64,000 nucleotides of DNA, from NCBI GenBank assembly GCA_017630405.1, contig JAGBVH010000015.1, forward strand, positions 81,026-145,025. The letters are read 5' to 3'. Under the pieces are notes generated by a model that made no database searches, was not told the DNA's origin, and was given only the letters and a program-made list of their open reading frames with translations. This document shows, piece after piece, positions 1-64,000 of this stretch. A program made the position numbers and the translations under genes. The DNA comes from Alphaproteobacteria bacterium (GTDB lineage Bacteria; Pseudomonadota; Alphaproteobacteria; Rs-D84). The first letter of the stretch is position 1; each line of letters opens with the position of its first letter.

Positions 1-564
1 TGGGTTTGAAAAGCCCATGCCCAAAACTTCAAATCTTGATGCTTTGACATTCTGACCCTGCAGATATGCAGCAACAGACTGTGCGCGTTCTTTGGACAGA
101 TTCAGATTGTATTCCGCGCTGCCTGTGTTATCTGTGTGCCCAGAAACCATAACGGTTGAATTGTCATATTTGTTCAAAACTTTTGCTACAGAATTCAACA
201 CAGGATAAAATGAAGAATTAATATCTGCGGAATCTGTTTTAAATGTGATATTGCCCGGCATAATCAAGCGAATATTATCATCGGATTCGACAACCTGAAC
301 GCCTGTAGAAACCAATTCTGCGCGCAATTCTGCTGCCTGGGCATCCAAATAATAACCTGCACCACCACCAACAGCTGCGCCTGCCAAACCTCCAATCAAA
401 GCACCTTTTGAACTCTGTGTACTGCCAATCAAAGCTCCTGTTGCGGCGCCAATTGCTGTACCCCATGTTGCCTTGGAAGTCTGTGTCTGACCTGTGTATG
501 GATTTACGGTTGTGCAACCAGAAACCAATGCGGTAATTGCTAATACAGATAATAATTTTTTCAT
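1..564 (-). CDS. OmpA-family lipoprotein with N-terminal glycine-zipper region (3' end runs off the window start)
   Basis: Own translation of the minus strand from ATG at 564-562. MKKLLSVLAITALVSGC is a lipobox, GALIGGLAGAAVGGGAG a Gly zipper, and SGHTDNTGSAEYNLNLSKERAQSVAAYL an OmpA-type peptidoglycan-binding motif. The frame stays open to position 1, so it is absent from the ORF track. Confidence 0.75.
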   Translation of the reverse strand, partial: MKKLLSVLAITALVSGCTTVNPYTGQTQTSKATWGTAIGAATGALIGSTQSSKGALIGGLAGAAVGGGAGYYLDAQAAELRAELVSTGVQVVESDDNIRLIMPGNITFKTDSADINSSFYPVLNSVAKVLNKYDNSTVMVSGHTDNTGSAEYNLNLSKERAQSVAAYLQGQNVKASRFEVLGMGFSNP

Positions 565-619
565 TTTTTCTCCTTTGAGTTACAAAGAATATTCTAAACC
601 AAGATTTAGAAAAATACAG

Positions 620-642
620 AAAAAAATCACCCGATTGGGTGA
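620..642 (-). terminator. intrinsic terminator
   Basis: Hairpin TCACCC-GATT-GGGTGA (627-642). An A7 run on the plus strand (620-626) gives a U-run after the hairpin on the minus strand. Confidence 0.55.
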
Positions 643-649
643 TTTAATC

Positions 650-853
650 TTATCTGACCTTTGAACTGGTGTGAATTGGGATGATTGGCTTTTTTAATGT
701 ATCGCGCACAATCGTATCTGCCTTTTCTGTTTTAACAGTATCGCGTTCTTTTTCGTGTGTAGTTCCCATCGCGGAATGCAGATGAAATACCAAACCGCCA
801 CAAACAACCGCAATAGCACATATTTCTAAAAAGTCTTTTGTATTTTTACTCAT
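650..853 (-). CDS. small hypothetical membrane protein (67 aa)
   Basis: Internal start MSKNTKDFLEICAIAVVCGGLVFHL of track ORF 650..928. The longer version overlaps the tRNA-Val and its terminator. One hydrophobic helix, own downstream terminator, no recognisable family. Confidence 0.3.
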   Translation of the reverse strand: MSKNTKDFLEICAIAVVCGGLVFHLHSAMGTTHEKERDTVKTEKADTIVRDTLKKPIIPIHTSSKVR

Positions 854-876
854 TTTATTCTCTTGTAAATTCGGAT

Positions 877-900
877 AAAAAATCCGCCAGATTGGCGGAT
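877..900 (-). terminator. intrinsic terminator downstream of tRNA-Val
   Basis: Hairpin ATCCGCC-AGATT-GGCGGAT (882-900) with an A-run at 877-881, which reads as a U-run on the minus strand. Confidence 0.55.
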
Positions 901-906
901 AAATTC

Positions 907-983
907 TGGTGGGTGTTGAGGGACTCAAACCCCCGACCCTCTCGGTGTAAACGAGATGCTCTAATCAACTGAGCTAAACACCC
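907..983 (-). tRNA. tRNA-Val (anticodon TAC), CCA encoded
   Basis: The reverse complement folds by hand as a cloverleaf: GGGTGTT/AACACCC acceptor, GCTC..GAGC D arm, TCTCG-TTTACAC-CGAGA anticodon arm, GGGGG-TTTGAGT-CCCTC T arm, ACCA. Confidence 0.9.
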
Positions 984-1035
984 GATTGCTTAATTGCTGG
1001 CCAATAATAAGATAAATTTTTTTATTTGTCCAGTC

Positions 1036-1761
1036 TTATTTTAAATTTTTACCATTTTTTGCTAAAAATTGTTGTTTTTTAACAAGAATACGGCCGTTTT
1101 CATATACTGGTGCGGCTATTTCCTGAACAGGGGTACGCCAATAAACCTCGCCCTTATCGGTGTTTATGGCATACAAATTACTGTCTGTGCCGACTACAAA
1201 GGCAAAATCACCAACGATTATAAAGCCAACCGATACCCCAAGGTCCAAACACCACTTTTTAGCGCCATTTGTCGCATTTATCCGACAAAACGCATCACCC
1301 AGACCACCAACATACACTGAATCCCCAACTGGCATAATTGGTGCGATAATATCAACAACAGATGCTCCGCCGGTCAGATTGCTGGCACGATAAATATCGG
1401 CAATCCATACAATATGACGATTGGTTGGATTGATTTTTACCAATTCGCCAGTGGTCAATCCCGCATAGATATATTTGCCGCTGCATACTGGTTTTTGTTC
1501 GCTTTTAACAGAATTGCTGGTTGGGAACCCGCTGAATATTTTCCGTTCCCCTTGCCAAATCACATTAGAAGAATCCTGTGTATATTTACAATCTGTGCTA
1601 TCAATCACTGTGGCGATTTCTGGCAAGTTTGAAACTTCCTTGTCCAGCACCTTGATTTGATTGTTATCAAATATGGCAACGCGCGTGCCCGACAAAATAG
1701 GATCGTGTTTATCACAGGCGGTCAAACCCAGTGCGCAAATAATTGCTAGTATTTTTCGCAT
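1036..1761 (-). CDS. PQQ-like beta-propeller repeat lipoprotein, BamB-like (short)
   Basis: Lipobox ALGLTAC. Repeated Y-AG/VG..G.L.AIN...G...W type motifs (NLYAINTDKGEVYWR, AFCRINATNGAKKWC). It lies directly downstream of a YfgM-like gene, as in the yfgM-bamB arrangement. At 241 aa it is shorter than typical BamB. Confidence 0.5.
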   Translation of the reverse strand: MRKILAIICALGLTACDKHDPILSGTRVAIFDNNQIKVLDKEVSNLPEIATVIDSTDCKYTQDSSNVIWQGERKIFSGFPTSNSVKSEQKPVCSGKYIYAGLTTGELVKINPTNRHIVWIADIYRASNLTGGASVVDIIAPIMPVGDSVYVGGLGDAFCRINATNGAKKWCLDLGVSVGFIIVGDFAFVVGTDSNLYAINTDKGEVYWRTPVQEIAAPVYENGRILVKKQQFLAKNGKNLK

Positions 1762-1778
1762 ATAAAATCCCTCGTTAA

Positions 1779-2429
1779 TTAACGCAATATTTGTGCATTG
1801 CCCGCAATAGAAGCAGGTGCGTTTTTGTCGTTAATAATTTTATCCAACCACTTGTTTGCCGCATCGCGATTATCTTCAGACAAATACTTCTGTGCGATTG
1901 TCAAAGAAGCGGTGTAATAAAAAGGTGAATTTTTTGTATTCAAATCAGACAAGTATTCTTCGACCTGTTTGCCTGTCATTTGGTCGCCGCGCATTGTGAC
2001 AATATGCAGACGCGCCAAATCACGAAAATCGCGTGAATTACCATCGTTTGCTAACTGTTCTAATTTTTCTATGTTTTTATCCAACAGATATGACTGGAAC
2101 AGCGCCAAATCCGCCATCGCGCCCGAAGCATTGTTTGCGACACCCGCCAGTGCATTTGCATCAATATTTTCAACCGCCACTTCATAGTTGCGCGCCATTG
2201 CCAATTTATTTGCGCGATAAGTGCGCACACCAATTTGAATACCTGTGACAACAATCATAATACAGAAAGCAGCAATCAAAATATGCCTTGAATACTTTTT
2301 AATAAACTTCAAAGTTTTTTCATTATTAACTTCTTCCCATACTTCGCGGTACAGTGCGTCTTCGGCATGTTCTTCGCGTGTTTTAACTGGTGCTTTTGTT
2401 TTTTTGTTTCTTTCCAACATAGTTGCCAT
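1779..2429 (-). CDS. membrane-anchored TPR-like protein, YfgM-like
   Basis: N-terminal charged region, then one TM helix (ILIAAFCIMIVVTGIQIGV), then a helical repeat domain. Position upstream of the BamB-like gene supports the call. Confidence 0.5.
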   Translation of the reverse strand: MATMLERNKKTKAPVKTREEHAEDALYREVWEEVNNEKTLKFIKKYSRHILIAAFCIMIVVTGIQIGVRTYRANKLAMARNYEVAVENIDANALAGVANNASGAMADLALFQSYLLDKNIEKLEQLANDGNSRDFRDLARLHIVTMRGDQMTGKQVEEYLSDLNTKNSPFYYTASLTIAQKYLSEDNRDAANKWLDKIINDKNAPASIAGNAQILR

Positions 2430-2445
2430 TTTTAATTCTCCTGTC

Positions 2446-2473
2446 TTGAAAAATCTTATTTTATTGATATACT
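2446..2473 (+). promoter_or_regulatory. sigma70-type promoter candidate for rpoH
   Basis: TTGAAA (2446-2451), 16-nt spacer, TATACT (2468-2473). The -10 element ends only 9 nt before the rpoH ATG, and no SD is visible. Confidence 0.35.
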
Positions 2474-2482
2474 ATAAAAGAT

Positions 2483-3391
2483 ATGAAAAATCAACACAAG
2501 AACACTTTACCGACCACACAATCTGCGGGCATAGTTGCTGCCCGTGGGGTCAGTGACGAAAATGGCTTGGCCCAGTATATCCAAGATATCCAAAAATTCC
2601 CGATTTTAACCGCCCAACAGGAATATGAATATGCAACCAAATGGTCGCGCGAGCATGATTCTGTTGCAGCAGAAAAATTGGTGGCCAGTCATTTGCGTAT
2701 GGTTGTTTCTGTGGCATATGATTTCAAGAATTATGGTATTCCATTGGGTGATTTGATTGCCAGTGGTAATATGGGCCTGATGCAGGCATTACAGAAATTT
2801 GATCCAGAAAAAGGATTCCGTTTTTCGACCTATGCCATGTTCTGGGTCAAGGCCGAGATTTATGAAACAATTCTAAACAACTGGTCGATTGTTCGTATTG
2901 GCACATCCGCCAATCAAAAGCGTGTATTCTTTAATTTGTCGCGTGCAAAGCGTGCGTTGGGCATCATGGATAATAATCTTTCTGATGAACAAGCGGCACA
3001 AATCGCAAATTATCTGGAAGTACCAGAATCCGATGTCAAGCGTATGGCAACGCGCATTGGTGCGCGCGATGTATCATTAAATGCGCCCATGAATTCCGAA
3101 GACGGGGCGACTGATATTTTGTCCAATATGGCTGATAGCCGCGCTAATATCGAGGAAACTCTTGAACAATTAGAATTTCGTAAGCGTGGATATGAATTGT
3201 TGCGTAAGCATTTGGAAAAATTACCGGAGCGTGACAGGGAAATTCTCAAGGCGCGCCGTTTGACAGAACCTGCCCTTACGCTTGAGGCACTGTCACAAAA
3301 ATATAACATATCCCGCGAACGCGTCCGCCAAATCGAGGAACGCGCATATAAAAAGTTAAGTGAAGCAATACTTAAAGAAGCCCAAGGGTAA
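2483..3391 (+). CDS. rpoH: RNA polymerase sigma-32 factor
   Basis: Sigma70 regions 2-4 are present (HLRMVVSVAYDF, GNMGLMQALQKFDPEKGFRFSTYAMFW). There is an RpoH-box-like QKRVFFNLSRAKR and a region 4.2 ISRERVRQIEERAYKKL. Confidence 0.9.
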   Translation: MKNQHKNTLPTTQSAGIVAARGVSDENGLAQYIQDIQKFPILTAQQEYEYATKWSREHDSVAAEKLVASHLRMVVSVAYDFKNYGIPLGDLIASGNMGLMQALQKFDPEKGFRFSTYAMFWVKAEIYETILNNWSIVRIGTSANQKRVFFNLSRAKRALGIMDNNLSDEQAAQIANYLEVPESDVKRMATRIGARDVSLNAPMNSEDGATDILSNMADSRANIEETLEQLEFRKRGYELLRKHLEKLPERDREILKARRLTEPALTLEALSQKYNISRERVRQIEERAYKKLSEAILKEAQG

Positions 3392-3396
3392 TTTTA

Positions 3397-4416
3397 ATGA
3401 AGTTTTTTACAAGTTTATTGGTGCTGGGTTCGGTTTTAACCCCAACCTTTGCGAATGCGTTAAGTTATGATGCCGGAAAGTTTTCCTTTAAATTAACAGG
3501 CTATGGCACAGCAGGATTGATTGAACCTGATTTTGAGACTCCGATTTTTGTCGGCGACTGGCGCGTGCGCGGTCAAATGAATTACGCGATAAATGATATT
3601 TATACATTTGGTGCGGTTTATGCCATCGATGCTAATGCAGTCGAAGAAGATAAATTTATGCGTGAAGCATTTATGTCTTTGGATAACAAAAACTACGGTC
3701 GCGCGGAACTTGGTTTTACAGATTCTATTGCGCGTAAACTTGGGTTGGGATTACCTGATGTTGGTGGTTTGCGTATAAACGATAAACCGTTGTTTCATAA
3801 AAAGATTATTCCAGATGGTCCTGTGATTTCGGATACAATTATTTCTACGGGGCGCAGTGCGTTGCGTATGAATCTGGCGACAAAATCAATTGATGGTAAG
3901 CAGTATGGTGTATCTTTGGCGGGTTTAACCGATGACTATAACTGGGCGGTAGATGCAGGGCTTAAACTTCGTCATTCGTCTGGCAAGGTTAAAACGGCAT
4001 TTTCATTTGGTGCATCTTTTATGGATAATCCTGATGATTACAGCAACGATGTTTATACCCCAAATGTCACCGCGGATTGGCGTGCACAAATTGATGCGGG
4101 TATGAATCTGCAATATAATAGTTGGATATGGGGTGTGTCGGGTCGTATTGTATATGACGAAAATCCTATTGGCCCGATATCAGATGGTTTGGTTGTTGGT
4201 ACCGGTGTCAGTTATGATTTGTTAAAATACAGCGTATCTTTGACCTATATGTTCTCGGATACAGGTGTTTGGAATCATGATGTGGATGATTTTCTGGACC
4301 ATATGGTCATTGGTTCATTCCGATATAAATACAGCGCAAATGTAGATGGCTGGATGTCACTTGGTATTACATCAAAAACACCGTTTGTATCCGCCGGTAT
4401 GCGTTTAACATTCTAA
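3397..4416 (+). CDS. outer-membrane porin-like beta-barrel protein
   Basis: Signal peptide MKFFTSLLVLGSVLTPTFANA, alternating amphipathic pattern, Gly/Tyr/Asp-rich, C-terminal ...GMRLTF with terminal Phe. Confidence 0.55.
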   Translation: MKFFTSLLVLGSVLTPTFANALSYDAGKFSFKLTGYGTAGLIEPDFETPIFVGDWRVRGQMNYAINDIYTFGAVYAIDANAVEEDKFMREAFMSLDNKNYGRAELGFTDSIARKLGLGLPDVGGLRINDKPLFHKKIIPDGPVISDTIISTGRSALRMNLATKSIDGKQYGVSLAGLTDDYNWAVDAGLKLRHSSGKVKTAFSFGASFMDNPDDYSNDVYTPNVTADWRAQIDAGMNLQYNSWIWGVSGRIVYDENPIGPISDGLVVGTGVSYDLLKYSVSLTYMFSDTGVWNHDVDDFLDHMVIGSFRYKYSANVDGWMSLGITSKTPFVSAGMRLTF

Positions 4417-4450
4417 AAAAAAGCCCCAAACGGGGCCTGAATTTTTTTTT
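4414..4450. terminator. bidirectional intrinsic terminator between porin gene and ybaB
   Basis: Hairpin GCCCC-AAAC-GGGGC (4423-4436) flanked by A8 upstream and a T-run downstream. Confidence 0.7.
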
Positions 4451-4750
4451 TTACATAGGCATCGGAACGCCAGCGGTGGCCTCACCCATGACTTTGTCAA
4501 TCATGATATCCGCCTTTTGCTTTGCATCACGATATGCATCAGATACTGCCTGTGCGACTGCGTCTGCCCCCTGTGACAAGATATCAGGATTAATAACCAT
4601 TTTTACTAAATCGTATTTACCGGTCATATCAATAATACAGGCGCCGTTCAGGGCAAGACCCTTTACAACTGTTTTTGCCAATTGCTCCTGCGCTGCTGCA
4701 ACTTTGTTCTGCAGTTCCGCAGCCTGCGCCATTAATGCTTCCATATCCAT
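4451..4750 (-). CDS. ybaB: YbaB/EbfC family nucleoid-associated protein
   Basis: 99 aa. MEALMAQAAELQNKVAAAQEQLAK...V.G.A..G...I...G......V.I.P matches the pattern typical of YbaB. Confidence 0.8.
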   Translation of the reverse strand: MDMEALMAQAAELQNKVAAAQEQLAKTVVKGLALNGACIIDMTGKYDLVKMVINPDILSQGADAVAQAVSDAYRDAKQKADIMIDKVMGEATAGVPMPM

Positions 4751-4764
4751 TTTATCTCTCCTGT

Positions 4765-5127
4765 TTATTTTTGATTTTCATTAATATGCAACATCTGTAA
4801 TACGCGAACTGGTATTCCTGCCGCCTGTGCAGTAATTGGATTTAATTCCATGCGTGGCAAAATTTCTTCATTGGCATACTTGGTTGCGCGTTTCTGTGAT
4901 TCGAATTCCTTATCAGAAGTAACAAAAGGCAGAACGCGTTGCGCACCAGATGGTGTGACGCTTAACTTGGACATATAAAACAAAAACTTCCCTGTATTCT
5001 TGTTTTGCGCAATTCCAGGAAAATAAGTTTCACTTACCCATTTGCGAAGCGCAGGAATATCATGGACATCCCATTCAAGATGGGATGCCCATTGTGTATC
5101 TGTCCATTTCAATTGTTCGGGTGTCAT
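4765..5127 (-). CDS. hypothetical protein (120 aa)
   Basis: Clean ORF packed between pnp and ybaB on the same strand. No motif recognised. Confidence 0.45.
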   Translation of the reverse strand: MTPEQLKWTDTQWASHLEWDVHDIPALRKWVSETYFPGIAQNKNTGKFLFYMSKLSVTPSGAQRVLPFVTSDKEFESQKRATKYANEEILPRMELNPITAQAAGIPVRVLQMLHINENQK

Positions 5128-5136
5128 ACAGTTCCC

Positions 5137-7299
5137 TTACTTCTTGATTTCTTCGCCTGTTTTCTGGTCGATGCCAACCATAGACATACGTGTTTTGCCG
5201 CGTTTGTCGGCACCCAGATAGCGAACATAAACAGTATCACCTTCTTTAATCTTGGCGTCTTCGATTTTTGCCAATCTTTCGCCAGTGATTTCAGAAATAT
5301 GAACCATTGCTTCGAAGCCGTTCATGATTTTAACAAACAGACCAAATTCTTTCATGCCGGATACAGTCCCTTTGTAAATCTGACCTACTTCTGGTTCAGC
5401 AACGATATCTTTGATACGGCGGATTGCTTCGTCTGCATCTTCTTTTGATACAGCCATAATTTTAACTGTACCGTCATCTTCCAAATCAATGATAGTGTTT
5501 GTTTCACGAACCAATGCTTGGATAACGCTGCCACCTTTACCGATTACTTCACGAACCTTGTCTGGATTGATTTTCATCTGATATGCCTGAGGTGCATATT
5601 CAGAAACTTTTTCGCGTGGCTTTTTGATTGCTTTTTCAATCTTGCCCAAGATGTGCATACGACCATCTTTTGCCTGTGCCAAAGCGCGTTCCATAATTTC
5701 GAAAGTAATAGATGTGATTTTAATATCCATCTGCAACGCAGTTACACCTTGGTCTGTACCTGTCACCTTAAAGTCCATATCGCCCAAGTGGTCTTCGTCA
5801 CCCAAGATATCTGTCAGAATTGCGTAATCATCGCCTTCTTTGATCAGACCCATCGCGATACCAGCAACTGGACGTTTCATAGGAACACCACCGTCCATCA
5901 TTGCCAATGTTGCGCCGCATGTTGTCGCCATAGAAGAAGAACCATTAGATTCCAAAATATCTGACACGATACGAATTACATAATCGAATTCGCTGCGGCT
6001 TGGTACCATTGGATGAACCGCGCGCCATGCCAAATTCCCGTGACCAATTTCACGACGACCTGGGGACTTCAAACCTTTACATTCACCAACGGAATAACCT
6101 GGGAAGTTATAGTTCAAGATAAAGTCGCGTTCTTCTGCGCCATCCAAAGATTCGATTGGCAACGCATCTTTACCACCGCCCAATGTCAATGAAACCAAAG
6201 CCTGTGTTTCGCCGCGTGTAAACAGTGCGGAACCATGTGCGCGTGGTAATACACCCAATTCGATTTCGATTGGACGAACTGTTTTGTTATCACGACCATC
6301 GATACGTGGTTTACCAGCCAAGATATTGCCGCGCATAATGCGTGCGGTCAGATTTTCAACAACTTCATCTGCCCAGGATTCCAAAGTAGATGCAGCGCGT
6401 TCTGATTCTGGGAACAGTTCAGGAATGCGTGCTTTGGCCTGTGCGTGGATATCAGCCAATGTTTCCAAGCGAACCAATTTTTCTTTGATTTGTAATGCAG
6501 ATTCAATTGCACCAGAAAACTGTTCAAAATCAGATTCCATTGTTAACTGTTCTTCTGTTTTTTCTGGGGTTGCCCAACGTTCTTTGCCAGCTTTTTCTGC
6601 CAATTCATTGATAGCATTGATAACTGTCTGTTGTGCGTCGAAACCAAATTTAACAGCACCCAAAACAGTCTTTTCATCTAATTCGCCGATTTCAGATTCA
6701 ACCATCAACACGCCGTCTTTGGTTGCAGCAACGACCAAGTCCATTTCGGATTCTTCTACTTCCTTTTTAGAAGGATTCAAGATATATTCGCCATCTGCAT
6801 AACCAACGCGTGCAGCACCGATTGGACCCTGAAAAGGAACGCCACTCAAAGCCAATGCGGCACTAGAAGCTATCATAGCCAAAATGTCTGGCTGATTCTT
6901 TTTGTCATATGAAAATACCTGTGCGATAATTTGAACTTTGTTCTTGAATGTTTCTGGGAACAAAGGACGAATTGGGCGGTCAATCAAACGCGCTGTCAAT
7001 GTTTCAGCGGTTGATGCCTTGCCTTCGCGGCGGTCGCGGGAACCAGGGATACGACCAGCGGACGCGAACTTTTCTTGATAGTCAACTGTCAAAGGAAAGA
7101 AATCCTGACCTTCTACTGCTGCCTTTTCGGCGCACACAGTTGCCAATACCATTGTTCCACCCATTGTTGCTAATACAGAACCATTGGCTTGTTTTGCCAT
7201 ACGACCTGTTTCCAGACGCAGAACTTCATTTCCATATGGAATTTCAACTACGACTGGGTTATTCAGTTTTTCGTCTTTTTTAAATAAACCAAATACCAT
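5137..7299 (-). CDS. pnp: polyribonucleotide nucleotidyltransferase (PNPase)
   Basis: Two RNase PH-like domains, a KH domain (INPDKVREVIGKGGSVIQ) and an S1 domain (VGQIYKGTVSGMKEFGLFV). The start is placed at MVFGLFKK; the track ORF extends 10 codons further to 7329. Confidence 0.95.
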   Translation of the reverse strand: MVFGLFKKDEKLNNPVVVEIPYGNEVLRLETGRMAKQANGSVLATMGGTMVLATVCAEKAAVEGQDFFPLTVDYQEKFASAGRIPGSRDRREGKASTAETLTARLIDRPIRPLFPETFKNKVQIIAQVFSYDKKNQPDILAMIASSAALALSGVPFQGPIGAARVGYADGEYILNPSKKEVEESEMDLVVAATKDGVLMVESEIGELDEKTVLGAVKFGFDAQQTVINAINELAEKAGKERWATPEKTEEQLTMESDFEQFSGAIESALQIKEKLVRLETLADIHAQAKARIPELFPESERAASTLESWADEVVENLTARIMRGNILAGKPRIDGRDNKTVRPIEIELGVLPRAHGSALFTRGETQALVSLTLGGGKDALPIESLDGAEERDFILNYNFPGYSVGECKGLKSPGRREIGHGNLAWRAVHPMVPSRSEFDYVIRIVSDILESNGSSSMATTCGATLAMMDGGVPMKRPVAGIAMGLIKEGDDYAILTDILGDEDHLGDMDFKVTGTDQGVTALQMDIKITSITFEIMERALAQAKDGRMHILGKIEKAIKKPREKVSEYAPQAYQMKINPDKVREVIGKGGSVIQALVRETNTIIDLEDDGTVKIMAVSKEDADEAIRRIKDIVAEPEVGQIYKGTVSGMKEFGLFVKIMNGFEAMVHISEITGERLAKIEDAKIKEGDTVYVRYLGADKRGKTRMSMVGIDQKTGEEIKK

Positions 7300-7458
7300 T
7301 TGTTTTCTCCATTTTTTATTTTTCATCATATCTGCGAAGAAAAATTATTCGTTTCTGCATTCTGCCCTAAATGCACAAAAGAACAATTTCATCTCCGCTG
7401 CCCTTGATTATAAAGTATATTTAGCGGTTTTCAAGCATTGTTTACATTATGGCATTGT

Positions 7459-7487
7459 TTGTAAGACGGGTGTTTTTGTGCTATAAT
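7459..7487 (+). promoter_or_regulatory. extended -10 promoter candidate for the ABC transporter gene
   Basis: TTGTAA (7459-7464), 17-nt spacer, TGcTATAAT (7479-7487). An AGGGG SD follows before the ATG at 7516. Confidence 0.4.
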
Positions 7488-7515
7488 AATCCCAATATTT
7501 ACACAGGGGTAAATT

Positions 7516-9279
7516 ATGCGTTTTCCAAAGACAGTAATGGGATTTTATATCAAGAACTTCTGGCGTTATTGTGGACCAGTTGCCCTGCTTTATTCCTTCT
7601 TTGCGATTGTGGATACCTTTGGCACATATGTTTTGCCGGCATATTATTTGAAAAAGTCGGTATCTATCCTTGAATCTGTGCCTGTTGCGGACGCTTTTTA
7701 TGTGCTTATACCAGTGGCTGGCGCATACTTTTTACTGCGTGGTTTTCAATGGTGTGCATCATTGTTGCGCTGGTTTACTTTTGACAAGTTTATTAAGTAT
7801 CCTTCATACAATAAAATTTCGACTGATTTATATCGCTATGTATTTTCCCAAAGTGCTGAATTTTATACAACTTCTATGCCGGGCAAAATAAACAGTCAAA
7901 TTCACAGAATTGCGGAATCGTTTTTCGAAACAGTCGAAATGATTTTTGGCAGTGTGACCGGTGCGCTTATCTCGTTTGTTATAACAGCAACCAGTTTATC
8001 GGCAATTGGCTGGCAATATACGCTTGTGATTACAGTTGCGGTTCTGTTTAGAATAGTTTGGGGAATTTTTACAATCAAGAAATCGTTGCGTATGGCGGGG
8101 AAACGGGCCGAAGCCTTAAACACTCTTCAGGGGCGTCTGTTAGATGCTTTATCTAACTTTATGGTTGTAAAAATGTTTGCGCGCACAGAATACGAACAAA
8201 ATTATGTTTCGCCAATTCGCAAAAAGTACGAGCGCGATGCGAACGCAGCGCATTTTTGGTCGCGCTTTTTCTGGGCTCCTGGTAATTTGGTAATGGACAC
8301 AATATGTTTTTCGTTGTTTATATTGCTGTCTGGATATATGTACAGTATTGGTCAGTCAACAATTGCGGACATATCCTTTGCGCTGGCTGTATACGCAGGA
8401 ATCAGTTCGGTTGCATTCGGTATTGTTATGAATATCAAGAACTTTACATCAAGTCTTGGCAATGCATCTGGTTCATATAATTCCTTAATTTGTCCGATTG
8501 CTATTAATGATGATGTTAATGCGCCGGATCTGAAAATCGGTGCTGCTACAATCCAGATTAAAAATCTGAAATTCAGATATAATAAAAAATATGTTCTGGA
8601 TAATTTATCTTTAGACATCAAGGCCGGTGAAAAAGTCGGGATTGTTGGTTTGTCTGGTGCGGGCAAAACTACATTGGTAAATTTGTTATTGCGTATGTAT
8701 GATCCGACAAGTGGTGAAATATCCATAGACGGGCAAAATATCAGGCATGTCACACAGGATTCGTTGCGTAAAAACATATCTTTTATTCCTCAGGATGCAA
8801 CGATGTTTAATCGCAGTATTTATGACAATATTGCTTATGGAAATATGTCTGCGAATAAAAATGATGTATTGCGTGCGGCAAAACTAGCATCTGCACATGA
8901 GTTTATAAAAAATACAACAAATGGCTATGATACATTGGTTGGTGATCGCGGAATTAAATTGTCGGGTGGTCAGCGTCAAAGAATTGCAATCGCACGCGCA
9001 TTTCTAAAAGATGCACCGATACTGATTTTGGACGAGGCAACAGCCGCGCTGGATTCTGAAACCGAGGCCACAATTCAAAAATCGTTTGAAGAATTGTCAC
9101 ATGGTCGCACAACGGTTGTTATCGCACATCGTCTTTCAACTTTGCGCAATATGGACCGCATTATTGTCTTGGATAAAGGGCGTATATTGGAAAGTGGTAC
9201 GCACACGAAATTGTTGCGCCAAAAAGGTTTGTATTCAAAATTATGGCAAATGCAATCTGGTGGATTTATTCAGGAATAA
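7516..9279 (+). CDS. ABC exporter, fused permease/ATPase (MsbA/multidrug type)
   Basis: N-terminal six-TM domain. Walker A GLSGAGKTT, signature LSGGQRQRIAIARA, Walker B ILILDEATAALD. Confidence 0.9.
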   Translation: MRFPKTVMGFYIKNFWRYCGPVALLYSFFAIVDTFGTYVLPAYYLKKSVSILESVPVADAFYVLIPVAGAYFLLRGFQWCASLLRWFTFDKFIKYPSYNKISTDLYRYVFSQSAEFYTTSMPGKINSQIHRIAESFFETVEMIFGSVTGALISFVITATSLSAIGWQYTLVITVAVLFRIVWGIFTIKKSLRMAGKRAEALNTLQGRLLDALSNFMVVKMFARTEYEQNYVSPIRKKYERDANAAHFWSRFFWAPGNLVMDTICFSLFILLSGYMYSIGQSTIADISFALAVYAGISSVAFGIVMNIKNFTSSLGNASGSYNSLICPIAINDDVNAPDLKIGAATIQIKNLKFRYNKKYVLDNLSLDIKAGEKVGIVGLSGAGKTTLVNLLLRMYDPTSGEISIDGQNIRHVTQDSLRKNISFIPQDATMFNRSIYDNIAYGNMSANKNDVLRAAKLASAHEFIKNTTNGYDTLVGDRGIKLSGGQRQRIAIARAFLKDAPILILDEATAALDSETEATIQKSFEELSHGRTTVVIAHRLSTLRNMDRIIVLDKGRILESGTHTKLLRQKGLYSKLWQMQSGGFIQE

Positions 9280-9308
9280 AAAAACGCCCAAACGGGCGTT
9301 CCTTTTTT
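9277..9308. terminator. bidirectional intrinsic terminator
   Basis: Hairpin ACGCCC-AAAC-GGGCGT (9284-9299) flanked by an A-run and a T-run between convergent genes. Confidence 0.7.
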
Positions 9309-10311
9309 ATTCAACAGTTTTGTTTAATTCGTCCAGCAATCCTTGCAGTCTTGTTGTTGATTCTTCATCATTCAAAGCAACTGCGATTGTGTATGCTGAT
9401 TCCAAATCGCTGCGTGCGGCATCAATGTTGCCCAGCTTCAAATTCAATGCTGCGGACTTTTCAAAGTACATCATAGCATTGCTGGATTGTGCTTCACGAC
9501 CTTCCATTGTTGGTGTGCCAGCAATCTGTTCAGAAATCACGCGGATAGCAGAAGAGTAATCTTCAATTGCCTTGTCATATTCGCCCAATGCAACATATGC
9601 CTCTGCGCGTTCAGCGTAAACATCTGCAGATACAGAACCTTCTGGTCTGGCCAAAGAGTTTGTGTAATCAGCAACTGCGCCTTCCCAGTTTTTCAACCAC
9701 AGATTCAACTGGCCGCGTTTTGCGTACAAGTTGCGCATCTGTAATACTGCTGTTGGGTTTGTTGTGTTTGCTGCCAATGCGTTGTTGATATCTGCCAATG
9801 CTGCTGCATAATCTTCTACGCGTGCGTTCAGCAAAGAACGGTCATAGTACGCAACTGCATTTGTAGGATCTTTTACTAACGCTGCGTTAAAGTCAGCCAA
9901 TGCATTACGATAATCACCTGTCTGCATATACGCTTCTCCACGCAGAATATACGCATCAACCGAAGCAGCACCTGTATCGATTGCTGTTGCCAAATCAGTC
10001 AATGCTTCATCGATATTACCAGCAATCAGTTTTGCTTTACCTGTTTCGTAATAGTCATTTGCCTGCATTAAAACCTCTTCGGTAATATCCATATTGCCGG
10101 CATTTGGTTGTACATCATGACTGCGTCCTAAAATATAAAATGTTGCCGCAATAAAGAACAAAATAATGAACCAATAAACATAAATCGACAAAGACCAAGG
10201 TGCAGAGCAAGGTTTTGTTGATTGTGGTTTAATTGTTGCATTGGATGCTACAGGTCGCACCTTTACAGGCTTTTTTGTATTAACTGATTTTTTTGCAGGT
10301 GTTTTTTTCAT
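9307..10311 (-). CDS. membrane-anchored tetratricopeptide repeat protein
   Basis: Basic N-terminus, one TM helix (IYVYWFIILFFIAATFYIL), then about 7 TPR-like units (A..Y..RG.AY...G.Y..A..D.. repeated). Confidence 0.7.
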   Translation of the reverse strand: MKKTPAKKSVNTKKPVKVRPVASNATIKPQSTKPCSAPWSLSIYVYWFIILFFIAATFYILGRSHDVQPNAGNMDITEEVLMQANDYYETGKAKLIAGNIDEALTDLATAIDTGAASVDAYILRGEAYMQTGDYRNALADFNAALVKDPTNAVAYYDRSLLNARVEDYAAALADINNALAANTTNPTAVLQMRNLYAKRGQLNLWLKNWEGAVADYTNSLARPEGSVSADVYAERAEAYVALGEYDKAIEDYSSAIRVISEQIAGTPTMEGREAQSSNAMMYFEKSAALNLKLGNIDAARSDLESAYTIAVALNDEESTTRLQGLLDELNKTVE

Positions 10312-10340
10312 TGCAAATCTCCCTTCCTTTTAATGGAATA

Positions 10341-11039
10341 TTAGAGAGATTTTTTAATCTCGTCAATTGTTTTTTGATTTAATCTTTTAATTTCACCAAC
10401 TTTTATATTTTCAAGTTTGATATCACCATATGAAATACGATGTAATTTTTGTACAGGCATACCGCATTCACGCAACACAATTCTTACTTCGTTCTTTTTT
10501 CCTTCGTATATGGTAATGCGTAAATTGTTGTTATCAATCGCACTTATCTTCATCGGCGCATAGTTTATTCCGTCAACTGTTACACCCCGCTTTGCGCGCA
10601 GTATTCCACTTTGATTTATTTCTTTTACGGTCGCGATATATGTGCGTGGAATTTTTGTTGTGGGTAATGTTAATTTCCGCGCCAGTTTCCCATCGTTTGT
10701 CAGTAATAACAGCCCGGTTGTTTTAAAGTCTAATCGGCCAACATATTTTAAATTTTTGTATTTTTTATCCAGACAGTCATATATTGTTTTTCGTCCCTCG
10801 GGGTCACGCACAGTCGTCATAGTATTTATAGGTTTGAAAAACATATAGAGTTCTGTTTCGACATTCGGTGTGACGGACTTGCCGTCAACAGTCACATTGT
10901 CATCAGCATTTACAAAAGTGACAGGCGAAGATATAACCACGCCATTAACCGCAACGCGCCCTTGGCTAATCATTTCTTCGGCACCGCGTCTGGATGTTGT
11001 GCCACAGTTTGCTAAAAATTTTGCTATTCGTTCGGCCAT
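10341..11039 (-). CDS. rRNA pseudouridine synthase, RsuA/RluB family
   Basis: N-terminal S4 domain (RIAKFLANCGTTSRRGAEEMISQGRVAVNG) and catalytic motif GRLDFKTTGLLLLTNDG. Confidence 0.85.
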   Translation of the reverse strand: MAERIAKFLANCGTTSRRGAEEMISQGRVAVNGVVISSPVTFVNADDNVTVDGKSVTPNVETELYMFFKPINTMTTVRDPEGRKTIYDCLDKKYKNLKYVGRLDFKTTGLLLLTNDGKLARKLTLPTTKIPRTYIATVKEINQSGILRAKRGVTVDGINYAPMKISAIDNNNLRITIYEGKKNEVRIVLRECGMPVQKLHRISYGDIKLENIKVGEIKRLNQKTIDEIKKSL

Positions 11040-11696
11040 TTATTCCATCATTTTTGTTATCGCGACAACGGCGGCTACCTCGGCTCTTAATATAGTTTTT
11101 CCCAAAGATATACCATGTGCGTTTGCTTTATCCAGTTCGGCAAATTCTTCGTCTGAAAATCCACCTTCGGGACCAATAAGTATAGATTTTGTTTGTTTTG
11201 CTTGGTTTTTTATATTTGCGCCATATGCTGCCCTTTCATCGGCGAACCAGATATTTGTTTTATCTAAATCAGCGAACTTAATCGGTGGCAGTATAGTTGG
11301 CACACTATTTCGATTTGATTGTTCTGCAGCCTCGGTCGCGATTTTGTTCATGCGTTCCCAGTTAATATGGTGTGCCACAGTTCGTGCTGTGATAACAGGC
11401 TGAAAAGCTTTGATTCCCATCTGGGTTGCCATATTGATTAAATCATCTGTGCGTTTAATTGGTGCAAACATCAGCGTAATATCGTTCGCGGGATCTGTGT
11501 GTTCTGTCTTGCTTCCGATAATCATGTGCTTGCCGTCATCGGACAGGGTTGCGTTAAATTCCCTGCCCCCGCCAAACGCCAAGAATTGACCTGTACGCAT
11601 TACCTTGGTCAGATAATGTGCCACATCGCGCGCGACCGGCAAAGTTATGTTTTCTGATACATTATTGCCTACAAAAATTCGTGGAATATTTTTCAT
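11040..11696 (-). CDS. rsmE: 16S rRNA (uracil1498-N3)-methyltransferase
   Basis: RsmE-like length and motifs (PRIFV...H..KV.R, C-terminal LIGPEGGFSDEE...LG..ILRAE). Confidence 0.8.
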   Translation of the reverse strand: MKNIPRIFVGNNVSENITLPVARDVAHYLTKVMRTGQFLAFGGGREFNATLSDDGKHMIIGSKTEHTDPANDITLMFAPIKRTDDLINMATQMGIKAFQPVITARTVAHHINWERMNKIATEAAEQSNRNSVPTILPPIKFADLDKTNIWFADERAAYGANIKNQAKQTKSILIGPEGGFSDEEFAELDKANAHGISLGKTILRAEVAAVVAITKMME

Positions 11697-11714
11697 AAAA
11701 CTGTATTTCCTGAT

Positions 11715-11742
11715 TTATCAAATTGTCTTTTTATGGTATAAT
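11715..11742 (+). promoter_or_regulatory. extended -10 promoter candidate for the coupling-protein gene
   Basis: TTATCA (11715-11720), 16-nt spacer, TGgTATAAT (11734-11742). The -10 element ends 9 nt before the ATG at 11752, and no SD is visible. Confidence 0.35.
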
Positions 11743-11751
11743 ATTATCACT

Positions 11752-14013
11752 ATGGCAGTGAAATTCAACTTTTTATCGGCAAGTGGCAAAGGCAAGGGTT
11801 TGGATATTTTCAAATCCAGTTCCTATAAAGACCACGAAAAGAACCCAATGGCCCAGATATTCTGGTCCATTCGTTGGAATATTTTAATCTGGTTAATTGC
11901 GGCATTGATGTTTGCGTGTGCGTTTCCTGTTGAATATATCTGGCGATATGGCTGGACGGACGCCACAAAACAGTGGATTACACTATTTGTTCAAAATATG
12001 CTTTATACGGGCGGTTTATCCGTTGTGGCAGAGATTCCGTCATGGGTCTGGCGTGCATTGGTTCGCCCTGATTTTCCAGCAATAACGCCATTGTTGCCAA
12101 TAATTGGATATTTCTTCTTGGTCGATTCCACATTGACTGACGAATTTAATCCGCATGGCAAGGATAAGTTTGATGAAAAATCCTCGCGCAAGGCGACTGT
12201 CGATGATATTAAAAAGATGGTTACAAGACCTCTTGATAATAAAGAAGGATTATTTGGTGGTTTTATGATGGTTTTGGGTTATGCCAAGAACAAAGGTAAA
12301 TCCATGGCCCTTAAAATGGACGAATGCTTGTCTGCGTTGTTATTGGCGCCTGCTGGTACTGGTAAAACTGTTGGTGTTGTTATTCCGACCGTATTGGACA
12401 ACGATAATGTTTCCATGATTATTAACGACCCCAAGGTTGAATTGGTGCCCAAAACTAGTGCATATCGGGCCAGCGTTGGACCAACATTTATATTTAACTG
12501 GGCTGAAAGGGACGAACCGGAACGCGGTATTTACTATCCTTCGTGGAATCCATTGTCGCCCGAAAATATGCCAAGCGAGGCCGAGGCTAAAACAACATAT
12601 ATTCAGACAATTGTTAATTCATTGGTTGCAGAAAATGTCAAGGATCCACACTGGTCAAATACTGCGCGCGCGGCATTGACTGGATTTATTAACTTTATCG
12701 CTTCCAAGGTAGAGCGTGCCAAGGCGGACGATTATTTCTATGCACGCCTTTCTAATGGTACATTTGATAACGAAGACGCAACGGTTCTGATGGACTATTA
12801 CATGACAATGACATCTGATCCAAACTCGTATGCGGCAATAGGTTTGTTACAAAAGGGTGAATTAAACGCGATGAACTATGTTCATGTTGGTACATGGGAT
12901 GGTTTGTCAAATGAATGGCGCGGGGCCGAGGCTTCTATCCCAATGTTCCTTTCTTGGTATACGGACGGTCAATTACGTGTGGCCCAGGAACTTGAAAATC
13001 GCAAGCGTCAGGGCGATCAGATGGCTGCAATGATGGCTGACCCTATGAAGGACTTTTTAAATGCTGCTTCCGAAGAAGCACAGCGTTATTCATATGGAAA
13101 TGATGCTATATCTTCTTTGATTAACTTGGCAAATACGCCGGATAAGGAACGTGGCTCTATTATATCCACTATGAACGCCGGATTAAACATTTTCCGCCAT
13201 CCTGCGGTTAACATGCATACAAGAACATCCGACTTTCACTTTTCGGATATGCGCGGTATGGTTGATCCAATTGATGGCAAGGTTAAGCCGGTCACAGTAT
13301 ATCTGTCGGTTAATGTTGCGGATGCGTCTGCCTTTGCCCAGATTACCAGTATGTTTATTGAATTGCTGTCCAAGTTCTTGATTGCAAATCCGCCTGAAAA
13401 TATCAGCCGTGGCAAAAAAATGGGGCCATATCCAACCCTGTTCGTGTTGGACGAAATGCCAACAATGAATAAACTGGAAGCGATTATCCAAGGACCTGCG
13501 GTTGGTCGTGGACAAAAGGTGTCGTACCTGATTGTTGGTCAGGATATCAGCCAGATTGCCGAAAAATACGGCGATAAATCCGCCGATACAATTGTTGCGA
13601 ATACCGCGGCCAAGATTATATTGCGTGTAAACGACCCTTCGACGGCGGAACGCTTCTCGCGTATGATGGGTAAAAAGATTAAAATGAAAAAGGTCAAGGG
13701 TCCAGATGGCAAGGAAAAAGAAGAACCAAGCGAAGAAGACCTGTACAGTGTAATGGATTTGATGACATTAAATGTTGAAAAACAATTGGTCTTGTTCCAG
13801 GGGCATTATAATCACCCGATTGAGGCTGATCAAGAGCGTTGGTATGAGAATAAAACCCCAATCGAGAAAGTACAATATCAAAGGGTAATGATGGGCGCAG
13901 CATCACCAATACCTGAATATATGATTCCTGCACATCATCGTGCGCTGGGGTATGCGGGTGTGCCGCGCGTACTTAATCCGAAAACGCAGGAAGTAAAAGT
14001 TCTGGCGGAATAA
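11752..14013 (+). CDS. virD4: type IV secretion coupling protein, VirD4/TraG family
   Basis: N-terminal TM helices. Walker A region LLLAPAGTGKTVGVVIPTVL, DPKVE (DPKGE-like), Walker B LFVLDEMPTMNKL, and VGQDISQIAEKYG. Start placed at MAVKFNF because the track start at 11647 overlaps rsmE. A later start at 11848 (MAQIFW) is also possible. Confidence 0.85.
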   Translation: MAVKFNFLSASGKGKGLDIFKSSSYKDHEKNPMAQIFWSIRWNILIWLIAALMFACAFPVEYIWRYGWTDATKQWITLFVQNMLYTGGLSVVAEIPSWVWRALVRPDFPAITPLLPIIGYFFLVDSTLTDEFNPHGKDKFDEKSSRKATVDDIKKMVTRPLDNKEGLFGGFMMVLGYAKNKGKSMALKMDECLSALLLAPAGTGKTVGVVIPTVLDNDNVSMIINDPKVELVPKTSAYRASVGPTFIFNWAERDEPERGIYYPSWNPLSPENMPSEAEAKTTYIQTIVNSLVAENVKDPHWSNTARAALTGFINFIASKVERAKADDYFYARLSNGTFDNEDATVLMDYYMTMTSDPNSYAAIGLLQKGELNAMNYVHVGTWDGLSNEWRGAEASIPMFLSWYTDGQLRVAQELENRKRQGDQMAAMMADPMKDFLNAASEEAQRYSYGNDAISSLINLANTPDKERGSIISTMNAGLNIFRHPAVNMHTRTSDFHFSDMRGMVDPIDGKVKPVTVYLSVNVADASAFAQITSMFIELLSKFLIANPPENISRGKKMGPYPTLFVLDEMPTMNKLEAIIQGPAVGRGQKVSYLIVGQDISQIAEKYGDKSADTIVANTAAKIILRVNDPSTAERFSRMMGKKIKMKKVKGPDGKEKEEPSEEDLYSVMDLMTLNVEKQLVLFQGHYNHPIEADQERWYENKTPIEKVQYQRVMMGAASPIPEYMIPAHHRALGYAGVPRVLNPKTQEVKVLAE

Positions 14014-14025
14014 AAAGTGATAAAA

Positions 14026-14049
14026 ACACCGGCAAATACCGGTGTTTTT
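14026..14049 (+). terminator. intrinsic terminator after virD4
   Basis: Hairpin CACCGG-CAAATA-CCGGTG followed by T6. Confidence 0.75.
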
Positions 14050-14080
14050 TATTATGAATAGTCACTAATAAAATTGTTAA

Positions 14081-14107
14081 TAAAAAGCCGGCATTTGCCG
14101 GCTTTTT
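14081..14107. terminator. intrinsic terminator after parB (bidirectional shape)
   Basis: Hairpin GCCGGC-ATTT-GCCGGC flanked by A5 and T6. Confidence 0.7.
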
Positions 14108-14117
14108 TGATATGTTT

Positions 14118-14996
14118 TTATTTGGTTAAACTGTCAACCAATTCATACATTTGTGTGCGCGTGGCAAACGATAGTGTTATTTGCCCTGCCCCGCCCCGCT
14201 TTTCGGTTAATTTGACTGGTACACACAATGCGGCCTTGATGCGAGATTCGATCTCGCGTACCGTTGCTGCATCGATAGTTTTTTGTTCGTGTTTGCGAGT
14301 GTTTTTTGCGCGTGGTGCGCTTTTTACCAGTTTGTCAGCTTCGGTCACAGACAGATTTTCTTTAACGATTTTGCGTGCCAATTCATCTGGATTTTCAGCC
14401 ACAGCAATTGTTCGCGCATGTGATGCGGACAGTTTACCCTGCTCTACCATTTCTTGTACAGTCAGCGGCAGTGTGGTTAGTCGCATAATGTTGCGAATAT
14501 AACTTTCGGATTTACCAATCAGTCGAACAACATCCGCTAATTCATATCCGCATTGATTCATCAGATTTTTATATGCGTTTGCTTCTTCGATTGGACTAAG
14601 GTTTTCACGCTGAACATTTTCAATCAGCGCAATTTCCATTGCGTTTTCGTTAGATAGTGTTTTTACCAATGCTGGTATTTCGTTAAGTCCAGCCAACTTG
14701 GATGCACGAAAACGACGCTCGCCTGCGACAATTTCGTACATATATGGCTGGCCTGTCACAGTGCGCAGTAAAATCGGCTGTAATACGCCCTTCTCTTTTA
14801 TAGATGCCGCCAAATCCGCCAATTCTTCATCTGCAAAGATTTTGCGTGGCTGATCTGGATTTGCACCAATTTGTACCAGTGGTATTTGCTTTACAATAAC
14901 GCGTTCGCTTGGTGTCAGCAGTGATATATCGGGAATGGTGCCTTTTGCTTGTTGCAGGTCGGCCAACCCGCGCCCTAGTCCAAATTTATTCGCCAT
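14118..14996 (-). CDS. parB: chromosome partitioning protein ParB
   Basis: ParB box IVAGERRFRASKLAGL, an HTH region, and N-terminal GLGRGL. The gene overlaps parA. Confidence 0.92.
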   Translation of the reverse strand: MANKFGLGRGLADLQQAKGTIPDISLLTPSERVIVKQIPLVQIGANPDQPRKIFADEELADLAASIKEKGVLQPILLRTVTGQPYMYEIVAGERRFRASKLAGLNEIPALVKTLSNENAMEIALIENVQRENLSPIEEANAYKNLMNQCGYELADVVRLIGKSESYIRNIMRLTTLPLTVQEMVEQGKLSASHARTIAVAENPDELARKIVKENLSVTEADKLVKSAPRAKNTRKHEQKTIDAATVREIESRIKAALCVPVKLTEKRGGAGQITLSFATRTQMYELVDSLTK

Positions 14997-15768
14997 ATGT
15001 CTCCCCTGTGGTTCTTTCTACAACTTCTGTTGCTACACGCAAATATGCCTGTGCGCCTGTTGAATTAAAGTCGTAAAATAATGCTGGTTTACCGTGACTT
15101 GGTGCCTCGGACACGCGGACATTACGCGGAACAACTGTTTTGAATACCAAATCACCAAATGTGTCGCGCACATCATTATCAACCGCGCGTGTTAATCCAT
15201 ATCGTTTGTCATACATAGTTAACAGCACGCCCAAAATATTCAGTTCAGGGTTCCATTTTTCTTTAACTATATTAATAGTGTCTGTTAACTGTTGTACACC
15301 TTCCAGTGCGAAGAATTCACACTGTAATGGCACGATAACAGAATCTGCGGCGGTTAACGCGTTAATTGTCAAATATCCCAGTGCTGGCGGACAGTCCAAC
15401 AATATATAATCATAATGTTGAAGTATTGGTTTAAGTGCATCGCGTAAACGAAACTCTTTGTTATCCATATCCAGTAAATCGATATCAGCGCCGGCCAGTG
15501 CTTGTGAAGATGGTAATATATGCATGCCCTGAACGGCGGTGGTCAGTATGTTGTCCGCGATGTTTGCGGTACCCATAATCACGCCATAAATGCTCTGGTG
15601 ATGTGATGCGCGAACAAATCCTAATCCTGTGCCAGCGTTGCCCTGTGGGTCCAAATCTATTAACAAAACGCGCTTTTTAATGGCGGCCAAAGACGCGCCA
15701 ATGTTGATGGCGGTTGTTGTTTTTCCTACCCCGCCCTTTTGATTAGCAAATGCTATTATTTTTGTCAT
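14986..15768 (-). CDS. parA: chromosome partitioning ATPase ParA
   Basis: Deviant Walker A NQKGGVGKTTTAINIGASLA, then LLIDLDPQGNA. Confidence 0.93.
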   Translation of the reverse strand: MTKIIAFANQKGGVGKTTTAINIGASLAAIKKRVLLIDLDPQGNAGTGLGFVRASHHQSIYGVIMGTANIADNILTTAVQGMHILPSSQALAGADIDLLDMDNKEFRLRDALKPILQHYDYILLDCPPALGYLTINALTAADSVIVPLQCEFFALEGVQQLTDTINIVKEKWNPELNILGVLLTMYDKRYGLTRAVDNDVRDTFGDLVFKTVVPRNVRVSEAPSHGKPALFYDFNSTGAQAYLRVATEVVERTTGETYGE

Positions 15769-15879
15769 TTTTCCTTTCCGATTTAATTTTTTTCAATTAT
15801 ACCTTATAAAATCCTGACGATTCGGTCAAGGTATTATATTTTGTTTTGTTGAATATAACTAAAAACAAAGCGTTATTCC

Positions 15880-15897
15880 TTATTTCATATGAAATAA
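15880..15897. promoter_or_regulatory. parS-like palindrome 1 (TTATTTCAT|ATGAAATAA)
   Basis: Perfect 18-bp palindrome. The central 16 nt match canonical parS TGTTTCACGTGAAACA at 11/16, with the TTTCA..TGAAA core retained. It lies in the parA-rsmG intergenic region. Confidence 0.4.
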
Positions 15898-15986
15898 AAA
15901 TATTGTTTTTGAATAAAAAATACCGGTGTTTGCCGGCTGTTTTGAATAAAAATGTTAAAAAAATAGTGTTTTCAATAAGTTGTAGT

Positions 15987-16004
15987 TAATTTCATGTGAA
16001 ATTA
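15987..16004. promoter_or_regulatory. parS-like palindrome 2 (TAATTTCATGTGAAATTA)
   Basis: Near-perfect 18-bp palindrome. AATTTCATGTGAAATT matches canonical parS at 11/16. It overlaps the rsmG stop codon. Confidence 0.4.
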
Positions 16005-16562
16005 CCGGTGTTTTTGTATGGAAATGATAAATCCGTCACCTGTTTTGGATGGTGTTAATTCATAGTCGAATTTATATTTCTTTTTTGCGGTGGCAACTTC
16101 TGCTTCTATTTCCCGGCCTTTTAGCAGAAAAAGCCGGTAATTTGTTGGTGCGGTGTAATCCAGTATCTTAATCAGTGGTGCAAAAGCACGTGCGGTAAAT
16201 ACAAAATCATTCGATTTTGCCGGTAAATGCCGGACATAATCTTCGACCCTGCCATGAAAAATAGTCAGGTTTGGCAGGTTTAGTTCTTGTTTTAATGTCG
16301 ACAAAAACGATGCTTTTTTGCCGATTGATTCAATACAGGTGACATTCCATCCTAAAATTGCCAGTACGACCCCCGGAAACCCTGCCCCGCTGCCAAGATC
16401 GATTATTGATACATCTTTGGGTAAAATGTCGGCCAATTGTGCCGAGTCTGCAAAATGTCGATTTTCTATATCGTTAAGTGTGCTGGGCGCGACCAGATTC
16501 ATACGCGTTGACCAATCGCGCAACATATCAGCATACTGTTCAAATTTGACTTTATTGTTCAT
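16002..16562 (-). CDS. rsmG: 16S rRNA (guanine527-N7)-methyltransferase
   Basis: SAM-binding motif IDLGSGAGFPGVVLAI. GidB-like length and position next to parAB. Confidence 0.9.
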   Translation of the reverse strand: MNNKVKFEQYADMLRDWSTRMNLVAPSTLNDIENRHFADSAQLADILPKDVSIIDLGSGAGFPGVVLAILGWNVTCIESIGKKASFLSTLKQELNLPNLTIFHGRVEDYVRHLPAKSNDFVFTARAFAPLIKILDYTAPTNYRLFLLKGREIEAEVATAKKKYKFDYELTPSKTGDGFIISIQKHR

Positions 16563-16583
16563 AAGCGGTATTCTAGCATAGTT

Positions 16584-18200
16584 ATGAAAAAAATCGACAA
16601 TTTATTTTTGATTGGTGGCGTTGTGGTAATTGCGGGATTGTCTGGGCTGTTATGGCCGGGTGTTCGTAATGCTAATATGGTTATACCGCAGGCCGAGTTT
16701 GAAACAACTAAATATGGTGCTTTTTTGGCGGCCCAGCACGCGGTATTTATCAATGATTTTGATACTGCATCTAAATATACTGCGCAACTAGAAGATGTTG
16801 ATTATGCGGTTGTACAAAATACTAAATTAATCGCAGATTTTTTAAGTGGTCGTATGCCGTCTGATGCGGGTATTTTAAAGAACGAAAAAAAGATGCCTGA
16901 GCATTTAATCTATGACGCGTATCTGATTAAGCAAAATAATTGGAAGGAATTACATAATCGTCATAAAAACGACAGTTCGGCACTTGGTGCGCCTTTGCGC
17001 ATATGGCCAGCGATTGCTAATGATTGGCAAACGAACACTTTAAAATTTATTGATGGTCTGTCTACCAATGATTCATGGAAGGCTTTTGTTCGTGGTCAGG
17101 TTTATGCCGAACTGGGAAAAATCGACAAGGCTGCTGAAGAATTTGCCAAGGTCACACCAGATTTTATGAATATAAATGATTATCTGTATATCATGTCGTT
17201 TTATCAGCACAATGGTATGACACAGGATATGGATATTTTGCGTGCTGATTTTACTGCGCGTCCTGGCGGAATGTTTATGTTGGATTATCCAGAAATTCCA
17301 GATTGGTCTGAATACAGTGGCTATACAAATGCTTTGGCGTTTAGTATTGTACAGAACATATCGCACACCCAGATTATGATGTATTCAGATTTGGCAGTAT
17401 TGCTATTGCGTTTTGTAGAAATTATTGCGCCAGATTTTGCGAAAAACACTCAATCAGTTAACTATTATCTGGGCCAGTATTTTTATACTAACACAGGTGA
17501 TTACAAGTCGCATTTTGACAAGATTGATGTGACCAGCCCGTATCATCCGTTTGCCACAATGCGCATGGCGGAAGGGGCAGGGGATGTGCGTGCTTTGGAA
17601 AAGACAGTTCGTGAACATCCTTTGTTTGTGCCAGCGGTTAACAAACTGATTGGTTATTATATCAAGGTTGGTGACAAGCGTGCAGCGTTGCGTGTTGTGG
17701 GACGTGCGCTTGACAACGAAAATATTGATGGTATGGGTCGTGCGTTTTTTATCAAGAGCAGGGCGCAAATTCACTTTGTTTTTGGTGATATAGATGCTGC
17801 GCAAAGTGATATTCATGTGGCTTCAAGCGTACTTGGTATGGATGCCGAGATTTTATCGCTTCAGGCGAAAATCTGGGCGGAACAAGACCGCGAAATTGAA
17901 AATGCATATAACTATGCGATGTCATTGGTAAAACAAAATCCTGCGGATGTTTTGGCGTGGGATACGGTTGGAATGGTTGTTTGGAAACGCGAAGGTATTG
18001 ATGCTGCGCTAGAAATATTTGAACGCGTTGGCAGCGCATCCAGAAACTGTTCGTCTTTGTTTATGCACTTGGGGGACATATACGCGGCAAAGGGCGATAA
18101 AGAACATGCTCGTGATGCGTATATGCGTGCGATTGATTTGTCTGATGATGGATTGACAGTTGTCCCCGAAATTGAAAGAAAAATAAGGAAACTAAAATGA
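16584..18200 (+). CDS. membrane-anchored TPR-like repeat protein
   Basis: N-terminal TM helix (LFLIGGVVVIAGLSGLLW). C-terminal TPR-like units (LGDIYAAKGDKEHARDAYMRAIDL). No specific family recognised. Confidence 0.5.
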   Translation: MKKIDNLFLIGGVVVIAGLSGLLWPGVRNANMVIPQAEFETTKYGAFLAAQHAVFINDFDTASKYTAQLEDVDYAVVQNTKLIADFLSGRMPSDAGILKNEKKMPEHLIYDAYLIKQNNWKELHNRHKNDSSALGAPLRIWPAIANDWQTNTLKFIDGLSTNDSWKAFVRGQVYAELGKIDKAAEEFAKVTPDFMNINDYLYIMSFYQHNGMTQDMDILRADFTARPGGMFMLDYPEIPDWSEYSGYTNALAFSIVQNISHTQIMMYSDLAVLLLRFVEIIAPDFAKNTQSVNYYLGQYFYTNTGDYKSHFDKIDVTSPYHPFATMRMAEGAGDVRALEKTVREHPLFVPAVNKLIGYYIKVGDKRAALRVVGRALDNENIDGMGRAFFIKSRAQIHFVFGDIDAAQSDIHVASSVLGMDAEILSLQAKIWAEQDREIENAYNYAMSLVKQNPADVLAWDTVGMVVWKREGIDAALEIFERVGSASRNCSSLFMHLGDIYAAKGDKEHARDAYMRAIDLSDDGLTVVPEIERKIRKLK

Positions 18201-19060
18201 AAGTAGGTGTTATTGGGGCTGGCGCATGGGGTACAGCGCTGGCAATCGCTGCTGCACGCAGTGAAAATGAAGTTGTTTTGTGGTCTTATGATGGACTTTA
18301 TAAACAGTTTGAAGATGTTGAATTGCCACACACTATTCATGTCACATCTGATATGTCGGAATTAAAAGAAACAGATGCATGGTTGATTGTGACACCAGCG
18401 GCATTTTTTCGTGAAACAATGCGTGGTGCGCGTGTGCATTATAATGGCCAGCCTATTATTATTTGTACTAAAGGTGCAGAAAGTGCAACCGGTCAATTTA
18501 TGTCAGAAATATTGAAAACAGAAATTCCAGAATGTCGTGATTGTGGCGCGTTATCTGGTCCACAGTTCGCTGCCGAGGTTGCGCGTGGCGTTCCAACTGG
18601 TTCGACTTTGTCAGGAACAGTTGCGACATTGGACGCAGGACATTCGGCATTAAGTTCTTTGTATTTGGTTGACAGTGACGATATTATTGGCACCGAAATT
18701 TGTGGCGTTGGTAAAAACGCGGTTGCGTTGATTTGTGGTTATAACATGGTTGCAAGCGCTGGCGAAAATGAACGCGCTTTGTTATTTACACGCGCTTGGA
18801 ACGAAGTGGTGGACCTTGGTCTTGCGATGGGTGCCAAGACTCGCACTTTCTTGGGACTATGCGGTATAGGGGATTTATTCCTGTCGGCAACCAGTGAAAC
18901 CAGCCGTAATTTTGCAGGCGGTATGGCGATTGCGCGTGGGGAACCACCAGCCGGCACAGTCGAGGGTATATTTGCCCTGAACGGTCTGATAAATCGTGCG
19001 CGTGATTTGGGTATTGAAACACCTGTATTGGTTGAAATGAAAAGCAAATTAAAAATATAA
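18197..19060 (+). CDS. gpsA: NAD(P)H-dependent glycerol-3-phosphate dehydrogenase
   Basis: MKVGVIGAGAWGTALA Rossmann motif, then ...KG.E....F.SE, then GKNAVALICG. Somewhat short at 287 aa. The start overlaps the upstream gene by 4 nt. Confidence 0.8.
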   Translation: MKVGVIGAGAWGTALAIAAARSENEVVLWSYDGLYKQFEDVELPHTIHVTSDMSELKETDAWLIVTPAAFFRETMRGARVHYNGQPIIICTKGAESATGQFMSEILKTEIPECRDCGALSGPQFAAEVARGVPTGSTLSGTVATLDAGHSALSSLYLVDSDDIIGTEICGVGKNAVALICGYNMVASAGENERALLFTRAWNEVVDLGLAMGAKTRTFLGLCGIGDLFLSATSETSRNFAGGMAIARGEPPAGTVEGIFALNGLINRARDLGIETPVLVEMKSKLKI

Positions 19061-19061
19061 C

Positions 19062-19088
19062 AAAAAAGCCGGTAAATACCGGCTTTTA
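19062..19088 (+). terminator. intrinsic terminator after gpsA
   Basis: Hairpin AGCCGGT-AAAT-ACCGGCT followed by a T-run. Confidence 0.7.
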
Positions 19089-19096
19089 TATCAAAA

Positions 19097-19122
19097 TAAA
19101 AATCCCCAAAACGGGGATTTTT

Positions 19123-19125
<3 letters not shown>
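19097..19125. terminator. intrinsic terminator after mreB (bidirectional shape)
   Basis: Hairpin ATCCCC-AAAAC-GGGGAT flanked by A and T runs. Confidence 0.7.
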
Positions 19126-20202
<1,077 letters not shown>

Positions 20203-20284
20203 CTATAAATCACGATTTTCCAAAAATCAAGGGCAGGGCAATAAATTTATTTGCTTTATAAAATAATGTGCTATTATAGCCGCT

Positions 20285-20626
20285 ATGCGAGATACGATAA
20301 AAAGACATGAAGATTTTATTATGCAGCCAACCGATCCGGTGGCGCACAGTTCTTATTTCCTGGTACGTGCCAAATCGGCCAAGTTTCCAGACGATGCTCG
20401 CTATGGTATAACCGTCACTAAAAAGACCTTTAAGCACGCCGTTGATAGAAATCGCGCTAAACGCATGTTGCGTGACTGGATACGATTTAACGAAAAATTG
20501 ATGCGCCCCGATTGGGACTATGTGTTTATTGTTCGTCGCGGTATTATGGAAGCCACGCGCGAAGAAGGGCGCGAAGCCATGCGTAAAGCATTACATTTTC
20601 TTAAAAAACAAACCCCAGATGCCTAG
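20285..20626 (+). CDS. rnpA: ribonuclease P protein component
   Basis: 113 aa, basic, with the [17 protein letters not shown] motif (RNR motif region). Confidence 0.85.
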
Positions 20627-20855
20627 AATTTCCAAATTATCGCAAAGATTGGCCTGCGCTATGGTGCGCGCCTATCAGTATGCCATATCACCCATAATCG
20701 GGGGCAGGGCGGCTTGTCGTTTTACGCCAACCTGCAGTGAATACACCCGTCAGGCAATTGAAAAATATGGTATATTTCGAGGTGTTTGGTTGGGTATAAA
20801 ACGGATATCCAGATGTCGTCCTGGTGGCGGGTTCGGATATGACCCTGTGCCTTGA
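20619..20855 (+). CDS. yidD: membrane protein insertion efficiency factor YidD
   Basis: [33 protein letters not shown]. Start taken at MPRISK, overlapping rnpA by 8 nt; the track ORF starts earlier at 20520. Confidence 0.85.
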
Positions 20856-20913
20856 CAAAGTATTTCAATGTGGTAAAATTTAAAGATACGAGTGTAATTA
20901 ATACAAAGGATTT

Positions 20914-21354
20914 ATGATGTCATTTCGTGCAACCGTAGAGTCTATGTCAAAAATTATGGACGATATGGGGATTACAGAATTGGAATTGGAACGCCAGTTT
21001 TTATTTGGCGTATATCGTAAACATATTCATTTGTCTAAACAGGCTGTTGTGTCGGCACCGGTTGTTGCGCCTGCGACAAATACATGCGATGTGAAATGTG
21101 TGGCGCCTGCACCGATTTGCGGCCACGCGGTAAAATCTCCAATGGTTGGTGTTGTATATCTCGCGCCAGAGCCTGGGGCAAAAACATTTGTCGCCGTTGG
21201 CGCATCGGTCAAGGCTGGTGATACAGTTGCCTTGGTCGAGGCTATGAAAACATTTAACCCAATTAAATCGGACAAAGACGGTATCGTCAAAGAAATCTTG
21301 GTTTCAGACGGTGCTGCTGTTGAATTTGATCAACCATTGATTGTTATTGAATAA
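20914..21354 (+). CDS. accB: acetyl-CoA carboxylase biotin carboxyl carrier protein
   Basis: C-terminal lipoyl/biotinyl domain with VEAMKTFNPI (biotinyl-Lys motif). Followed directly by accC. Confidence 0.88.
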   Translation: MMSFRATVESMSKIMDDMGITELELERQFLFGVYRKHIHLSKQAVVSAPVVAPATNTCDVKCVAPAPICGHAVKSPMVGVVYLAPEPGAKTFVAVGASVKAGDTVALVEAMKTFNPIKSDKDGIVKEILVSDGAAVEFDQPLIVIE

Positions 21355-21357
21355 ATT

Positions 21358-22701
21358 ATGTCACAAATAAAAAAAGTTTTAATTGCGAACCGTGGTGAAA
21401 TTGCGCTGCGTATTATTCGTGCCTGTCGCGATATGGGCATACGCACAGTTGCTGTTTATTCTACTGCGGATCGCGATGCAATGCATGTGCAGCTGGCGGA
21501 TGAATCTGTATGTATTGGTCCGGCCGCGGCCAAGGATTCGTATCTTAATGAATCGGCGATATTGACGGCTGCGCTGTTGGCAAACGCTGATGCAATACAT
21601 CCTGGTTATGGATTTTTATCAGAACGCGCAGACTTTGCGCGCAAGGTTGAATCACATGGTATGATTTGGATTGGGCCAAGTCCTGATATGATTACCAAAA
21701 TGGGGGACAAGGTTAACGCCAAAAAGACGGCTATTGAATGTGGCTTGCCAGTTGTTCCTGGGTCAGATGGTGCGGTTGAAACTTTGGAATCCGCATTGGA
21801 AATCGCCGACAAGATTGGCTATCCAGTTATGTTAAAGGCGGCCGCTGGTGGTGGTGGTCGTGGTATGCGTCCTGTGATGAATGCTGATGAAATGGCCGAG
21901 GCTTTTCAGCTGACCAAAAACGAATCCAGATCCGCGTTTGGCGATGACACATTGTATATGGAAAAGCTGTTGTTGCATCCACGCCATATTGAATTTCAGG
22001 TTCTTGGGGACAAGCATGGAAATGTTGTCATTTTTGGCGAACGTGATTGTTCCTTGCAACGCCGCAATCAAAAAGTTATGGAAGAATGTCCGGCCGCTAT
22101 CCTGACCCAGAAACAGCGCGATGATATGATAGAAGTTTGTAAAAATGCCGCCAAGAAAATGGGCTATACAAACGCGGGCACATTTGAATTTATGTTCGAA
22201 GATGGTCAATTCTATTTCTTGGAAATGAACACCAGACTTCAGGTTGAACACCCTGTCACAGAAATGGTATATGGTGTTGATTTGGTTCGTGAACAGATAC
22301 GCATCGCGGCGGGTGAAAAATTGGGTTATAATCAGTCTAATGTTATTCCAAACGGTCACGCGATTGAATTTCGTATCAATGCCGAAGATCCAGAAACATT
22401 TATCCCTAATGCGGGCAAGATAACAATGTATGCGCCATCTGGCGGAATGGGTGTTCGTGTGGATAGCGCGGTTTATACTGGCTATACAATTCCACCAACC
22501 TATGATTCTATGATTGCTAAATTGATTGTTCATGCGCAAAACAGACCGGCGTGCATTTTGCGTGCAACGCGTGCGCTGGATGAATTTGTTATCGAAGGGG
22601 TCAAGACAACAATCCCATTACAGCAAAAACTTTTGAATAACAAAGATGTGAAACAGTTAAAGTTTGACAACCATTGGTTGGAAAGTTTTTTGGCCAAATA
22701 A
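21358..22701 (+). CDS. accC: acetyl-CoA carboxylase biotin carboxylase subunit
   Basis: VLIANRGEIALRIIRACRDMGI, an ATP-grasp region, and EMNTRLQVEHPVTE. Confidence 0.95.
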   Translation: MSQIKKVLIANRGEIALRIIRACRDMGIRTVAVYSTADRDAMHVQLADESVCIGPAAAKDSYLNESAILTAALLANADAIHPGYGFLSERADFARKVESHGMIWIGPSPDMITKMGDKVNAKKTAIECGLPVVPGSDGAVETLESALEIADKIGYPVMLKAAAGGGGRGMRPVMNADEMAEAFQLTKNESRSAFGDDTLYMEKLLLHPRHIEFQVLGDKHGNVVIFGERDCSLQRRNQKVMEECPAAILTQKQRDDMIEVCKNAAKKMGYTNAGTFEFMFEDGQFYFLEMNTRLQVEHPVTEMVYGVDLVREQIRIAAGEKLGYNQSNVIPNGHAIEFRINAEDPETFIPNAGKITMYAPSGGMGVRVDSAVYTGYTIPPTYDSMIAKLIVHAQNRPACILRATRALDEFVIEGVKTTIPLQQKLLNNKDVKQLKFDNHWLESFLAK

Positions 22702-22755
22702 ATAGTGGTATATGCTTGCAATTGTAAAAAAGTTTGTTATAATTCCTTGCACATT

Positions 22756-22832
22756 GGGTGGTTAGCTCAGTTGGTTAGAGCGTTACGTTGACATCGTAAA
22801 GGTCGTTGGTTCGAGTCCAATACCACCCACCA
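22756..22832 (+). tRNA. tRNA-Val (anticodon GAC), CCA encoded
   Basis: Hand-folded cloverleaf: GGGTGGT/ACCACCC acceptor, TTACG-TTGACAT-CGTAA anticodon arm, GTTGG-TTCGAGT-CCAAT T arm. Confidence 0.9.
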
Positions 22833-22901
22833 GATTTTTTAGGATAGTTAAAAAATGCGAATGTACAAATAATCTTAACAACAAATTCAACGGGAATCAC
22901 G

Positions 22902-22925
22902 CGACACCCCGTTGGTGTCGTTTTT
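22902..22925 (+). terminator. intrinsic terminator between tRNA-Val and metG
   Basis: Hairpin CGACACC-CCGTT-GGTGTCG followed by T5. It ends 23 nt before the metG ATG. Confidence 0.7.
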
Positions 22926-22948
22926 ATTTTTAAAAAGGGTTCAAAACA

Positions 22949-24943
22949 ATGGCGAAAAAATATTTGATTACATCTGCACTTCCATATGTGAACAACAACT
23001 TACATATCGGGCATTTGGTTGGCTGTTGGCTGCCAAGTGATGTTTATGCGCGTTTTTGTCGCGCCATGGGTCGTGATGTTCTGTATGTATGTGGGGCTGA
23101 TGAACATGGCACAACCAGCGAAGTAGGCGCCAGAAAAGAAAATATGCCAATTGAAGAATATGTTGATAAATATCGTCGTGCGCACGAGCAGTCCGTTCGC
23201 GACTTTAATTTGTCCTTTGATGTATATGGTCGTACACATACGCAAAAGCACCAAGATTTAATTCAGTCATTGTTCTTGCGTCTGGAACAGGAAAATATGA
23301 TTGTTGAAAAATCATCTATGCAGCCATACTCAATTAACGAAAATATGTTTTTGGCGGACCGCTATGTTGTTGGCACCTGTCCAAAGTGTGGTTATGATCA
23401 TGCATACGGAAACGAATGTGGCAAGTGCGGCGCAACACTTGAGCCAGAACAGCTGATTAACCCACACAGTGCGGTTGATTCAACATCCCCTGTTGAAATG
23501 CGCGAAACCAAGCATTTGTATTTTCGTACAAGTGCGATGCAGGATAAATTGCGCGCATGGATTGATTCACGTGTTGGCTGGTCAAAAACAGCATTGGCCA
23601 TCGCAAACAAGTGGCTGGAAGAGGGCTTGCACGACAGTCCAATTACACGTGATTTGAAGTGGGGGATTCCTGTAAATAAACTTGGTTATGAAAACAAGGT
23701 TTTCTATGTTTGGTTTGATGCACCATGGGGTTATGTTTCTATTTCTCAGGCGGCAAATGAAAGCTGGGCTGATTGGTGGCATGGTGGCGATGATGTTAAA
23801 TATGCCCAATTTATGGCCAAGGATAATGTATCTTTCCACTCTATCTTCTTTCCAGCCCAAGAATTGGCGATGAACGATAATTGGAAAACTGTTGATATAT
23901 TAAAGGGCTTTAATTTCTTGAACTTTAACGGTGCAAAGATTTCTAAATCGACTGGCAACGGAATTTTCTTGAACGAAGCAATTAATGATGCGCCTGCGGA
24001 TTGTTGGCGTTATGCCTTAATCGCATCTGCCCCAGAAACAGACGATACAGACTTTACAGTTGCGCGTTTCGCGGATATTGTAAACAAAGACCTGAACGGT
24101 ATGTTGGGGAACTTTGTATCGCGCGTATGTAAACTGACTGCAAAGAACTTTGGTAACAATGTTCCAAAATCAGGTGCGCACGATTCCGAATTGGAAAAAC
24201 AAATCAATGATAAATTGGCTGAATTAACGGCTGAGCTGGATGCGTGTGAATTCCGTGCATCGATTGCGGCGTTGCGTGGTTTGTATGCCATCGGTAATGA
24301 ATATATGACCAAGATGGAACCATGGGCATTGGTTAAAAATGGCGAAATTGAGAAAGCTGCCGCGGTACTGAACGAATGTATGCAGATGATTGATTTGTTT
24401 GCGCGCACATCGCAGCCATTTATCCCAGATGCTGCAACAAAAATGCAGAACATATTCAAACCAACACATGATTTGTCATGGCCAACTGAATATGAACGCC
24501 GTCTGGCCGATGGTGACGAATTTGTTGTGCCGGAAAATCTGTTTAACAGAATTGATGACGAAACTATCGCAAAGTTGGTTGAAAAATACACACCTAAAAA
24601 AGAGGATAACTCGCCAAAGCCTGTTGTGGCAAAAATCGTGTCGGTTAAAAACCATCCAACGCGCGAAGACTTACATGTGTTAAGTGTTGATTGTGGGGCG
24701 GGTGCGCCTGTACAAATCGTATGTGCGGCCCCAAATGTTCGTGCGGGTATGACGGGTGTTCTGGCGCCGGTGGGGGCTGTCTTGCCAAATGCGAAGAAGC
24801 CAATTACACAAAGAACAGTTGCAGGTGTTGAATCATATGGTATGATGTGTGGTGCATCCGAACTGGGTATTGGTGTGGATGACGGCAATATTATCGAACT
24901 TGATGATAATGCGGTTGTTGGTAAAGAATTTATTAAGGAATAG
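22949..24943 (+). CDS. metG: methionine--tRNA ligase with C-terminal tRNA-binding domain
   Basis: HIGH-type motif (NNNLHIGHLVG), Zn knuckles CPKCGYDHAYGNECGKCG, KMSKS-type GAKISKSTG, and a C-terminal EMAP/Trbp111-like domain (AKIVSVKNHP...ESYGMMC). Confidence 0.95.
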   Translation: MAKKYLITSALPYVNNNLHIGHLVGCWLPSDVYARFCRAMGRDVLYVCGADEHGTTSEVGARKENMPIEEYVDKYRRAHEQSVRDFNLSFDVYGRTHTQKHQDLIQSLFLRLEQENMIVEKSSMQPYSINENMFLADRYVVGTCPKCGYDHAYGNECGKCGATLEPEQLINPHSAVDSTSPVEMRETKHLYFRTSAMQDKLRAWIDSRVGWSKTALAIANKWLEEGLHDSPITRDLKWGIPVNKLGYENKVFYVWFDAPWGYVSISQAANESWADWWHGGDDVKYAQFMAKDNVSFHSIFFPAQELAMNDNWKTVDILKGFNFLNFNGAKISKSTGNGIFLNEAINDAPADCWRYALIASAPETDDTDFTVARFADIVNKDLNGMLGNFVSRVCKLTAKNFGNNVPKSGAHDSELEKQINDKLAELTAELDACEFRASIAALRGLYAIGNEYMTKMEPWALVKNGEIEKAAAVLNECMQMIDLFARTSQPFIPDAATKMQNIFKPTHDLSWPTEYERRLADGDEFVVPENLFNRIDDETIAKLVEKYTPKKEDNSPKPVVAKIVSVKNHPTREDLHVLSVDCGAGAPVQIVCAAPNVRAGMTGVLAPVGAVLPNAKKPITQRTVAGVESYGMMCGASELGIGVDDGNIIELDDNAVVGKEFIKE

Positions 24944-24954
24944 GGGAACTGGTT

Positions 24955-25290
24955 ATGGCAGAAAAAAAAGTGAGTGTTTTTATCAAAGCAAATCCATCAT
25001 CTATGTGTTATTTACAGAAGTTGGAAGTTGAATGTGAAAACTGCGAGTTTTATTCAGAAAAATCACACCCGAACTGCTTTGAGGACAAAGGTTGTGTTGT
25101 TTATGAATATATGCAGGATAAACTGGTTGCGCCAAAGTCCCAGACTCAATTGGTATTCAGTGGTGCCGATAAAAACAATCTTAAAATAAGCGCGATATCA
25201 CAAAACATTAACGCATTAAGGAATTCCTATGAAATAGCGGAACGCGCGATTGAGATCGCGCTGGGGAATGCTGCGGTAAAACATAAATAG
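24955..25290 (+). CDS. small Cys-containing hypothetical protein (111 aa), paralog of the next gene
   Basis: Clean ORF 12 nt after metG. Shares MA.KK....IK, Y..K..V.C..C and a C-terminal (I/V)(S/T)Q....Y..A..AI pattern with 25304..25618. Confidence 0.5.
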   Translation: MAEKKVSVFIKANPSSMCYLQKLEVECENCEFYSEKSHPNCFEDKGCVVYEYMQDKLVAPKSQTQLVFSGADKNNLKISAISQNINALRNSYEIAERAIEIALGNAAVKHK

Positions 25291-25303
25291 AGAGCCCTAA
25301 GGC

Positions 25304-25618
25304 ATGGCGACAAAAAAACTGACAATACATATCAAGACATCTAACTTGGCTAAGCAGAGCTTTTACAAGTTCAATGTAAACTGTTATTGCGGGCGCTGCG
25401 TTATGCCAAAATGTACAGGTTGTCAGAACTGTTGCTGTTGTAATGTCGTTGCAGCCTTGCGCCGTAGTGGTATGATAGTTTGGCACGATCCGAATACTGC
25501 TGATAATCGTCAAGCAGTAGTAGTGACACAAAGTGTCCGAATGGTTGAAGCAGCTTATAATGCCGCATTTTCTGCAATCAGATTATGTAACTGTGTACCA
25601 AAGAAAAAAACAAAATAA
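25304..25618 (+). CDS. small Cys-rich hypothetical protein (104 aa)
   Basis: 13 Cys in total, including NCYCGRCVMPKCTGCQNCCCCN. Its stop abuts the queH ATG. Confidence 0.5.
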   Translation: MATKKLTIHIKTSNLAKQSFYKFNVNCYCGRCVMPKCTGCQNCCCCNVVAALRRSGMIVWHDPNTADNRQAVVVTQSVRMVEAAYNAAFSAIRLCNCVPKKKTK

Positions 25619-26164
25619 ATGATTAACGAAAAACTTCGTCTTGTATTATTGTCTTGTTGCGCCCCATGTTCTGTGGGCGCAATAAAACAATTGGCCGATG
25701 GTGCAATAGACGGTGTCCAAGATTTTATTGTTTTGTTTTATAACCCAAATATTTTCCCAGAAACAGAATATACCAAGCGTATGGCAGAACAGATTAAATA
25801 CTGTGAAAGCATTGGTGCTAAATATGCCGTTCTTGAATATGATCACGAAGCGTGGCGCGCGGCTGTGCGTGGATATGAAACTGCACCTGAACGCGGTGCG
25901 CGTTGTTCACTTTGTTTTGAATATCGTTTTCGTCGTGCGGTGCGTTTTGCGCGCGATAATGGATATAATGCGATTGGTTCGGTCTTGGGCGTGTCCCGTC
26001 ACAAGGACCAGTCCCAGGTGGACGCCGCTGCCAAAACAGCGTGCAACAATATTGAATATATGCCAATTAAATGGGATGAAAATTTGCGGGTACAAATCAA
26101 TCGAGAATCTGATTTTTACCGCCAAAATTATTGCGGTTGCGAATTTTCAATACGCAAAGTATAA
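25619..26164 (+). CDS. queH: epoxyqueuosine reductase QueH (DUF208)
   Basis: Conserved Cys motifs LLSCCAPCS, CSLCFEYR and YRQNYCGCEFS. 181 aa. Confidence 0.8.
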   Translation: MINEKLRLVLLSCCAPCSVGAIKQLADGAIDGVQDFIVLFYNPNIFPETEYTKRMAEQIKYCESIGAKYAVLEYDHEAWRAAVRGYETAPERGARCSLCFEYRFRRAVRFARDNGYNAIGSVLGVSRHKDQSQVDAAAKTACNNIEYMPIKWDENLRVQINRESDFYRQNYCGCEFSIRKV

Positions 26165-26195
26165 TTAGCACATAGAATTTAACAAAAGGCACAAT

Positions 26196-27071
26196 ATGTC
26201 ATCAATTTTTGTTTTCCCAGGCCAAGGCGCACAATCCGTTGGTATGGGTAAAGAGTTATATGAAACAAACGCTGCTGCCCGCGCGGTATTTGACGAAGTG
26301 GATGCGGCACTTGGCGAAAAACTGTCGGATATAATCTTTAATGGTCCGGCCGATACTTTGACACTGACCGCAAATGTTCAACCTGCGATTATGGCGACTT
26401 CTATTGCGATGTTGCGTGCATCGGGGGCGGAATTACCAGAATATGTTGCGGGTCATTCATTGGGCGAATATACAGCGCTGTGTGCGGCGGGTGCGTTATC
26501 TGTTGGTGATACAGCAAAACTGTTGCGTGTTCGTGGTAATGCTATGCAGTCCGCTGTCCCAGTTGGCGCTGGTTTAACCGCTGTTATTTTGGGGCTGGAT
26601 ATTGATGTGGTTCGTGATATTTGTGCGAAAACAGATTGTGATGTCGCAAATGATAACAGTGCGGGTCAGGTTGTGATTTCAGGTGCCAAGGATGTGGTCG
26701 AGGCAACAATGGCACTGGCCAAGGAAGCGGGTGCGAAACGCGCTATGCCATTGGCATTGTCTGTTCCGGTTCATTGTCGTATCCAGGCCCCTGCGGCCGA
26801 AGCGATGCGCGCAGCATTGGAAACGGTTGATTTGAAAAGTCCAATCGTACCAATTATTTCAAATAAAACCTGTGCGCCTATGACAGATGTTTCAGAAATC
26901 AAAGAAGCGCTTGTGTATCAAATGACACATGGTGTGCGCTGGCGCGAAAGTGTTTTGAATATGGCAGAACTTGGTATTGGCGAACAAATAGAAGTTGGAC
27001 CAGGTAATGTTCTGACGGGTCTGTGTTCCAGAATTACAGATAAAATAACAGCAAAGAAATTGGAGATATAA
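26196..27071 (+). CDS. fabD: ACP S-malonyltransferase
   Basis: FPGQGAQSVGMG and active-site GHSLGEY. Confidence 0.92.
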   Translation: MSSIFVFPGQGAQSVGMGKELYETNAAARAVFDEVDAALGEKLSDIIFNGPADTLTLTANVQPAIMATSIAMLRASGAELPEYVAGHSLGEYTALCAAGALSVGDTAKLLRVRGNAMQSAVPVGAGLTAVILGLDIDVVRDICAKTDCDVANDNSAGQVVISGAKDVVEATMALAKEAGAKRAMPLALSVPVHCRIQAPAAEAMRAALETVDLKSPIVPIISNKTCAPMTDVSEIKEALVYQMTHGVRWRESVLNMAELGIGEQIEVGPGNVLTGLCSRITDKITAKKLEI

Positions 27072-27073
27072 TT

Positions 27074-27802
27074 ATGTTTGATTTATCAGGTAAAGTTGCA
27101 TTAATCACAGGCGCAACCGGTGGTATCGGTGGCGCAATTGCGAAAAAAATGAAAGAAGCCGGTGCAACTGTTGTTGTTTCTGGTCGCAATGTTGCGAAAA
27201 TGGATGCAGAATTTGGCGAAGAATACATCAAGATTCCATGTGATTTGGCGGGCGAGGGTGCAGCGGTTGAATTGGTTATGGAAACAATCGAAAAAGCGGG
27301 TCGTATTGATATCTTGGTTAATAACGCGGGTATTACTCGCGATACATTGTTGATGCGTATGACCGATGAACAATTCGAAGAAGTTATCAATACAAATCTT
27401 CGTTCTTGTTTCAAAATGTGTCGTGCGGCAATTATGCCGATGATGAAGAACCGTTTTGGTCGCATTATCAATATGTCGTCAATTATTGGTGCGATTGGTG
27501 GTGCGGGGCAGGCAAACTATGCCGCATCCAAGGGTGGTATGATTGCAATGACCAAGTCCATCGCAGCCGAGGTTGCATCTCGTGGCATCACAGCAAACTG
27601 TGTTGCACCGGGCTTTATTAAAACCCCAATGACAGATGTTTTGCCAGAAGAATTAAAGAAAACATATCTGGCCCAGATTCCAGCTGGCCGTTTTGGCGAA
27701 CCAGAAGATATCGCGAACGCATGTGTGTTCTTGGCATCTGATGAAGCATCTTATATCAACGGTCAAGTTTTACATGTAAACGGTGGTATGGGTCGATTCT
27801 AG
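27074..27802 (+). CDS. fabG: 3-oxoacyl-ACP reductase
   Basis: SDR motifs TGATGGIGGAIA, NNAG and YAASKGG. Confidence 0.92.
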   Translation: MFDLSGKVALITGATGGIGGAIAKKMKEAGATVVVSGRNVAKMDAEFGEEYIKIPCDLAGEGAAVELVMETIEKAGRIDILVNNAGITRDTLLMRMTDEQFEEVINTNLRSCFKMCRAAIMPMMKNRFGRIINMSSIIGAIGGAGQANYAASKGGMIAMTKSIAAEVASRGITANCVAPGFIKTPMTDVLPEELKKTYLAQIPAGRFGEPEDIANACVFLASDEASYINGQVLHVNGGMGRF

Positions 27803-27807
27803 GCGCA

Positions 27808-29457
27808 ATGAAAAATTATGATGTGATTGTTATTGGTGGTGGTCATGCGGGTGTCGAGGCATCCGCAGCTGCTGCGCGTCGTGGTGCGAAAACATTGTTG
27901 TTGACACAAAGCGAAAGTGATTTGGGTGCTTTGTCTTGTAACCCCAGCATCGGTGGTCCTGGTAAATCCCAGATGGTTGCGGAAATGTCTGCGTTGGGTG
28001 GTGTTATGGGGCGTGCCGCGGACAGGGCAGGTATTCATTGGCGCACATTAAATGCTACACATGGTGCGGCAACTCAGGCTTTGCGTGCCCAGATTGATCG
28101 CGACCTTTATCACACAGCGATACTTGATATTCTGTCTGAATATAAAAATCTTGATATAGTTTATGAACCTGTGACCGTACTGGATATTGAAAACAAAACT
28201 GTAAACGACAAATATCTTGCGGGCGCGATTGTTTTAACAACGGGCACATTTTTACATGGCGTTGTGACCCGCGGAAGTGAAAAGATTTCATCGGGTCGTC
28301 TGTTAGATGACGGCACATATCAGGCAGCTGATAGAAACATATCTGATATTTTGCGTGCGGCGGGATTTGGCATATTGCGTCTTAAAACAGGAACGCCTGC
28401 GCGTATTTATCGTGATTCTATTGATTGGTCTGTGTGCGAGGTTCAAGAACCAGACACTCCACATGATTGGTTTGATTTGGGTGATGAAAACAATAACTAT
28501 CACTGTGCGTGCTATATCACACATACAAACGAAACCACGCATAATGTAATTCGCGAAAATATTAAAAACGCCCCAATGTATAACGGCGATATTCAGGGCA
28601 CAGGCCCGCGTTATTGCCCTAGTCTGGAAGATAAAGTTATGCGATTTCCAGAACACACATCGCATCATGTCTTTCTTGAACCCGAAGGTTATGACAGCGA
28701 TATAATCTATCCGAACGGCATTTCCACCAGTTTTGGTTCCGATGTTCAGGATATTTGGATACGCACAATCCCAGGTCTTGAAAATGCGCGTATTGCGCGA
28801 TATGGCTATGCGATTGAATATGATGCGATTGATGCGCGTGCGTTAAATGATAAATTACAAAGCAAGGATATTTCGCATATGTTCTTTGCGGGCCAGATAA
28901 ACGGCACCAGCGGATACGAAGAAGCCGCCGCCCAAGGGCTGGTTGCGGGCGCAAATGCGGCGGCCTTTGTACTGGGGGTGCCGACATTAAATCTGGACAG
29001 AACAAATTCAATGATTGGTGTACTGATTGATGATATCACAACACTTGGTGTGGATGAACCGTATCGTATGTTTACATCACGTGCGGAATATCGCTTGAAT
29101 CTGCGTTCAGATAACGCGATTGCGCGCCTTGGTAAGATTGGTGTTGCACTTGGTCTGATTGACAGCGAAAGATACGAAAAAATATATGAACTAAAGCGTC
29201 CAATTTTCCAAGAAAATGATAAGTTTTATGCGGGTTATATTGCGCGCAACGAACGCGAAATTGCGGCATATAAACGCGATGCGGATTTGAAAATTCCAAT
29301 GAATTTTGATTACAAGGGATTGCCAGGTCTGACAAACGAACTGATTGAAAAATTGACTCGGGCCAGACCAGAAAATATTGCGGCCTTGTCGCGTATATCT
29401 GGTATGACACCGGCTGGAATTATGGTAGTTCTGCGCAAAATAAAGGCAACAAATTGA
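27808..29457 (+). CDS. mnmG: tRNA uridine 5-carboxymethylaminomethyl modification enzyme MnmG (GidA), short form
   Basis: FAD motif YDVIVIGGGHAGVEAS, GPRYCPSLEDK and FFAGQINGTSGYEEAAAQG. At 549 aa it is shorter than typical. Confidence 0.9.
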   Translation: MKNYDVIVIGGGHAGVEASAAAARRGAKTLLLTQSESDLGALSCNPSIGGPGKSQMVAEMSALGGVMGRAADRAGIHWRTLNATHGAATQALRAQIDRDLYHTAILDILSEYKNLDIVYEPVTVLDIENKTVNDKYLAGAIVLTTGTFLHGVVTRGSEKISSGRLLDDGTYQAADRNISDILRAAGFGILRLKTGTPARIYRDSIDWSVCEVQEPDTPHDWFDLGDENNNYHCACYITHTNETTHNVIRENIKNAPMYNGDIQGTGPRYCPSLEDKVMRFPEHTSHHVFLEPEGYDSDIIYPNGISTSFGSDVQDIWIRTIPGLENARIARYGYAIEYDAIDARALNDKLQSKDISHMFFAGQINGTSGYEEAAAQGLVAGANAAAFVLGVPTLNLDRTNSMIGVLIDDITTLGVDEPYRMFTSRAEYRLNLRSDNAIARLGKIGVALGLIDSERYEKIYELKRPIFQENDKFYAGYIARNEREIAAYKRDADLKIPMNFDYKGLPGLTNELIEKLTRARPENIAALSRISGMTPAGIMVVLRKIKATN

Positions 29458-30026
29458 AGTACGATGAAATCATAAACAAGATAGGTTCTGGCGATATATT
29501 GTCTGAATACAATCACGCCAATATCATAACGCGCGACAACAATCGTGACTTTTTTCAGTTTGATTGCAGTGGTTTTGTCGCATGGTATATCGGCACAAAT
29601 GGATATCTGCGTGCCTTGGCCGAGGTAAAAAATTACCTTCGTCATACAGATTTATTAAAAATCAATCGTTTTTACTGCCGTGACTTTTCGGCATTTTATA
29701 GTTCTGATTTAAGATATTGGAAAATTCATCGTGATGTGTTGTCTGCTACACCTGAAGATATATTGGTGATTGTCTATAATGACGGAAATGGTCATATGAT
29801 GATTGTGGACAAGGTTTTAAATCGCACAGACAACAGCATTGATTTAAGAATTGTTGATTCAACGCGTCTGTTACATAAAAACGATACTCGCGCACCAAAC
29901 GGTTCTGGTATTGGATATGGAGAAGTAAGATTGTCATGTGATTCAAATGGCGTATATTATGACCCAAACAATCCAACGCGTGTACCTGTTTTGGTTGATG
30001 CGTATATTGCGCGCCCGATTAAATAA
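29454..30026 (+). CDS. NlpC/P60-like cysteine peptidase fold protein (no signal peptide)
   Basis: FDCSGFVAWYIG (catalytic Cys context) and DGNGHMMIVDKV (His context). TTG start overlapping the mnmG stop by 4 nt. Confidence 0.45.
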   Translation: MKYDEIINKIGSGDILSEYNHANIITRDNNRDFFQFDCSGFVAWYIGTNGYLRALAEVKNYLRHTDLLKINRFYCRDFSAFYSSDLRYWKIHRDVLSATPEDILVIVYNDGNGHMMIVDKVLNRTDNSIDLRIVDSTRLLHKNDTRAPNGSGIGYGEVRLSCDSNGVYYDPNNPTRVPVLVDAYIARPIK

Positions 30027-30075
30027 AAAACAACTGGAATTTTTCATAAATATATTCTACAGTCACAACCAGCCC

Positions 30076-30113
30076 GCCGGTGTAGCTCAGCTGGTAGAGC
30101 ATCTCATTCGTAA
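30076..30113 (+). pseudogene. tRNA-Thr(CGU) 5' fragment (acceptor 5' strand, D arm, 5' anticodon stem, anticodon loop)
   Basis: GCCGGTG TA GCTC AGCTGGT AGAGC A TCTCA TTCGTAA. The following sequence AGTCAGTCGG cannot pair with TCTCA. The matching 3' part lies at 36621-36665. Confidence 0.85.
30107..30113 (+). repeat. attL core TTCGTAA (the tRNA anticodon loop)
   Basis: Identical 7-mer at 36621-36627. Confidence 0.7.
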
Positions 30114-30179
30114 AGTCAGTCGGCAAATTTCCTAACCTATTGATTATCGTTGGATTTTAAGTTGTTTTTATTAACCAAA

Positions 30180-30317
30180 GGGACAATGCGGGGACATTTT
30201 TTACAAAAAAATGCAACAATTTGCATATATGTACAACACAATCTGATGTTGCTGCACACACTTAAAAACCGACTAAAATTTATGTGTTTTGCAGTGTAAT
30301 TGTCCCTTGTTTGTCCC
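30180..30317. repeat. left-end cluster of GGGACA / TGTCCC motifs (candidate integrase arm-type sites)
   Basis: GGGACA at 30180-30185 and 30191-30196. TGTCCC at 30301-30306 and 30312-30317. GGGACAAT (30180-30187) and ATTGTCCC (30299-30306) form an inverted pair. Confidence 0.5.
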
Positions 30318-30446
30318 TGTATATAAATCAACCTATCAAAACTAGCATATTATCGGGATTTTTTGGTGGTTAGTCATCTCATTGTATATGTTGAAATCAC
30401 CAAAAAACATCCTATATATTAACCAAATACAAAAGGATTATCCAAG

Positions 30447-31496
30447 ATGGCAACAATAGAAAAGCGCAAGAGTGGAGATGGTTTTGTTTATCGTGCACGT
30501 GTGCGTGTAAAGGGTGCTGAGCCCAGAACAGCGACATTCCCAAATAAGACACTTGCCAAGGCCTGGGCACAGAAGATAGAAGTCGAAATCAAAGAAGGGC
30601 AGTATATGCCCAGCATTCAATCACAAAAACGCACACTGGGCGAAATAATAAGCATTTACAAAGAAAGACATAATCCACTATCAATCACAACATCTGGACA
30701 GCTGGATGTATGGAACGAACAAATGGGCGCATGCAGTTTGAATATGATAACGCCAGACCGTATCTATAACACACTAAAAACGATAGAATCTATAACAACA
30801 CACAATGGACAACCAAAGTCCGCCAGCACATTAAACAGATATTTGGCGGTATTAAGTTCTGCATTAACTTTTGCAGTTAAAGAGTTGGGGTGGATGCGCG
30901 AAAATCCAGCCTTTAAAGTATCACGACGTAACGAGCCAAAGGGACGCGTCAGATTCTTGTCGGATGACGAACGCAACAGATTATTGACCGAGATACAAAA
31001 AGCACCAAACCCATTTTTATACCCAGCGGTTATATTGGCGATTTCAACAGGGGCAAGACGTGGCGAGATATTAAACCTAAAATGGGCAGATGTTGACTTA
31101 CATCGTGGCTGGGCAACGCTGCAAGACACCAAAAATGGCGACAGACGTGGTATTGCGTTGCGTGGTCTGGCATTAGACCTGATGCGCCAACTGTGGGCAA
31201 AGAGATTATCTAACATCTGGGTATTTCCAAACGAAACAAACTCTGGACCATTTAATATCAGATACAGCTGGAACAAAGCGGTTCGTGATGCAAATCTGAT
31301 AGATTTTAGATTTCACGACCTGCGACATACGTGTGCCAGCTATTTAATTATGAACGGTGCATCCCTGGGCGAAATTGCGGACGTTCTGGGACACAAAACA
31401 TTGCAGATGGTACAACGATATGCTCATATATCAGACAGCCACAAGGGTGGTGTTATTGAACGCATGAACGATAAAGTTTTCGGAGAATCAAAATGA
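30447..31496 (+). CDS. int: tyrosine-type site-specific integrase
   Basis: Catalytic signature ARRGEILNLKWADVD (R), FHDLRHTCAS (H-x-x-R), LGHKTLQMVQRYAH (H...Y). N-terminal SAM-like domain. Confidence 0.92.
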   Translation: MATIEKRKSGDGFVYRARVRVKGAEPRTATFPNKTLAKAWAQKIEVEIKEGQYMPSIQSQKRTLGEIISIYKERHNPLSITTSGQLDVWNEQMGACSLNMITPDRIYNTLKTIESITTHNGQPKSASTLNRYLAVLSSALTFAVKELGWMRENPAFKVSRRNEPKGRVRFLSDDERNRLLTEIQKAPNPFLYPAVILAISTGARRGEILNLKWADVDLHRGWATLQDTKNGDRRGIALRGLALDLMRQLWAKRLSNIWVFPNETNSGPFNIRYSWNKAVRDANLIDFRFHDLRHTCASYLIMNGASLGEIADVLGHKTLQMVQRYAHISDSHKGGVIERMNDKVFGESK

Positions 31497-32161
31497 CACA
31501 ACAATTACCTTTTGCCGATATTTTTCCACACTTGCATCCAATGCAAAAATTCACACAGTCCAACTATCCAATACTAGCTGATATTTTATTGGAATACGCA
31601 CAAGATTTGGCACACTATCGTGAAAACTATCTAGATGCCGACAGAATTACTAACGCACTGGATTGGATAAAACAACATGGCGATTTAGACCATAAAACAA
31701 TTAAATGCATCATCAAGCATTTTTGCATTCTTGACTTTAAATCAGATGTAAAAATTCAGACCCATAACAAACAATGGATTGTATGGTTATTCGTTATTGG
31801 TGCTTTCATCCTGATAAATCAAGCAATAGAAAATGACGACATCAATACCGTTAAAAGTGATATTCAAACATGCTTAAAAAACGCACATGACTATAAAAGA
31901 TTGTGGGGCGAAAGAAAAGGTCGTTATAAAGGCGCAAGCAAGACAAACGCCAAGAAAGCTGAAATAAAAAAAACAGTGCTAAAAATAACACGAGAAACAA
32001 ACAATGCAAACCCCGCCAAATCCGATGATGAAAAACTAATCATCATAAAAAACAAATTTAAAAAAACATCCCCCAACAGGGATTTCCCTTACAAAGATTC
32101 TAGTTTTACTAGAAACGATGACGCAAACATGTTTGCCCAGGCTGCAAAGCACAAGCCATAA
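31493..32161 (+). CDS. hypothetical protein (222 aa) with one central hydrophobic helix and Lys-rich C-terminus
   Basis: ATGA overlap with int. WIVWLFVIGAFILINQAI helix. No family recognised. Confidence 0.45.
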   Translation: MTQQLPFADIFPHLHPMQKFTQSNYPILADILLEYAQDLAHYRENYLDADRITNALDWIKQHGDLDHKTIKCIIKHFCILDFKSDVKIQTHNKQWIVWLFVIGAFILINQAIENDDINTVKSDIQTCLKNAHDYKRLWGERKGRYKGASKTNAKKAEIKKTVLKITRETNNANPAKSDDEKLIIIKNKFKKTSPNRDFPYKDSSFTRNDDANMFAQAAKHKP

Positions 32162-32266
32162 AGCCATCACGCTAGCGTTATGGGCAACCGCCTTGATAGG
32201 CGGTATTTTTGCATATATATTTGCCATGAATCCGGATTCGAACAATATCAAAATAAGGAGAAAAAT

Positions 32267-32497
32267 ATGGCAGAAATTGTGCCCAACTTTAAAACAATTC
32301 GGCAATTTGCTGAATCTTATCCTGCATTTACGCAGGGCTCGTTGCGTGATTTGGTGTTTTATGCGGACTATAACGGATTAAATCAATTTGATGCAATCCG
32401 TCGTGTCGGTGCAAAGATACTAATAAACGTTGATAATTTCTTTCGGTGGGTTGATACAAACCCTGCAAGCAAAGGAGGGTTAAATGCAAGAATTTGA
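32267..32497 (+). CDS. excisionase/AlpA-like helix-turn-helix DNA-binding protein (76 aa)
   Basis: Strong SD AAGGAG 7 nt upstream. KTIRQFAE...LRDLV....IRRVGAKILINVDNFFRWV matches the ..GR(K/R)(I/W)LI......W pattern of excisionase-family HTH proteins. The track start at 32180 is judged too early. Confidence 0.5.
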   Translation: MAEIVPNFKTIRQFAESYPAFTQGSLRDLVFYADYNGLNQFDAIRRVGAKILINVDNFFRWVDTNPASKGGLNARI

Positions 32498-33548
32498 CCC
32501 ACAATACGAAAGTGATTATCTGGACAACATCACAGGCGATGATGATATGGACAACACCGTTCAAAAACCGAACATCTTTTCTGTTGGCGATTTATTGGAC
32601 ATGGATTTACCAGAAATCAAATGGCTGCTGTATCCATTTATTCCACAAAAGGGTGTTTGTATGATTTCCGCACCACGCGGTGTCGGGAAATCGTTCTTGG
32701 CGATGACAATGGCTATTTCAATCGCATCATCTATTGACTTTCTGGGTTTCAAAACGGAACAACAATACAAAGTCCTTTATATAGATGGCGAAATGAACGG
32801 CAAGATGCTGCAAGAACGTTTTTCTAAGCTGATTGACGGCATGGAAAAAGATGGCGCAACTGTTAATCGTGAAAATCTAAAAATATTCGGATGCGATTTT
32901 CAGGGTCGTTCATCTATGCCAGATATGTCAAAGCCAGCGCACTGGCGTATCATAGAAAACGCTATCAACAGCATTGGCGGTGTTGACCTTATCATTCTTG
33001 ATAATGTGTTTACCCTGTACGGTTGCCAGGATGAAAATGCAGCATCCAGCTGGCAGGCATTTAACCGATGGTCTGTCAGCCAGCGCATACAAAATCGTTC
33101 TGTCTTGTGGATACACCATACGGGCAAGGATACAGAAAAGGGCGGACGTGGTTCGTCAGCGATTGAAACGCTGATGGATTCGTCCATACTGCTAAAAAGG
33201 CCTGCTGGATATAACCAACAAGATGGCGCAGCGGTTGTTGTAGAATACACAAAAAGCCGCAGCGTTGCTGGCGATGCGGTTGCAAAATTTGCAATCAAAT
33301 TGTGTGGCACAGATAATATACTTTATTGGACAGTCGCAAAAACAGACGAGCAGTCCGAATTGGACGACTTGTTGGATTTTGTCGATAACAAAGGGATGGA
33401 CGTGTCGGAAATCTCAAAAGAAACAGGTATGTCCAAATCTGCACTTTATCGAAAATTCCAGGCAGCTGGAATAAAGGATGTATCCGCACGCGCAAAGCTC
33501 GCCAAACAAAAACAAGCTGAAGACACAAAATCTTTAATTGATATTTAA
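32484..33548 (+). CDS. RepA-like RecA-fold ATPase (AAA_25-type) with C-terminal HTH
   Basis: Walker A ISAPRGVGKSFLAMTMAISIA, Walker B LIILDNVF, WIHHTGKDTEKGGRGSSA sensor region, and C-terminal MDVSEISKETGMSKSALYRKF. Confidence 0.65.
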   Translation: MQEFDPQYESDYLDNITGDDDMDNTVQKPNIFSVGDLLDMDLPEIKWLLYPFIPQKGVCMISAPRGVGKSFLAMTMAISIASSIDFLGFKTEQQYKVLYIDGEMNGKMLQERFSKLIDGMEKDGATVNRENLKIFGCDFQGRSSMPDMSKPAHWRIIENAINSIGGVDLIILDNVFTLYGCQDENAASSWQAFNRWSVSQRIQNRSVLWIHHTGKDTEKGGRGSSAIETLMDSSILLKRPAGYNQQDGAAVVVEYTKSRSVAGDAVAKFAIKLCGTDNILYWTVAKTDEQSELDDLLDFVDNKGMDVSEISKETGMSKSALYRKFQAAGIKDVSARAKLAKQKQAEDTKSLIDI

Positions 33549-33635
33549 TAGCAAGAAAAATCCCATTTTCCCACCCTATTAAGGTACGGGAAAATGGGAA
33601 TTGTGTTTTTGTCCGTTTTTTGTGGATAGTTTTAA

Positions 33636-33896
33636 TCAAATATACTTAGGTTTGCTCTGACGTGGTTCTGTCCGGTATAATTCTTCTGCAATTCTATAAC
33701 TTTCTTTTACTACATAGTTTAATGCTTCTTTTTCTGTTGTGAACCTTCCCACTTCACCACCAGCAACAATAACGACATATTCTATCCCATTAGGTATAAC
33801 AATGTACATTTTTGATACTTCTTTAGCCTTATTATACAGCCAACGTTCTCGTTTCGCTGTATTCACAATCCCCCTAGCCATATTTATCAACCCCAT
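33636..33896 (-). CDS. hypothetical small protein (86 aa)
   Basis: ORF in the minus-strand cargo block. No motif recognised, and the start is uncertain (internal MYIVIPNG possible). Confidence 0.3.
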   Translation of the reverse strand: MGLINMARGIVNTAKRERWLYNKAKEVSKMYIVIPNGIEYVVIVAGGEVGRFTTEKEALNYVVKESYRIAEELYRTEPRQSKPKYI

Positions 33897-33931
33897 ATTA
33901 TTCCTCCTTATTTACAGTATAAACATTTTAG

Positions 33932-34135
33932 TTACCACTCTTCTATTAACATATAAATCCAGCATAAAGCTAGCCAAGCTACAATGGACCACACTCCACT
34001 TCGAAACAATATTTTTATTACTTTACCAACAACCTGGGATTCTTTAACTGTTGTCCCGGCGTTCTTAAAACCACGGCCAATTTTATAAAAAAATCTATCA
34101 ATTGCGTTCTCTGGAATATGTTCTTTTTTCATCAT
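33932..34135 (-). CDS. hypothetical small membrane protein (67 aa)
   Basis: C-terminal TM helix VWSIVAWLALCWIYMLI. Starts 3 nt after the stop of the upstream gene. Confidence 0.35.
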   Translation of the reverse strand: MMKKEHIPENAIDRFFYKIGRGFKNAGTTVKESQVVGKVIKILFRSGVWSIVAWLALCWIYMLIEEW

Positions 34136-34138
34136 TCA

Positions 34139-34912
34139 CTACCTTGTTTTAGATGCCAGAATCATACAAAAAACAAACAACGCTATATAAATCATAGAAA
34201 ATACAGGTGCGTCAAATATTGCAACCAAAACACTAACTATGCCGCCGCATATAACAATATGCTTACCGGTTTCTCTATCGTGTTTACGTGCAATAGATGC
34301 AGGTATAAAAAACAATAACATTCCACCTAGTATGCGACCTAAAATTATCGCCGATAGTTTTGTGTCTTTTTCCGTTATATCCGTATACGAAACATGGGTT
34401 GTTTCACGAAGTTTTTGTTCCGCTTCTTCTGATAGTATGGGTGAAGCAATGTCTGAAACAATTTTACCCGGGACATTTATGGAAGAACGAACTATCCCTT
34501 GCGCCATAGACTCTTTTTGTTTTGAGCCAAGCGTTTTATATCCAGCCCAATCCATATCCTTAACACCATCAACATTATTTACAAACAAAAGCATTGCTTT
34601 TTGCATCTTATTCTCGTGCGTGTTTTCTATTGCTATCGGTTTTACTGGGCTATACTTTACTTTTAAATATTTGTGCGTTCTGTCGTCTGGCAGGTCTGCA
34701 TACAGCTTTCGACCCGGACTTACGATACCGCCAGTATAAGGCATGCCATCATCAGGATTGTCTGTTATTACAACACCACGTTTTTCATTCATTGGGATTT
34801 CTGCCCATCTGCCGTCTTCATACACAACCCTACGCTCCAGTGAGATAGCGGGTGTACATAACGAACCAATTAACAAACACACAAAAAGCATATTGTGTAT
34901 AATCTTATTCAT
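34139..34912 (-). CDS. hypothetical exported protein with C-terminal multi-TM anchor (257 aa)
   Basis: Start at MNKIIHNMLFVCLLIGSLCTPAIS (signal peptide), preceded by a GGAG SD. The C-terminal third has about 3 TM helices. The track ORF extends to 34978 across a terminator hairpin. Confidence 0.45.
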   Translation of the reverse strand: MNKIIHNMLFVCLLIGSLCTPAISLERRVVYEDGRWAEIPMNEKRGVVITDNPDDGMPYTGGIVSPGRKLYADLPDDRTHKYLKVKYSPVKPIAIENTHENKMQKAMLLFVNNVDGVKDMDWAGYKTLGSKQKESMAQGIVRSSINVPGKIVSDIASPILSEEAEQKLRETTHVSYTDITEKDTKLSAIILGRILGGMLLFFIPASIARKHDRETGKHIVICGGIVSVLVAIFDAPVFSMIYIALFVFCMILASKTR

Positions 34913-34929
34913 TTTTGCTCCATTTATAT

Positions 34930-34959
34930 AAAAACAACCGCCATGGGAATTATGGCGGT
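34930..34959 (-). terminator. intrinsic terminator abutting the SD of the 34139..34912 gene
   Basis: 8-bp stem ACCGCCAT/ATGGCGGT (34937-34944 / 34952-34959). The minus strand reads hairpin, then TGTTTTTAT, then AAATGGAGCAAAAATG. Confidence 0.55.
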
Positions 34960-35365
34960 CGGGTGCTTTCAAAATCATAACATGAATGACCCTGTTGCTT
35001 TCGGATAAATCCTATTATATAACAACAGACACCCGGCCAATAAGGTCAGGCAATAACGGTGCGATGCACCATAATGGAATCACGATGCAAACGCACCGCA
35101 TGTTATGGGGTTTGAAAGCCCCGAATCCAATTCCCATCGGATTCATATCTAATTATATCAGGAAAATATGCAAATGTAAAATTTTGATAACCATACTATG
35201 CACCACCCTAAAATTTTTGATGGGGGACCTAGGGGTATCAAATTATAAAGAACAACAAACAATCCCCATGCTAACGCACAGAGATTGTTTCAATGACGAC
35301 TATTAAAATGGTCTGACTATATTTGCCTACACAGCATGCTATCTGCTAAAAAATTAACAATCGTT

Positions 35366-35722
35366 TTAATTTTTATAAAAATACTGCAACGATATTTTCC
35401 AAAGTGCGAACACTTCTGCAAGAGACCCTAAAATAAAACTCACTTGACCAGCAACAGGGAACTCAAGACAACCTGCACCAATTAAAACAAAAACAATACC
35501 TGTAAATACCAGCCACACTATGGATAAAACAACCAAAACCCATGATATTTTATTTCTTATTTTTCTGTTTTCGTCTTGGATGCGATATTCAAGTCCACGC
35601 TTGTACGAATCAAATTCTTCTTTAGAAAATTTCTGCTGATAATCTTTTGGGTCTTTACGAATCCCCTTTAAACCTTTATCTAACAAAGACCCTAATTCTT
35701 CAGAATAATTTTTGATACCCAT
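35366..35722 (-). CDS. small 2-TM protein (118 aa), candidate toxin/effector partner of the Panacea-domain gene
   Basis: Soluble charged N-terminal half, basic stretch RKIRNK, then two TM helices (ISWVLVVLSIVWLVFTGIVFVLIGAG and VSFILGSLAEVFALW). The start codon directly follows the stop of 35723..36223. Confidence 0.45.
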   Translation of the reverse strand: MGIKNYSEELGSLLDKGLKGIRKDPKDYQQKFSKEEFDSYKRGLEYRIQDENRKIRNKISWVLVVLSIVWLVFTGIVFVLIGAGCLEFPVAGQVSFILGSLAEVFALWKISLQYFYKN

Positions 35723-36223
35723 CTATTTACTCCAAAGGTCTTCAAACTCTTTCTTCATATCTTCTTCAGATATAACACAGCTGTTTCTGTTGTTAGAATA
35801 TACTTTTTTCCACGCAGAACCATCTCTATGAGTAAGCCCAACAAGCTCCCAATCTTTAATGTTTTTTGTCATATTGGCAACAGCATCTATGAAAGCACAC
35901 TCATCTTCGCTGCAAGATGTTAAATTTTCACCAAACGCTATCTCAGGAATATAGTCAGAACCAAAAAACTTAAATCTTTGATAAACTTCTGGAACAACAG
36001 GTCCATATTTCCAGGCCTGAATCTCCGCATTGAATAGATGTTTGCCATTTCGAAGTCCCAAAGACAAAACCTGTGCAATATAAAGAATTTTTTGCAAACG
36101 CAAATTCGTTACTTGCCATTTCTGGCTTTCACAAATCTTTTTTGCAACCTTAAACACATCACACATTTTCGCTGACCTGGGGTTATATTTACCGTTTCTC
36201 TCTTTGAGAGAATTATACCACAA
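35723..36223 (-). CDS. Panacea / DUF4065 (SocA-GepA-like) domain protein
   Basis: LRLQKILYIAQVLSLGLRNGKHLFNAEIQAWKYGPVVPEVYQRFKFFG matches the characteristic KLQKLLYYAQ...F.AW..GPV.PEVY..FK..G core. An alternative start MCDVFK lies at 36166. Confidence 0.7.
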   Translation of the reverse strand: MWYNSLKERNGKYNPRSAKMCDVFKVAKKICESQKWQVTNLRLQKILYIAQVLSLGLRNGKHLFNAEIQAWKYGPVVPEVYQRFKFFGSDYIPEIAFGENLTSCSEDECAFIDAVANMTKNIKDWELVGLTHRDGSAWKKVYSNNRNSCVISEEDMKKEFEDLWSK

Positions 36224-36254
36224 ATGGCAAAAAAAATCAATACAAATGATATGA

Positions 36255-36330
36255 TGGTGCCGGTGATAAGACTTGAACTTACGACCTTTGCATTACGAAT
36301 GCACTGCTCTACCAGCTGAGCTACACCGGC
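36255..36330 (-). tRNA. tRNA-Thr (anticodon CGT), complete, carried inside the element
   Basis: The reverse complement reads GCCGGTG TA GCTC AGCTGGT AGAGC A GTGCA TTCGTAA TGCAA AGGTC GTAAG TTCAAGT CTTAT CACCGGC ACCA. The first 26 nt are identical to the split host gene. Confidence 0.9.
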
Positions 36331-36397
36331 AACATCGGGCAGTATATCCTATCATCAAAACAATTTCAAGCATCCGTTTTAGGATTTTATAAAATAA

Positions 36398-36501
36398 ATT
36401 GTCCCCTGACGGAAACTGACCAAAAACACATGAATAAAGCAGCCATAAACATCCACCAGCAAGCAATCCAGCGCAATCTGGCCAGGGACACTATAGGGAC
36501 A
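36398..36501. repeat. right-end cluster of TGTCCC / GGGACA motifs (candidate arm-type sites)
   Basis: ATTGTCCC at 36398-36405. GGGACA at 36485-36490 and 36496-36501. Confidence 0.45.
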
Positions 36502-36620
36502 AAACGCTGCATAAACTGCAGCGAATTACAATTAGCTACAATCATAAAAAAACAACAAAAACCGCGGTAATCCGCTTGATTTTTGTTGCAGATTGTTGTA
36601 GATTACACATAGTGCTATCC

Positions 36621-36627
36621 TTCGTAA
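36621..36627 (+). repeat. attR core TTCGTAA
   Basis: Direct repeat of 30107-30113. Confidence 0.7.
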
Positions 36628-36665
36628 TGAGGGGGTCGCAGGTTCAAGTCCTGTCACCGGCACCA
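36621..36665 (+). pseudogene. tRNA-Thr(CGU) 3' fragment (anticodon loop, 3' anticodon stem, variable loop, T arm, acceptor 3' strand, CCA)
   Basis: TTCGTAA TGAGG GGGTC GCAGG TTCAAGT CCTGT CACCGGC ACCA. TGAGG pairs with TCTCA, and CACCGGC with GCCGGTG, of the 30076-30113 fragment. Confidence 0.85.
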
Positions 36666-36673
36666 TAATTAAA

Positions 36674-36695
36674 ACGCCCATTTGGGCGTTTTTTA
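36674..36695 (+). terminator. intrinsic terminator of the (split) tRNA-Thr gene
   Basis: Hairpin ACGCCC-ATTT-GGGCGT followed by a T-run. Confidence 0.7.
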
Positions 36696-36753
36696 TTTTT
36701 TTATGGTAAAAAATATGATAAAATACAAGGGATATAATGTATGGGGGATTATA

Positions 36754-38112
36754 ATGTCCAAGGAAATAAAATATTATTTTGACAAATCACAATATCTTTA
36801 TCATAAGGCTGACAGACCGTCGGTGGAAACAATTGGTGTCATAGTTTATTCTGGTGTTTATGGTCGGGGATATCATCCAGACAAAGATAAAGGTGTTGAA
36901 CTCGATCCTTTTAATCAAAGAAATGTACTGAAACATGTTTCGGAATATGTATCCAAAAATGTGACCAAAATAAAGTTTTCCAAGGATATGTCGGTCAATG
37001 ATGCTTTACATGTTATTTATACCCAGATTGGCAATCCAAAAGAAGAAGAAAAAATAGACAAGCTGATTCATGAACATTTTGCCAAATTGAAAGTCTATAA
37101 TGAAAAAATGGTCGATTATGAAAGTTATCGTAACCTGATTAATATGGTCGAATACTATACGCCAGAGGGTATAAGGGCGATGGTCAATGGCGAAAAGTAT
37201 CCTTTAAAGGCCGCAGTACATGATTTTGCGCGCGGTGTGGACAGAAAGAAGTTTCAGGCTTCTTTTGACAAACTACCTACTTATTTAAAACGTCGTTTTC
37301 GCAGTTTGTGTGAAAAGAATAACTATGTATTAACCGATGATTTATTATCTCAGGATTTTAAGCCGTTGGCGCTTGACCGTTTAAGGCCGACAATGGATGA
37401 TGGTATTAGTGTTGATGCTTTGATTGGGCGTACCGCCGATGAATTCTTGCGCGATGCGGCCAAATACAAGTATTATAAATTAACTGGTAATATGGATATC
37501 TTTTTATCAAAGTTCGAACAGATGTCCATAGACGCTATGTCTGATCATGAACTGGCAATAAAGTATGGTGCTTATGCGACCCAGCGTTATGAAAACGCCC
37601 TTATTGTCAAAAAACATATAGAATCCCTTGCGGAACAAAATAAAGACATATCGAATTTCATTGGCGAATTGTATAATTACAGTGTTCGCGCCACAACCAG
37701 TTATTGTAATCCAGATATTGTTCGAATGATGTATGAAACAATAAAAAAGTACAACAACAAGTTCAAGCAATCCAAACAGGTTATGCAGTATATGGGACTG
37801 TTGTACAATGTGACATTGGATGGCAAACTTCGTCGTGATATTTCCGAAACATTTGGAATCAAGCCGGATGAAACCCGTGCGCGTACCAAAATGTCAAAAC
37901 AACGCGTTAAGCAATCATTAAGAAAAGCGGAAAAGCGTATATCTTCTGGTGATTATGTTTTTGATGGCGCTGTTCAGCAAGAGGTTATAGCACTAGAAGA
38001 AAAATATGGTATGAGTTCTGGCCCTGAAACATTTGGCAAGGTCAAGAAACTGATCAAGCCAACGAAAACGCAAATGAAAATAGCAAAAGAGTTTTCGGAA
38101 CGCAGCAAATAA
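36754..38112 (+). CDS. hypothetical protein (452 aa)
   Basis: Start at MSKEIKYY, preceded by GGGGGA. Lys/Tyr/Asn-rich, with no catalytic motif recognised. The track ORF begins at 36682. Confidence 0.5.
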   Translation: MSKEIKYYFDKSQYLYHKADRPSVETIGVIVYSGVYGRGYHPDKDKGVELDPFNQRNVLKHVSEYVSKNVTKIKFSKDMSVNDALHVIYTQIGNPKEEEKIDKLIHEHFAKLKVYNEKMVDYESYRNLINMVEYYTPEGIRAMVNGEKYPLKAAVHDFARGVDRKKFQASFDKLPTYLKRRFRSLCEKNNYVLTDDLLSQDFKPLALDRLRPTMDDGISVDALIGRTADEFLRDAAKYKYYKLTGNMDIFLSKFEQMSIDAMSDHELAIKYGAYATQRYENALIVKKHIESLAEQNKDISNFIGELYNYSVRATTSYCNPDIVRMMYETIKKYNNKFKQSKQVMQYMGLLYNVTLDGKLRRDISETFGIKPDETRARTKMSKQRVKQSLRKAEKRISSGDYVFDGAVQQEVIALEEKYGMSSGPETFGKVKKLIKPTKTQMKIAKEFSERSK

Positions 38113-38116
38113 AACA

Positions 38117-38140
38117 ACCGCCCAATGGGCGGTTTGTTTT
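38117..38140. terminator. bidirectional intrinsic terminator between convergent hypothetical genes
   Basis: Hairpin ACCGCC(C)-AAT-(G)GGCGGT followed by TTTGTTTT. Confidence 0.6.
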
Positions 38141-38146
38141 ATTTAC

Positions 38147-38977
38147 TTATTTTGTTTTTGCTTTTTGTAATTCGGCTGATATTTCGTTTGCAAGCTGTTT
38201 GATACGCGCTGCTTCTTGTTCGGCATATTGTGCATCTACTGCAATCTCGATAGCTGCCTGAACATATATCATCAGCTCAACAGGAATCGAGCCAATCCTT
38301 TTACAAAGAGGCCCGGCCTGTGTTTGAGTCTTTTTATAGATTGCGCCATCTTCGGTTATATGATAATTGCCGACAGTTGTTGTTATAAACGTTGTATCTT
38401 CTATAGACAAAGTCTGATATTTTTTAATTTCTACAACTTTTATCAATTCCAACAAATCGCCTAATCCTGCTTTGATGAATTTGTCTTTTATTTTTGGATT
38501 GGCGTTGATTATATCTTCGCGTGCTGCTTTGAATGCTGCTTTGAATTCAGCATCGCGTATTTTTTGTCTCTCGATTTCTTCCTGGCGCGCGATTTCGTCT
38601 TTAGCTGCCTTTACCATATCTTCATAGGCTTTGATGCGTGCTTTACCATTTTTCTGCGCACTGTCTGTCATCTCATTAAATATCACACCAGGTAAACTAT
38701 ATGCGGCGTGAAAATCGTCTTGGATAATCTTCCAATTACGTTTTCGTGCAGAACGTTTTTCTGAGGCATAATCCTCGCGCCAACAAGGGTTGTTGGTACG
38801 ATATTCCTGGTCAGGTTTTTTTGGGAAATGACCTTTTTTAATTAAGTCCGCGACGGATACTGTGCAACCAACTGCCGGTGCAATTGCAAATGTTGTCACA
38901 GCCACAATAACGGCACCACTAGTATACAAAACTTTTTCCGCGCCGTTTTTCCATTTAATCTTTGTTATTTCTTCCAT
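38147..38977 (-). CDS. hypothetical protein with N-terminal hydrophobic segment and central coiled-coil (276 aa)
   Basis: VLYTSGAVIVAVTTFAIAPAVG hydrophobic segment. Charged helical stretch KAAKDEIARQEEIERQKIRDAEFKAAFKAARED. No family recognised. Confidence 0.5.
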   Translation of the reverse strand: MEEITKIKWKNGAEKVLYTSGAVIVAVTTFAIAPAVGCTVSVADLIKKGHFPKKPDQEYRTNNPCWREDYASEKRSARKRNWKIIQDDFHAAYSLPGVIFNEMTDSAQKNGKARIKAYEDMVKAAKDEIARQEEIERQKIRDAEFKAAFKAAREDIINANPKIKDKFIKAGLGDLLELIKVVEIKKYQTLSIEDTTFITTTVGNYHITEDGAIYKKTQTQAGPLCKRIGSIPVELMIYVQAAIEIAVDAQYAEQEAARIKQLANEISAELQKAKTK

Positions 38978-39132
38978 TTTCTTAATTCCTTTAGTTATAG
39001 GGTTATCTTACTCACACTATGTAATATAATACATAAAAACGATTTGTCAAGTATTTGTACAAAAAATACATATAAAATATTTATGTCTTAAAAACTTGAT
39101 TTTTTGGGGTTTTGATTGTAATCTTTGTTTTG

Positions 39133-39165
39133 ATGAAAAAACAAGCAATAATTATTATTAAATAA
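39133..39165 (+). promoter_or_regulatory. candidate ileS leader peptide ORF MKKQAIIIIK
   Basis: ATG AAA AAA CAA GCA ATA ATT ATT ATT AAA TAA. Four consecutive Ile codons in 10 codons, upstream of a terminator and ileS. Confidence 0.45.
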
Positions 39166-39191
39166 AGGCTACACGCGCTTTGGCGGTGGCT

Positions 39192-39213
39192 GGGGCGCAT
39201 GGGCGCCTTTTTT
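39192..39213 (+). terminator. intrinsic terminator / candidate attenuator immediately upstream of ileS
   Basis: GGCGC-ATGG-GCGCC (39194-39207) followed by T6 (39208-39213). It ends 11 nt before the ileS SD GGAG. Confidence 0.55.
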
Positions 39214-39236
39214 AATACAAAAACGGAGTGTTTAAT

Positions 39237-42200
39237 ATGGCATACCCAAAAACAGACCCACGTGCAGATTTTTCTGCTTTGGAACAGGAAGTATTAAAAT
39301 ACTGGCGTGAAAATAACACATTTCAAAATACTTTGGATAAAACCGAGTCTGGTGCACCATTTAGTTTTTATGATGGTCCTCCGTTTGCCAATGGTCTGCC
39401 ACACTGGGGGCACTTGGGCGTATCAGTGGTCAAAGATATGGTTGCGCGATTCCAGACAATGTCTGGCCGTCATGTTGTGCGTGAACTTGGCTGGGATTGC
39501 CATGGGTTGCCTGCGGAAAATTCCGTTGAAATAAAGCAGGGTCGCAGCGCCAAGGATATTGTTGCCAATGATGGCATCGTTGCATTCTGCGATATGTGTC
39601 GCACTGATGTTATGACATACACCAACGAATGGGGTGTTTTTATCGAGCGTATGGGGCGCTGGGTAAAAATCGGTGATGAATACGGCTATAAAACAATGAA
39701 CCGCAACTATATGGAATCTATGTTGTGGACATTGAAAAGCCTGTATGAAAAGGGCTTGTTATACAAAGATTACAGTGTAAATCCATATGACTGGGTAAAT
39801 GGTACTGTTGTATCAAATTCCGAAGCATCTCAGGATTATCGTGAAATTGTTGATGATGCCGTAACTGTTTGGTTTGAATTGGAAAATGGCGATCGTGCGA
39901 TTGCTTGGACAACAACACCTTGGACATTACCAGCGAACAGCGCATTGGCGGTTAATCCGAACATGGAATATCTGCGTATGCAGGATTCTGATGGCGCGGT
40001 ATATATAATCGCGGCCAGCCGTCTGAAAGCATATGAAAAGCAGTTCGCCAACGCCACAGAAATTGGTCGTGTAAAGGGTTCTGAATTGGCGGGGTTACAT
40101 TATGCGCCTTTGTTTCCATATTACGCAGGCCAGTCTGATTTACTGTTCCAGATAATCCCAGCGGACTATGTATCGGACGGTGACGGTACAGGTATCGTTC
40201 ATATCGCACCAGCATACGGTGCCGAAGACTTCTGGGCGGCAAAAAACATCGATCCAAAATTCCCTGTATTGTTAAATGTTGATACATATGGAAACTTTGA
40301 TGAAACAGTTGTTGATTTTGCAGGTGAAAATATCTTTGCTGCCACACCAAAAATCATGGATTGGTTAAAACAGAACGGCAAACTGGTTAAAAAAGAACAG
40401 TACAAGCACAGTTATCCTTTTGGCGACCGTTCAAAGGAAAAATTAATCCAGCGCGCCACAGATTCTTGGTATATCGATGTTCCAAAGATTAAGGATAAAT
40501 TATTGGCCAACAATGCCAAAGTAAATTGGACATCCGCTGGTGAACGCTTCCGTTCTTGGATTGAAAATGCGCGTCCATGGTCAATATCCAGAAATCGTTT
40601 CTGGGGTATGCCACTGCCTATCTGGGAACGCGATGGTGAATTCAAGGTATTTGGCTCAATCGCAGAATTGGAAGAATTCTTTGGTGTCGAAGTAAAAGAT
40701 TTGCATCGTCCAACATTGGATAAATTGACACGCGATGGCTGGACTCGTATCAGCGATGTTTTGGATTGCTGGGTTGAATCCGGTTCTATGCCTTGGGCGT
40801 CATTACATTACCCATTTGAAAATGTGGACAAGTTCAATGCGACTTTCCCAGCAGATTATATTATCGAAGGTCAGGACCAAACACGTGGTTGGTTCTATGC
40901 GTTGATGGTTTTGGCGACAGCATTGTTTGACAAGCCGGCGTTTATGACTGTGTCAGCAAATGGTATGGTTGTGGACGAAAACAAAAAGAAGTTCTCGAAA
41001 TCATTAAAGAACTTTGTAAATCCATCTGACCAGATTGAACAATACGGTGCTGATGCGGTCCGTCTGTTTATCCTTGGGTCAAACTTTATGAAGGCTGAAC
41101 CAGTGCCTGTTGATAAAGAAGGTAAAGTATTTGCAGAATCGACCAAGACAATCCAGACACCATTGTGGAACGCATATCACTTCTTTACACTGTATGCGAA
41201 CGCCGGTAATGTCACTGCACAAGAAATTACTGATTCTGACAATGCGCTGGATAAATACATTATGGCGGAATTAAATGTTCTGACCGATGCGGTAAAAGAC
41301 GCGTTAACAGAATACAAACCAGATGCCGCAATCAAGGAATTTGTTCGCTTCTTGGACATCTTGAACAATTGGTACATCCGTCGTGGTCGCGCACGCTTCT
41401 GGGACGAAGAACAAACAGCGTTCGACACATTGTACACAGTGCTTGTATCATTGTGTCGCCTGTTGGCACCATTTGCGCCATTTGTATCTGAATACATCTA
41501 TCGCGCGTTGACTGGTGGTGAATCTGTTCATTTGACAGACTTCCCAACAGCCTCTGCACCAGATATGCAAATCGTATCTGATATGCGTCGTGTTCAGTCC
41601 GTTGTATCCACCGGAAAACAGTTGCGCGAAAAGTATGGCCTGCGTAATCGTCTGCCGCTGCGCGGAATGATTGTTGCGGGTGCGGATTTGTCCAGATACA
41701 CAGACATTATCCAAGAAGAACTTAATGTAAAGTCTGTTAAGTTTGAATCGAACACAGACAATGTTGCGGACAGTTTTGTTTACCTGATTACACCAAAGAT
41801 TGGTGCGCGCCTTGGTGGTGCATTAAAAGACATTATCCCATCTGTAAAGCGTGGCGATTATGAATTGGTGGGCGATAAATTGCTGGCCGCGGGTCACGAA
41901 CTGAACGCAGATGAATTTGAAAATCGCTTAACTGTGCGTGATGGCGTATCGGGGGCTGCGTTGCCTGATAATACAGCGGTTGTTGTTCTGGATACAGATG
42001 TTGATGCTTCATTGGTTGCCGAAGGTTTGGCAAACGATGCCTTGCGCTTTATTCAGGATACACGAAAAGCGGTAAACCTTGATGTTTCGGACAGAATCGT
42101 TTTGACATATGCGGCGGACCCTGCATTGGCAAATGCAATCGAACAGCATAAAAAGCGTATCATGCGCGAAGCACTGATTACCCAGATGGTCACAGGCGAC

Positions 42201-42260
42201 GGCGAATATACAACCGAATTCGAAGGCTATAACTTGGCAATATCTATTAACAAAGCATAA
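39237..42260 (+). CDS. ileS: isoleucine--tRNA ligase
   Basis: PFANGLPHWGHL (HIGH-type), editing CP1 domain, KFSKSLKN (KMSKS-type). ATG at 39237 lies 8 nt after GGAG; the track start at 39228 is a GTG inside the SD. Confidence 0.95.
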   Translation: MAYPKTDPRADFSALEQEVLKYWRENNTFQNTLDKTESGAPFSFYDGPPFANGLPHWGHLGVSVVKDMVARFQTMSGRHVVRELGWDCHGLPAENSVEIKQGRSAKDIVANDGIVAFCDMCRTDVMTYTNEWGVFIERMGRWVKIGDEYGYKTMNRNYMESMLWTLKSLYEKGLLYKDYSVNPYDWVNGTVVSNSEASQDYREIVDDAVTVWFELENGDRAIAWTTTPWTLPANSALAVNPNMEYLRMQDSDGAVYIIAASRLKAYEKQFANATEIGRVKGSELAGLHYAPLFPYYAGQSDLLFQIIPADYVSDGDGTGIVHIAPAYGAEDFWAAKNIDPKFPVLLNVDTYGNFDETVVDFAGENIFAATPKIMDWLKQNGKLVKKEQYKHSYPFGDRSKEKLIQRATDSWYIDVPKIKDKLLANNAKVNWTSAGERFRSWIENARPWSISRNRFWGMPLPIWERDGEFKVFGSIAELEEFFGVEVKDLHRPTLDKLTRDGWTRISDVLDCWVESGSMPWASLHYPFENVDKFNATFPADYIIEGQDQTRGWFYALMVLATALFDKPAFMTVSANGMVVDENKKKFSKSLKNFVNPSDQIEQYGADAVRLFILGSNFMKAEPVPVDKEGKVFAESTKTIQTPLWNAYHFFTLYANAGNVTAQEITDSDNALDKYIMAELNVLTDAVKDALTEYKPDAAIKEFVRFLDILNNWYIRRGRARFWDEEQTAFDTLYTVLVSLCRLLAPFAPFVSEYIYRALTGGESVHLTDFPTASAPDMQIVSDMRRVQSVVSTGKQLREKYGLRNRLPLRGMIVAGADLSRYTDIIQEELNVKSVKFESNTDNVADSFVYLITPKIGARLGGALKDIIPSVKRGDYELVGDKLLAAGHELNADEFENRLTVRDGVSGAALPDNTAVVVLDTDVDASLVAEGLANDALRFIQDTRKAVNLDVSDRIVLTYAADPALANAIEQHKKRIMREALITQMVTGDGEYTTEFEGYNLAISINKA

Positions 42261-42271
42261 AGGGGTATTAT

Positions 42272-42685
42272 ATGAAACTGCCTTATTTGTATTGTGGTAA
42301 TATCGGGACAAAATGTCCCGAAAAAATGCCAGACGGTCGTTGTAAGTTAACAGAAAAATTGGATACACATGAACGTTGTCCAGATTCTGTAATTGTTGAA
42401 ACACCGGAACATGATTTTGTGATAAGATATCTTTACAGTATCCGCAATGATGTTCCGCGTCTTGTGACAATCAATTCACAGCCTATGCGAACATATCCAG
42501 ATAATCTGTATTGTGGTAAACTTGATGACCATTGTCCACACCAGACCCCAGATGGCAAGTGTAAAAGACTTGAAAATATTCCAGATTATGGTCCATGTAA
42601 AGATGAACTTTATCTTAGTCCAGAAATGGAATTAATCACACGTTTGCTTCAATACGCACATCGTGATAAGCAAAAGCAGAAATAA
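42272..42685 (+). CDS. small protein with two copies of a 4-Cys module (137 aa)
   Basis: Internal duplication: LYCGNIGTKCPEKMPDGRCKLTEKLDTHERCPD... and LYCGKLDDHCPHQTPDGKCKRLENIPDYGPCKD.... Ends in ...KQKQK. Confidence 0.55.
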   Translation: MKLPYLYCGNIGTKCPEKMPDGRCKLTEKLDTHERCPDSVIVETPEHDFVIRYLYSIRNDVPRLVTINSQPMRTYPDNLYCGKLDDHCPHQTPDGKCKRLENIPDYGPCKDELYLSPEMELITRLLQYAHRDKQKQK

Positions 42686-42695
42686 GGAACGAAAA

Positions 42696-42908
42696 ATGGC
42701 AGAAAAATATTGTGAAGAATTTTTTTATCCAGAAAGTGATTATGGTTGCCAATGTCCTGATTTTCGTGCAAACGGTCTTTGCAAAAGAGAATCGTTATGT
42801 TCACGTAAGTTAAAATTAACACGTGAAGAATATACAATACTGGACAATTTGCGGATTGTAAAAGGGCAAAACGCAAAAATTCTGGAACTGTTACAAAAGC
42901 AGAAATAA
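42696..42908 (+). CDS. small protein with one related 4-Cys module (70 aa)
   Basis: MAEKYCEEFFYPESDYGCQCPDFRANGLCKRESLCSRKL.... AAGGAA SD. Shares the 3' terminal CAAAAGCAGAAATAA with the previous gene. Its stop overlaps the nth ATG (TAATG). Confidence 0.5.
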   Translation: MAEKYCEEFFYPESDYGCQCPDFRANGLCKRESLCSRKLKLTREEYTILDNLRIVKGQNAKILELLQKQK

Positions 42909-43546
42909 TGCTGACACCGCAAAGATATTTTGAATTGATACCCCCGACCGTTGATATGACCATACGGTCGGAATTGTATCATACCAATGAATTTAACTTT
43001 GCGGTGGCGGTTATTTTATCAGCCCAGGCCACAGATAAAAAAGTAAATGAAGTAACACCTGAATTATTCCGCATCGCACCAACCCCACAAAAAATGTTGG
43101 ATTTAGGAATTGAAGAATTGCGTGAACATATTCGGGTGATTTCTTTTTTTAATAACAAGGCGAAAAATATAATCGCGCTGGCTGAAACATTGGTCGCAGA
43201 AAATGTGACAGATATGTTTCCAGCAAAATATCACAATCGCGATGCGCTTATGAAATTACCCGGCATTGGGCAAAAGACTGCAAACGTTGTATGTAATGTT
43301 TTATGGGGCGCGCCCAATATTGGTGTCGATACGCATGTTTTTCGCAATGCACATCGGTATGGCTGGGTGGAAGCGTCCGACAACACACCTGAAAAGGTAG
43401 AGTTAAAACTGTTGAAAAAAATCCCACGTAAATACCATCCAATTGTAAACCACGTTATGGTTCTGCATGGTCGGTATGTGTGTAAAGCACTGCGCCCAGA
43501 ATGTAGCAAATGCCCCGTCGCAAAATGGTGCCCTGCAAAACAATAA
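42908..43546 (+). CDS. nth: endonuclease III
   Basis: HhH-GPD motif LPGIGQKTANVV and 4Fe-4S cluster loop CKALRPECSKCPVAKWC. Confidence 0.9.
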   Translation: MLTPQRYFELIPPTVDMTIRSELYHTNEFNFAVAVILSAQATDKKVNEVTPELFRIAPTPQKMLDLGIEELREHIRVISFFNNKAKNIIALAETLVAENVTDMFPAKYHNRDALMKLPGIGQKTANVVCNVLWGAPNIGVDTHVFRNAHRYGWVEASDNTPEKVELKLLKKIPRKYHPIVNHVMVLHGRYVCKALRPECSKCPVAKWCPAKQ

Positions 43547-43549
43547 AAA

Positions 43550-43572
43550 CACCGGCAATTACCGGTGTTTTT
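43550..43572 (+). terminator. intrinsic terminator after nth
   Basis: Hairpin CACCGG-CAATTA-CCGGTG followed by T5. Confidence 0.75.
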
Positions 43573-43630
43573 ATTGCATACGCATATTTTCTGGTCTATA
43601 CTTTTCCAAGTATAACTAAAAGGATTTATT

Positions 43631-44431
43631 ATGCAGGGGTTATATTGCAAAATTGATGAACAAACCATGAATAATTTTAAGGTTAAATATTTTGGATTTG
43701 ATTCCAGTTATAAACATTTTGATAAAGACTGGAATGCGGCTAAGGTTATAGCAAACAAAATTATCAATGTAAAAAAAGATGTTTTTTATCATGTGCCTTT
43801 ACAATGGATTCAGGATTATAATAAGTTGGTTTGGAAAGAATTACAGTTTCGTATACCTAATATTTATTATGATGGACGCAATAGTGTTATGCCAAACGGC
43901 AAGGAAAGAGAAAAAATTTCCGGCCAATATATGGTAAATGACCTGGTCAACAATACACGCAGTACGAATGTTACATGGTATGATTTTGATTCCCCCAAGG
44001 CAACAACAGTGTTACTAAATCGTGGATTCAATGAAAAATTAAATGATGATTGGTTAATCATACGGGCAGACGATGTATTAAAAATCATGGAACCAGATTT
44101 CAAAGATTTGGGACTGGAAATTTCCGCGTATGTAACGGTATGTAAAAATAATGTATATGGCCCCCAGGCGGTATATGCGGCCTTATCCCAGATGCCTGTT
44201 GGCTTGGAACATGCCCTTGGGGGCGGACACGCAATCGGAAATGTAATTTGTCGTGATATGAGTACTGGTAAAATTGTACCCGTGCCAAAAAATGGTGTTT
44301 ATGTAGATAATTTTGAAGGACGTGGGGATTTGTATGAACAATCTGCATTTTCTAGTTTTTTACAAATGCTACAAAGTGTTAAATCAGCACGAAACGTTCT
44401 GGTTAATCAATACAAACAAAATAGAAAATAA
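43631..44431 (+). CDS. hypothetical protein (266 aa)
   Basis: Clean ORF with its own terminator. No motif recognised. An alternative start MNNFKVKY lies 12 codons in. Confidence 0.45.
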   Translation: MQGLYCKIDEQTMNNFKVKYFGFDSSYKHFDKDWNAAKVIANKIINVKKDVFYHVPLQWIQDYNKLVWKELQFRIPNIYYDGRNSVMPNGKEREKISGQYMVNDLVNNTRSTNVTWYDFDSPKATTVLLNRGFNEKLNDDWLIIRADDVLKIMEPDFKDLGLEISAYVTVCKNNVYGPQAVYAALSQMPVGLEHALGGGHAIGNVICRDMSTGKIVPVPKNGVYVDNFEGRGDLYEQSAFSSFLQMLQSVKSARNVLVNQYKQNRK

Positions 44432-44443
44432 ACATACTTGTAA

Positions 44444-44471
44444 TAAAAAATCCCCAATTGGGGATTTTTTA
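44444..44471. terminator. bidirectional intrinsic terminator (hypothetical gene / rpsO)
   Basis: Hairpin ATCCCC-AATT-GGGGAT flanked by A6 and T6. Confidence 0.7.
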
Positions 44472-44744
44472 TTATTTACGCAGACCCAATTTCTTAATCA
44501 GTTCTTCGTATTCAGAAGCGTTGCGCTTTTTGATGTACGCCAACAATTTCTTGCGACGGTTAACCATCAACAACAGACCACGTTTTGAATGCTGGTCTTT
44601 ATGATTTGCCTTCATGTGTTCTGTCAAGTTGCGAATGCGTTCTGTCAAAACTGCAACCTGAGATTCAACGGAACCACCGTTATCTTTTTCAGATACTTTG
44701 TATGCCTGAATCAATTCAGATTTTTTAGCTTTTGTTACGGACAT
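44472..44744 (-). CDS. rpsO: 30S ribosomal protein S15
   Basis: 90 aa. GSVESQVAVLTERIRNLTEHMKANHKDQHSKRGLLLMVNRRKKLLAYI. Confidence 0.95.
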   Translation of the reverse strand: MSVTKAKKSELIQAYKVSEKDNGGSVESQVAVLTERIRNLTEHMKANHKDQHSKRGLLLMVNRRKKLLAYIKKRNASEYEELIKKLGLRK

Positions 44745-44764
44745 TATATTTCCTTTTTGTTTTT

Positions 44765-45637
44765 TTATATTGTTCGTTTTGGTCGCAGATTTTCATCATC
44801 CACCCGTCCGATTCCAACGAAGTTTTCATTGTTATACACACGGTACAGACCTTCCTTCTGCGCCACTTTGATAAAGCCCCCGTTTTTATAAAAAGCGGCA
44901 TCTTTATCATCCAGATTCAGAACCGGAATGTCCCCCAGTCCAAAATCCAGCGGCTTAAGAACTTGTCTTAAATCGCCCCCATTATTAACCAGATTTTCCA
45001 AAAAATCAAGTTTTACGGCATTTTTTATGTCAAACCCGTTTGTCAGGGTGCGTCTTATCATATCCACAGTGGCGACTGTTTCGCACTTTTTTGCGATATC
45101 GCGCGCAATACTGCGAACATATGTCCCGCGGCTACACTTGGTCCGAAACTGCCACGAATCACCTGTTTTGCCCATAAATTCCAGTTCATAAATAGTGACA
45201 GGTCGCGCAGGAATATCAACCGCATGCCCCCGTCGTACCAGTTCATGTGCACGCGCACCGTTTACATGAATTGCGCTGTATGCTGGCGGAACCTGCATGA
45301 TATCACCAACTAACTGCCCAATAGCCCCCAATACATCAGATTCAGACGGTACCTTGTCTGTACGGGCGATTTCAGTCCCTGTGATATCCAATGTATCTGT
45401 TTCGAATCCAAACTGACACGAAAATAAATATTCTTTGATATGTGGGTTTTGTTCTTCGACCCATGGAATCATTTTGGTCGCGTCCCCAATCGCAATTGGC
45501 AGCACCCCCGTTGCCATTGGGTCCAGTGTCCCAATGTGGCCAAACTTTTTAGTTCCAATCATGCTGGCAATACGACCACCGGCCGTTCTTGAAAACAGTC
45601 CAGAATCCTTGTCCAAGATTATCCATCCAGATGTCAT
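44765..45637 (-). CDS. truB: tRNA pseudouridine(55) synthase
   Basis: GHIGTLDPMATGVLPIAIG catalytic motif. Upstream of rpsO, as is usual. Confidence 0.9.
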   Translation of the reverse strand: MTSGWIILDKDSGLFSRTAGGRIASMIGTKKFGHIGTLDPMATGVLPIAIGDATKMIPWVEEQNPHIKEYLFSCQFGFETDTLDITGTEIARTDKVPSESDVLGAIGQLVGDIMQVPPAYSAIHVNGARAHELVRRGHAVDIPARPVTIYELEFMGKTGDSWQFRTKCSRGTYVRSIARDIAKKCETVATVDMIRRTLTNGFDIKNAVKLDFLENLVNNGGDLRQVLKPLDFGLGDIPVLNLDDKDAAFYKNGGFIKVAQKEGLYRVYNNENFVGIGRVDDENLRPKRTI

Positions 45638-45643
45638 TTAATT

Positions 45644-48166
45644 CTATCCAAATAAACTAAGTTGTGGTGGCGGCAGATTATCCGACACAGTTGTTTTTTT
45701 GCGTGTGGCTGTCTTGGGCGCAGCGTTTTCGGTTGCTGGCTGTGGAACCTCGTGTGATTCCAGTGCTGCCAGCACACATTCGGCACGTGCCACAACAGAC
45801 TTTGGCATACCTGCCATACGCGCCACATGAATACCATAGGAACGATTTGCAACCCCTGCAACAATCTTGTGCATAAATATTATTTCATTGTTATGTTCGC
45901 GCACATCAATAGTCAGGCAAGACACATTCCCCAGTCCGCCATTACCTGCCAATGCGGTCAGTTCATGATAATGTGTTGCGAACAATGTTCGTGGCTGCAT
46001 ATTATTCAAAAATTCCAATACCGCCTGTGCGATTGCCATACCGTCATATGTTGCGGTACCACGACCAATTTCATCAAATATGATAAAAGAGTGTTGTGTT
46101 GCGCGGTTCAGAATATTGGCTGTTTCACTCATTTCCACCATAAATGTAGACTGTCCTGCCGCCAGATTATCAGACGCACCCACACGACTAAATAATTGGT
46201 CACAGATACCAATAGTTGCGCTTGTTGCTGGCACAAAAGACCCAAGGTGCGCCAACACAACAATAATCGCATTCTGGCGTAGATAGGTGGATTTACCCGC
46301 CATATTTGGACCTGTCAGCAACGCAATCGCATGCGAGTTCAGATTACAATCGTTCTTTACAAAATTATCGCCATGTTTGCGTAGCACTGATTCAATCACA
46401 GGATGGCGACCACCAACAACATCAAACGCACAGTCGTCTGTAATGTTTGGGCGCACCCAAGAATATTCCTGTGCGATATTTGCCATAGTCGTCCAAACAT
46501 CAGCATCCGCCAACAGATCAGCGGTTGTTAACAAATCGTCCGATATACTTTTGATATTATCAATCAGTTCGCTGATAATTTCTGCCTCTATCGCGGCGGC
46601 TTTTTCTGCTGCGCTGCGCACATCGTTATCTAAATCAATCAGGCGCGCGGTTGTAAAGCGCATATTGCCGGACATAGTCTGGCGATTAATAAATCCAGAC
46701 TCTGGCTGCATCATAGGTTCGGCGCGGGCAGATGGAACTTCGATAAAATACCCAAGGATATTGTTATACTTAATCTTAAGTGTTGTTATACCCGTTGCGT
46801 TAATATATTCGGCCTGAAGTGCCGCGATAGTTTCGCGTGCGCCATTGGACAGGTTGCGCATATGGTCCAGCGGTCCATTAAAGCCTTCGCGAATAACGCC
46901 ACCATCACGAAAGAAAGTTGGCAGTTCGTCCGCCATCGCATTCATTAATTTTATAGCCAAGTCCGAATGAGTGTTTATCTCTGCAAAGCGATGTGCAAAG
47001 CCTTCATCCAGTCTTGGTGCAATCATTTGGGCGCGTGGCAGTATTGATAAAAAATCGGATACATGTCGCATATCGCGTGGTGTTCCGCGACCGGCGGTCA
47101 ATCGTGCGATTGCGCGTCCCACATCCGGTACAGAATTCAGCACATTGTCCATCAAAGACATAATGTCTTGGTTTAATAAAAAGTGACTGATGTGTTGTTG
47201 TCTGTTTTTTATTTCCTGAATGTCGCCGGATAAAGTGCGCAAATACGCGCGCATTTTTCGTGCGCCCGCCGCCGTTTTTGTCTTGTCCAGAACATCCAAC
47301 AGACACGCGCCACCGTCATTAATCGGTGCATCAATTTCAAGACTTTTCCAAGTCGCTGAATCAATCAATAATTGTTTGCCAGATTTAAATGTATAAGGTG
47401 CGCGAAAAACAATGGATGCGCCGCGCTGTGTATTAAATAAATATCCTGCTAGCAAACAAATTGAGTTATCCGGATGCAAAGAAATATCAGCCCCAACAAC
47501 GCCACCAAAAACGCGCGTGACAACCATATCGATATCGGCGCGATGATACAGTTTTTCATACACAGGCGTTGCCTTGAAAGTATCGCGCAACGACATAATT
47601 GTTTTTTCTTCGGCAGCGCCAAATGGGAAAATAATTTCCGCAGGATTTATGCGAACCATATCGTCCAATGCATCCGCAGTTTGACCGACAAAGAATTCGC
47701 CTGTGGAAATATCACAACCCGCGATATCATATTTGCCGCCGCCCATTGGTGCAATCGCAACCAAGAAATTAGACTTCTTGGGGGTCAGTAAATTTTCATC
47801 TGTCAGCGTGCCAGGGGTTAATACGCGCACGACCTGACGATCGATATATTTGTGGCCTCGTTCTTTTGCCTGGGCGGGTGTTTCCATTTGTTCGACCAGT
47901 GCGACTTTGAATCCACTGCGCACCAAACGACCAAAATAATTGTCCGCCGCATGCCATGGAATTCCGCACATAGGAATGCTGGCCCCATCACCATCAGTAC
48001 CGCGTGCGGTCAAAACTAATCCCAGATTAGAACTAATTATTTTTGCATCTTCAAAGAAAGATTCATAAAAGTCCCCCAAACGAAACATCAGCAACGCATC
48101 TGGATTTTCTGCCTTCATATCCACATACTGTTGCATAACAGGGGTCAATTTACTTTTTTCTGCCAC
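45644..48166 (-). CDS. mutS: DNA mismatch repair protein MutS
   Basis: N-terminal LTPVMQQY...FYESFFEDA, Walker A TGPNMAGKST, and DEIGRGT. Confidence 0.95.
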   Translation of the reverse strand: MAEKSKLTPVMQQYVDMKAENPDALLMFRLGDFYESFFEDAKIISSNLGLVLTARGTDGDGASIPMCGIPWHAADNYFGRLVRSGFKVALVEQMETPAQAKERGHKYIDRQVVRVLTPGTLTDENLLTPKKSNFLVAIAPMGGGKYDIAGCDISTGEFFVGQTADALDDMVRINPAEIIFPFGAAEEKTIMSLRDTFKATPVYEKLYHRADIDMVVTRVFGGVVGADISLHPDNSICLLAGYLFNTQRGASIVFRAPYTFKSGKQLLIDSATWKSLEIDAPINDGGACLLDVLDKTKTAAGARKMRAYLRTLSGDIQEIKNRQQHISHFLLNQDIMSLMDNVLNSVPDVGRAIARLTAGRGTPRDMRHVSDFLSILPRAQMIAPRLDEGFAHRFAEINTHSDLAIKLMNAMADELPTFFRDGGVIREGFNGPLDHMRNLSNGARETIAALQAEYINATGITTLKIKYNNILGYFIEVPSARAEPMMQPESGFINRQTMSGNMRFTTARLIDLDNDVRSAAEKAAAIEAEIISELIDNIKSISDDLLTTADLLADADVWTTMANIAQEYSWVRPNITDDCAFDVVGGRHPVIESVLRKHGDNFVKNDCNLNSHAIALLTGPNMAGKSTYLRQNAIIVVLAHLGSFVPATSATIGICDQLFSRVGASDNLAAGQSTFMVEMSETANILNRATQHSFIIFDEIGRGTATYDGMAIAQAVLEFLNNMQPRTLFATHYHELTALAGNGGLGNVSCLTIDVREHNNEIIFMHKIVAGVANRSYGIHVARMAGMPKSVVARAECVLAALESHEVPQPATENAAPKTATRKKTTVSDNLPPPQLSLFG

Positions 48167-48186
48167 AACAAATCCATTATTTTAAA

Positions 48187-48381
48187 TTATGCGCCAACTT
48201 TAAGAGTTTCGATTTTAAGCTCTGCTTCCTTAAGCAGTTGTTCACAATAGGCCTTTAATTTAATTCCTTGTTCATATGCGGCAACGGAATCTGCCAGTGG
48301 CAATTCACCAGATTCCATTTTTTTCACCAATTCGGTTAATTGTTTGTATGCTTCTTCAAAAGACAATTTATTTTCTTCCAT
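48187..48381 (-). CDS. xseB: exodeoxyribonuclease VII small subunit
   Basis: 64 aa. LSFEEAYKQLTELVKKMESGELPLADSVAAYEQGIKLKAYCEQLLKEAELKIETL. Confidence 0.8.
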   Translation of the reverse strand: MEENKLSFEEAYKQLTELVKKMESGELPLADSVAAYEQGIKLKAYCEQLLKEAELKIETLKVGA

Positions 48382-48408
48382 ATCAAACCCCTATATAAAA
48401 TTAGAAAA

Positions 48409-48789
48409 TTATTGCAGTAAATTTTTTGCGCTTTCCAACAAAGCAATTGCTGTATCAATATCGTCAATACTAATTTTCTGAACACTAACATTTGCGTTTT
48501 GTGGTGCAGGGGATTGAACAGCAATTTCTGCAGCGTTTGCAGGCAAATTGCCATCGCGTAACAGTTTCTTTACACCGGCAATTGTCATCCCATGCGTATA
48601 AAGCAAGTCTTTAATAGTTATCAGTTTCGCAACAGTTTCTGTGCGATAATATCTGCGCCCGCCCGCCCCAGTTGTTGGTTTGATTGCGGTTGGGAATTGT
48701 TTTTCCCAATAGCGCAAAGTATGCGCCGGCACTTCCAACCGTTTTGAAACTTCATTTATTGATGAAAAATATTCATTACTGTTTTCCAT
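48409..48789 (-). CDS. MerR-family transcriptional regulator
   Basis: N-terminal HTH INEVSKRLEVPAHTLRYWEKQF...GGRRYY. Confidence 0.8.
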   Translation of the reverse strand: MENSNEYFSSINEVSKRLEVPAHTLRYWEKQFPTAIKPTTGAGGRRYYRTETVAKLITIKDLLYTHGMTIAGVKKLLRDGNLPANAAEIAVQSPAPQNANVSVQKISIDDIDTAIALLESAKNLLQ

Positions 48790-48801
48790 GCCGGCACCTT
48801 A

Positions 48802-51552
48802 TTATTCTGCGACCACTTCGGTTGTTTCTGATGCGTCAACTGCTGTATCGACGGCTTCTTCTTCGCTTGCGCCTTCGATGGCAATTGCGGAAACAACTTT
48901 TTCATTTTCTGCTGTACGGAACAGTGTCACACCTGCCGTAGAACGACCTGCGATGCGTACATCTGCAACAGGTGTACGGATGATTTTACCACCGTCTGTT
49001 ACCATGATAATGTCTTGGTCGTCTGTTACAGGGAATGAACCAGCCACAGCGGTATTTTTGCCGCCCAGTTTAATGTTTGTGAATCCGCCACCACCACGAT
49101 GTGTCAAACGGTATTCATAAGAACTGGTGCGTTTACCAAATCCATTTTCAGATATAGTCAAAATGAATTCTTCTTTTGCGGCCAATTCTGCCATCTTGGC
49201 ATCATCCAAAACTAATGTTGTTGTTTCTTCTTCTGCATCTGCTTCTTCTTCGATGCCAGTTGCAGCACGACGAGCGGCGCGTGATTGTTTTATATATGCG
49301 GCGCGTACAGCAGAATCAGATTCACCACGGTTCAACATAGCCATGCCGATAATTTCATCATCTTTGCCCAATGTTATACCACGAACACCGGTCGAGTTGC
49401 GTCCTGCAAACACGCGGATTTCTGGTACAGGGAATCGGATTGCGCGACCACGATATGTTGTCAGGAATACATCCTGATCTTCGGTACAAGGCAATACAGA
49501 AATCAAACTGTCGCCTTCGTCCAACTTCATCGCGATTTTACCATTTGCGCGGATTGAATCAAAGTCGCTCATACGATTGCGGCGAACTGTACCGGACGCT
49601 GTTGCGAACATCAAGAAATGTTCTTTGCCAGATTCTGCGATGCGTGTTGCGTCTTCTTCTGGTACTGGCAATATAGCGGTAATTGTCTCACCGCTTTCCA
49701 AAGGCAACAGATTTACCAACGGACGACCCTTGGCGGCTGCCGCTGCTTCTGGCAATTTATATGTTTTCAGTTTATAGCACAATCCCTTGGAACTAAAGAA
49801 CAACAAAGGTGTATGTGTATTTGCGACAAATACTTGTACAACATAATCGTCTTCTTTTGTTGCCATTGCGTTGCGTCCTTTGCCACCGCGTTTTTGTGCG
49901 CGATAAGTATCCAAAGCAACGCGCTTGATATATCCTGTGTTGGAAACAGTGATAACCATATCTTCACGTGCAATCAAATCTTCGATATCGATATCGATTT
50001 CGGCATCAGAAATTTCTGTTCTGCGTGGGGACGCCCAGTTGTCGCGTACAGCCGCTGTTTCTTCGCGGATAATTTGTACGATGCGCGCATGGCTGCCCAA
50101 AATTTCAAGCAGGTCACGAATTGTTGCGCCCAAACTGGTCAGGTCATCGTGAATCTTGTCGCGTTCCAGACCAGTTAAACGATGCAACTGCAGTTCCAAA
50201 ATCGCGCGTGCTTGATCTTCGCTCATATAGAACATGCCGTCTTTGTATTCTGTATTCGGGTCATCGATTAACTGAATATATGATTCGATATCAGACGCTT
50301 TCCAGCCGCGTGAAATCAGTGCTTCGCGTGCGGCTTCTGGATTTGGACTTGATTTAATCAATTCGATAACTTCATCCAAATTACCTACCGCAACGGACAG
50401 ACCTAACAAAGTGTGTGCACGATTGCGCGCCTTGTTCAAATCGAATATTGTGCGACGACGAATAACTTCGGCGCGGAATTCAATAAACGCATCCAAAACA
50501 CCACGAACATTGAACAACATTGGACGACCGCGGTTCAACGCCATCATGTTTACAGGAAAGTTTGTTTGCATTTCTGTGTATTGGAACAAATGATTCAATA
50601 CAACATCTGCAATCGCATCGCGTTTTAATTCGATAACAATACGCAAACCTTCTTTGGATGATTCGTCACGAATTTCAGATATGCCTTCGATGCGTTTGTC
50701 CTTAATCAGTTCGGCGATTTTGATAATCATTTGTGCCTTGTTAACCTGATAAGGAATCTCGTCAACGATAATTGCCTGATGGTCGCGAAAATCTTCGATA
50801 TGTGTTTTTGAACGAATAATAATAGAACCGCGTCCAGTTGTGTGTGCCTTGTATGCACCAGCGTGTCCCATAATCATCGCACCTGTTGGAAAATCAGGTC
50901 CTGGGATAATGCCAAACAATTCATCATCAGTAATATCTTTGTTATCTAATATTGCCAATATACCGTTGCAAACTTCGCCCAGATTGTATGTTGGAACATT
51001 TGTTGCCATACCAACAGCAATACCAGAACCGCCGTTCACCAAAAAGTTAGGGAACTTGGTTGGCAGAACAACAGGTTCCTGCAGGCTGCCGTCAAAGTTA
51101 GGTTGCCAGTCAACAGTGTCTTTATCCATATCGTCCATCAAGGATGCGCCAAGCTTTGAAAGGCGTGCTTCGGTATAACGCATAGCCGCCGCTTTATCAC
51201 CGTCACGCGAACCAAAGTTGCCCTGACCCTGAACCAGCATTTCGCCCATGGAAAAGTCTTGACCCATACGAACCATCGCTTCATAGATGGAACTGTCGCC
51301 ATGTGGGTGGTATTTACCCATCACATCACCGACAATACGAGCAGACTTTACAGTTGGCTTTGTTGCAGGTGCAACATCGTTCATAACATAAAGAATTCTG
51401 CGGTGTACAGGCTTGCATCCGTCACGCACATCTGGCAATGCACGGTCAACAATAACAGACATCGCATAGTCCAAGAAACTGGTCCGCATTTCGTGTTCCA
51501 GCGAGGACTGTGGAATCTTGATTTCATTAACTTCATTAATGTTTTCTGACAT
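48802..51552 (-). CDS. gyrA: DNA gyrase subunit A
   Basis: [12 protein letters not shown], active-site region [10 protein letters not shown], and C-terminal beta-pinwheel repeats. Start taken at MSENINE; the track extends 20 codons further upstream. Confidence 0.95.
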
Positions 51553-51923
51553 ACTTATTTTTCCCCTATTTCTAACAGACAAAACATAGCAGATTTTTAG
51601 GCTTTTCGTCAAGAAATAAAGCCAAAAAAACGCCTTGACAAAAGGCGGGTTTGTGGTATTGTTTTTTGTGTAAAATAACAGGCAAAAAACAAGAGAATAA
51701 AAATGTTTTTACCATTATGGCGTATGTTTACGGCAATATTTGTTTATTATTTGTTTCTCGAGGCTATGAAAAAGCTGGGTTTAATAAATTCTAAATAAAA
51801 AGGTTGCGTTTTTATAAAACCTGTGATTAAATAGGGGCACAAACGGATTTATTCTGGGTATTCATGATGCTGCTCGGGTACCTTGGAATGACAAAAGCAA
51901 AAGAAGAACTAAGGATTTAAGTC

Positions 51924-52076
51924 ATGGCAACAAAACGTACATATCAACCATCGAAAACACGTCGTGTTCGCACACATGGTTTCCGCGCAAGAATGGCTAC
52001 TGCTGGCGGTCGTGATGTTTTGAACCGTCGTCGCGCGACTGGTCGTAAAAGATTGGCTGTTAACGCAGTTAACTAA
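51924..52076 (+). CDS. rpmH: 50S ribosomal protein L34
   Basis: Own translation gives [50 protein letters not shown] (50 aa, below the track cutoff). AAGGA SD upstream. Confidence 0.9.
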
Positions 52077-52083
52077 AAAAATT

Positions 52084-52105
52084 ACCGCCGATTGGCGGTT
52101 TTTTA
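52084..52105. terminator. intrinsic terminator after rpmH (shared with convergent murC)
   Basis: Hairpin ACCGCC-GATT-GGCGGT followed by T6. Confidence 0.75.
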
Positions 52106-52125
52106 TTTGTTTGTTTTTTTGTTTT

Positions 52126-53487
52126 TTATCTTGTTTTCTGATTCGTTTGTACTTGCTCTTTGATATATTTACCCAGCGCTGTAATTGTTCCAGCGCCAAG
52201 TCCTACGACAACATTACCTGTTTTAAGTGTTGGCAATAACTGTTGCGCAACATTGTCTATTTTACCGCCTATGTGTTCAAATCCAGCCTGCGCGGCAAAA
52301 TTCTTGCCGGTGATACCTTCGATTGGTGCTTCTGAAGCTTCGAATACATCTGTGACGATAACTCGGTCTGCATTATCAAATGCACCAGCAAATTCATTCC
52401 ACAGTCCTTGCAATCTGGTATATCTGTGTGGTTGAAATACCGCAACGATATTTTCGCGTCCGAATTTAGTTGATGCTGCATCCAGTACTGCGCGGATTTC
52501 TGTTGGATGGTGTGCATAGTCATCAAATATTTGAATGCCATTAAATTCAAATATTTTTTGGAATCTTCTGCCCATACCAGTAAAAGTATTAAAATGTTTT
52601 TTTATCTTGGCGACATCAATACCGCATTCGTTCAAGGCAGATGCAACAGCCAAAGCATTATAAATATTATGTGTACCTGTCAGGCACAGTTGAATGTCGG
52701 TTAATTTATTTTTGTTATAAAACACATCAAATTTTACACCATTTGCAGATGTGATAATATTTTTAGCCTGATAATCTGCGTTATTTTTAATTCCAAAAGT
52801 AATAAAATCACCAGTCAGACCTTTGATACCCCTGTCATCTGCATTAGCGATAACTTTTTTTGATTTAGCAATAGATTGATTGAAAACTTTTACCAAATCA
52901 GACATACCATTTTTATAAAAATCTAAATGGTCTTCTTCAAGGTTATTGATAACCAAGATGTCTGGGGAATATTTTACCAATGTGCCATCACTTTCATCAA
53001 GTTCTGCTACAAAATGATTACCTTTTTTGTGTTGTGCGTTTGTATAAATTTCCGGCACGATTCCGCCAACTACGAAAGAAGGCATGTTGTTGGATAAATC
53101 CAACACATACGAAGCCAATCCGCTGGTTGTTGTTTTGCCGTGTGTGCCTGCAAAACCAATAAAGCATTTTTTGTCATCCTGTGCGGACTTTGCGACTTCT
53201 TCCAGCAAGTCTGAACGATGATAAATTTTGATGCCCAAATCTTTTGCTTTTTTTAATTCTGGGTTTGATTCTTTGATTGCTGTACTTACAACAACAGTAT
53301 TTGTGTCATCAGGCAGATTATCAGCCTTGTGTCCAATATTAACTGTCGCGCCCAGATCTTGAACCATACTTGAATATTTACCAGCGACAATATCTGAACC
53401 GGATACCGTATGGCCGTCTTCCAGCAAGTATTTTGCCAGACCGCTCATCCCAATTCCGCCAATTGCTATAAAATGATATTTGGACAT
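52126..53487 (-). CDS. murC: UDP-N-acetylmuramate--L-alanine ligase
   Basis: YHFIAIGGIGMSGLAKYLL and GTHGKTTTSGL. Start taken at MSKYHF. Confidence 0.92.
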   Translation of the reverse strand: MSKYHFIAIGGIGMSGLAKYLLEDGHTVSGSDIVAGKYSSMVQDLGATVNIGHKADNLPDDTNTVVVSTAIKESNPELKKAKDLGIKIYHRSDLLEEVAKSAQDDKKCFIGFAGTHGKTTTSGLASYVLDLSNNMPSFVVGGIVPEIYTNAQHKKGNHFVAELDESDGTLVKYSPDILVINNLEEDHLDFYKNGMSDLVKVFNQSIAKSKKVIANADDRGIKGLTGDFITFGIKNNADYQAKNIITSANGVKFDVFYNKNKLTDIQLCLTGTHNIYNALAVASALNECGIDVAKIKKHFNTFTGMGRRFQKIFEFNGIQIFDDYAHHPTEIRAVLDAASTKFGRENIVAVFQPHRYTRLQGLWNEFAGAFDNADRVIVTDVFEASEAPIEGITGKNFAAQAGFEHIGGKIDNVAQQLLPTLKTGNVVVGLGAGTITALGKYIKEQVQTNQKTR

Positions 53488-53560
53488 ATAAAAACCCTTT
53501 GTCAATTAACTGATGTTAATATATTACAAAGGGCCCGAAAGTCAAGGATTTAAGTGGGTT

Positions 53561-54001
53561 TTACAGGTCGCGATGTTGCAAGACCGCTGTAAAGGTTGCT
53601 TCGGTCACTTTTTTACCACCAACGAACGCAATTCCGTGGAATTTATAAAGTTTCATTTTGCTTGTAACCAATTCTACATGCAATTCCAGTTTATCGCCGG
53701 GGTGTACCATATGTGAAAACTTAATTTTTTCCATTGTGGTAAAATACCCCAACATATCTTTCTTTTCTTCGCCCAGTCGGTTCAGTGCGATAAAGCACGC
53801 CGTTTGTGCCAGTGCTTCGACCTGTAATACCCCCGGCATAATAGGTTTGCCTGGGAAATGTCCTGCGCACCAAAATTCATCATCGCGCACATACTTAACA
53901 CCAACCGCGCTTGAGTCATTTATTTCGCGGATTTCATCAATCATGCGCATATCGCCACGATGTGGAATAACGGCTTCAATACCCTTTGTGTCAATAATCA
54001 T
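53561..54001 (-). CDS. fabZ: 3-hydroxyacyl-ACP dehydratase FabZ
   Basis: HFPGKPIMPGVLQVEALAQ hot-dog fold motif. Confidence 0.92.
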   Translation of the reverse strand: MIIDTKGIEAVIPHRGDMRMIDEIREINDSSAVGVKYVRDDEFWCAGHFPGKPIMPGVLQVEALAQTACFIALNRLGEEKKDMLGYFTTMEKIKFSHMVHPGDKLELHVELVTSKMKLYKFHGIAFVGGKKVTEATFTAVLQHRDL

Positions 54002-54016
54002 AGTTTTCCTCTCTCG

Positions 54017-55060
54017 TTATTTCTTTACATTCTTACGCAGCCAGGCATAATGACGCATAAATTCTGTACCAGGGCCAGCAGGATATCCCATATGAGATTC
54101 GCCGTCTGGGATATTGCGGAACACGCCACTATTCGCGCCAACAGACGCATCGTTACCAATTTTTACCCCATTTGCGATACCAACATGGCCGCCCAACAAC
54201 ACGCGGTCGCCAACAACTACACCGCCAGCGATACCAACACCACTTGCCAAGAAGCATTCGTTACCAACAACAACCCCATGTGCAATCTGGCACAGGTTGT
54301 CAATCTTTGTTCCGTCACCAACACGGGTGTCTGTCATTGCGCCGCGATCGATACATGTGTTTGCGCCAACGGAAACGCGATTACCCAGCACAACACGACC
54401 AACATGTGGAATAAATACATTGTGACCATTTTGTCTGGTGTATCCGAATCCATCTTTGCCAATTACCGCGCCAGAGTTAATTACGCAATCGGCGCCAATC
54501 GTTGCGTTTTCGATATGGGCGCCACTGTGTACAATTGTGCCAGCACCAAGTGTCACATTACGACCGATATATGCGTATGGATAAATTTTAACCCCCGGTT
54601 CAATTACTGCGCCGCGTTCCACAGTCGCAAACTGTGCGATATAAACACTGCGTTTTTTGCGAAAGAATACACCGCGTTCCACATGTGAATATTTGTTGAT
54701 ACCAAAACGTGGTTTTTCGCGATATATTTCGCCAAGAATTTTTACGATATTTCCGCGTGGGCTGTCTGTAATCAACAGCGTTGCGCCCTTTGGTGCGTGT
54801 TTTGCCTGTTCAGGCTGAACCAAAATAACCGTTGCGCGTGTATTTTTCAACACAGATATTGGCAGGATTTTAAACGCAGAACTATTTTGTTCGGTTGAAT
54901 AGAATGCCAACTGACCCGGGCGCGCATCAGCGATTGGTGCGACCCCGCGAACTGGTGTGTTTGCGTCCCCGCGTAATTCCAGACCGAATTTTTCGGCCAA
55001 CTGACCGGCTGTTGTTTTATTTGCCGCCGGCATAAGCAAATTTTTAATAAAGTTCAACAT
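54017..55060 (-). CDS. lpxD: UDP-3-O-acylglucosamine N-acyltransferase
   Basis: Long run of hexapeptide repeats, with HNVFIPHVGRVVLGNRVSVGANTCIDRG. Start taken at MLNFIKN. Confidence 0.9.
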   Translation of the reverse strand: MLNFIKNLLMPAANKTTAGQLAEKFGLELRGDANTPVRGVAPIADARPGQLAFYSTEQNSSAFKILPISVLKNTRATVILVQPEQAKHAPKGATLLITDSPRGNIVKILGEIYREKPRFGINKYSHVERGVFFRKKRSVYIAQFATVERGAVIEPGVKIYPYAYIGRNVTLGAGTIVHSGAHIENATIGADCVINSGAVIGKDGFGYTRQNGHNVFIPHVGRVVLGNRVSVGANTCIDRGAMTDTRVGDGTKIDNLCQIAHGVVVGNECFLASGVGIAGGVVVGDRVLLGGHVGIANGVKIGNDASVGANSGVFRNIPDGESHMGYPAGPGTEFMRHYAWLRKNVKK

Positions 55061-55117
55061 AGTGCAAAGATTATAGAGCAAAAAAATACCACACGCCATA
55101 AAAATCGCTAAAATATA

Positions 55118-55795
55118 TCAGCCTTGAATTTTTGCCATAAAAGCATTGTGGTTTTCCAGTTCTTCTGGTTTTGGTTCGTATTTTCTGTATGGGAAATTGC
55201 CCCCAACCTTTGGGTGGGCCAACATTGCGGCATGCTGTTTTGCGATAATTTCGCTGACATCTGGTGCTGGTGCTGTGTTTTCCAGTTCCAGATACACTTT
55301 TGCCAAAATTTCCGAGTCGATTAATGCCCCGTGTGCGTCCGCGCGAGCAGTCAAAGAAATTCCATACCATTTTGCCAACGCATCTAAGGTATAACTTTTT
55401 GGGCCAAAAACACGATTGCGTGCGATGACCAATGTATCCATCTGTTGTTCGCGTGGTATCTGTGGCAGTCCTAATGCTGCCAATTCGTGATTTACAAACG
55501 GAAAGTCAAAGTCCAATCCATTGTGCGCAACAATAGGACTATCCCCAATAAACGCCAAGAAAGCGGGGGCGATTTCAGCAATCTTTGGTTTGTCTTCCAA
55601 AAAAGCATTAGATATTTTGTGAACCATATACGAATCAGGTGGAATAATTTTTCCATCTGGATTGATATATTCATGGAAAGTGTTATCAGTTATCTTGCCA
55701 TCAACAATTTCCACCGCACCGATTTCAATTACGCGGTCGCCGCGCATATATTCGAATCCAGTTGTTTCAATGTCAAAGCAAATAACGCGTTTCAT
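55118..55795 (-). CDS. dnaQ: DNA polymerase III subunit epsilon (3'-5' exonuclease)
   Basis: Exo motifs ICFDIETTG, VAHNGLDFDFPF and HGALIDSEILAKVY. Confidence 0.9.
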   Translation of the reverse strand: MKRVICFDIETTGFEYMRGDRVIEIGAVEIVDGKITDNTFHEYINPDGKIIPPDSYMVHKISNAFLEDKPKIAEIAPAFLAFIGDSPIVAHNGLDFDFPFVNHELAALGLPQIPREQQMDTLVIARNRVFGPKSYTLDALAKWYGISLTARADAHGALIDSEILAKVYLELENTAPAPDVSEIIAKQHAAMLAHPKVGGNFPYRKYEPKPEELENHNAFMAKIQG

Positions 55796-55856
55796 AATAA
55801 AAATCCCAGTCCTTGATAATAATTGTTTGTGGTATTATAATAGAACGGTGAATTTA

Positions 55857-57905
55857 ATGCTAGAAAATCTTAACAATGAACAAAGATTGGCGGTCGAAAC
55901 GACAACTGGGCCATTATTGGTGTTGTCTGGTGCTGGAACGGGCAAGACACGCGTTTTAACTACGCGTATTGCGTATATTTTGAATTGTAATCTGGCGCTG
56001 CCGTGGCAAGTTCTGGCTCTTACCTTTACGAACAAGGCTGCAAATGAAATGAAAAATCGCCTTGCCTCATTGTCAGACGGTGCCTGGTATTCTGGCGATG
56101 TATGGTGTGGAACATTTCACTCAATTTGTTTGCGCATATTGCGTGCGAACGCGGCGCGGGCGGGATTGCGGTCTGATTTTCTTATCTTTGGCGAAGAAGA
56201 CCAAAAATCAGTAATTAAATCCTTGATATCTCAATCAACAAAAACAGCCGGCGATTATGTCGAAGAATTTTCCGCGATTAAGGACAAGGGGCTAAGCGCG
56301 CTAAAAAACAAAGATAAATTATTCTGTGCGTATAATGCAGAACTTGCGCGCCTTAATGCGGTTGATTTTGGCGATATTATTCTAAAGGTGTTGGATTTAT
56401 TTGATAAAAATCCAGATATTTTATCGCGCTATCAGAATCAGTTTAAATATATTCTTGTTGACGAGTTTCAAGATACCAATAACGCCCAGATGGAATTTTT
56501 ATGTATGCTGACACGTGGTATTGATGCACCAAATATTTGCTGTGTTGGTGATGATGACCAGTCTATATATTCATGGCGTGGTGCGGAAATAAAGCATATT
56601 TTAAATTTTGATAAAACATTTAACGATGCCCAGATAATTCGACTTGAAACAAATTATCGCAGCACATCAAATATTTTGAATGCAGCAAATTCTTTGATAC
56701 GGCATAATCAGGGTCGTCTTGGCAAAGACTTGCGTGCATCAGACACAGCGGGTGCGGGCGAACCAGTTTATGTTTTAACCTTGCCAACTGACAGGGACGA
56801 GGCGCGTATTATCGCCGATGCTATATTGCGAGAAGGTACAAACGATTTTAACAAATTTGCTTTGCTGATACGCGCGGGCAGTCTGTCGCGTATATTCGAA
56901 GAAGAATTTGCTATGCGTGGCATACCCTACAGACTGATTGGTGCGACCAAGTTCTATGATCGCATGGAAATTCGTGATGCGATTGCGTATTTGCGTCTTT
57001 TGGTGTATCCGTTTGACGATATGTCTTTTATGCGTGTTATTGCTAAGCCCAGACGCGGTTTCGGTGACAAGGCAATTGAAAAACTTCGTGAATCGGGCGG
57101 CACATTAATGTCTGGATTGCGTGGTGCGAATTTGTCTGGTCGTCAGCGCGCTGCTGCGGATGATTTTTTATCAGCATTTGATTTTGATTGGGCGTCCATG
57201 GCACCGCGTGATGCCGCACAGCAACTGTTGGAACGCGCAGGCTATATAAAAATGTGGTCCGAATCCAAGGACCCAGATGCATCCGATCGTTTAGCTAATA
57301 TCAAAGAATTGATAACATCTGTAATTTCAAAATATGATACATTGCCGGAATTTTTGGAACAAGCGGCATTGATGACTGCTGATGATAATGATTCAGAAAA
57401 TCTGGCGAATACAAATTGTGTCAGTATTATGACAATTCACGCGGCCAAGGGGCTGGAATTTGATACTGTGTTTTTACCCGCATGGGAAGAGAGCATTTTC
57501 CCAAATGATAAAGCAATCAGCGAGGGCGCAATCGAAGAAGAACGCAGGCTTGCCTATGTTGCGATAACTCGTGCGCGCGCTCGTTGTATTATATCAAATG
57601 CGATGATGCGTGTTGTCTTTGGTTCGCGTAATTATAATTCGCCCAGTCGTTTTATTACCGAAATGGATAATCGCTATTTGGATTTTCAAGGTGGTGCCCC
57701 ACGCACATATGCACCAAAATACACAACCTATGAAAAGCCAAAGTCTGTTATAAAAAAGTCTGCATCATTTGTAGGCAAGTTGGTCACACATGATGAGCTT
57801 GGTGCGGGTGTTGTGATTGAAGATGGTGGCGATATTTTGACCATCGCATTCAAAACGCGCGGTATTAAAAAAGTCGCGCGTCAGTTTGTAAAACTTTTAG
57901 GATAA
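55857..57905 (+). CDS. uvrD: UvrD/PcrA/Rep-family ATP-dependent DNA helicase
   Basis: LVLSGAGTGKTRVL, YILVDEFQDTN, TNYRS and TIHAAKGLEFD. ATG at 55857; the track start at 55662 overlaps dnaQ. Confidence 0.9.
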   Translation: MLENLNNEQRLAVETTTGPLLVLSGAGTGKTRVLTTRIAYILNCNLALPWQVLALTFTNKAANEMKNRLASLSDGAWYSGDVWCGTFHSICLRILRANAARAGLRSDFLIFGEEDQKSVIKSLISQSTKTAGDYVEEFSAIKDKGLSALKNKDKLFCAYNAELARLNAVDFGDIILKVLDLFDKNPDILSRYQNQFKYILVDEFQDTNNAQMEFLCMLTRGIDAPNICCVGDDDQSIYSWRGAEIKHILNFDKTFNDAQIIRLETNYRSTSNILNAANSLIRHNQGRLGKDLRASDTAGAGEPVYVLTLPTDRDEARIIADAILREGTNDFNKFALLIRAGSLSRIFEEEFAMRGIPYRLIGATKFYDRMEIRDAIAYLRLLVYPFDDMSFMRVIAKPRRGFGDKAIEKLRESGGTLMSGLRGANLSGRQRAAADDFLSAFDFDWASMAPRDAAQQLLERAGYIKMWSESKDPDASDRLANIKELITSVISKYDTLPEFLEQAALMTADDNDSENLANTNCVSIMTIHAAKGLEFDTVFLPAWEESIFPNDKAISEGAIEEERRLAYVAITRARARCIISNAMMRVVFGSRNYNSPSRFITEMDNRYLDFQGGAPRTYAPKYTTYEKPKSVIKKSASFVGKLVTHDELGAGVVIEDGGDILTIAFKTRGIKKVARQFVKLLG

Positions 57906-57928
57906 AAAAACCGCCAACTGGCGGTTTT
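57904..57928. terminator. bidirectional intrinsic terminator (uvrD / skp-like)
   Basis: Hairpin ACCGCC-AACT-GGCGGT flanked by A7 and T4. Confidence 0.65.
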
Positions 57929-57947
57929 AAAATTTACAGTTTCTAAA

Positions 57948-58619
57948 TTAGAAACCCTGTGGAGTATCCATTTTTTTCTTGGAAATCTTTTTATCCAACG
58001 CTTTTACAATTTCGTTTGTGATATCCAAGTTTTCCGCATCTGCACCTGTGCGTGCGAAACGGCCATCGACAACCAAGGACAATTTTTTCTTGGCGATTGT
58101 GCCTTCGATGATTGGATCCAAATGATCTTTTTGGATTTCGTTCAGCGCTTTCTGGTATGACATTTCGATGCTTTGTGCGCGTTCTGTCAGTTCGCGTTGT
58201 AATTTTGTCACTTTATTTTGATAATCAACAACGCGGCGTTGCAAAGCTTCGCGTGACAAAACATCCTGAGATTTTTCGATTTCTGCTTTTTCTTTTTCCA
58301 GTTCATTCTGCTTTTTGGTCAATTCATCACGCAACTTTGATTCGTATTTTTCTTTCTGTTCGCGCAGGTCTTTCAATGCAGCAGCTTCTGTCTGAATTGC
58401 GTCCATACGAACAACTGCGATACGCAGGTTTGCGCCGTTTGCAGCATCAGCAGAAACTTCTTCTAATGCTTCGCCAACAGTTGCGCCACCATTTGAGTTA
58501 AGTGCGCTGACCGCCCATCCACCCAATACCGCCACGATAATAACCAGGGCAGCAATAATGCCTGTTTTTTTATAGTTTTTTACAGTTGGATTAGTTGTAT
58601 TTTTTGCCATATTTTCCAT
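57948..58619 (-). CDS. OmpH/Skp-like periplasmic chaperone
   Basis: N-terminal anchor/signal, a long charged coiled-coil (KEKYESKLRDELTKKQNELEKEKAEIEK...), and C-terminal ...VDGRF..... Resembles the OmpH family. Confidence 0.65.
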   Translation of the reverse strand: MENMAKNTTNPTVKNYKKTGIIAALVIIVAVLGGWAVSALNSNGGATVGEALEEVSADAANGANLRIAVVRMDAIQTEAAALKDLREQKEKYESKLRDELTKKQNELEKEKAEIEKSQDVLSREALQRRVVDYQNKVTKLQRELTERAQSIEMSYQKALNEIQKDHLDPIIEGTIAKKKLSLVVDGRFARTGADAENLDITNEIVKALDKKISKKKMDTPQGF

Positions 58620-58676
58620 CCTTTATTTTGTTATGGCCAAACTATAGCAATAAAAAATTAAAATGAAAAGGGAAAG

Positions 58677-59360
58677 TTATCTTGCCGGTGCGATACGTAA
58701 TTCTACGCGTCTGTTGGTCAGGCGGCCAATGTCATCCTGGCCTGCGATTGGTCGCGCCGCCCCGCGTCCAACAATAAACATGCGTGCGGTGTTAATATCG
58801 TGTTGTGTCATGTGTACTGCAACCCTTTGTGCCATATCCATAGAAAGCGCGTACGCGGCCTTGGTATCGCGCATCGCGTCTGTATATCCTGCGATTTCTA
58901 TAAAAGTTGCGTTATGTTTTTTTAGTATTTTTTCAATAGTTTTAAGTGTGTCGTTGCCTGTTGCTGATATGTCTGCAACATTTAATTCCATAATCGCATC
59001 GCGCACCAGTATAACCACGACATCTGTGCCGGCGCGCTGAACAGAAATTCCAGGTTTGCGCAGCGCGTCATATAATTCATATTCCAATACAGACATATAA
59101 TGTGTTGCGATTGTGTTATCGTTCTGTATTTTGTCGCCGTATTCCATATTGCTTGGTGTCTGGACTGTGTTTGTGACTAACTTGCCACCAGCACCCAAAT
59201 ATACAGGTCGTTTTGCAACGCGTGACATTTCAGTCATGTCTGTAAAACTTGCACCGTTAAGATATGTTTGCCAAGTTGCCCTGTCTGGACTGGAATATGT
59301 CGCACATCCTGTCAGTCCACATAATAAAATCAGAAAAAAATATTTTTTTATTTTCTTCAT
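58677..59360 (-). CDS. OmpA/MotB-domain lipoprotein
   Basis: Lipobox LLCGLTGC. C-terminal IEIAGYTDAMRDTKAAYALSMDMAQRVAVHM...NRRVELRI. Confidence 0.75.
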   Translation of the reverse strand: MKKIKKYFFLILLCGLTGCATYSSPDRATWQTYLNGASFTDMTEMSRVAKRPVYLGAGGKLVTNTVQTPSNMEYGDKIQNDNTIATHYMSVLEYELYDALRKPGISVQRAGTDVVVILVRDAIMELNVADISATGNDTLKTIEKILKKHNATFIEIAGYTDAMRDTKAAYALSMDMAQRVAVHMTQHDINTARMFIVGRGAARPIAGQDDIGRLTNRRVELRIAPAR

Positions 59361-59818
59361 TATTTAACGATAAATGATATTTGATTTGTTCCGGATGAAA
59401 AGCAACGGTCAGAACCATCGAATTCATATCCGTTTACAATAATTGCAGAGGCCCAATTATTTGATGTTGTTGTAAAATAGTCGCATTCACCACTGCTTAA
59501 ATCTGTCAGATTGATGGAAAAATAAGTTCCATCAAATGTTGGTTCCACAGACCAATTATTGCCACCGATAGGTGCCTTGTCTGACTGTAATGCCCCCGCC
59601 TTGATAAGATAGTTTACAGACACACCCTCGTATGAACCCCGCGCTTCCATCAAGATTTTTGTATCTTGTGCGATTTGTTTTAATTCAGTTGATGCGATTG
59701 TTCGAATTTGATTTTGACGCATCATATTATATACGCCCAAGGCAGATACAGTCATAACGCCGGCAATTGCCATAACTCCAATAATTTCAACCAATGATCT
59801 TCCGGATTCTTCTCTCAT
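59360..59818 (-). CDS. type IV pilin-like protein (152 aa)
   Basis: MREESG|RSLVEIIGVMAIAGVMTVSALGVY. A short charged leader ends in Gly, with Glu at +5 and then about 20 hydrophobic residues. There is a C-terminal Cys pair (GECDY...SDRCF). Confidence 0.6.
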   Translation of the reverse strand: MREESGRSLVEIIGVMAIAGVMTVSALGVYNMMRQNQIRTIASTELKQIAQDTKILMEARGSYEGVSVNYLIKAGALQSDKAPIGGNNWSVEPTFDGTYFSINLTDLSSGECDYFTTTSNNWASAIIVNGYEFDGSDRCFSSGTNQISFIVK

Positions 59819-61377
59819 TATTTCACCCCAACTATTTCTGCGTTTTCAAAAAGACTCATCGCGCTGGCGACCAATGGATCTGCTTCCAGCTCTGCTTGCT
59901 GTTGTTCTGATACTGTTTGTGTGTTAACTGTTTCCATAACGCGTTCCAATGTCCACGCATGCCCGGTTTTATCCATTAACCATACAGATAATTTGTGTGC
60001 AAAGTCCGCATCACCCTTGCGGTCAAAGTATTTAATTTTGCTGTCTTGGAAATCCGCTACTTCAATGTTGCTGCTGTAATAAGAATACAACAATATTTCT
60101 TTGCTGTTTTGTAATTCGCATGCCAAATCACCGGCCGAAGAAATAGTGCATGTTATTTTTGCTTGTGGGGCATCTGGTGTTTTGGCCATACGGTCGGCAA
60201 AGATATTCTTTACTTCGCGCACACGTTTTTCAGATTCTTGTTGTTTAATTATTTCTGGGATTGGTGGCATGTCAGCAATATGCATACAGCGCACAATCAG
60301 CATATCAAAACATTGTTTATGATTACCAGTTGCCTGCATTTCAGGAACGGCAGCAACTAAAACCTGCCATATGCGTGACAAAGTATTCAAAGATACGCGT
60401 GCGTTTATGTTTTGTATCTGTTCGCGCTGATCGGCTGTATATGGTGAATTGACAGTGTTCCCTGCGTGTAATGATGGGTGCATGCGTGTTGCCCAATGAA
60501 CCCATTCCATCATATCGGTCAGCAGCATAGTCAAATCTGCGCCATTGTTGTAAATCTCGTCAACCTTGTCCAATGCTGCTGCGGTATCGCCAGACAGAAT
60601 TGTTTTCATAAAGTCAACAACCACCCCGCGGTCGGCGCGTTTTAACATATCAAGAACCGCTGCTTCGTCAACATGGCCGCCAGTTTGTGCGATTGCCTGG
60701 TCTAACAACGATAATCCGTCACGAACAGAACCGTCGGCCGCGCGTGCCAGTAATTCGTTTGCGCCATCCGATAATTCTATCTTTTCTTGTTCTGCAATCC
60801 ATGAAAAATGTTTTTTAAGTGTATCAACTGGGACACGAACCAAATCGAAACGCTGACAGCGGGACAGAATAGTTACAGGAACTTTTCTGATTTCTGTTGT
60901 TGCCAAAATAAATATGACATGTGCAGGTGGTTCTTCCAGTGTTTTTAGCAACGCATTAAATGCCGAAGTGGACAGCATATGAACTTCGTCGATAATATAA
61001 ACTTTATAGCGTCCATTTGTTGGTCTGTATTGTGCCGCATCCAGTATGTCACGCATATTATCAACGCCAGTATGTGAAGCGGCGTCAATTTCCATAACAT
61101 CAATATGTTGACCAGCTGCGATTGCACGACAATTTTCGCACTCGCCACATGGTGCTGCGGTTGCTTTATCAGAAGACAGACAGTTCAAAGCCTTGGCCAG
61201 AATACGGGCGGTACTGGTTTTTCCGGTTCCGCGAATACCTGTAAAAATGTATGCGTGTGCGATGCGTGAAGTATTAATCGCGGTGGTCAAAGTTTTGACC
61301 AGAACATCTTGTCCGATAAGTGATTTGAAATCTTGACTGCGATATTTGCGCGCTAAAACTGTATAATTCGTGTCCAT
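59818..61377 (-). CDS. dnaX: DNA polymerase III subunit gamma/tau
   Basis: YIFTGIRGTGKTSTARILAK, Zn module CGECENC, and IIDEVHMLS. Start taken at MDTNYTVLARKYR. Confidence 0.92.
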   Translation of the reverse strand: MDTNYTVLARKYRSQDFKSLIGQDVLVKTLTTAINTSRIAHAYIFTGIRGTGKTSTARILAKALNCLSSDKATAAPCGECENCRAIAAGQHIDVMEIDAASHTGVDNMRDILDAAQYRPTNGRYKVYIIDEVHMLSTSAFNALLKTLEEPPAHVIFILATTEIRKVPVTILSRCQRFDLVRVPVDTLKKHFSWIAEQEKIELSDGANELLARAADGSVRDGLSLLDQAIAQTGGHVDEAAVLDMLKRADRGVVVDFMKTILSGDTAAALDKVDEIYNNGADLTMLLTDMMEWVHWATRMHPSLHAGNTVNSPYTADQREQIQNINARVSLNTLSRIWQVLVAAVPEMQATGNHKQCFDMLIVRCMHIADMPPIPEIIKQQESEKRVREVKNIFADRMAKTPDAPQAKITCTISSAGDLACELQNSKEILLYSYYSSNIEVADFQDSKIKYFDRKGDADFAHKLSVWLMDKTGHAWTLERVMETVNTQTVSEQQQAELEADPLVASAMSLFENAEIVGVK

Positions 61378-61460
61378 ACTAAAACTTCCTTTTGAAACAG
61401 AATAGCAGAACGCCCACAAATTTCAACAATTAAAAGCGCACAAAATCAACGAATAATAAA

Positions 61461-61781
61461 TTAATTCAGGTTTGTTATAAAGTCTGGAAAAGCAACTTCA
61501 TCTTCGTCAGAATTTTCTGTGTTTTCAGTGCTTGCTTTTTCTGCTTCGGCCTGGGCTTCGGCAACGGCTGCTTTTTCCTTTGGATCGCGAATAGAATCTA
61601 TCTTGACCTGTTCTGTATTAACCATACGGCCATAGTGTTCTGCGGTCTGCAACAGGCGTTCGCGTTCAATTTCATCAGATGTCTGACGCGCCTGATCGAT
61701 ATACTGTTTCCTTTTTTGACGCCACTTATGGCAACGCTGAATCATCTGGCCTACAGAGGATTGATTTTTTTTATTTTGCAT
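61461..61781 (-). CDS. DUF4167-like small basic/acidic protein
   Basis: LLQTAEHYGRM resembles the conserved ..QHAEHY.R core of DUF4167. Basic N-terminus, acidic C-terminus. Confidence 0.45.
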   Translation of the reverse strand: MQNKKNQSSVGQMIQRCHKWRQKRKQYIDQARQTSDEIERERLLQTAEHYGRMVNTEQVKIDSIRDPKEKAAVAEAQAEAEKASTENTENSDEDEVAFPDFITNLN

Positions 61782-61928
61782 ATATTTTTCTTTCTTACAG
61801 GAAATTACATTTAATAGCAGTCAACTACTGCTATCGCTTCTCAACATTTCAAATGTTAATTCATCTTAAAACTGATTGCAATATTTTTTTTCAATTGCTA
61901 ATCTTGTCATATGTAGGAGGGGGCGAAC

Positions 61929-63284
61929 TTGCACCATCAACGCGGTAATTTTCTTGTTCAGGCATTATTGGCATTGACCTTGGTCTTTGCTTTTATACCT
62001 TTTTTTGCGCGCCAATTATCTGACCGAAATCAGGATTCGCGCATGTTTGCCGCAACAAATCAAATAGAAGTTGCTCAAACAGCGGCGCGTATATTTTTGC
62101 GTGAGAATATGAATCTTATATCATATGACACGACGGTGGTTGTTGGTGATGACTTTGCTGATTTGCTGGAACCGTATGGTTTGCCTCTGGGGTTTGTACC
62201 GCGTACCGCGTTGGGACAGGATATCGCGTTCATTATTCATAAAACGCCAAATAATATCAGTGCGTATCTTGAATTAACGGGCGGTGATTTATCCGAATTA
62301 GACAGGGCCGAATTGGCACGCAGAATTGGTTTTTATGCTGATGTAGTAAATGAAGCGATACATGTTGGCATTGATATCCAAGAAATTTATTCTGATATTG
62401 TTCGCAGAAACGAACCTGACTTGAATAATGGTGCGTTTTTAACAGATCTTGATATGGGTGGATTTGCATTTGATAATGCGGGCAATGTTTTTGGAGTGCG
62501 TGGCGAATTTGAAACGGCGCAAATTGGCACATTGTCTGTGACGGGTATAGAAAAGGACAGAAAAATTCGTAACAAGATTGAAAATATGTATGCCGGCAAA
62601 ACTGTTTTTCAAAGCAAATCCGGCGAAGCTGCCTTGTCGTTGACACGCGGTTCATTAGTTGCAGATAGTGTAAGTTTGAAAACAGTATCGCAATACGGCG
62701 AAACGGGTAATTTGGTCACAGATAATTTGGCTGTGTATGATATGTCTATGGCGGCGGGGCGTACTGGTTTTACGGGTCCATCCAAATGGGATGTTCGTGG
62801 GAATCTGGTGTCTGACCATATAAACTTTTCGGTCGAGCGTTTGGATGTGTCTGCTTCAATCAACGCAACGCGTGGTCAAAGCGTTTATGTTAATACGGAT
62901 GAACTAGAATACAGCAGCCGCAGTGGAATTGATGTTAAAAATTTGTATGTATCCAATATAACCTTACGCGATCAAACATCCAAGGCGCTTAACGAGGGAC
63001 AAAGTGGTGCGGTGATTTTGGATGTTCGTCCTGCGGGAACTTCGTTGTTGCCCGATGTTTTGGTTTCGGATATTAATAATGACAATATCGCCATATTGGC
63101 AAATCCAGCATCTGATGATTCTAAAACAGTTAATTGTAAAACTGTTATAACCAGTTTGGACGGAAAATATAACAAGAATTCATTGTCGCAACATTTGTTG
63201 TGTCAGTATTTGTTCTGGCACAGACTTGAGCAGCGTATAAATATAAAAGAGTGTTTAATGTCGGGCAGGGGAAACTGTGAATAG
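61929..63284 (+). CDS. large pilin-like protein (451 aa) with repetitive beta-rich body
   Basis: TTG start 9 nt after AGGAGGG. MHHQRG|NFLVQALLALTLVFAFIPFF, with Gln at +5. Paralogous to the next ORF. Confidence 0.45.
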   Translation: MHHQRGNFLVQALLALTLVFAFIPFFARQLSDRNQDSRMFAATNQIEVAQTAARIFLRENMNLISYDTTVVVGDDFADLLEPYGLPLGFVPRTALGQDIAFIIHKTPNNISAYLELTGGDLSELDRAELARRIGFYADVVNEAIHVGIDIQEIYSDIVRRNEPDLNNGAFLTDLDMGGFAFDNAGNVFGVRGEFETAQIGTLSVTGIEKDRKIRNKIENMYAGKTVFQSKSGEAALSLTRGSLVADSVSLKTVSQYGETGNLVTDNLAVYDMSMAAGRTGFTGPSKWDVRGNLVSDHINFSVERLDVSASINATRGQSVYVNTDELEYSSRSGIDVKNLYVSNITLRDQTSKALNEGQSGAVILDVRPAGTSLLPDVLVSDINNDNIAILANPASDDSKTVNCKTVITSLDGKYNKNSLSQHLLCQYLFWHRLEQRINIKECLMSGRGNCE

Positions 63285-64000
63285 AAGTTGTAGAATTTTT
63301 TCGAATAACAATCGTGGTGCTTCTGTTCTAGAAGTGCTGTTGTCTATGGCGATTATCGCGGTTGTTGCGCCGTTTATATATACGCAAATTGCGCGCACAA
63401 ATCACACGATATATGATGTCGCGGTTGCGCGTAAAATCACAGAAATTCGTGACAATGTTTTAAACTATGTGCGTTCAAATCATAGCCAGTGGCCAGACAA
63501 TGCCCAAATCAGACTGGACGGTCAAGATTTATCGGGTATGTCGGAAGCGGCGATTGCGGGATTTATCGATAAATATGAAAATCGTGGCGCGACAGTAACA
63601 GATGTATATTTAGCATTTGATTTAGGGGTTGGGGAACTGCGAACAAATCAAATTGCATCACATATAGGCGCGGATGCGGCGGTTGTTGGTGCGGATGGTA
63701 TTGCGTATGGTAATACTTGGGCGGTAATGGCGCCTGACTTTTCAGCAGGTAATTTGATATACAGAATATCTCGAGATGTTGTTGGCGAAGACACCTCTAA
63801 ATATCTACATCGTGGTACAACTGGCGAAGATAATCTTAATGTTATGGAACGCGATTTTAACATGGCGGGTTATAATGTATTTGATGTTGCGGCGATATCA
63901 GCGCAGTCGGCGGAAATATCTAATGTTGCGGCTACTTTTGTGTCGTCCCAAGATGTGTCGGCGGAAAGCGTTTATTTTTCATCAGGTGCTAATATCGAGG
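63277..64000 (+). CDS. pilin-like protein, paralog of 61929..63284 (3' end beyond window)
   Basis: Own translation from GTG at 63277 gives VNRSCRIFSNNNRG|ASVLEVLLSMAIIAVVAPFIY..., open to the window end. It shares EL....IA..IG..A.VV and D(F/L)(N/D)M(A/G)G(Y/F) blocks with the previous protein. The start overlaps the previous gene by 8 nt. Confidence 0.45.
   Translation, partial: MNRSCRIFSNNNRGASVLEVLLSMAIIAVVAPFIYTQIARTNHTIYDVAVARKITEIRDNVLNYVRSNHSQWPDNAQIRLDGQDLSGMSEAAIAGFIDKYENRGATVTDVYLAFDLGVGELRTNQIASHIGADAAVVGADGIAYGNTWAVMAPDFSAGNLIYRISRDVVGEDTSKYLHRGTTGEDNLNVMERDFNMAGYNVFDVAAISAQSAEISNVAATFVSSQDVSAESVYFSSGANIE

What the first reader, a model, noticed from the sequence alone, without database searches (positions are those of the whole stretch)
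39133..39213. Ile-rich leader peptide (MKKQAIIIIK) plus terminator directly upstream of ileS: candidate ribosome-mediated attenuator of an aminoacyl-tRNA synthetase
- 39133-39165 reads ATG AAA AAA CAA GCA ATA ATT ATT ATT AAA TAA, giving four consecutive Ile codons in a 10-codon ORF.
- 28 nt downstream lies GGCGC-ATGG-GCGCC followed by T6 (39194-39213).
- The T-run ends 11 nt before the ileS SD and 23 nt before its ATG. No promoter fits in between, so ileS mRNA must read through this terminator.
- GCGCT (39175-39179) can pair with the left terminator arm GGCGC (39194-39198) as an alternative structure.
- GGCTAC (39167-39172) can pair with GTGGCT (39186-39191) right after the leader stop codon.
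- This is the logic of the trp, ilv and pheST (pheM) leaders, applied here to ileS with its cognate amino acid.
- I see no clear SD for the leader ORF, and the alternative helices are short.
Basis: partly seen in the sequence, partly recalled or inferred. Interest (0 to 1): 0.6.

Follow-up and report, generated by a model that had tools for sequence, protein, structure and literature searches.

The report
Isoleucine leader-peptide attenuator controlling ileS
A ten-codon mini-gene with four isoleucine codons, followed by three competing RNA hairpins that end in a transcription stop signal, sits in front of the isoleucyl-tRNA synthetase gene and recurs in about 100 related gut bacteria; it is very probably a ribosome-operated switch that raises enzyme synthesis when charged isoleucine tRNA runs short.

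Summary

- **Where it is.** The window comes from a Candidatus Enterousia genome (gut Alphaproteobacteria, order Rs-D84, about 1 Mb). The published description says these bacteria lack amino-acid biosynthesis.
- **Conservation of the leader ORF.** 100 of 101 same-genus ileS loci carry an ORF of the type M-x4-I-I-I-I-(K/R)-stop.
- **Conservation of the RNA structure.** The ORF is followed by an 8-11 nt spacer, a 10-bp antiterminator and a 6-7-bp terminator with a U-run. Both helices are more than 95% paired, with compensatory and three-way changes.
- **New here: a third hairpin.** It acts as an anti-antiterminator (39167-39191), which gives the classical three-hairpin layout.
- **New here: a conserved promoter.** Its -10 box ends 7-8 nt before the leader ATG. 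The leader ORF is probably leaderless, which explains the missing SD.
- **New here: constrained codon choice.** The synonymous codon choice ATA-ATT-ATT-ATT is strongly constrained.
- **Known families.** Nothing in Rfam matches. I found no published description beyond an "ileS leader CDS" named in a Caulobacter ribosome-profiling study.
- **Status.** The mechanism is textbook attenuation applied to a new gene and lineage. The direction of regulation and the transcription start are inferred, not shown.

The parts
39096..39101 (+). -35 hexamer TTGATT (preceded by C39095) of the leader/ileS promoter
   Evidence: In 68 distinct relatives anchored on the -10, CTTG is 91-99% conserved with a 17-nt spacer. 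Sequence.
39119..39124 (+). -10 hexamer TAATCT, directly preceded by TG (39117-39118)
   Evidence: TAnnnT is present in 72 of 80 loci without an upstream tRNA, and TG precedes it in 55. The -10 ends 7-8 nt before the start codon in 55 of 68 distinct promoters. The generic scanner did not flag it because it has only 3 of 6 matches to TATAAT.
39131..39133 (+). Predicted transcription start, giving a leaderless or nearly leaderless leader ORF
   Evidence: Inferred from the conserved 7-8 nt distance between the -10 box and the ATG. Not measured.
39133..39165 (+). Leader ORF, MKKQAIIIIK*
   Evidence: In 100 of 101 same-genus loci an in-frame ATG (a few GTG) lies 4-6 codons, usually 5, before the Ile run. 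The run is followed by one K/R/G codon and a stop. Length changes are in whole codons, giving 3-5 Ile.
39148..39159 (+). Regulatory Ile codons ATA ATT ATT ATT
   Evidence: Each codon is identical in 82-88 of 91 distinct elements. The variants are ATC, ATA and GTA/GTG. Conserved Ile positions inside IleRS of the same genomes have a major-codon share of only 0.36-0.63.
39166..39174 (+). 9-nt spacer between the stop codon and the antiterminator; also the 5' arm of hairpin P1
   Evidence: Spacer length is 8-11 nt, and 9 nt in 61 of 91. Its sequence varies (66 spacer/loop combinations) but pairing is kept.
39167..39191 (+). Hairpin P1 (anti-antiterminator, possibly a pause hairpin): 39167-72 paired with 39186-91, and 39174-76 paired with 39183-85
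   Evidence: -12.9 kcal/mol, z -3.5. It is predicted in all 66 distinct combinations (-7.0 to -16.2, mean -11.3). On the model-fitted alignment 81.5% of cells are paired and 4 pairs show changes on both sides.
39175..39198 (+). Antiterminator hairpin: GCGCUUUGGC, loop GGUG, GCUGGGGCGC
   Evidence: -14.3 kcal/mol, z -3.9. 95.6% of cells are paired across 91 sequences, and 3 pairs show compensatory changes.
39192..39213 (+). Intrinsic terminator: stem 39192-98 paired with 39203-09, loop AUGG, U-run 39208-13
   Evidence: Found by the terminator scan. -10.9 kcal/mol. 97.4% of cells are paired, with 9 compensatory cells. It is the RNAalifold consensus structure.
39214..39217 (+). Conserved AAUA after the U-run, complementary with the U-run to UAUUAAAUAA of the leader (39155-39165)
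   Evidence: These pairs are complementary in 69-90 of 91 sequences, but slid controls reach 47-68%. The role is unexplained.
39225..39228 (+). Shine-Dalgarno sequence (GGAG) of ileS
   Evidence: GGAG or AGG is conserved before the ileS ATG in the alignment.
39237..42260 (+). ileS, isoleucyl-tRNA synthetase (1007 aa; the long, eukaryote-like type, an assignment I make from background knowledge)
   Evidence: Translation. TIGR00392 match at E=1.9e-226 and single copy in the genome. Only 14 of 121 sampled genomes of the class hold a close relative (E<=1e-120; 12 outside the genus).

Best explanation
**What it is**

This is a classical ribosome-mediated transcription attenuator that couples ileS transcription to the supply of charged tRNA-Ile.

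**How it most likely works**
1. Transcription starts at or next to the leader AUG. In some relatives it arrives from an upstream tRNA-Thr gene.
2. A ribosome translates the 10-codon leader while RNA polymerase transcribes the next 50 nt.
3. With no ribosome nearby, hairpin P1 (39167-39191) forms first and holds the antiterminator's 5' arm. The terminator (39192-39213) then forms and transcription stops.
4. If Ile-tRNA is plentiful, the ribosome runs to the stop codon. Its leading edge then lies about 12-15 nt past the first base of UAA. It covers the spacer and the first 0-3 bases of the GCGC base of the antiterminator.
5. That prevents P1, weakens the antiterminator and exposes a toehold for the terminator. 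The result is again termination.
6. If Ile-tRNA is scarce, the ribosome waits on the last Ile codon(s). It covers only the outer 5' arm of P1 and leaves the antiterminator arm free.
7. The 10-bp antiterminator then forms before the terminator's 3' arm is made. Polymerase reads on into ileS.

**Shown and inferred**
- Shown: all sequence parts, their conservation, their mutual exclusivity and their energies.
- Inferred: translation of the ORF, the transcription start, the ribosome footprint geometry, pausing and the direction of the response.
For: **The leader is a real ORF**
- The ORF, its start codon, frame, 3-5 Ile codons, one K/R codon and stop are conserved in 100 of 101 loci of the genus. 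The first 80 IleRS residues are 60-100% identical across these loci.
- Changes in the Ile codons are synonymous or Ile to Val. Indels are whole codons.

**The helices are maintained**
- The terminator is 97.4% paired and the antiterminator 95.6% paired. Both carry compensatory changes.
- There is three-way covariation of regions 2/3/4: GCAC/GUGC/GCAC in L050, L072 and L067, and ACGC/GCGU/ACGC in L022.
- P1 is present in all 66 distinct spacer/loop variants.

**The energies are balanced like a switch**
- The antiterminator averages -13.5 kcal/mol and the terminator -12.2.
- Masking 2-3 nt at the antiterminator base makes the terminator win in 83-91 of 91 sequences.
- In the window, P1 plus the terminator gives -24.0 against -24.4 for the antiterminator state.
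- The distance from the stop codon to the antiterminator is fixed at 8-11 nt.

**ileS depends on read-through**
- No promoter-like site lies after the T-run.
- In 21 relatives the only upstream signal is a tRNA gene 15-25 nt from the ATG.
- An RNA-derived contig spans the terminator into ileS in a relative.

**Other support**
- A conserved promoter explains the absence of an SD.
- The controlled gene is the cognate synthetase.
- The organism is described as lacking amino-acid biosynthesis (PMC12306168).
- The element occurs once in the genome.
Against: **No experimental data**
- I found no usable RNA-seq, Term-seq or ribosome profiling for this organism.

**The thermodynamics are not decisive**
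- With global folding, the terminator state is slightly favoured at every assumed ribosome position. The switch must therefore be kinetic.

**The geometry is on a knife edge**
- A ribosome on the stop codon reaches only about the first bases of the antiterminator.
- A ribosome stalled on Ile codons 1-2 would not touch P1.

**Exceptions and unexplained constraints**
- Two divergent loci (L094, L106) have the stop codon 3-6 nt earlier.
- The strong conservation of synonymous sites shows a constraint beyond "any Ile codon". It could be an RNA-level function.
- Covariation counts are small because the sequences are very similar.
Confidence: 0.72

Rival explanations
1. The parts are the same but the logic is inverted. 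A ribosome that completes the leader and sits on the stop codon melts P1 while leaving the antiterminator arm free, so read-through requires successful translation. A ribosome stalled early on Ile codons leaves P1 intact, and transcription terminates. ileS would then follow translation capacity or growth rate, and would fall during isoleucine starvation.
For: - P1's 5' arm lies wholly within reach of a ribosome on the stop codon. It is barely within reach of one on the Ile codons.
- With a 9-nt spacer and a footprint edge at +12, the antiterminator arm would be completely free. The unmasked antiterminator beats the terminator in 70 of 91 sequences.
Against: - It is physiologically opposite to every characterised synthetase control (T-box, pheST), by established knowledge.
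- It gives no reason for a cognate Ile run.
- Masking only 1-3 nt of the antiterminator base already favours the terminator in 66-91 of 91 sequences. Placing four G-C pairs exactly at the ribosome's edge fits occlusion better.
Confidence: 0.1
2. The switch works at the RNA level only. The conserved AUAAUUAUUAUUAAAUAA acts as RNA, pairing with the U-run plus AAUA or binding a protein or tRNA. It is not read as codons, and the ORF is incidental.
For: - Synonymous sites of the four Ile codons are 90-97% conserved, while those inside ileS are scrambled.
- The leader's 3' end is complementary to the U-run plus AAUA in most sequences. One ATC variant (L056) has a matching G.
Against: - An in-frame start codon at a fixed distance, a stop codon and whole-codon indels are kept in 100 loci.
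- The changes seen are synonymous or Ile to Val.
- The promoter is positioned to start at the AUG.
- The A/U complementarity is only modestly above the slid controls.
- No Rfam family matches, including T-box.
Confidence: 0.08
3. The 81-nt transcript is an independent small RNA, or encodes a functional 10-residue hydrophobic peptide. The terminator simply ends it, and ileS is expressed by constitutive leak-through.
For: - It is a compact unit of promoter, ORF and terminator.
- The peptide C-terminus IIII(K/R) is conserved.
Against: - Residues 2-5 of the peptide vary freely.
- The conserved antiterminator and anti-antiterminator, with compensatory changes, have no role in this reading.
- The element is always glued to ileS and occurs once per genome.
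- ileS has no other promoter.
Confidence: 0.05

Closest known systems
pheST attenuator of Escherichia coli (pheM leader peptide)
   Same: A short leader ORF rich in the cognate codon, followed by a terminator/antiterminator switch, controls transcription of the cognate aminoacyl-tRNA synthetase. This is established knowledge and is cited as the proteobacterial example in PMC1262725.
   Different: - A different amino acid and synthetase.
- No sequence relation.
- The leader here has 10 codons and no SD, and probably starts at the 5' end of the RNA.
- The lineage is a reduced-genome alphaproteobacterium.
trp, his, thr, leu and ilv (ilvL, ivbL) leader-peptide attenuators of Enterobacteria
   Same: The three-hairpin layout of anti-antiterminator, antiterminator and terminator, with regulatory codons near the end of the leader and a stop codon close to the next helix. 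ilvL and ivbL also use Ile codons (established knowledge).
   Different: - Those control biosynthetic operons, which this organism reportedly lacks (PMC12306168).
- The Rfam leader families do not match. The best hit is leu/phe leader RF01743 at 16 bits against a gathering score of 70.
- Here the antiterminator is built from the 3' end of region 1 plus both halves of region 2. It is not a simple 2:3 pairing.
"ileS leader CDS" CCNA_03934 of Caulobacter crescentus (ribosome profiling, PMC4117421)
   Same: A small translated ORF upstream of ileS in an alphaproteobacterium.
   Different: - Its sequence and mechanism are not given in the text or the held supplements.
- In my sample, 17 of 112 alphaproteobacterial families have a different uORF before ileS. 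It ends in R-I-(I/T)-x-P-(A/V), carries a CGAATTAY motif, has a hairpin over the stop codon and has no U-run.
- The Enterousia leader lacks that motif.
Leaderless polycysteine short ORFs acting as cysteine-responsive attenuators in mycobacteria (bioRxiv 10.1101/834739)
   Same: A leaderless short ORF with a run of one codon controls the genes downstream (title and abstract).
   Different: - A different phylum, amino acid and target genes.
- I did not read that paper's mechanism.
- Here there is a clear intrinsic terminator with an antiterminator.
T-box leaders of ileS in Firmicutes and Actinobacteria
   Same: The same regulated gene and the same signal, the charging level of tRNA-Ile (PMC1262725).
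   Different: A T-box binds the tRNA directly and needs no translation. No T-box match is found here.
Classical attenuators predicted before trpS and leuS in Streptomyces (PMC1262725)
   Same: A leader-peptide attenuator in front of a synthetase gene outside the gamma-proteobacteria.
   Different: Other synthetases and another phylum. These are predictions only.

Membership tests
Classical leader-peptide transcription attenuator | Short ORF upstream of the regulated gene with a cluster of codons for the sensed amino acid | tested here: met
   MKKQAIIIIK* at 39133-39165. There are 3-5 consecutive Ile codons in 100 of 101 genus loci.
Classical leader-peptide transcription attenuator | Intrinsic terminator between the leader ORF and the regulated gene, with no promoter after it | tested here: met
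   Terminator at 39192-39213. It is 97.4% paired across 91 sequences. No promoter-like site lies between 39213 and 39237.
Classical leader-peptide transcription attenuator | Antiterminator helix mutually exclusive with the terminator | tested here: met
   39175-84 paired with 39189-98 shares 39192-98 with the terminator. It is 95.6% paired, with compensatory and three-way changes.
Classical leader-peptide transcription attenuator | Anti-antiterminator (1:2) helix placed so that a translating ribosome can mask it | tested here: met
   P1 at 39167-39191 starts 2 nt after the stop codon. It is -12.9 kcal/mol and is present in all 66 variants. The column count is weaker, at 81.5% paired.
Classical leader-peptide transcription attenuator | The leader ORF is translated (it has initiation signals) | tested here: inconclusive
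   There is no SD. A conserved promoter places the start at or near the AUG, implying leaderless initiation. No ribosome profiling or 5'-end data were available.
Classical leader-peptide transcription attenuator | Read-through rises when the cognate charged tRNA is limiting | not testable with these tools
   This needs reporter assays, an in-vitro coupled assay or Term-seq. The only RNA evidence is a contig spanning the terminator in a relative.
T-box riboswitch | Stem I with specifier loop, and the T-box sequence in an antiterminator bulge (Rfam model) | tested here: not met
   No T-box match even at E<=10 in 38900-39350.
Rfam amino-acid leader families (for example leu/phe leader RF01743) | Score at or above the family's gathering threshold | tested here: not met
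   The best match is RF01743 at 16.4 bits against 70, with E=4. No gathering-level match in L036, a same-genus locus.
Alphaproteobacterial ileS uORF of the R-I-(I/T)-x-P type (seen here in 17 of 112 families) | uORF ending in R-I-(I/T)-x-P-(A/V) with the nucleotide motif CGAATTAY...CCCGG and a hairpin over the stop codon | tested here: not met
   The Enterousia leader ends in IIII-K-stop, lacks the motif and has a U-run terminator.

The most novel reading that the evidence does not exclude
The leader may be more than a generic Ile sensor. It would be a leaderless, two-isoacceptor sensor.

- The invariant codon order is ATA, then ATT-ATT-ATT. ATA is read by the lysidine-modified tRNA-Ile2 and ATT by tRNA-Ile1. 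This order would report the charging of both tRNA-Ile species.
- Through ATA it would also report the state of the TilS modification.
- The same AU-only codons double as the strand that pairs with the U-run plus AAUA. That pairing would lock read-through transcripts in the antiterminated fold.
- Under this reading, the codon-level conservation is the functional core of the device. The device has been kept as the only attenuator in a reduced genome of about 1 Mb.
Probability: 0.15. Interest if true: 0.65.

Novelty: new member of a known kind. Interest (0 to 1): 0.5.

Why it matters
**Why it would matter if true**
- Leader-peptide attenuation of a synthetase gene is textbook for pheST, but I found almost no documentation of it for ileS. 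For ileS, the known RNA control is the T-box of Gram-positive bacteria.
- Here it is present in about 100 species-level genomes of an uncultured gut lineage with a reduced genome. The lineage is reported to import its amino acids. The cell would therefore have kept one dedicated sensor of isoleucine charging while losing most regulation.
- The element is small (81 nt), sharply defined and balanced in energy. That makes it a convenient model for ribosome-position-dependent switching on a leaderless RNA.

**Wider context**
- Different Ile-linked uORFs lie before ileS in other Alphaproteobacteria, in 17 of 112 sampled families. Translation-based control of ileS may therefore be widespread and under-described.

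**Limits**
- The mechanism class is well known.
- The same family was already noted elsewhere in this scan.

Tried and rejected
**RNA evidence for this genome**
- The runs that hold the window are DNA or of unknown kind. Contigs of run X9 are fragmentary and include the divergent gene, so they say nothing about the transcription start or termination.
- For a relative (L096), one sheep gut metatranscriptome contig spans the spacer through to ileS. Its 5' end, 1 nt after the leader stop, cannot be taken as an RNA end.

**Known RNA families**
- Rfam gave nothing, either at E<=10 on the region or at gathering level on related and class-wide loci.

**Other attenuators in the genome**
- A scan for short ORFs with a run of at least 3 identical residues, followed by a terminator and a long ORF, found only the ileS element as convincing.
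- The first version of this scan was swamped by the C-termini of real genes.

**Thermodynamic test of the switch**
- Constrained global folds favour the terminator state slightly at every assumed ribosome position. Equilibrium energies alone therefore do not decide the direction.

**Long outer helix**
- The pairing of the leader's 3' end with the U-run plus AAUA is complementary in most sequences but only modestly above the slid controls. I left it unexplained.

**Counting P1 by columns**
- On the MAFFT alignment the spacer register shifts between subgroups. I used per-sequence folds, a chimera test and a model-fitted alignment instead.

**Literature**
- Lopatovskaya et al. 2010 (PubMed 20198868) is a broad survey of attenuators that includes synthetase operons. 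It is not held, so I cannot exclude that ileS attenuators were predicted there.
- The sequence of the Caulobacter ileS leader is not in the held supplements.

**tRNA-Ile genes**
- ARAGORN lists only three CAU-anticodon tRNAs in this draft and no tRNA-Ile(GAU), presumably because the rRNA operon is missing. I could say nothing about the isoacceptor set.
Full report
**1. Observation**

- ATG at 39133 opens ATG AAA AAA CAA GCA ATA ATT ATT ATT AAA TAA, giving MKKQAIIIIK*, which ends at 39165.
- A hairpin follows: GGGGCGC (39192-98), loop AUGG, GCGCCUU (39203-09). Its T6 run is 39208-13.
- The terminator scan found it as the only terminator-like site in 38800-39400. Shuffles gave 0.5.
- The SD (GGAG, 39225-28) and the ATG at 39237 open a 1007-residue protein.
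- That protein matches the isoleucine-tRNA ligase model TIGR00392 at E=1.9e-226 and is the only such gene in the genome.
- The upstream gene (38147-38977) is divergent. It has its own promoter-like site on the minus strand, TTGACA-16-TATATT at 39050 to 39023.
- No plus-strand promoter-like site lies between the T-run and ileS.

**2. Organism**

- The window is contig 12 of a draft genome of 1.05 Mb with 42% G+C.
- The closest public genomes are MAGs named Candidatus Enterousia or "Alphaproteobacteria bacterium", from ruminant, pig and other guts.
- The published description places the genus in order Rs-D84. It reports genomes of about 1 Mb or less and no pathways for amino-acid biosynthesis (PMC12306168).

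**3. Conservation of the leader ORF**

I collected the region upstream of ileS from 108 loci.

- 100 of 101 same-genus loci carry the element. The first 80 IleRS residues of these loci are 60-100% identical. The 100 loci yield 91 distinct sequences.
- The consensus is ATG AAA CAA ACA ACA ATA ATT ATT ATT AAA TAA (MKQTTIIIIK*).
- An in-frame ATG (GTG in four loci) lies 5 codons before the Ile run, rarely 4 or 6.
- Residues 2-5 vary freely.
- The run has 3, 4 or 5 Ile codons, so its length changes in whole codons.
- Substitutions in the run are ATT to ATC or ATA, or Ile to Val at the first position.
- One Lys, Arg or Gly codon and a stop follow the run.
- The one locus without the element (L093) has a tRNA-Thr gene, a plain terminator and then ileS.
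- Six genomes of other families of the same order lack the element.

This pattern of a fixed frame, start and stop with a free N-terminus is what a translated regulatory ORF should show.

**4. The Ile codons are constrained beyond their meaning**

- Each of the four codons is identical in 82-88 of the 91 distinct elements.
- Eight conserved Ile positions inside IleRS of the same genomes have a major-codon share of only 0.36-0.63.
- Genome-wide usage is ATT 50%, ATC 27% and ATA 23%.
- So the particular codons, or the RNA sequence, are under selection. I cannot say which. Section 9 lists the candidates.

**5. Three hairpins**

*Terminator (T)*
- On the alignment of 91 elements (A1), the terminator's 6 core pairs are standard pairs in 97.4% of cells.
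- Nine cells are changed on both sides (C-G to U-A at two positions). Slid controls give 41-69%.
- RNAalifold returns exactly this helix as the consensus structure.

*Antiterminator (AT)*
- It is GCGCUUUGGC (39175-84), loop GGUG, GCUGGGGCGC (39189-98).
- It is paired in 95.6% of cells, and three pairs show changes on both sides. Slid controls give 24-62%.
- The same column changes in all three strands. L050, L072 and L067 have GCAC / GUGC / GCAC in the AT 5' arm, the shared arm and the terminator 3' arm. L022 has ACGC / GCGU / ACGC.
- This is the signature expected if the shared arm must pair with both partners.

*Anti-antiterminator (P1)*
- I found this third hairpin at 39167-72 paired with 39186-91, plus 39174-76 paired with 39183-85.
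- In the window it is -12.9 kcal/mol (z -3.5). AT is -14.3 (z -3.9) and T is -10.9 (z -2.9).
- The MFE of 39166-39210 is P1 directly abutting T (-24.0). The whole leader 39133-39213 folds into the AT state at -24.4.
- The spacer and loop sequences vary, with 66 distinct combinations. A P1 hairpin of -7.0 to -16.2 kcal/mol (mean -11.3) is predicted in every one.
- There are matched changes. GGCAAC/GUGGCU contains an A.G mismatch, whereas GGUAAC/GUUGCU and GGCAAC/GUUGCC are fully paired.
- Native spacers fold better with their own partner than with foreign ones in 83 of 91 cases.
- A column count on a model-fitted alignment gives 81.5% paired, with four pairs changed on both sides.
- That count is weaker than for T and AT, partly because the register differs between subgroups. 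An alignment fitted to the model also leans towards the model's structure.

**6. Geometry and energies**

- The spacer between the stop codon and the AT 5' arm is 8-11 nt, and 9 nt in 61 of 91.
- By established footprint and toeprint data, a ribosome covers about 12-15 nt beyond the first base of its A-site codon. A ribosome on UAA therefore covers the whole spacer, which includes P1's 5' arm. It just reaches the four G-C pairs at the base of AT.
- Across the 91 elements AT averages -13.5 kcal/mol and T -12.2.
- Removing the first 1, 2 or 3 nt of the AT arm makes T the stronger helix in 66, 83 or 91 of 91.
- The middle of AT is made of U-G pairs, so a terminator arm that finds a toehold should displace it easily.
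- A ribosome waiting with the last Ile codon in its A site is 6 nt further back. It covers only the outer G-G-C of P1 and leaves the AT arm free.
- Equilibrium folding with constraints does not give a clean switch. The T state is favoured by 1.5-9 kcal/mol at every assumed ribosome position.
- The decision must therefore be kinetic, as in the classical systems. The full P1 is stable enough to outlast transcription of the next 20 nt. A truncated P1 is not.

**7. Start of the leader RNA**

- In the 80 loci without an upstream tRNA gene there is a conserved promoter.
- CTTG lies 24-21 nt before the -10 start in 91-99% of 68 distinct sequences. A 17-nt spacer follows, then TG directly before TAnnnT.
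- The -10 ends 7-8 nt before the start codon in 55 of 68.
- In the window these are TTGATT (39096-101) and TAATCT (39119-24), followed by 8 nt and the ATG.
- That places the transcription start at or within about 2 nt of the AUG. This would explain why no SD is present.
- In 21 other loci the 3' end of a tRNA-Thr gene lies 15-25 nt before the leader ATG with no room for a promoter. There the leader and ileS must be co-transcribed with the tRNA.

**8. Mechanism proposed**

| Situation | What the RNA does | Outcome |
|---|---|---|
| No ribosome, or an early stall | P1 forms, so T can form | Stop |
| Ribosome on the stop codon (Ile-tRNA plentiful) | P1 is blocked, the AT base is occluded and T invades | Stop |
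| Ribosome held on the last Ile codon(s) | P1 is weakened, AT forms before the terminator's 3' arm emerges | Read-through into ileS |

- P1 may also serve as the pause hairpin that synchronises polymerase and ribosome, as the 1:2 hairpin does in trp. This is inference only.
- The main rival keeps the parts but inverts the logic: the ribosome on the stop codon frees AT. I give it about 0.1. It contradicts the physiology of all known synthetase controls and gives no reason to place the AT base at the ribosome's edge.
- An RNA-only switch (0.08) is suggested by the synonymous-site constraint, but it is hard to reconcile with the conserved start, frame and stop.
- An independent sRNA or peptide (0.05) leaves AT and P1 without a role.

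**9. Unexplained: codon-level conservation and the outer helix**

- The leader's UAUUAAAUAA is complementary to the U-run plus a conserved AAUA (39214-17) in 69-90 of 91 sequences. In the window's full-length MFE this extends AT into one long hairpin.
- Slid controls reach 47-68%, so much of this is A/U composition.
- One ATC variant (L056) has a matching G.
- Candidate reasons for the fixed ATA-ATT-ATT-ATT:
  - this pairing;
  - sensing of both tRNA-Ile isoacceptors;
  - keeping the 5' end free of structure for leaderless initiation.

**10. RNA evidence**

- I found no usable RNA data for this genome.
- For a rumen relative, a sheep gut metatranscriptome contig (95-99% identical) covers L096:1434-1733. 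That spans from the second base of the spacer through P1, AT, T and the U-run, and 233 nt into ileS.
- This fits ileS mRNA arising by read-through. Coverage is low, contigs have no true ends, and DNA carry-over cannot be excluded.

**11. Comparison with what is known**

- Nothing in Rfam 15 matches. There is no T-box hit, and the best leader family scores 16 bits against a threshold of 70.
- The mechanism is that of pheST (pheM) and the trp, his and ilv leaders.
- Attenuators before trpS and leuS were predicted in Streptomyces. ileS is T-box-controlled in Firmicutes and Actinobacteria (PMC1262725).
[quoted passage not shown] No sequence or mechanism is given (PMC4117421).
- A 2010 survey of attenuators that includes synthetase operons could not be read.
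- Leaderless codon-run attenuators are described for cysteine in mycobacteria (bioRxiv 10.1101/834739).
- A covariance model of the element (R1) finds all 91 genus sequences. It finds nothing in other families of the order. In 100 of the 112 class-wide ileS upstream regions it gives one weak hit, L138 at 29 bits.
- In L138 a different type-2 ileS is preceded by MKYLKINSVIIIKI* and a terminator.
- The element occurs once in this genome, and no other gene has a comparable leader.

**12. Verdict**

- The element is real and strongly conserved. It is almost certainly a leader-peptide attenuator of ileS.
- It is a new member of a well-known kind. Its particular features are a probably leaderless 10-codon leader, alternative coupling to a tRNA-Thr gene, a knife-edge ribosome/antiterminator geometry and fixed codon choice.
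- Earlier notes of this scan reached the same reading for the same family in another genome. That is not independent evidence, but it agrees.
- Interest is moderate.

Noticed in passing
L172, L219, L171, L205, L169, L214, L153 and others (class-wide ileS upstream regions): In 17 of 112 sampled alphaproteobacterial families, ileS is preceded 100-180 nt upstream by a different small ORF. It ends in R-I-(I/T)-x-P-(A/V)-(L/S) and carries a conserved nucleotide motif CGAATTAY...CCCGG, which includes the rare Arg codon CGA followed by AUU. A G+C-rich hairpin straddles the stop codon and there is no U-run. No Rfam match in the seven of these loci scanned (L172, L219, L171, L205, L169, L214, L153).
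   Followed up: partly
L138 (G114) and L117 (G091): Two other families with the long (type-2) IleRS have their own Ile-rich uORFs before ileS. L138 has MKYLKINSVIIIKI* followed by a hairpin and a terminator, and is a weak hit of the Enterousia model at 29 bits. L117 has MSDIRSISIIISIIIP*, whose last codons form the left arm of a terminator-like hairpin.
   Followed up: partly
L093: This is the only same-genus locus without the leader. tRNA-Thr is followed by a plain terminator (AAACGACGGCTTCGTCGTTTTTT) and then ileS, so it looks like a natural loss of the attenuator.
   Followed up: no
21 relatives (for example L043, L070, L084, L088); window 30076-36665 for the split tRNA: In 21 loci the 3' end of tRNA-Thr(CGU) lies 15-25 nt before the leader ATG. 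tRNA, leader and ileS would then form one transcript, and the attenuator's terminator would also end the tRNA transcript.
   Followed up: partly
window 39148-39159: The synonymous codon choice ATA-ATT-ATT-ATT is 90-97% conserved across 91 distinct elements. Conserved Ile codons inside ileS of the same genomes are scrambled, with a major-codon share of 0.36-0.63.
   Followed up: yes
window 39155-39165 with 39208-39217: The end of the leader ORF (UAUUAAAUAA) is complementary to the terminator's U-run plus a conserved AAUA. In the full-length fold this extends the antiterminator into one long hairpin. The role is unknown, and the signal is only modestly above A/U-composition controls.
   Followed up: partly
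window 39023-39050 (minus strand): A near-consensus promoter-like site, TTGACA-16-TATATT, points towards the divergent 276-aa gene (38147-38977). The 259-bp intergenic region therefore appears to hold two back-to-back promoters.
   Followed up: no
G000, many contigs (for example C2:20679-20702, C5:5161-5182, C23:22674-22697): Many intrinsic terminators of this genome share nearly the same stem, AAAATCCCCC-N3-5-GGGGGATTTTTT. This is a stereotyped terminator or repeat family. The ileS attenuator's terminator is not of this type.
   Followed up: no
L094 and L106: In the two most divergent elements the leader's stop codon lies 6 or 3 nt earlier (III-stop and IIII-stop, without the Lys codon), while the hairpins stay in place. 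The ribosome/antiterminator geometry differs there.
   Followed up: no
G000 whole genome: ARAGORN finds three CAU-anticodon tRNAs and no tRNA-Ile(GAU) in this draft. The rRNA operon that usually carries that gene is probably missing from the assembly.
   Followed up: no
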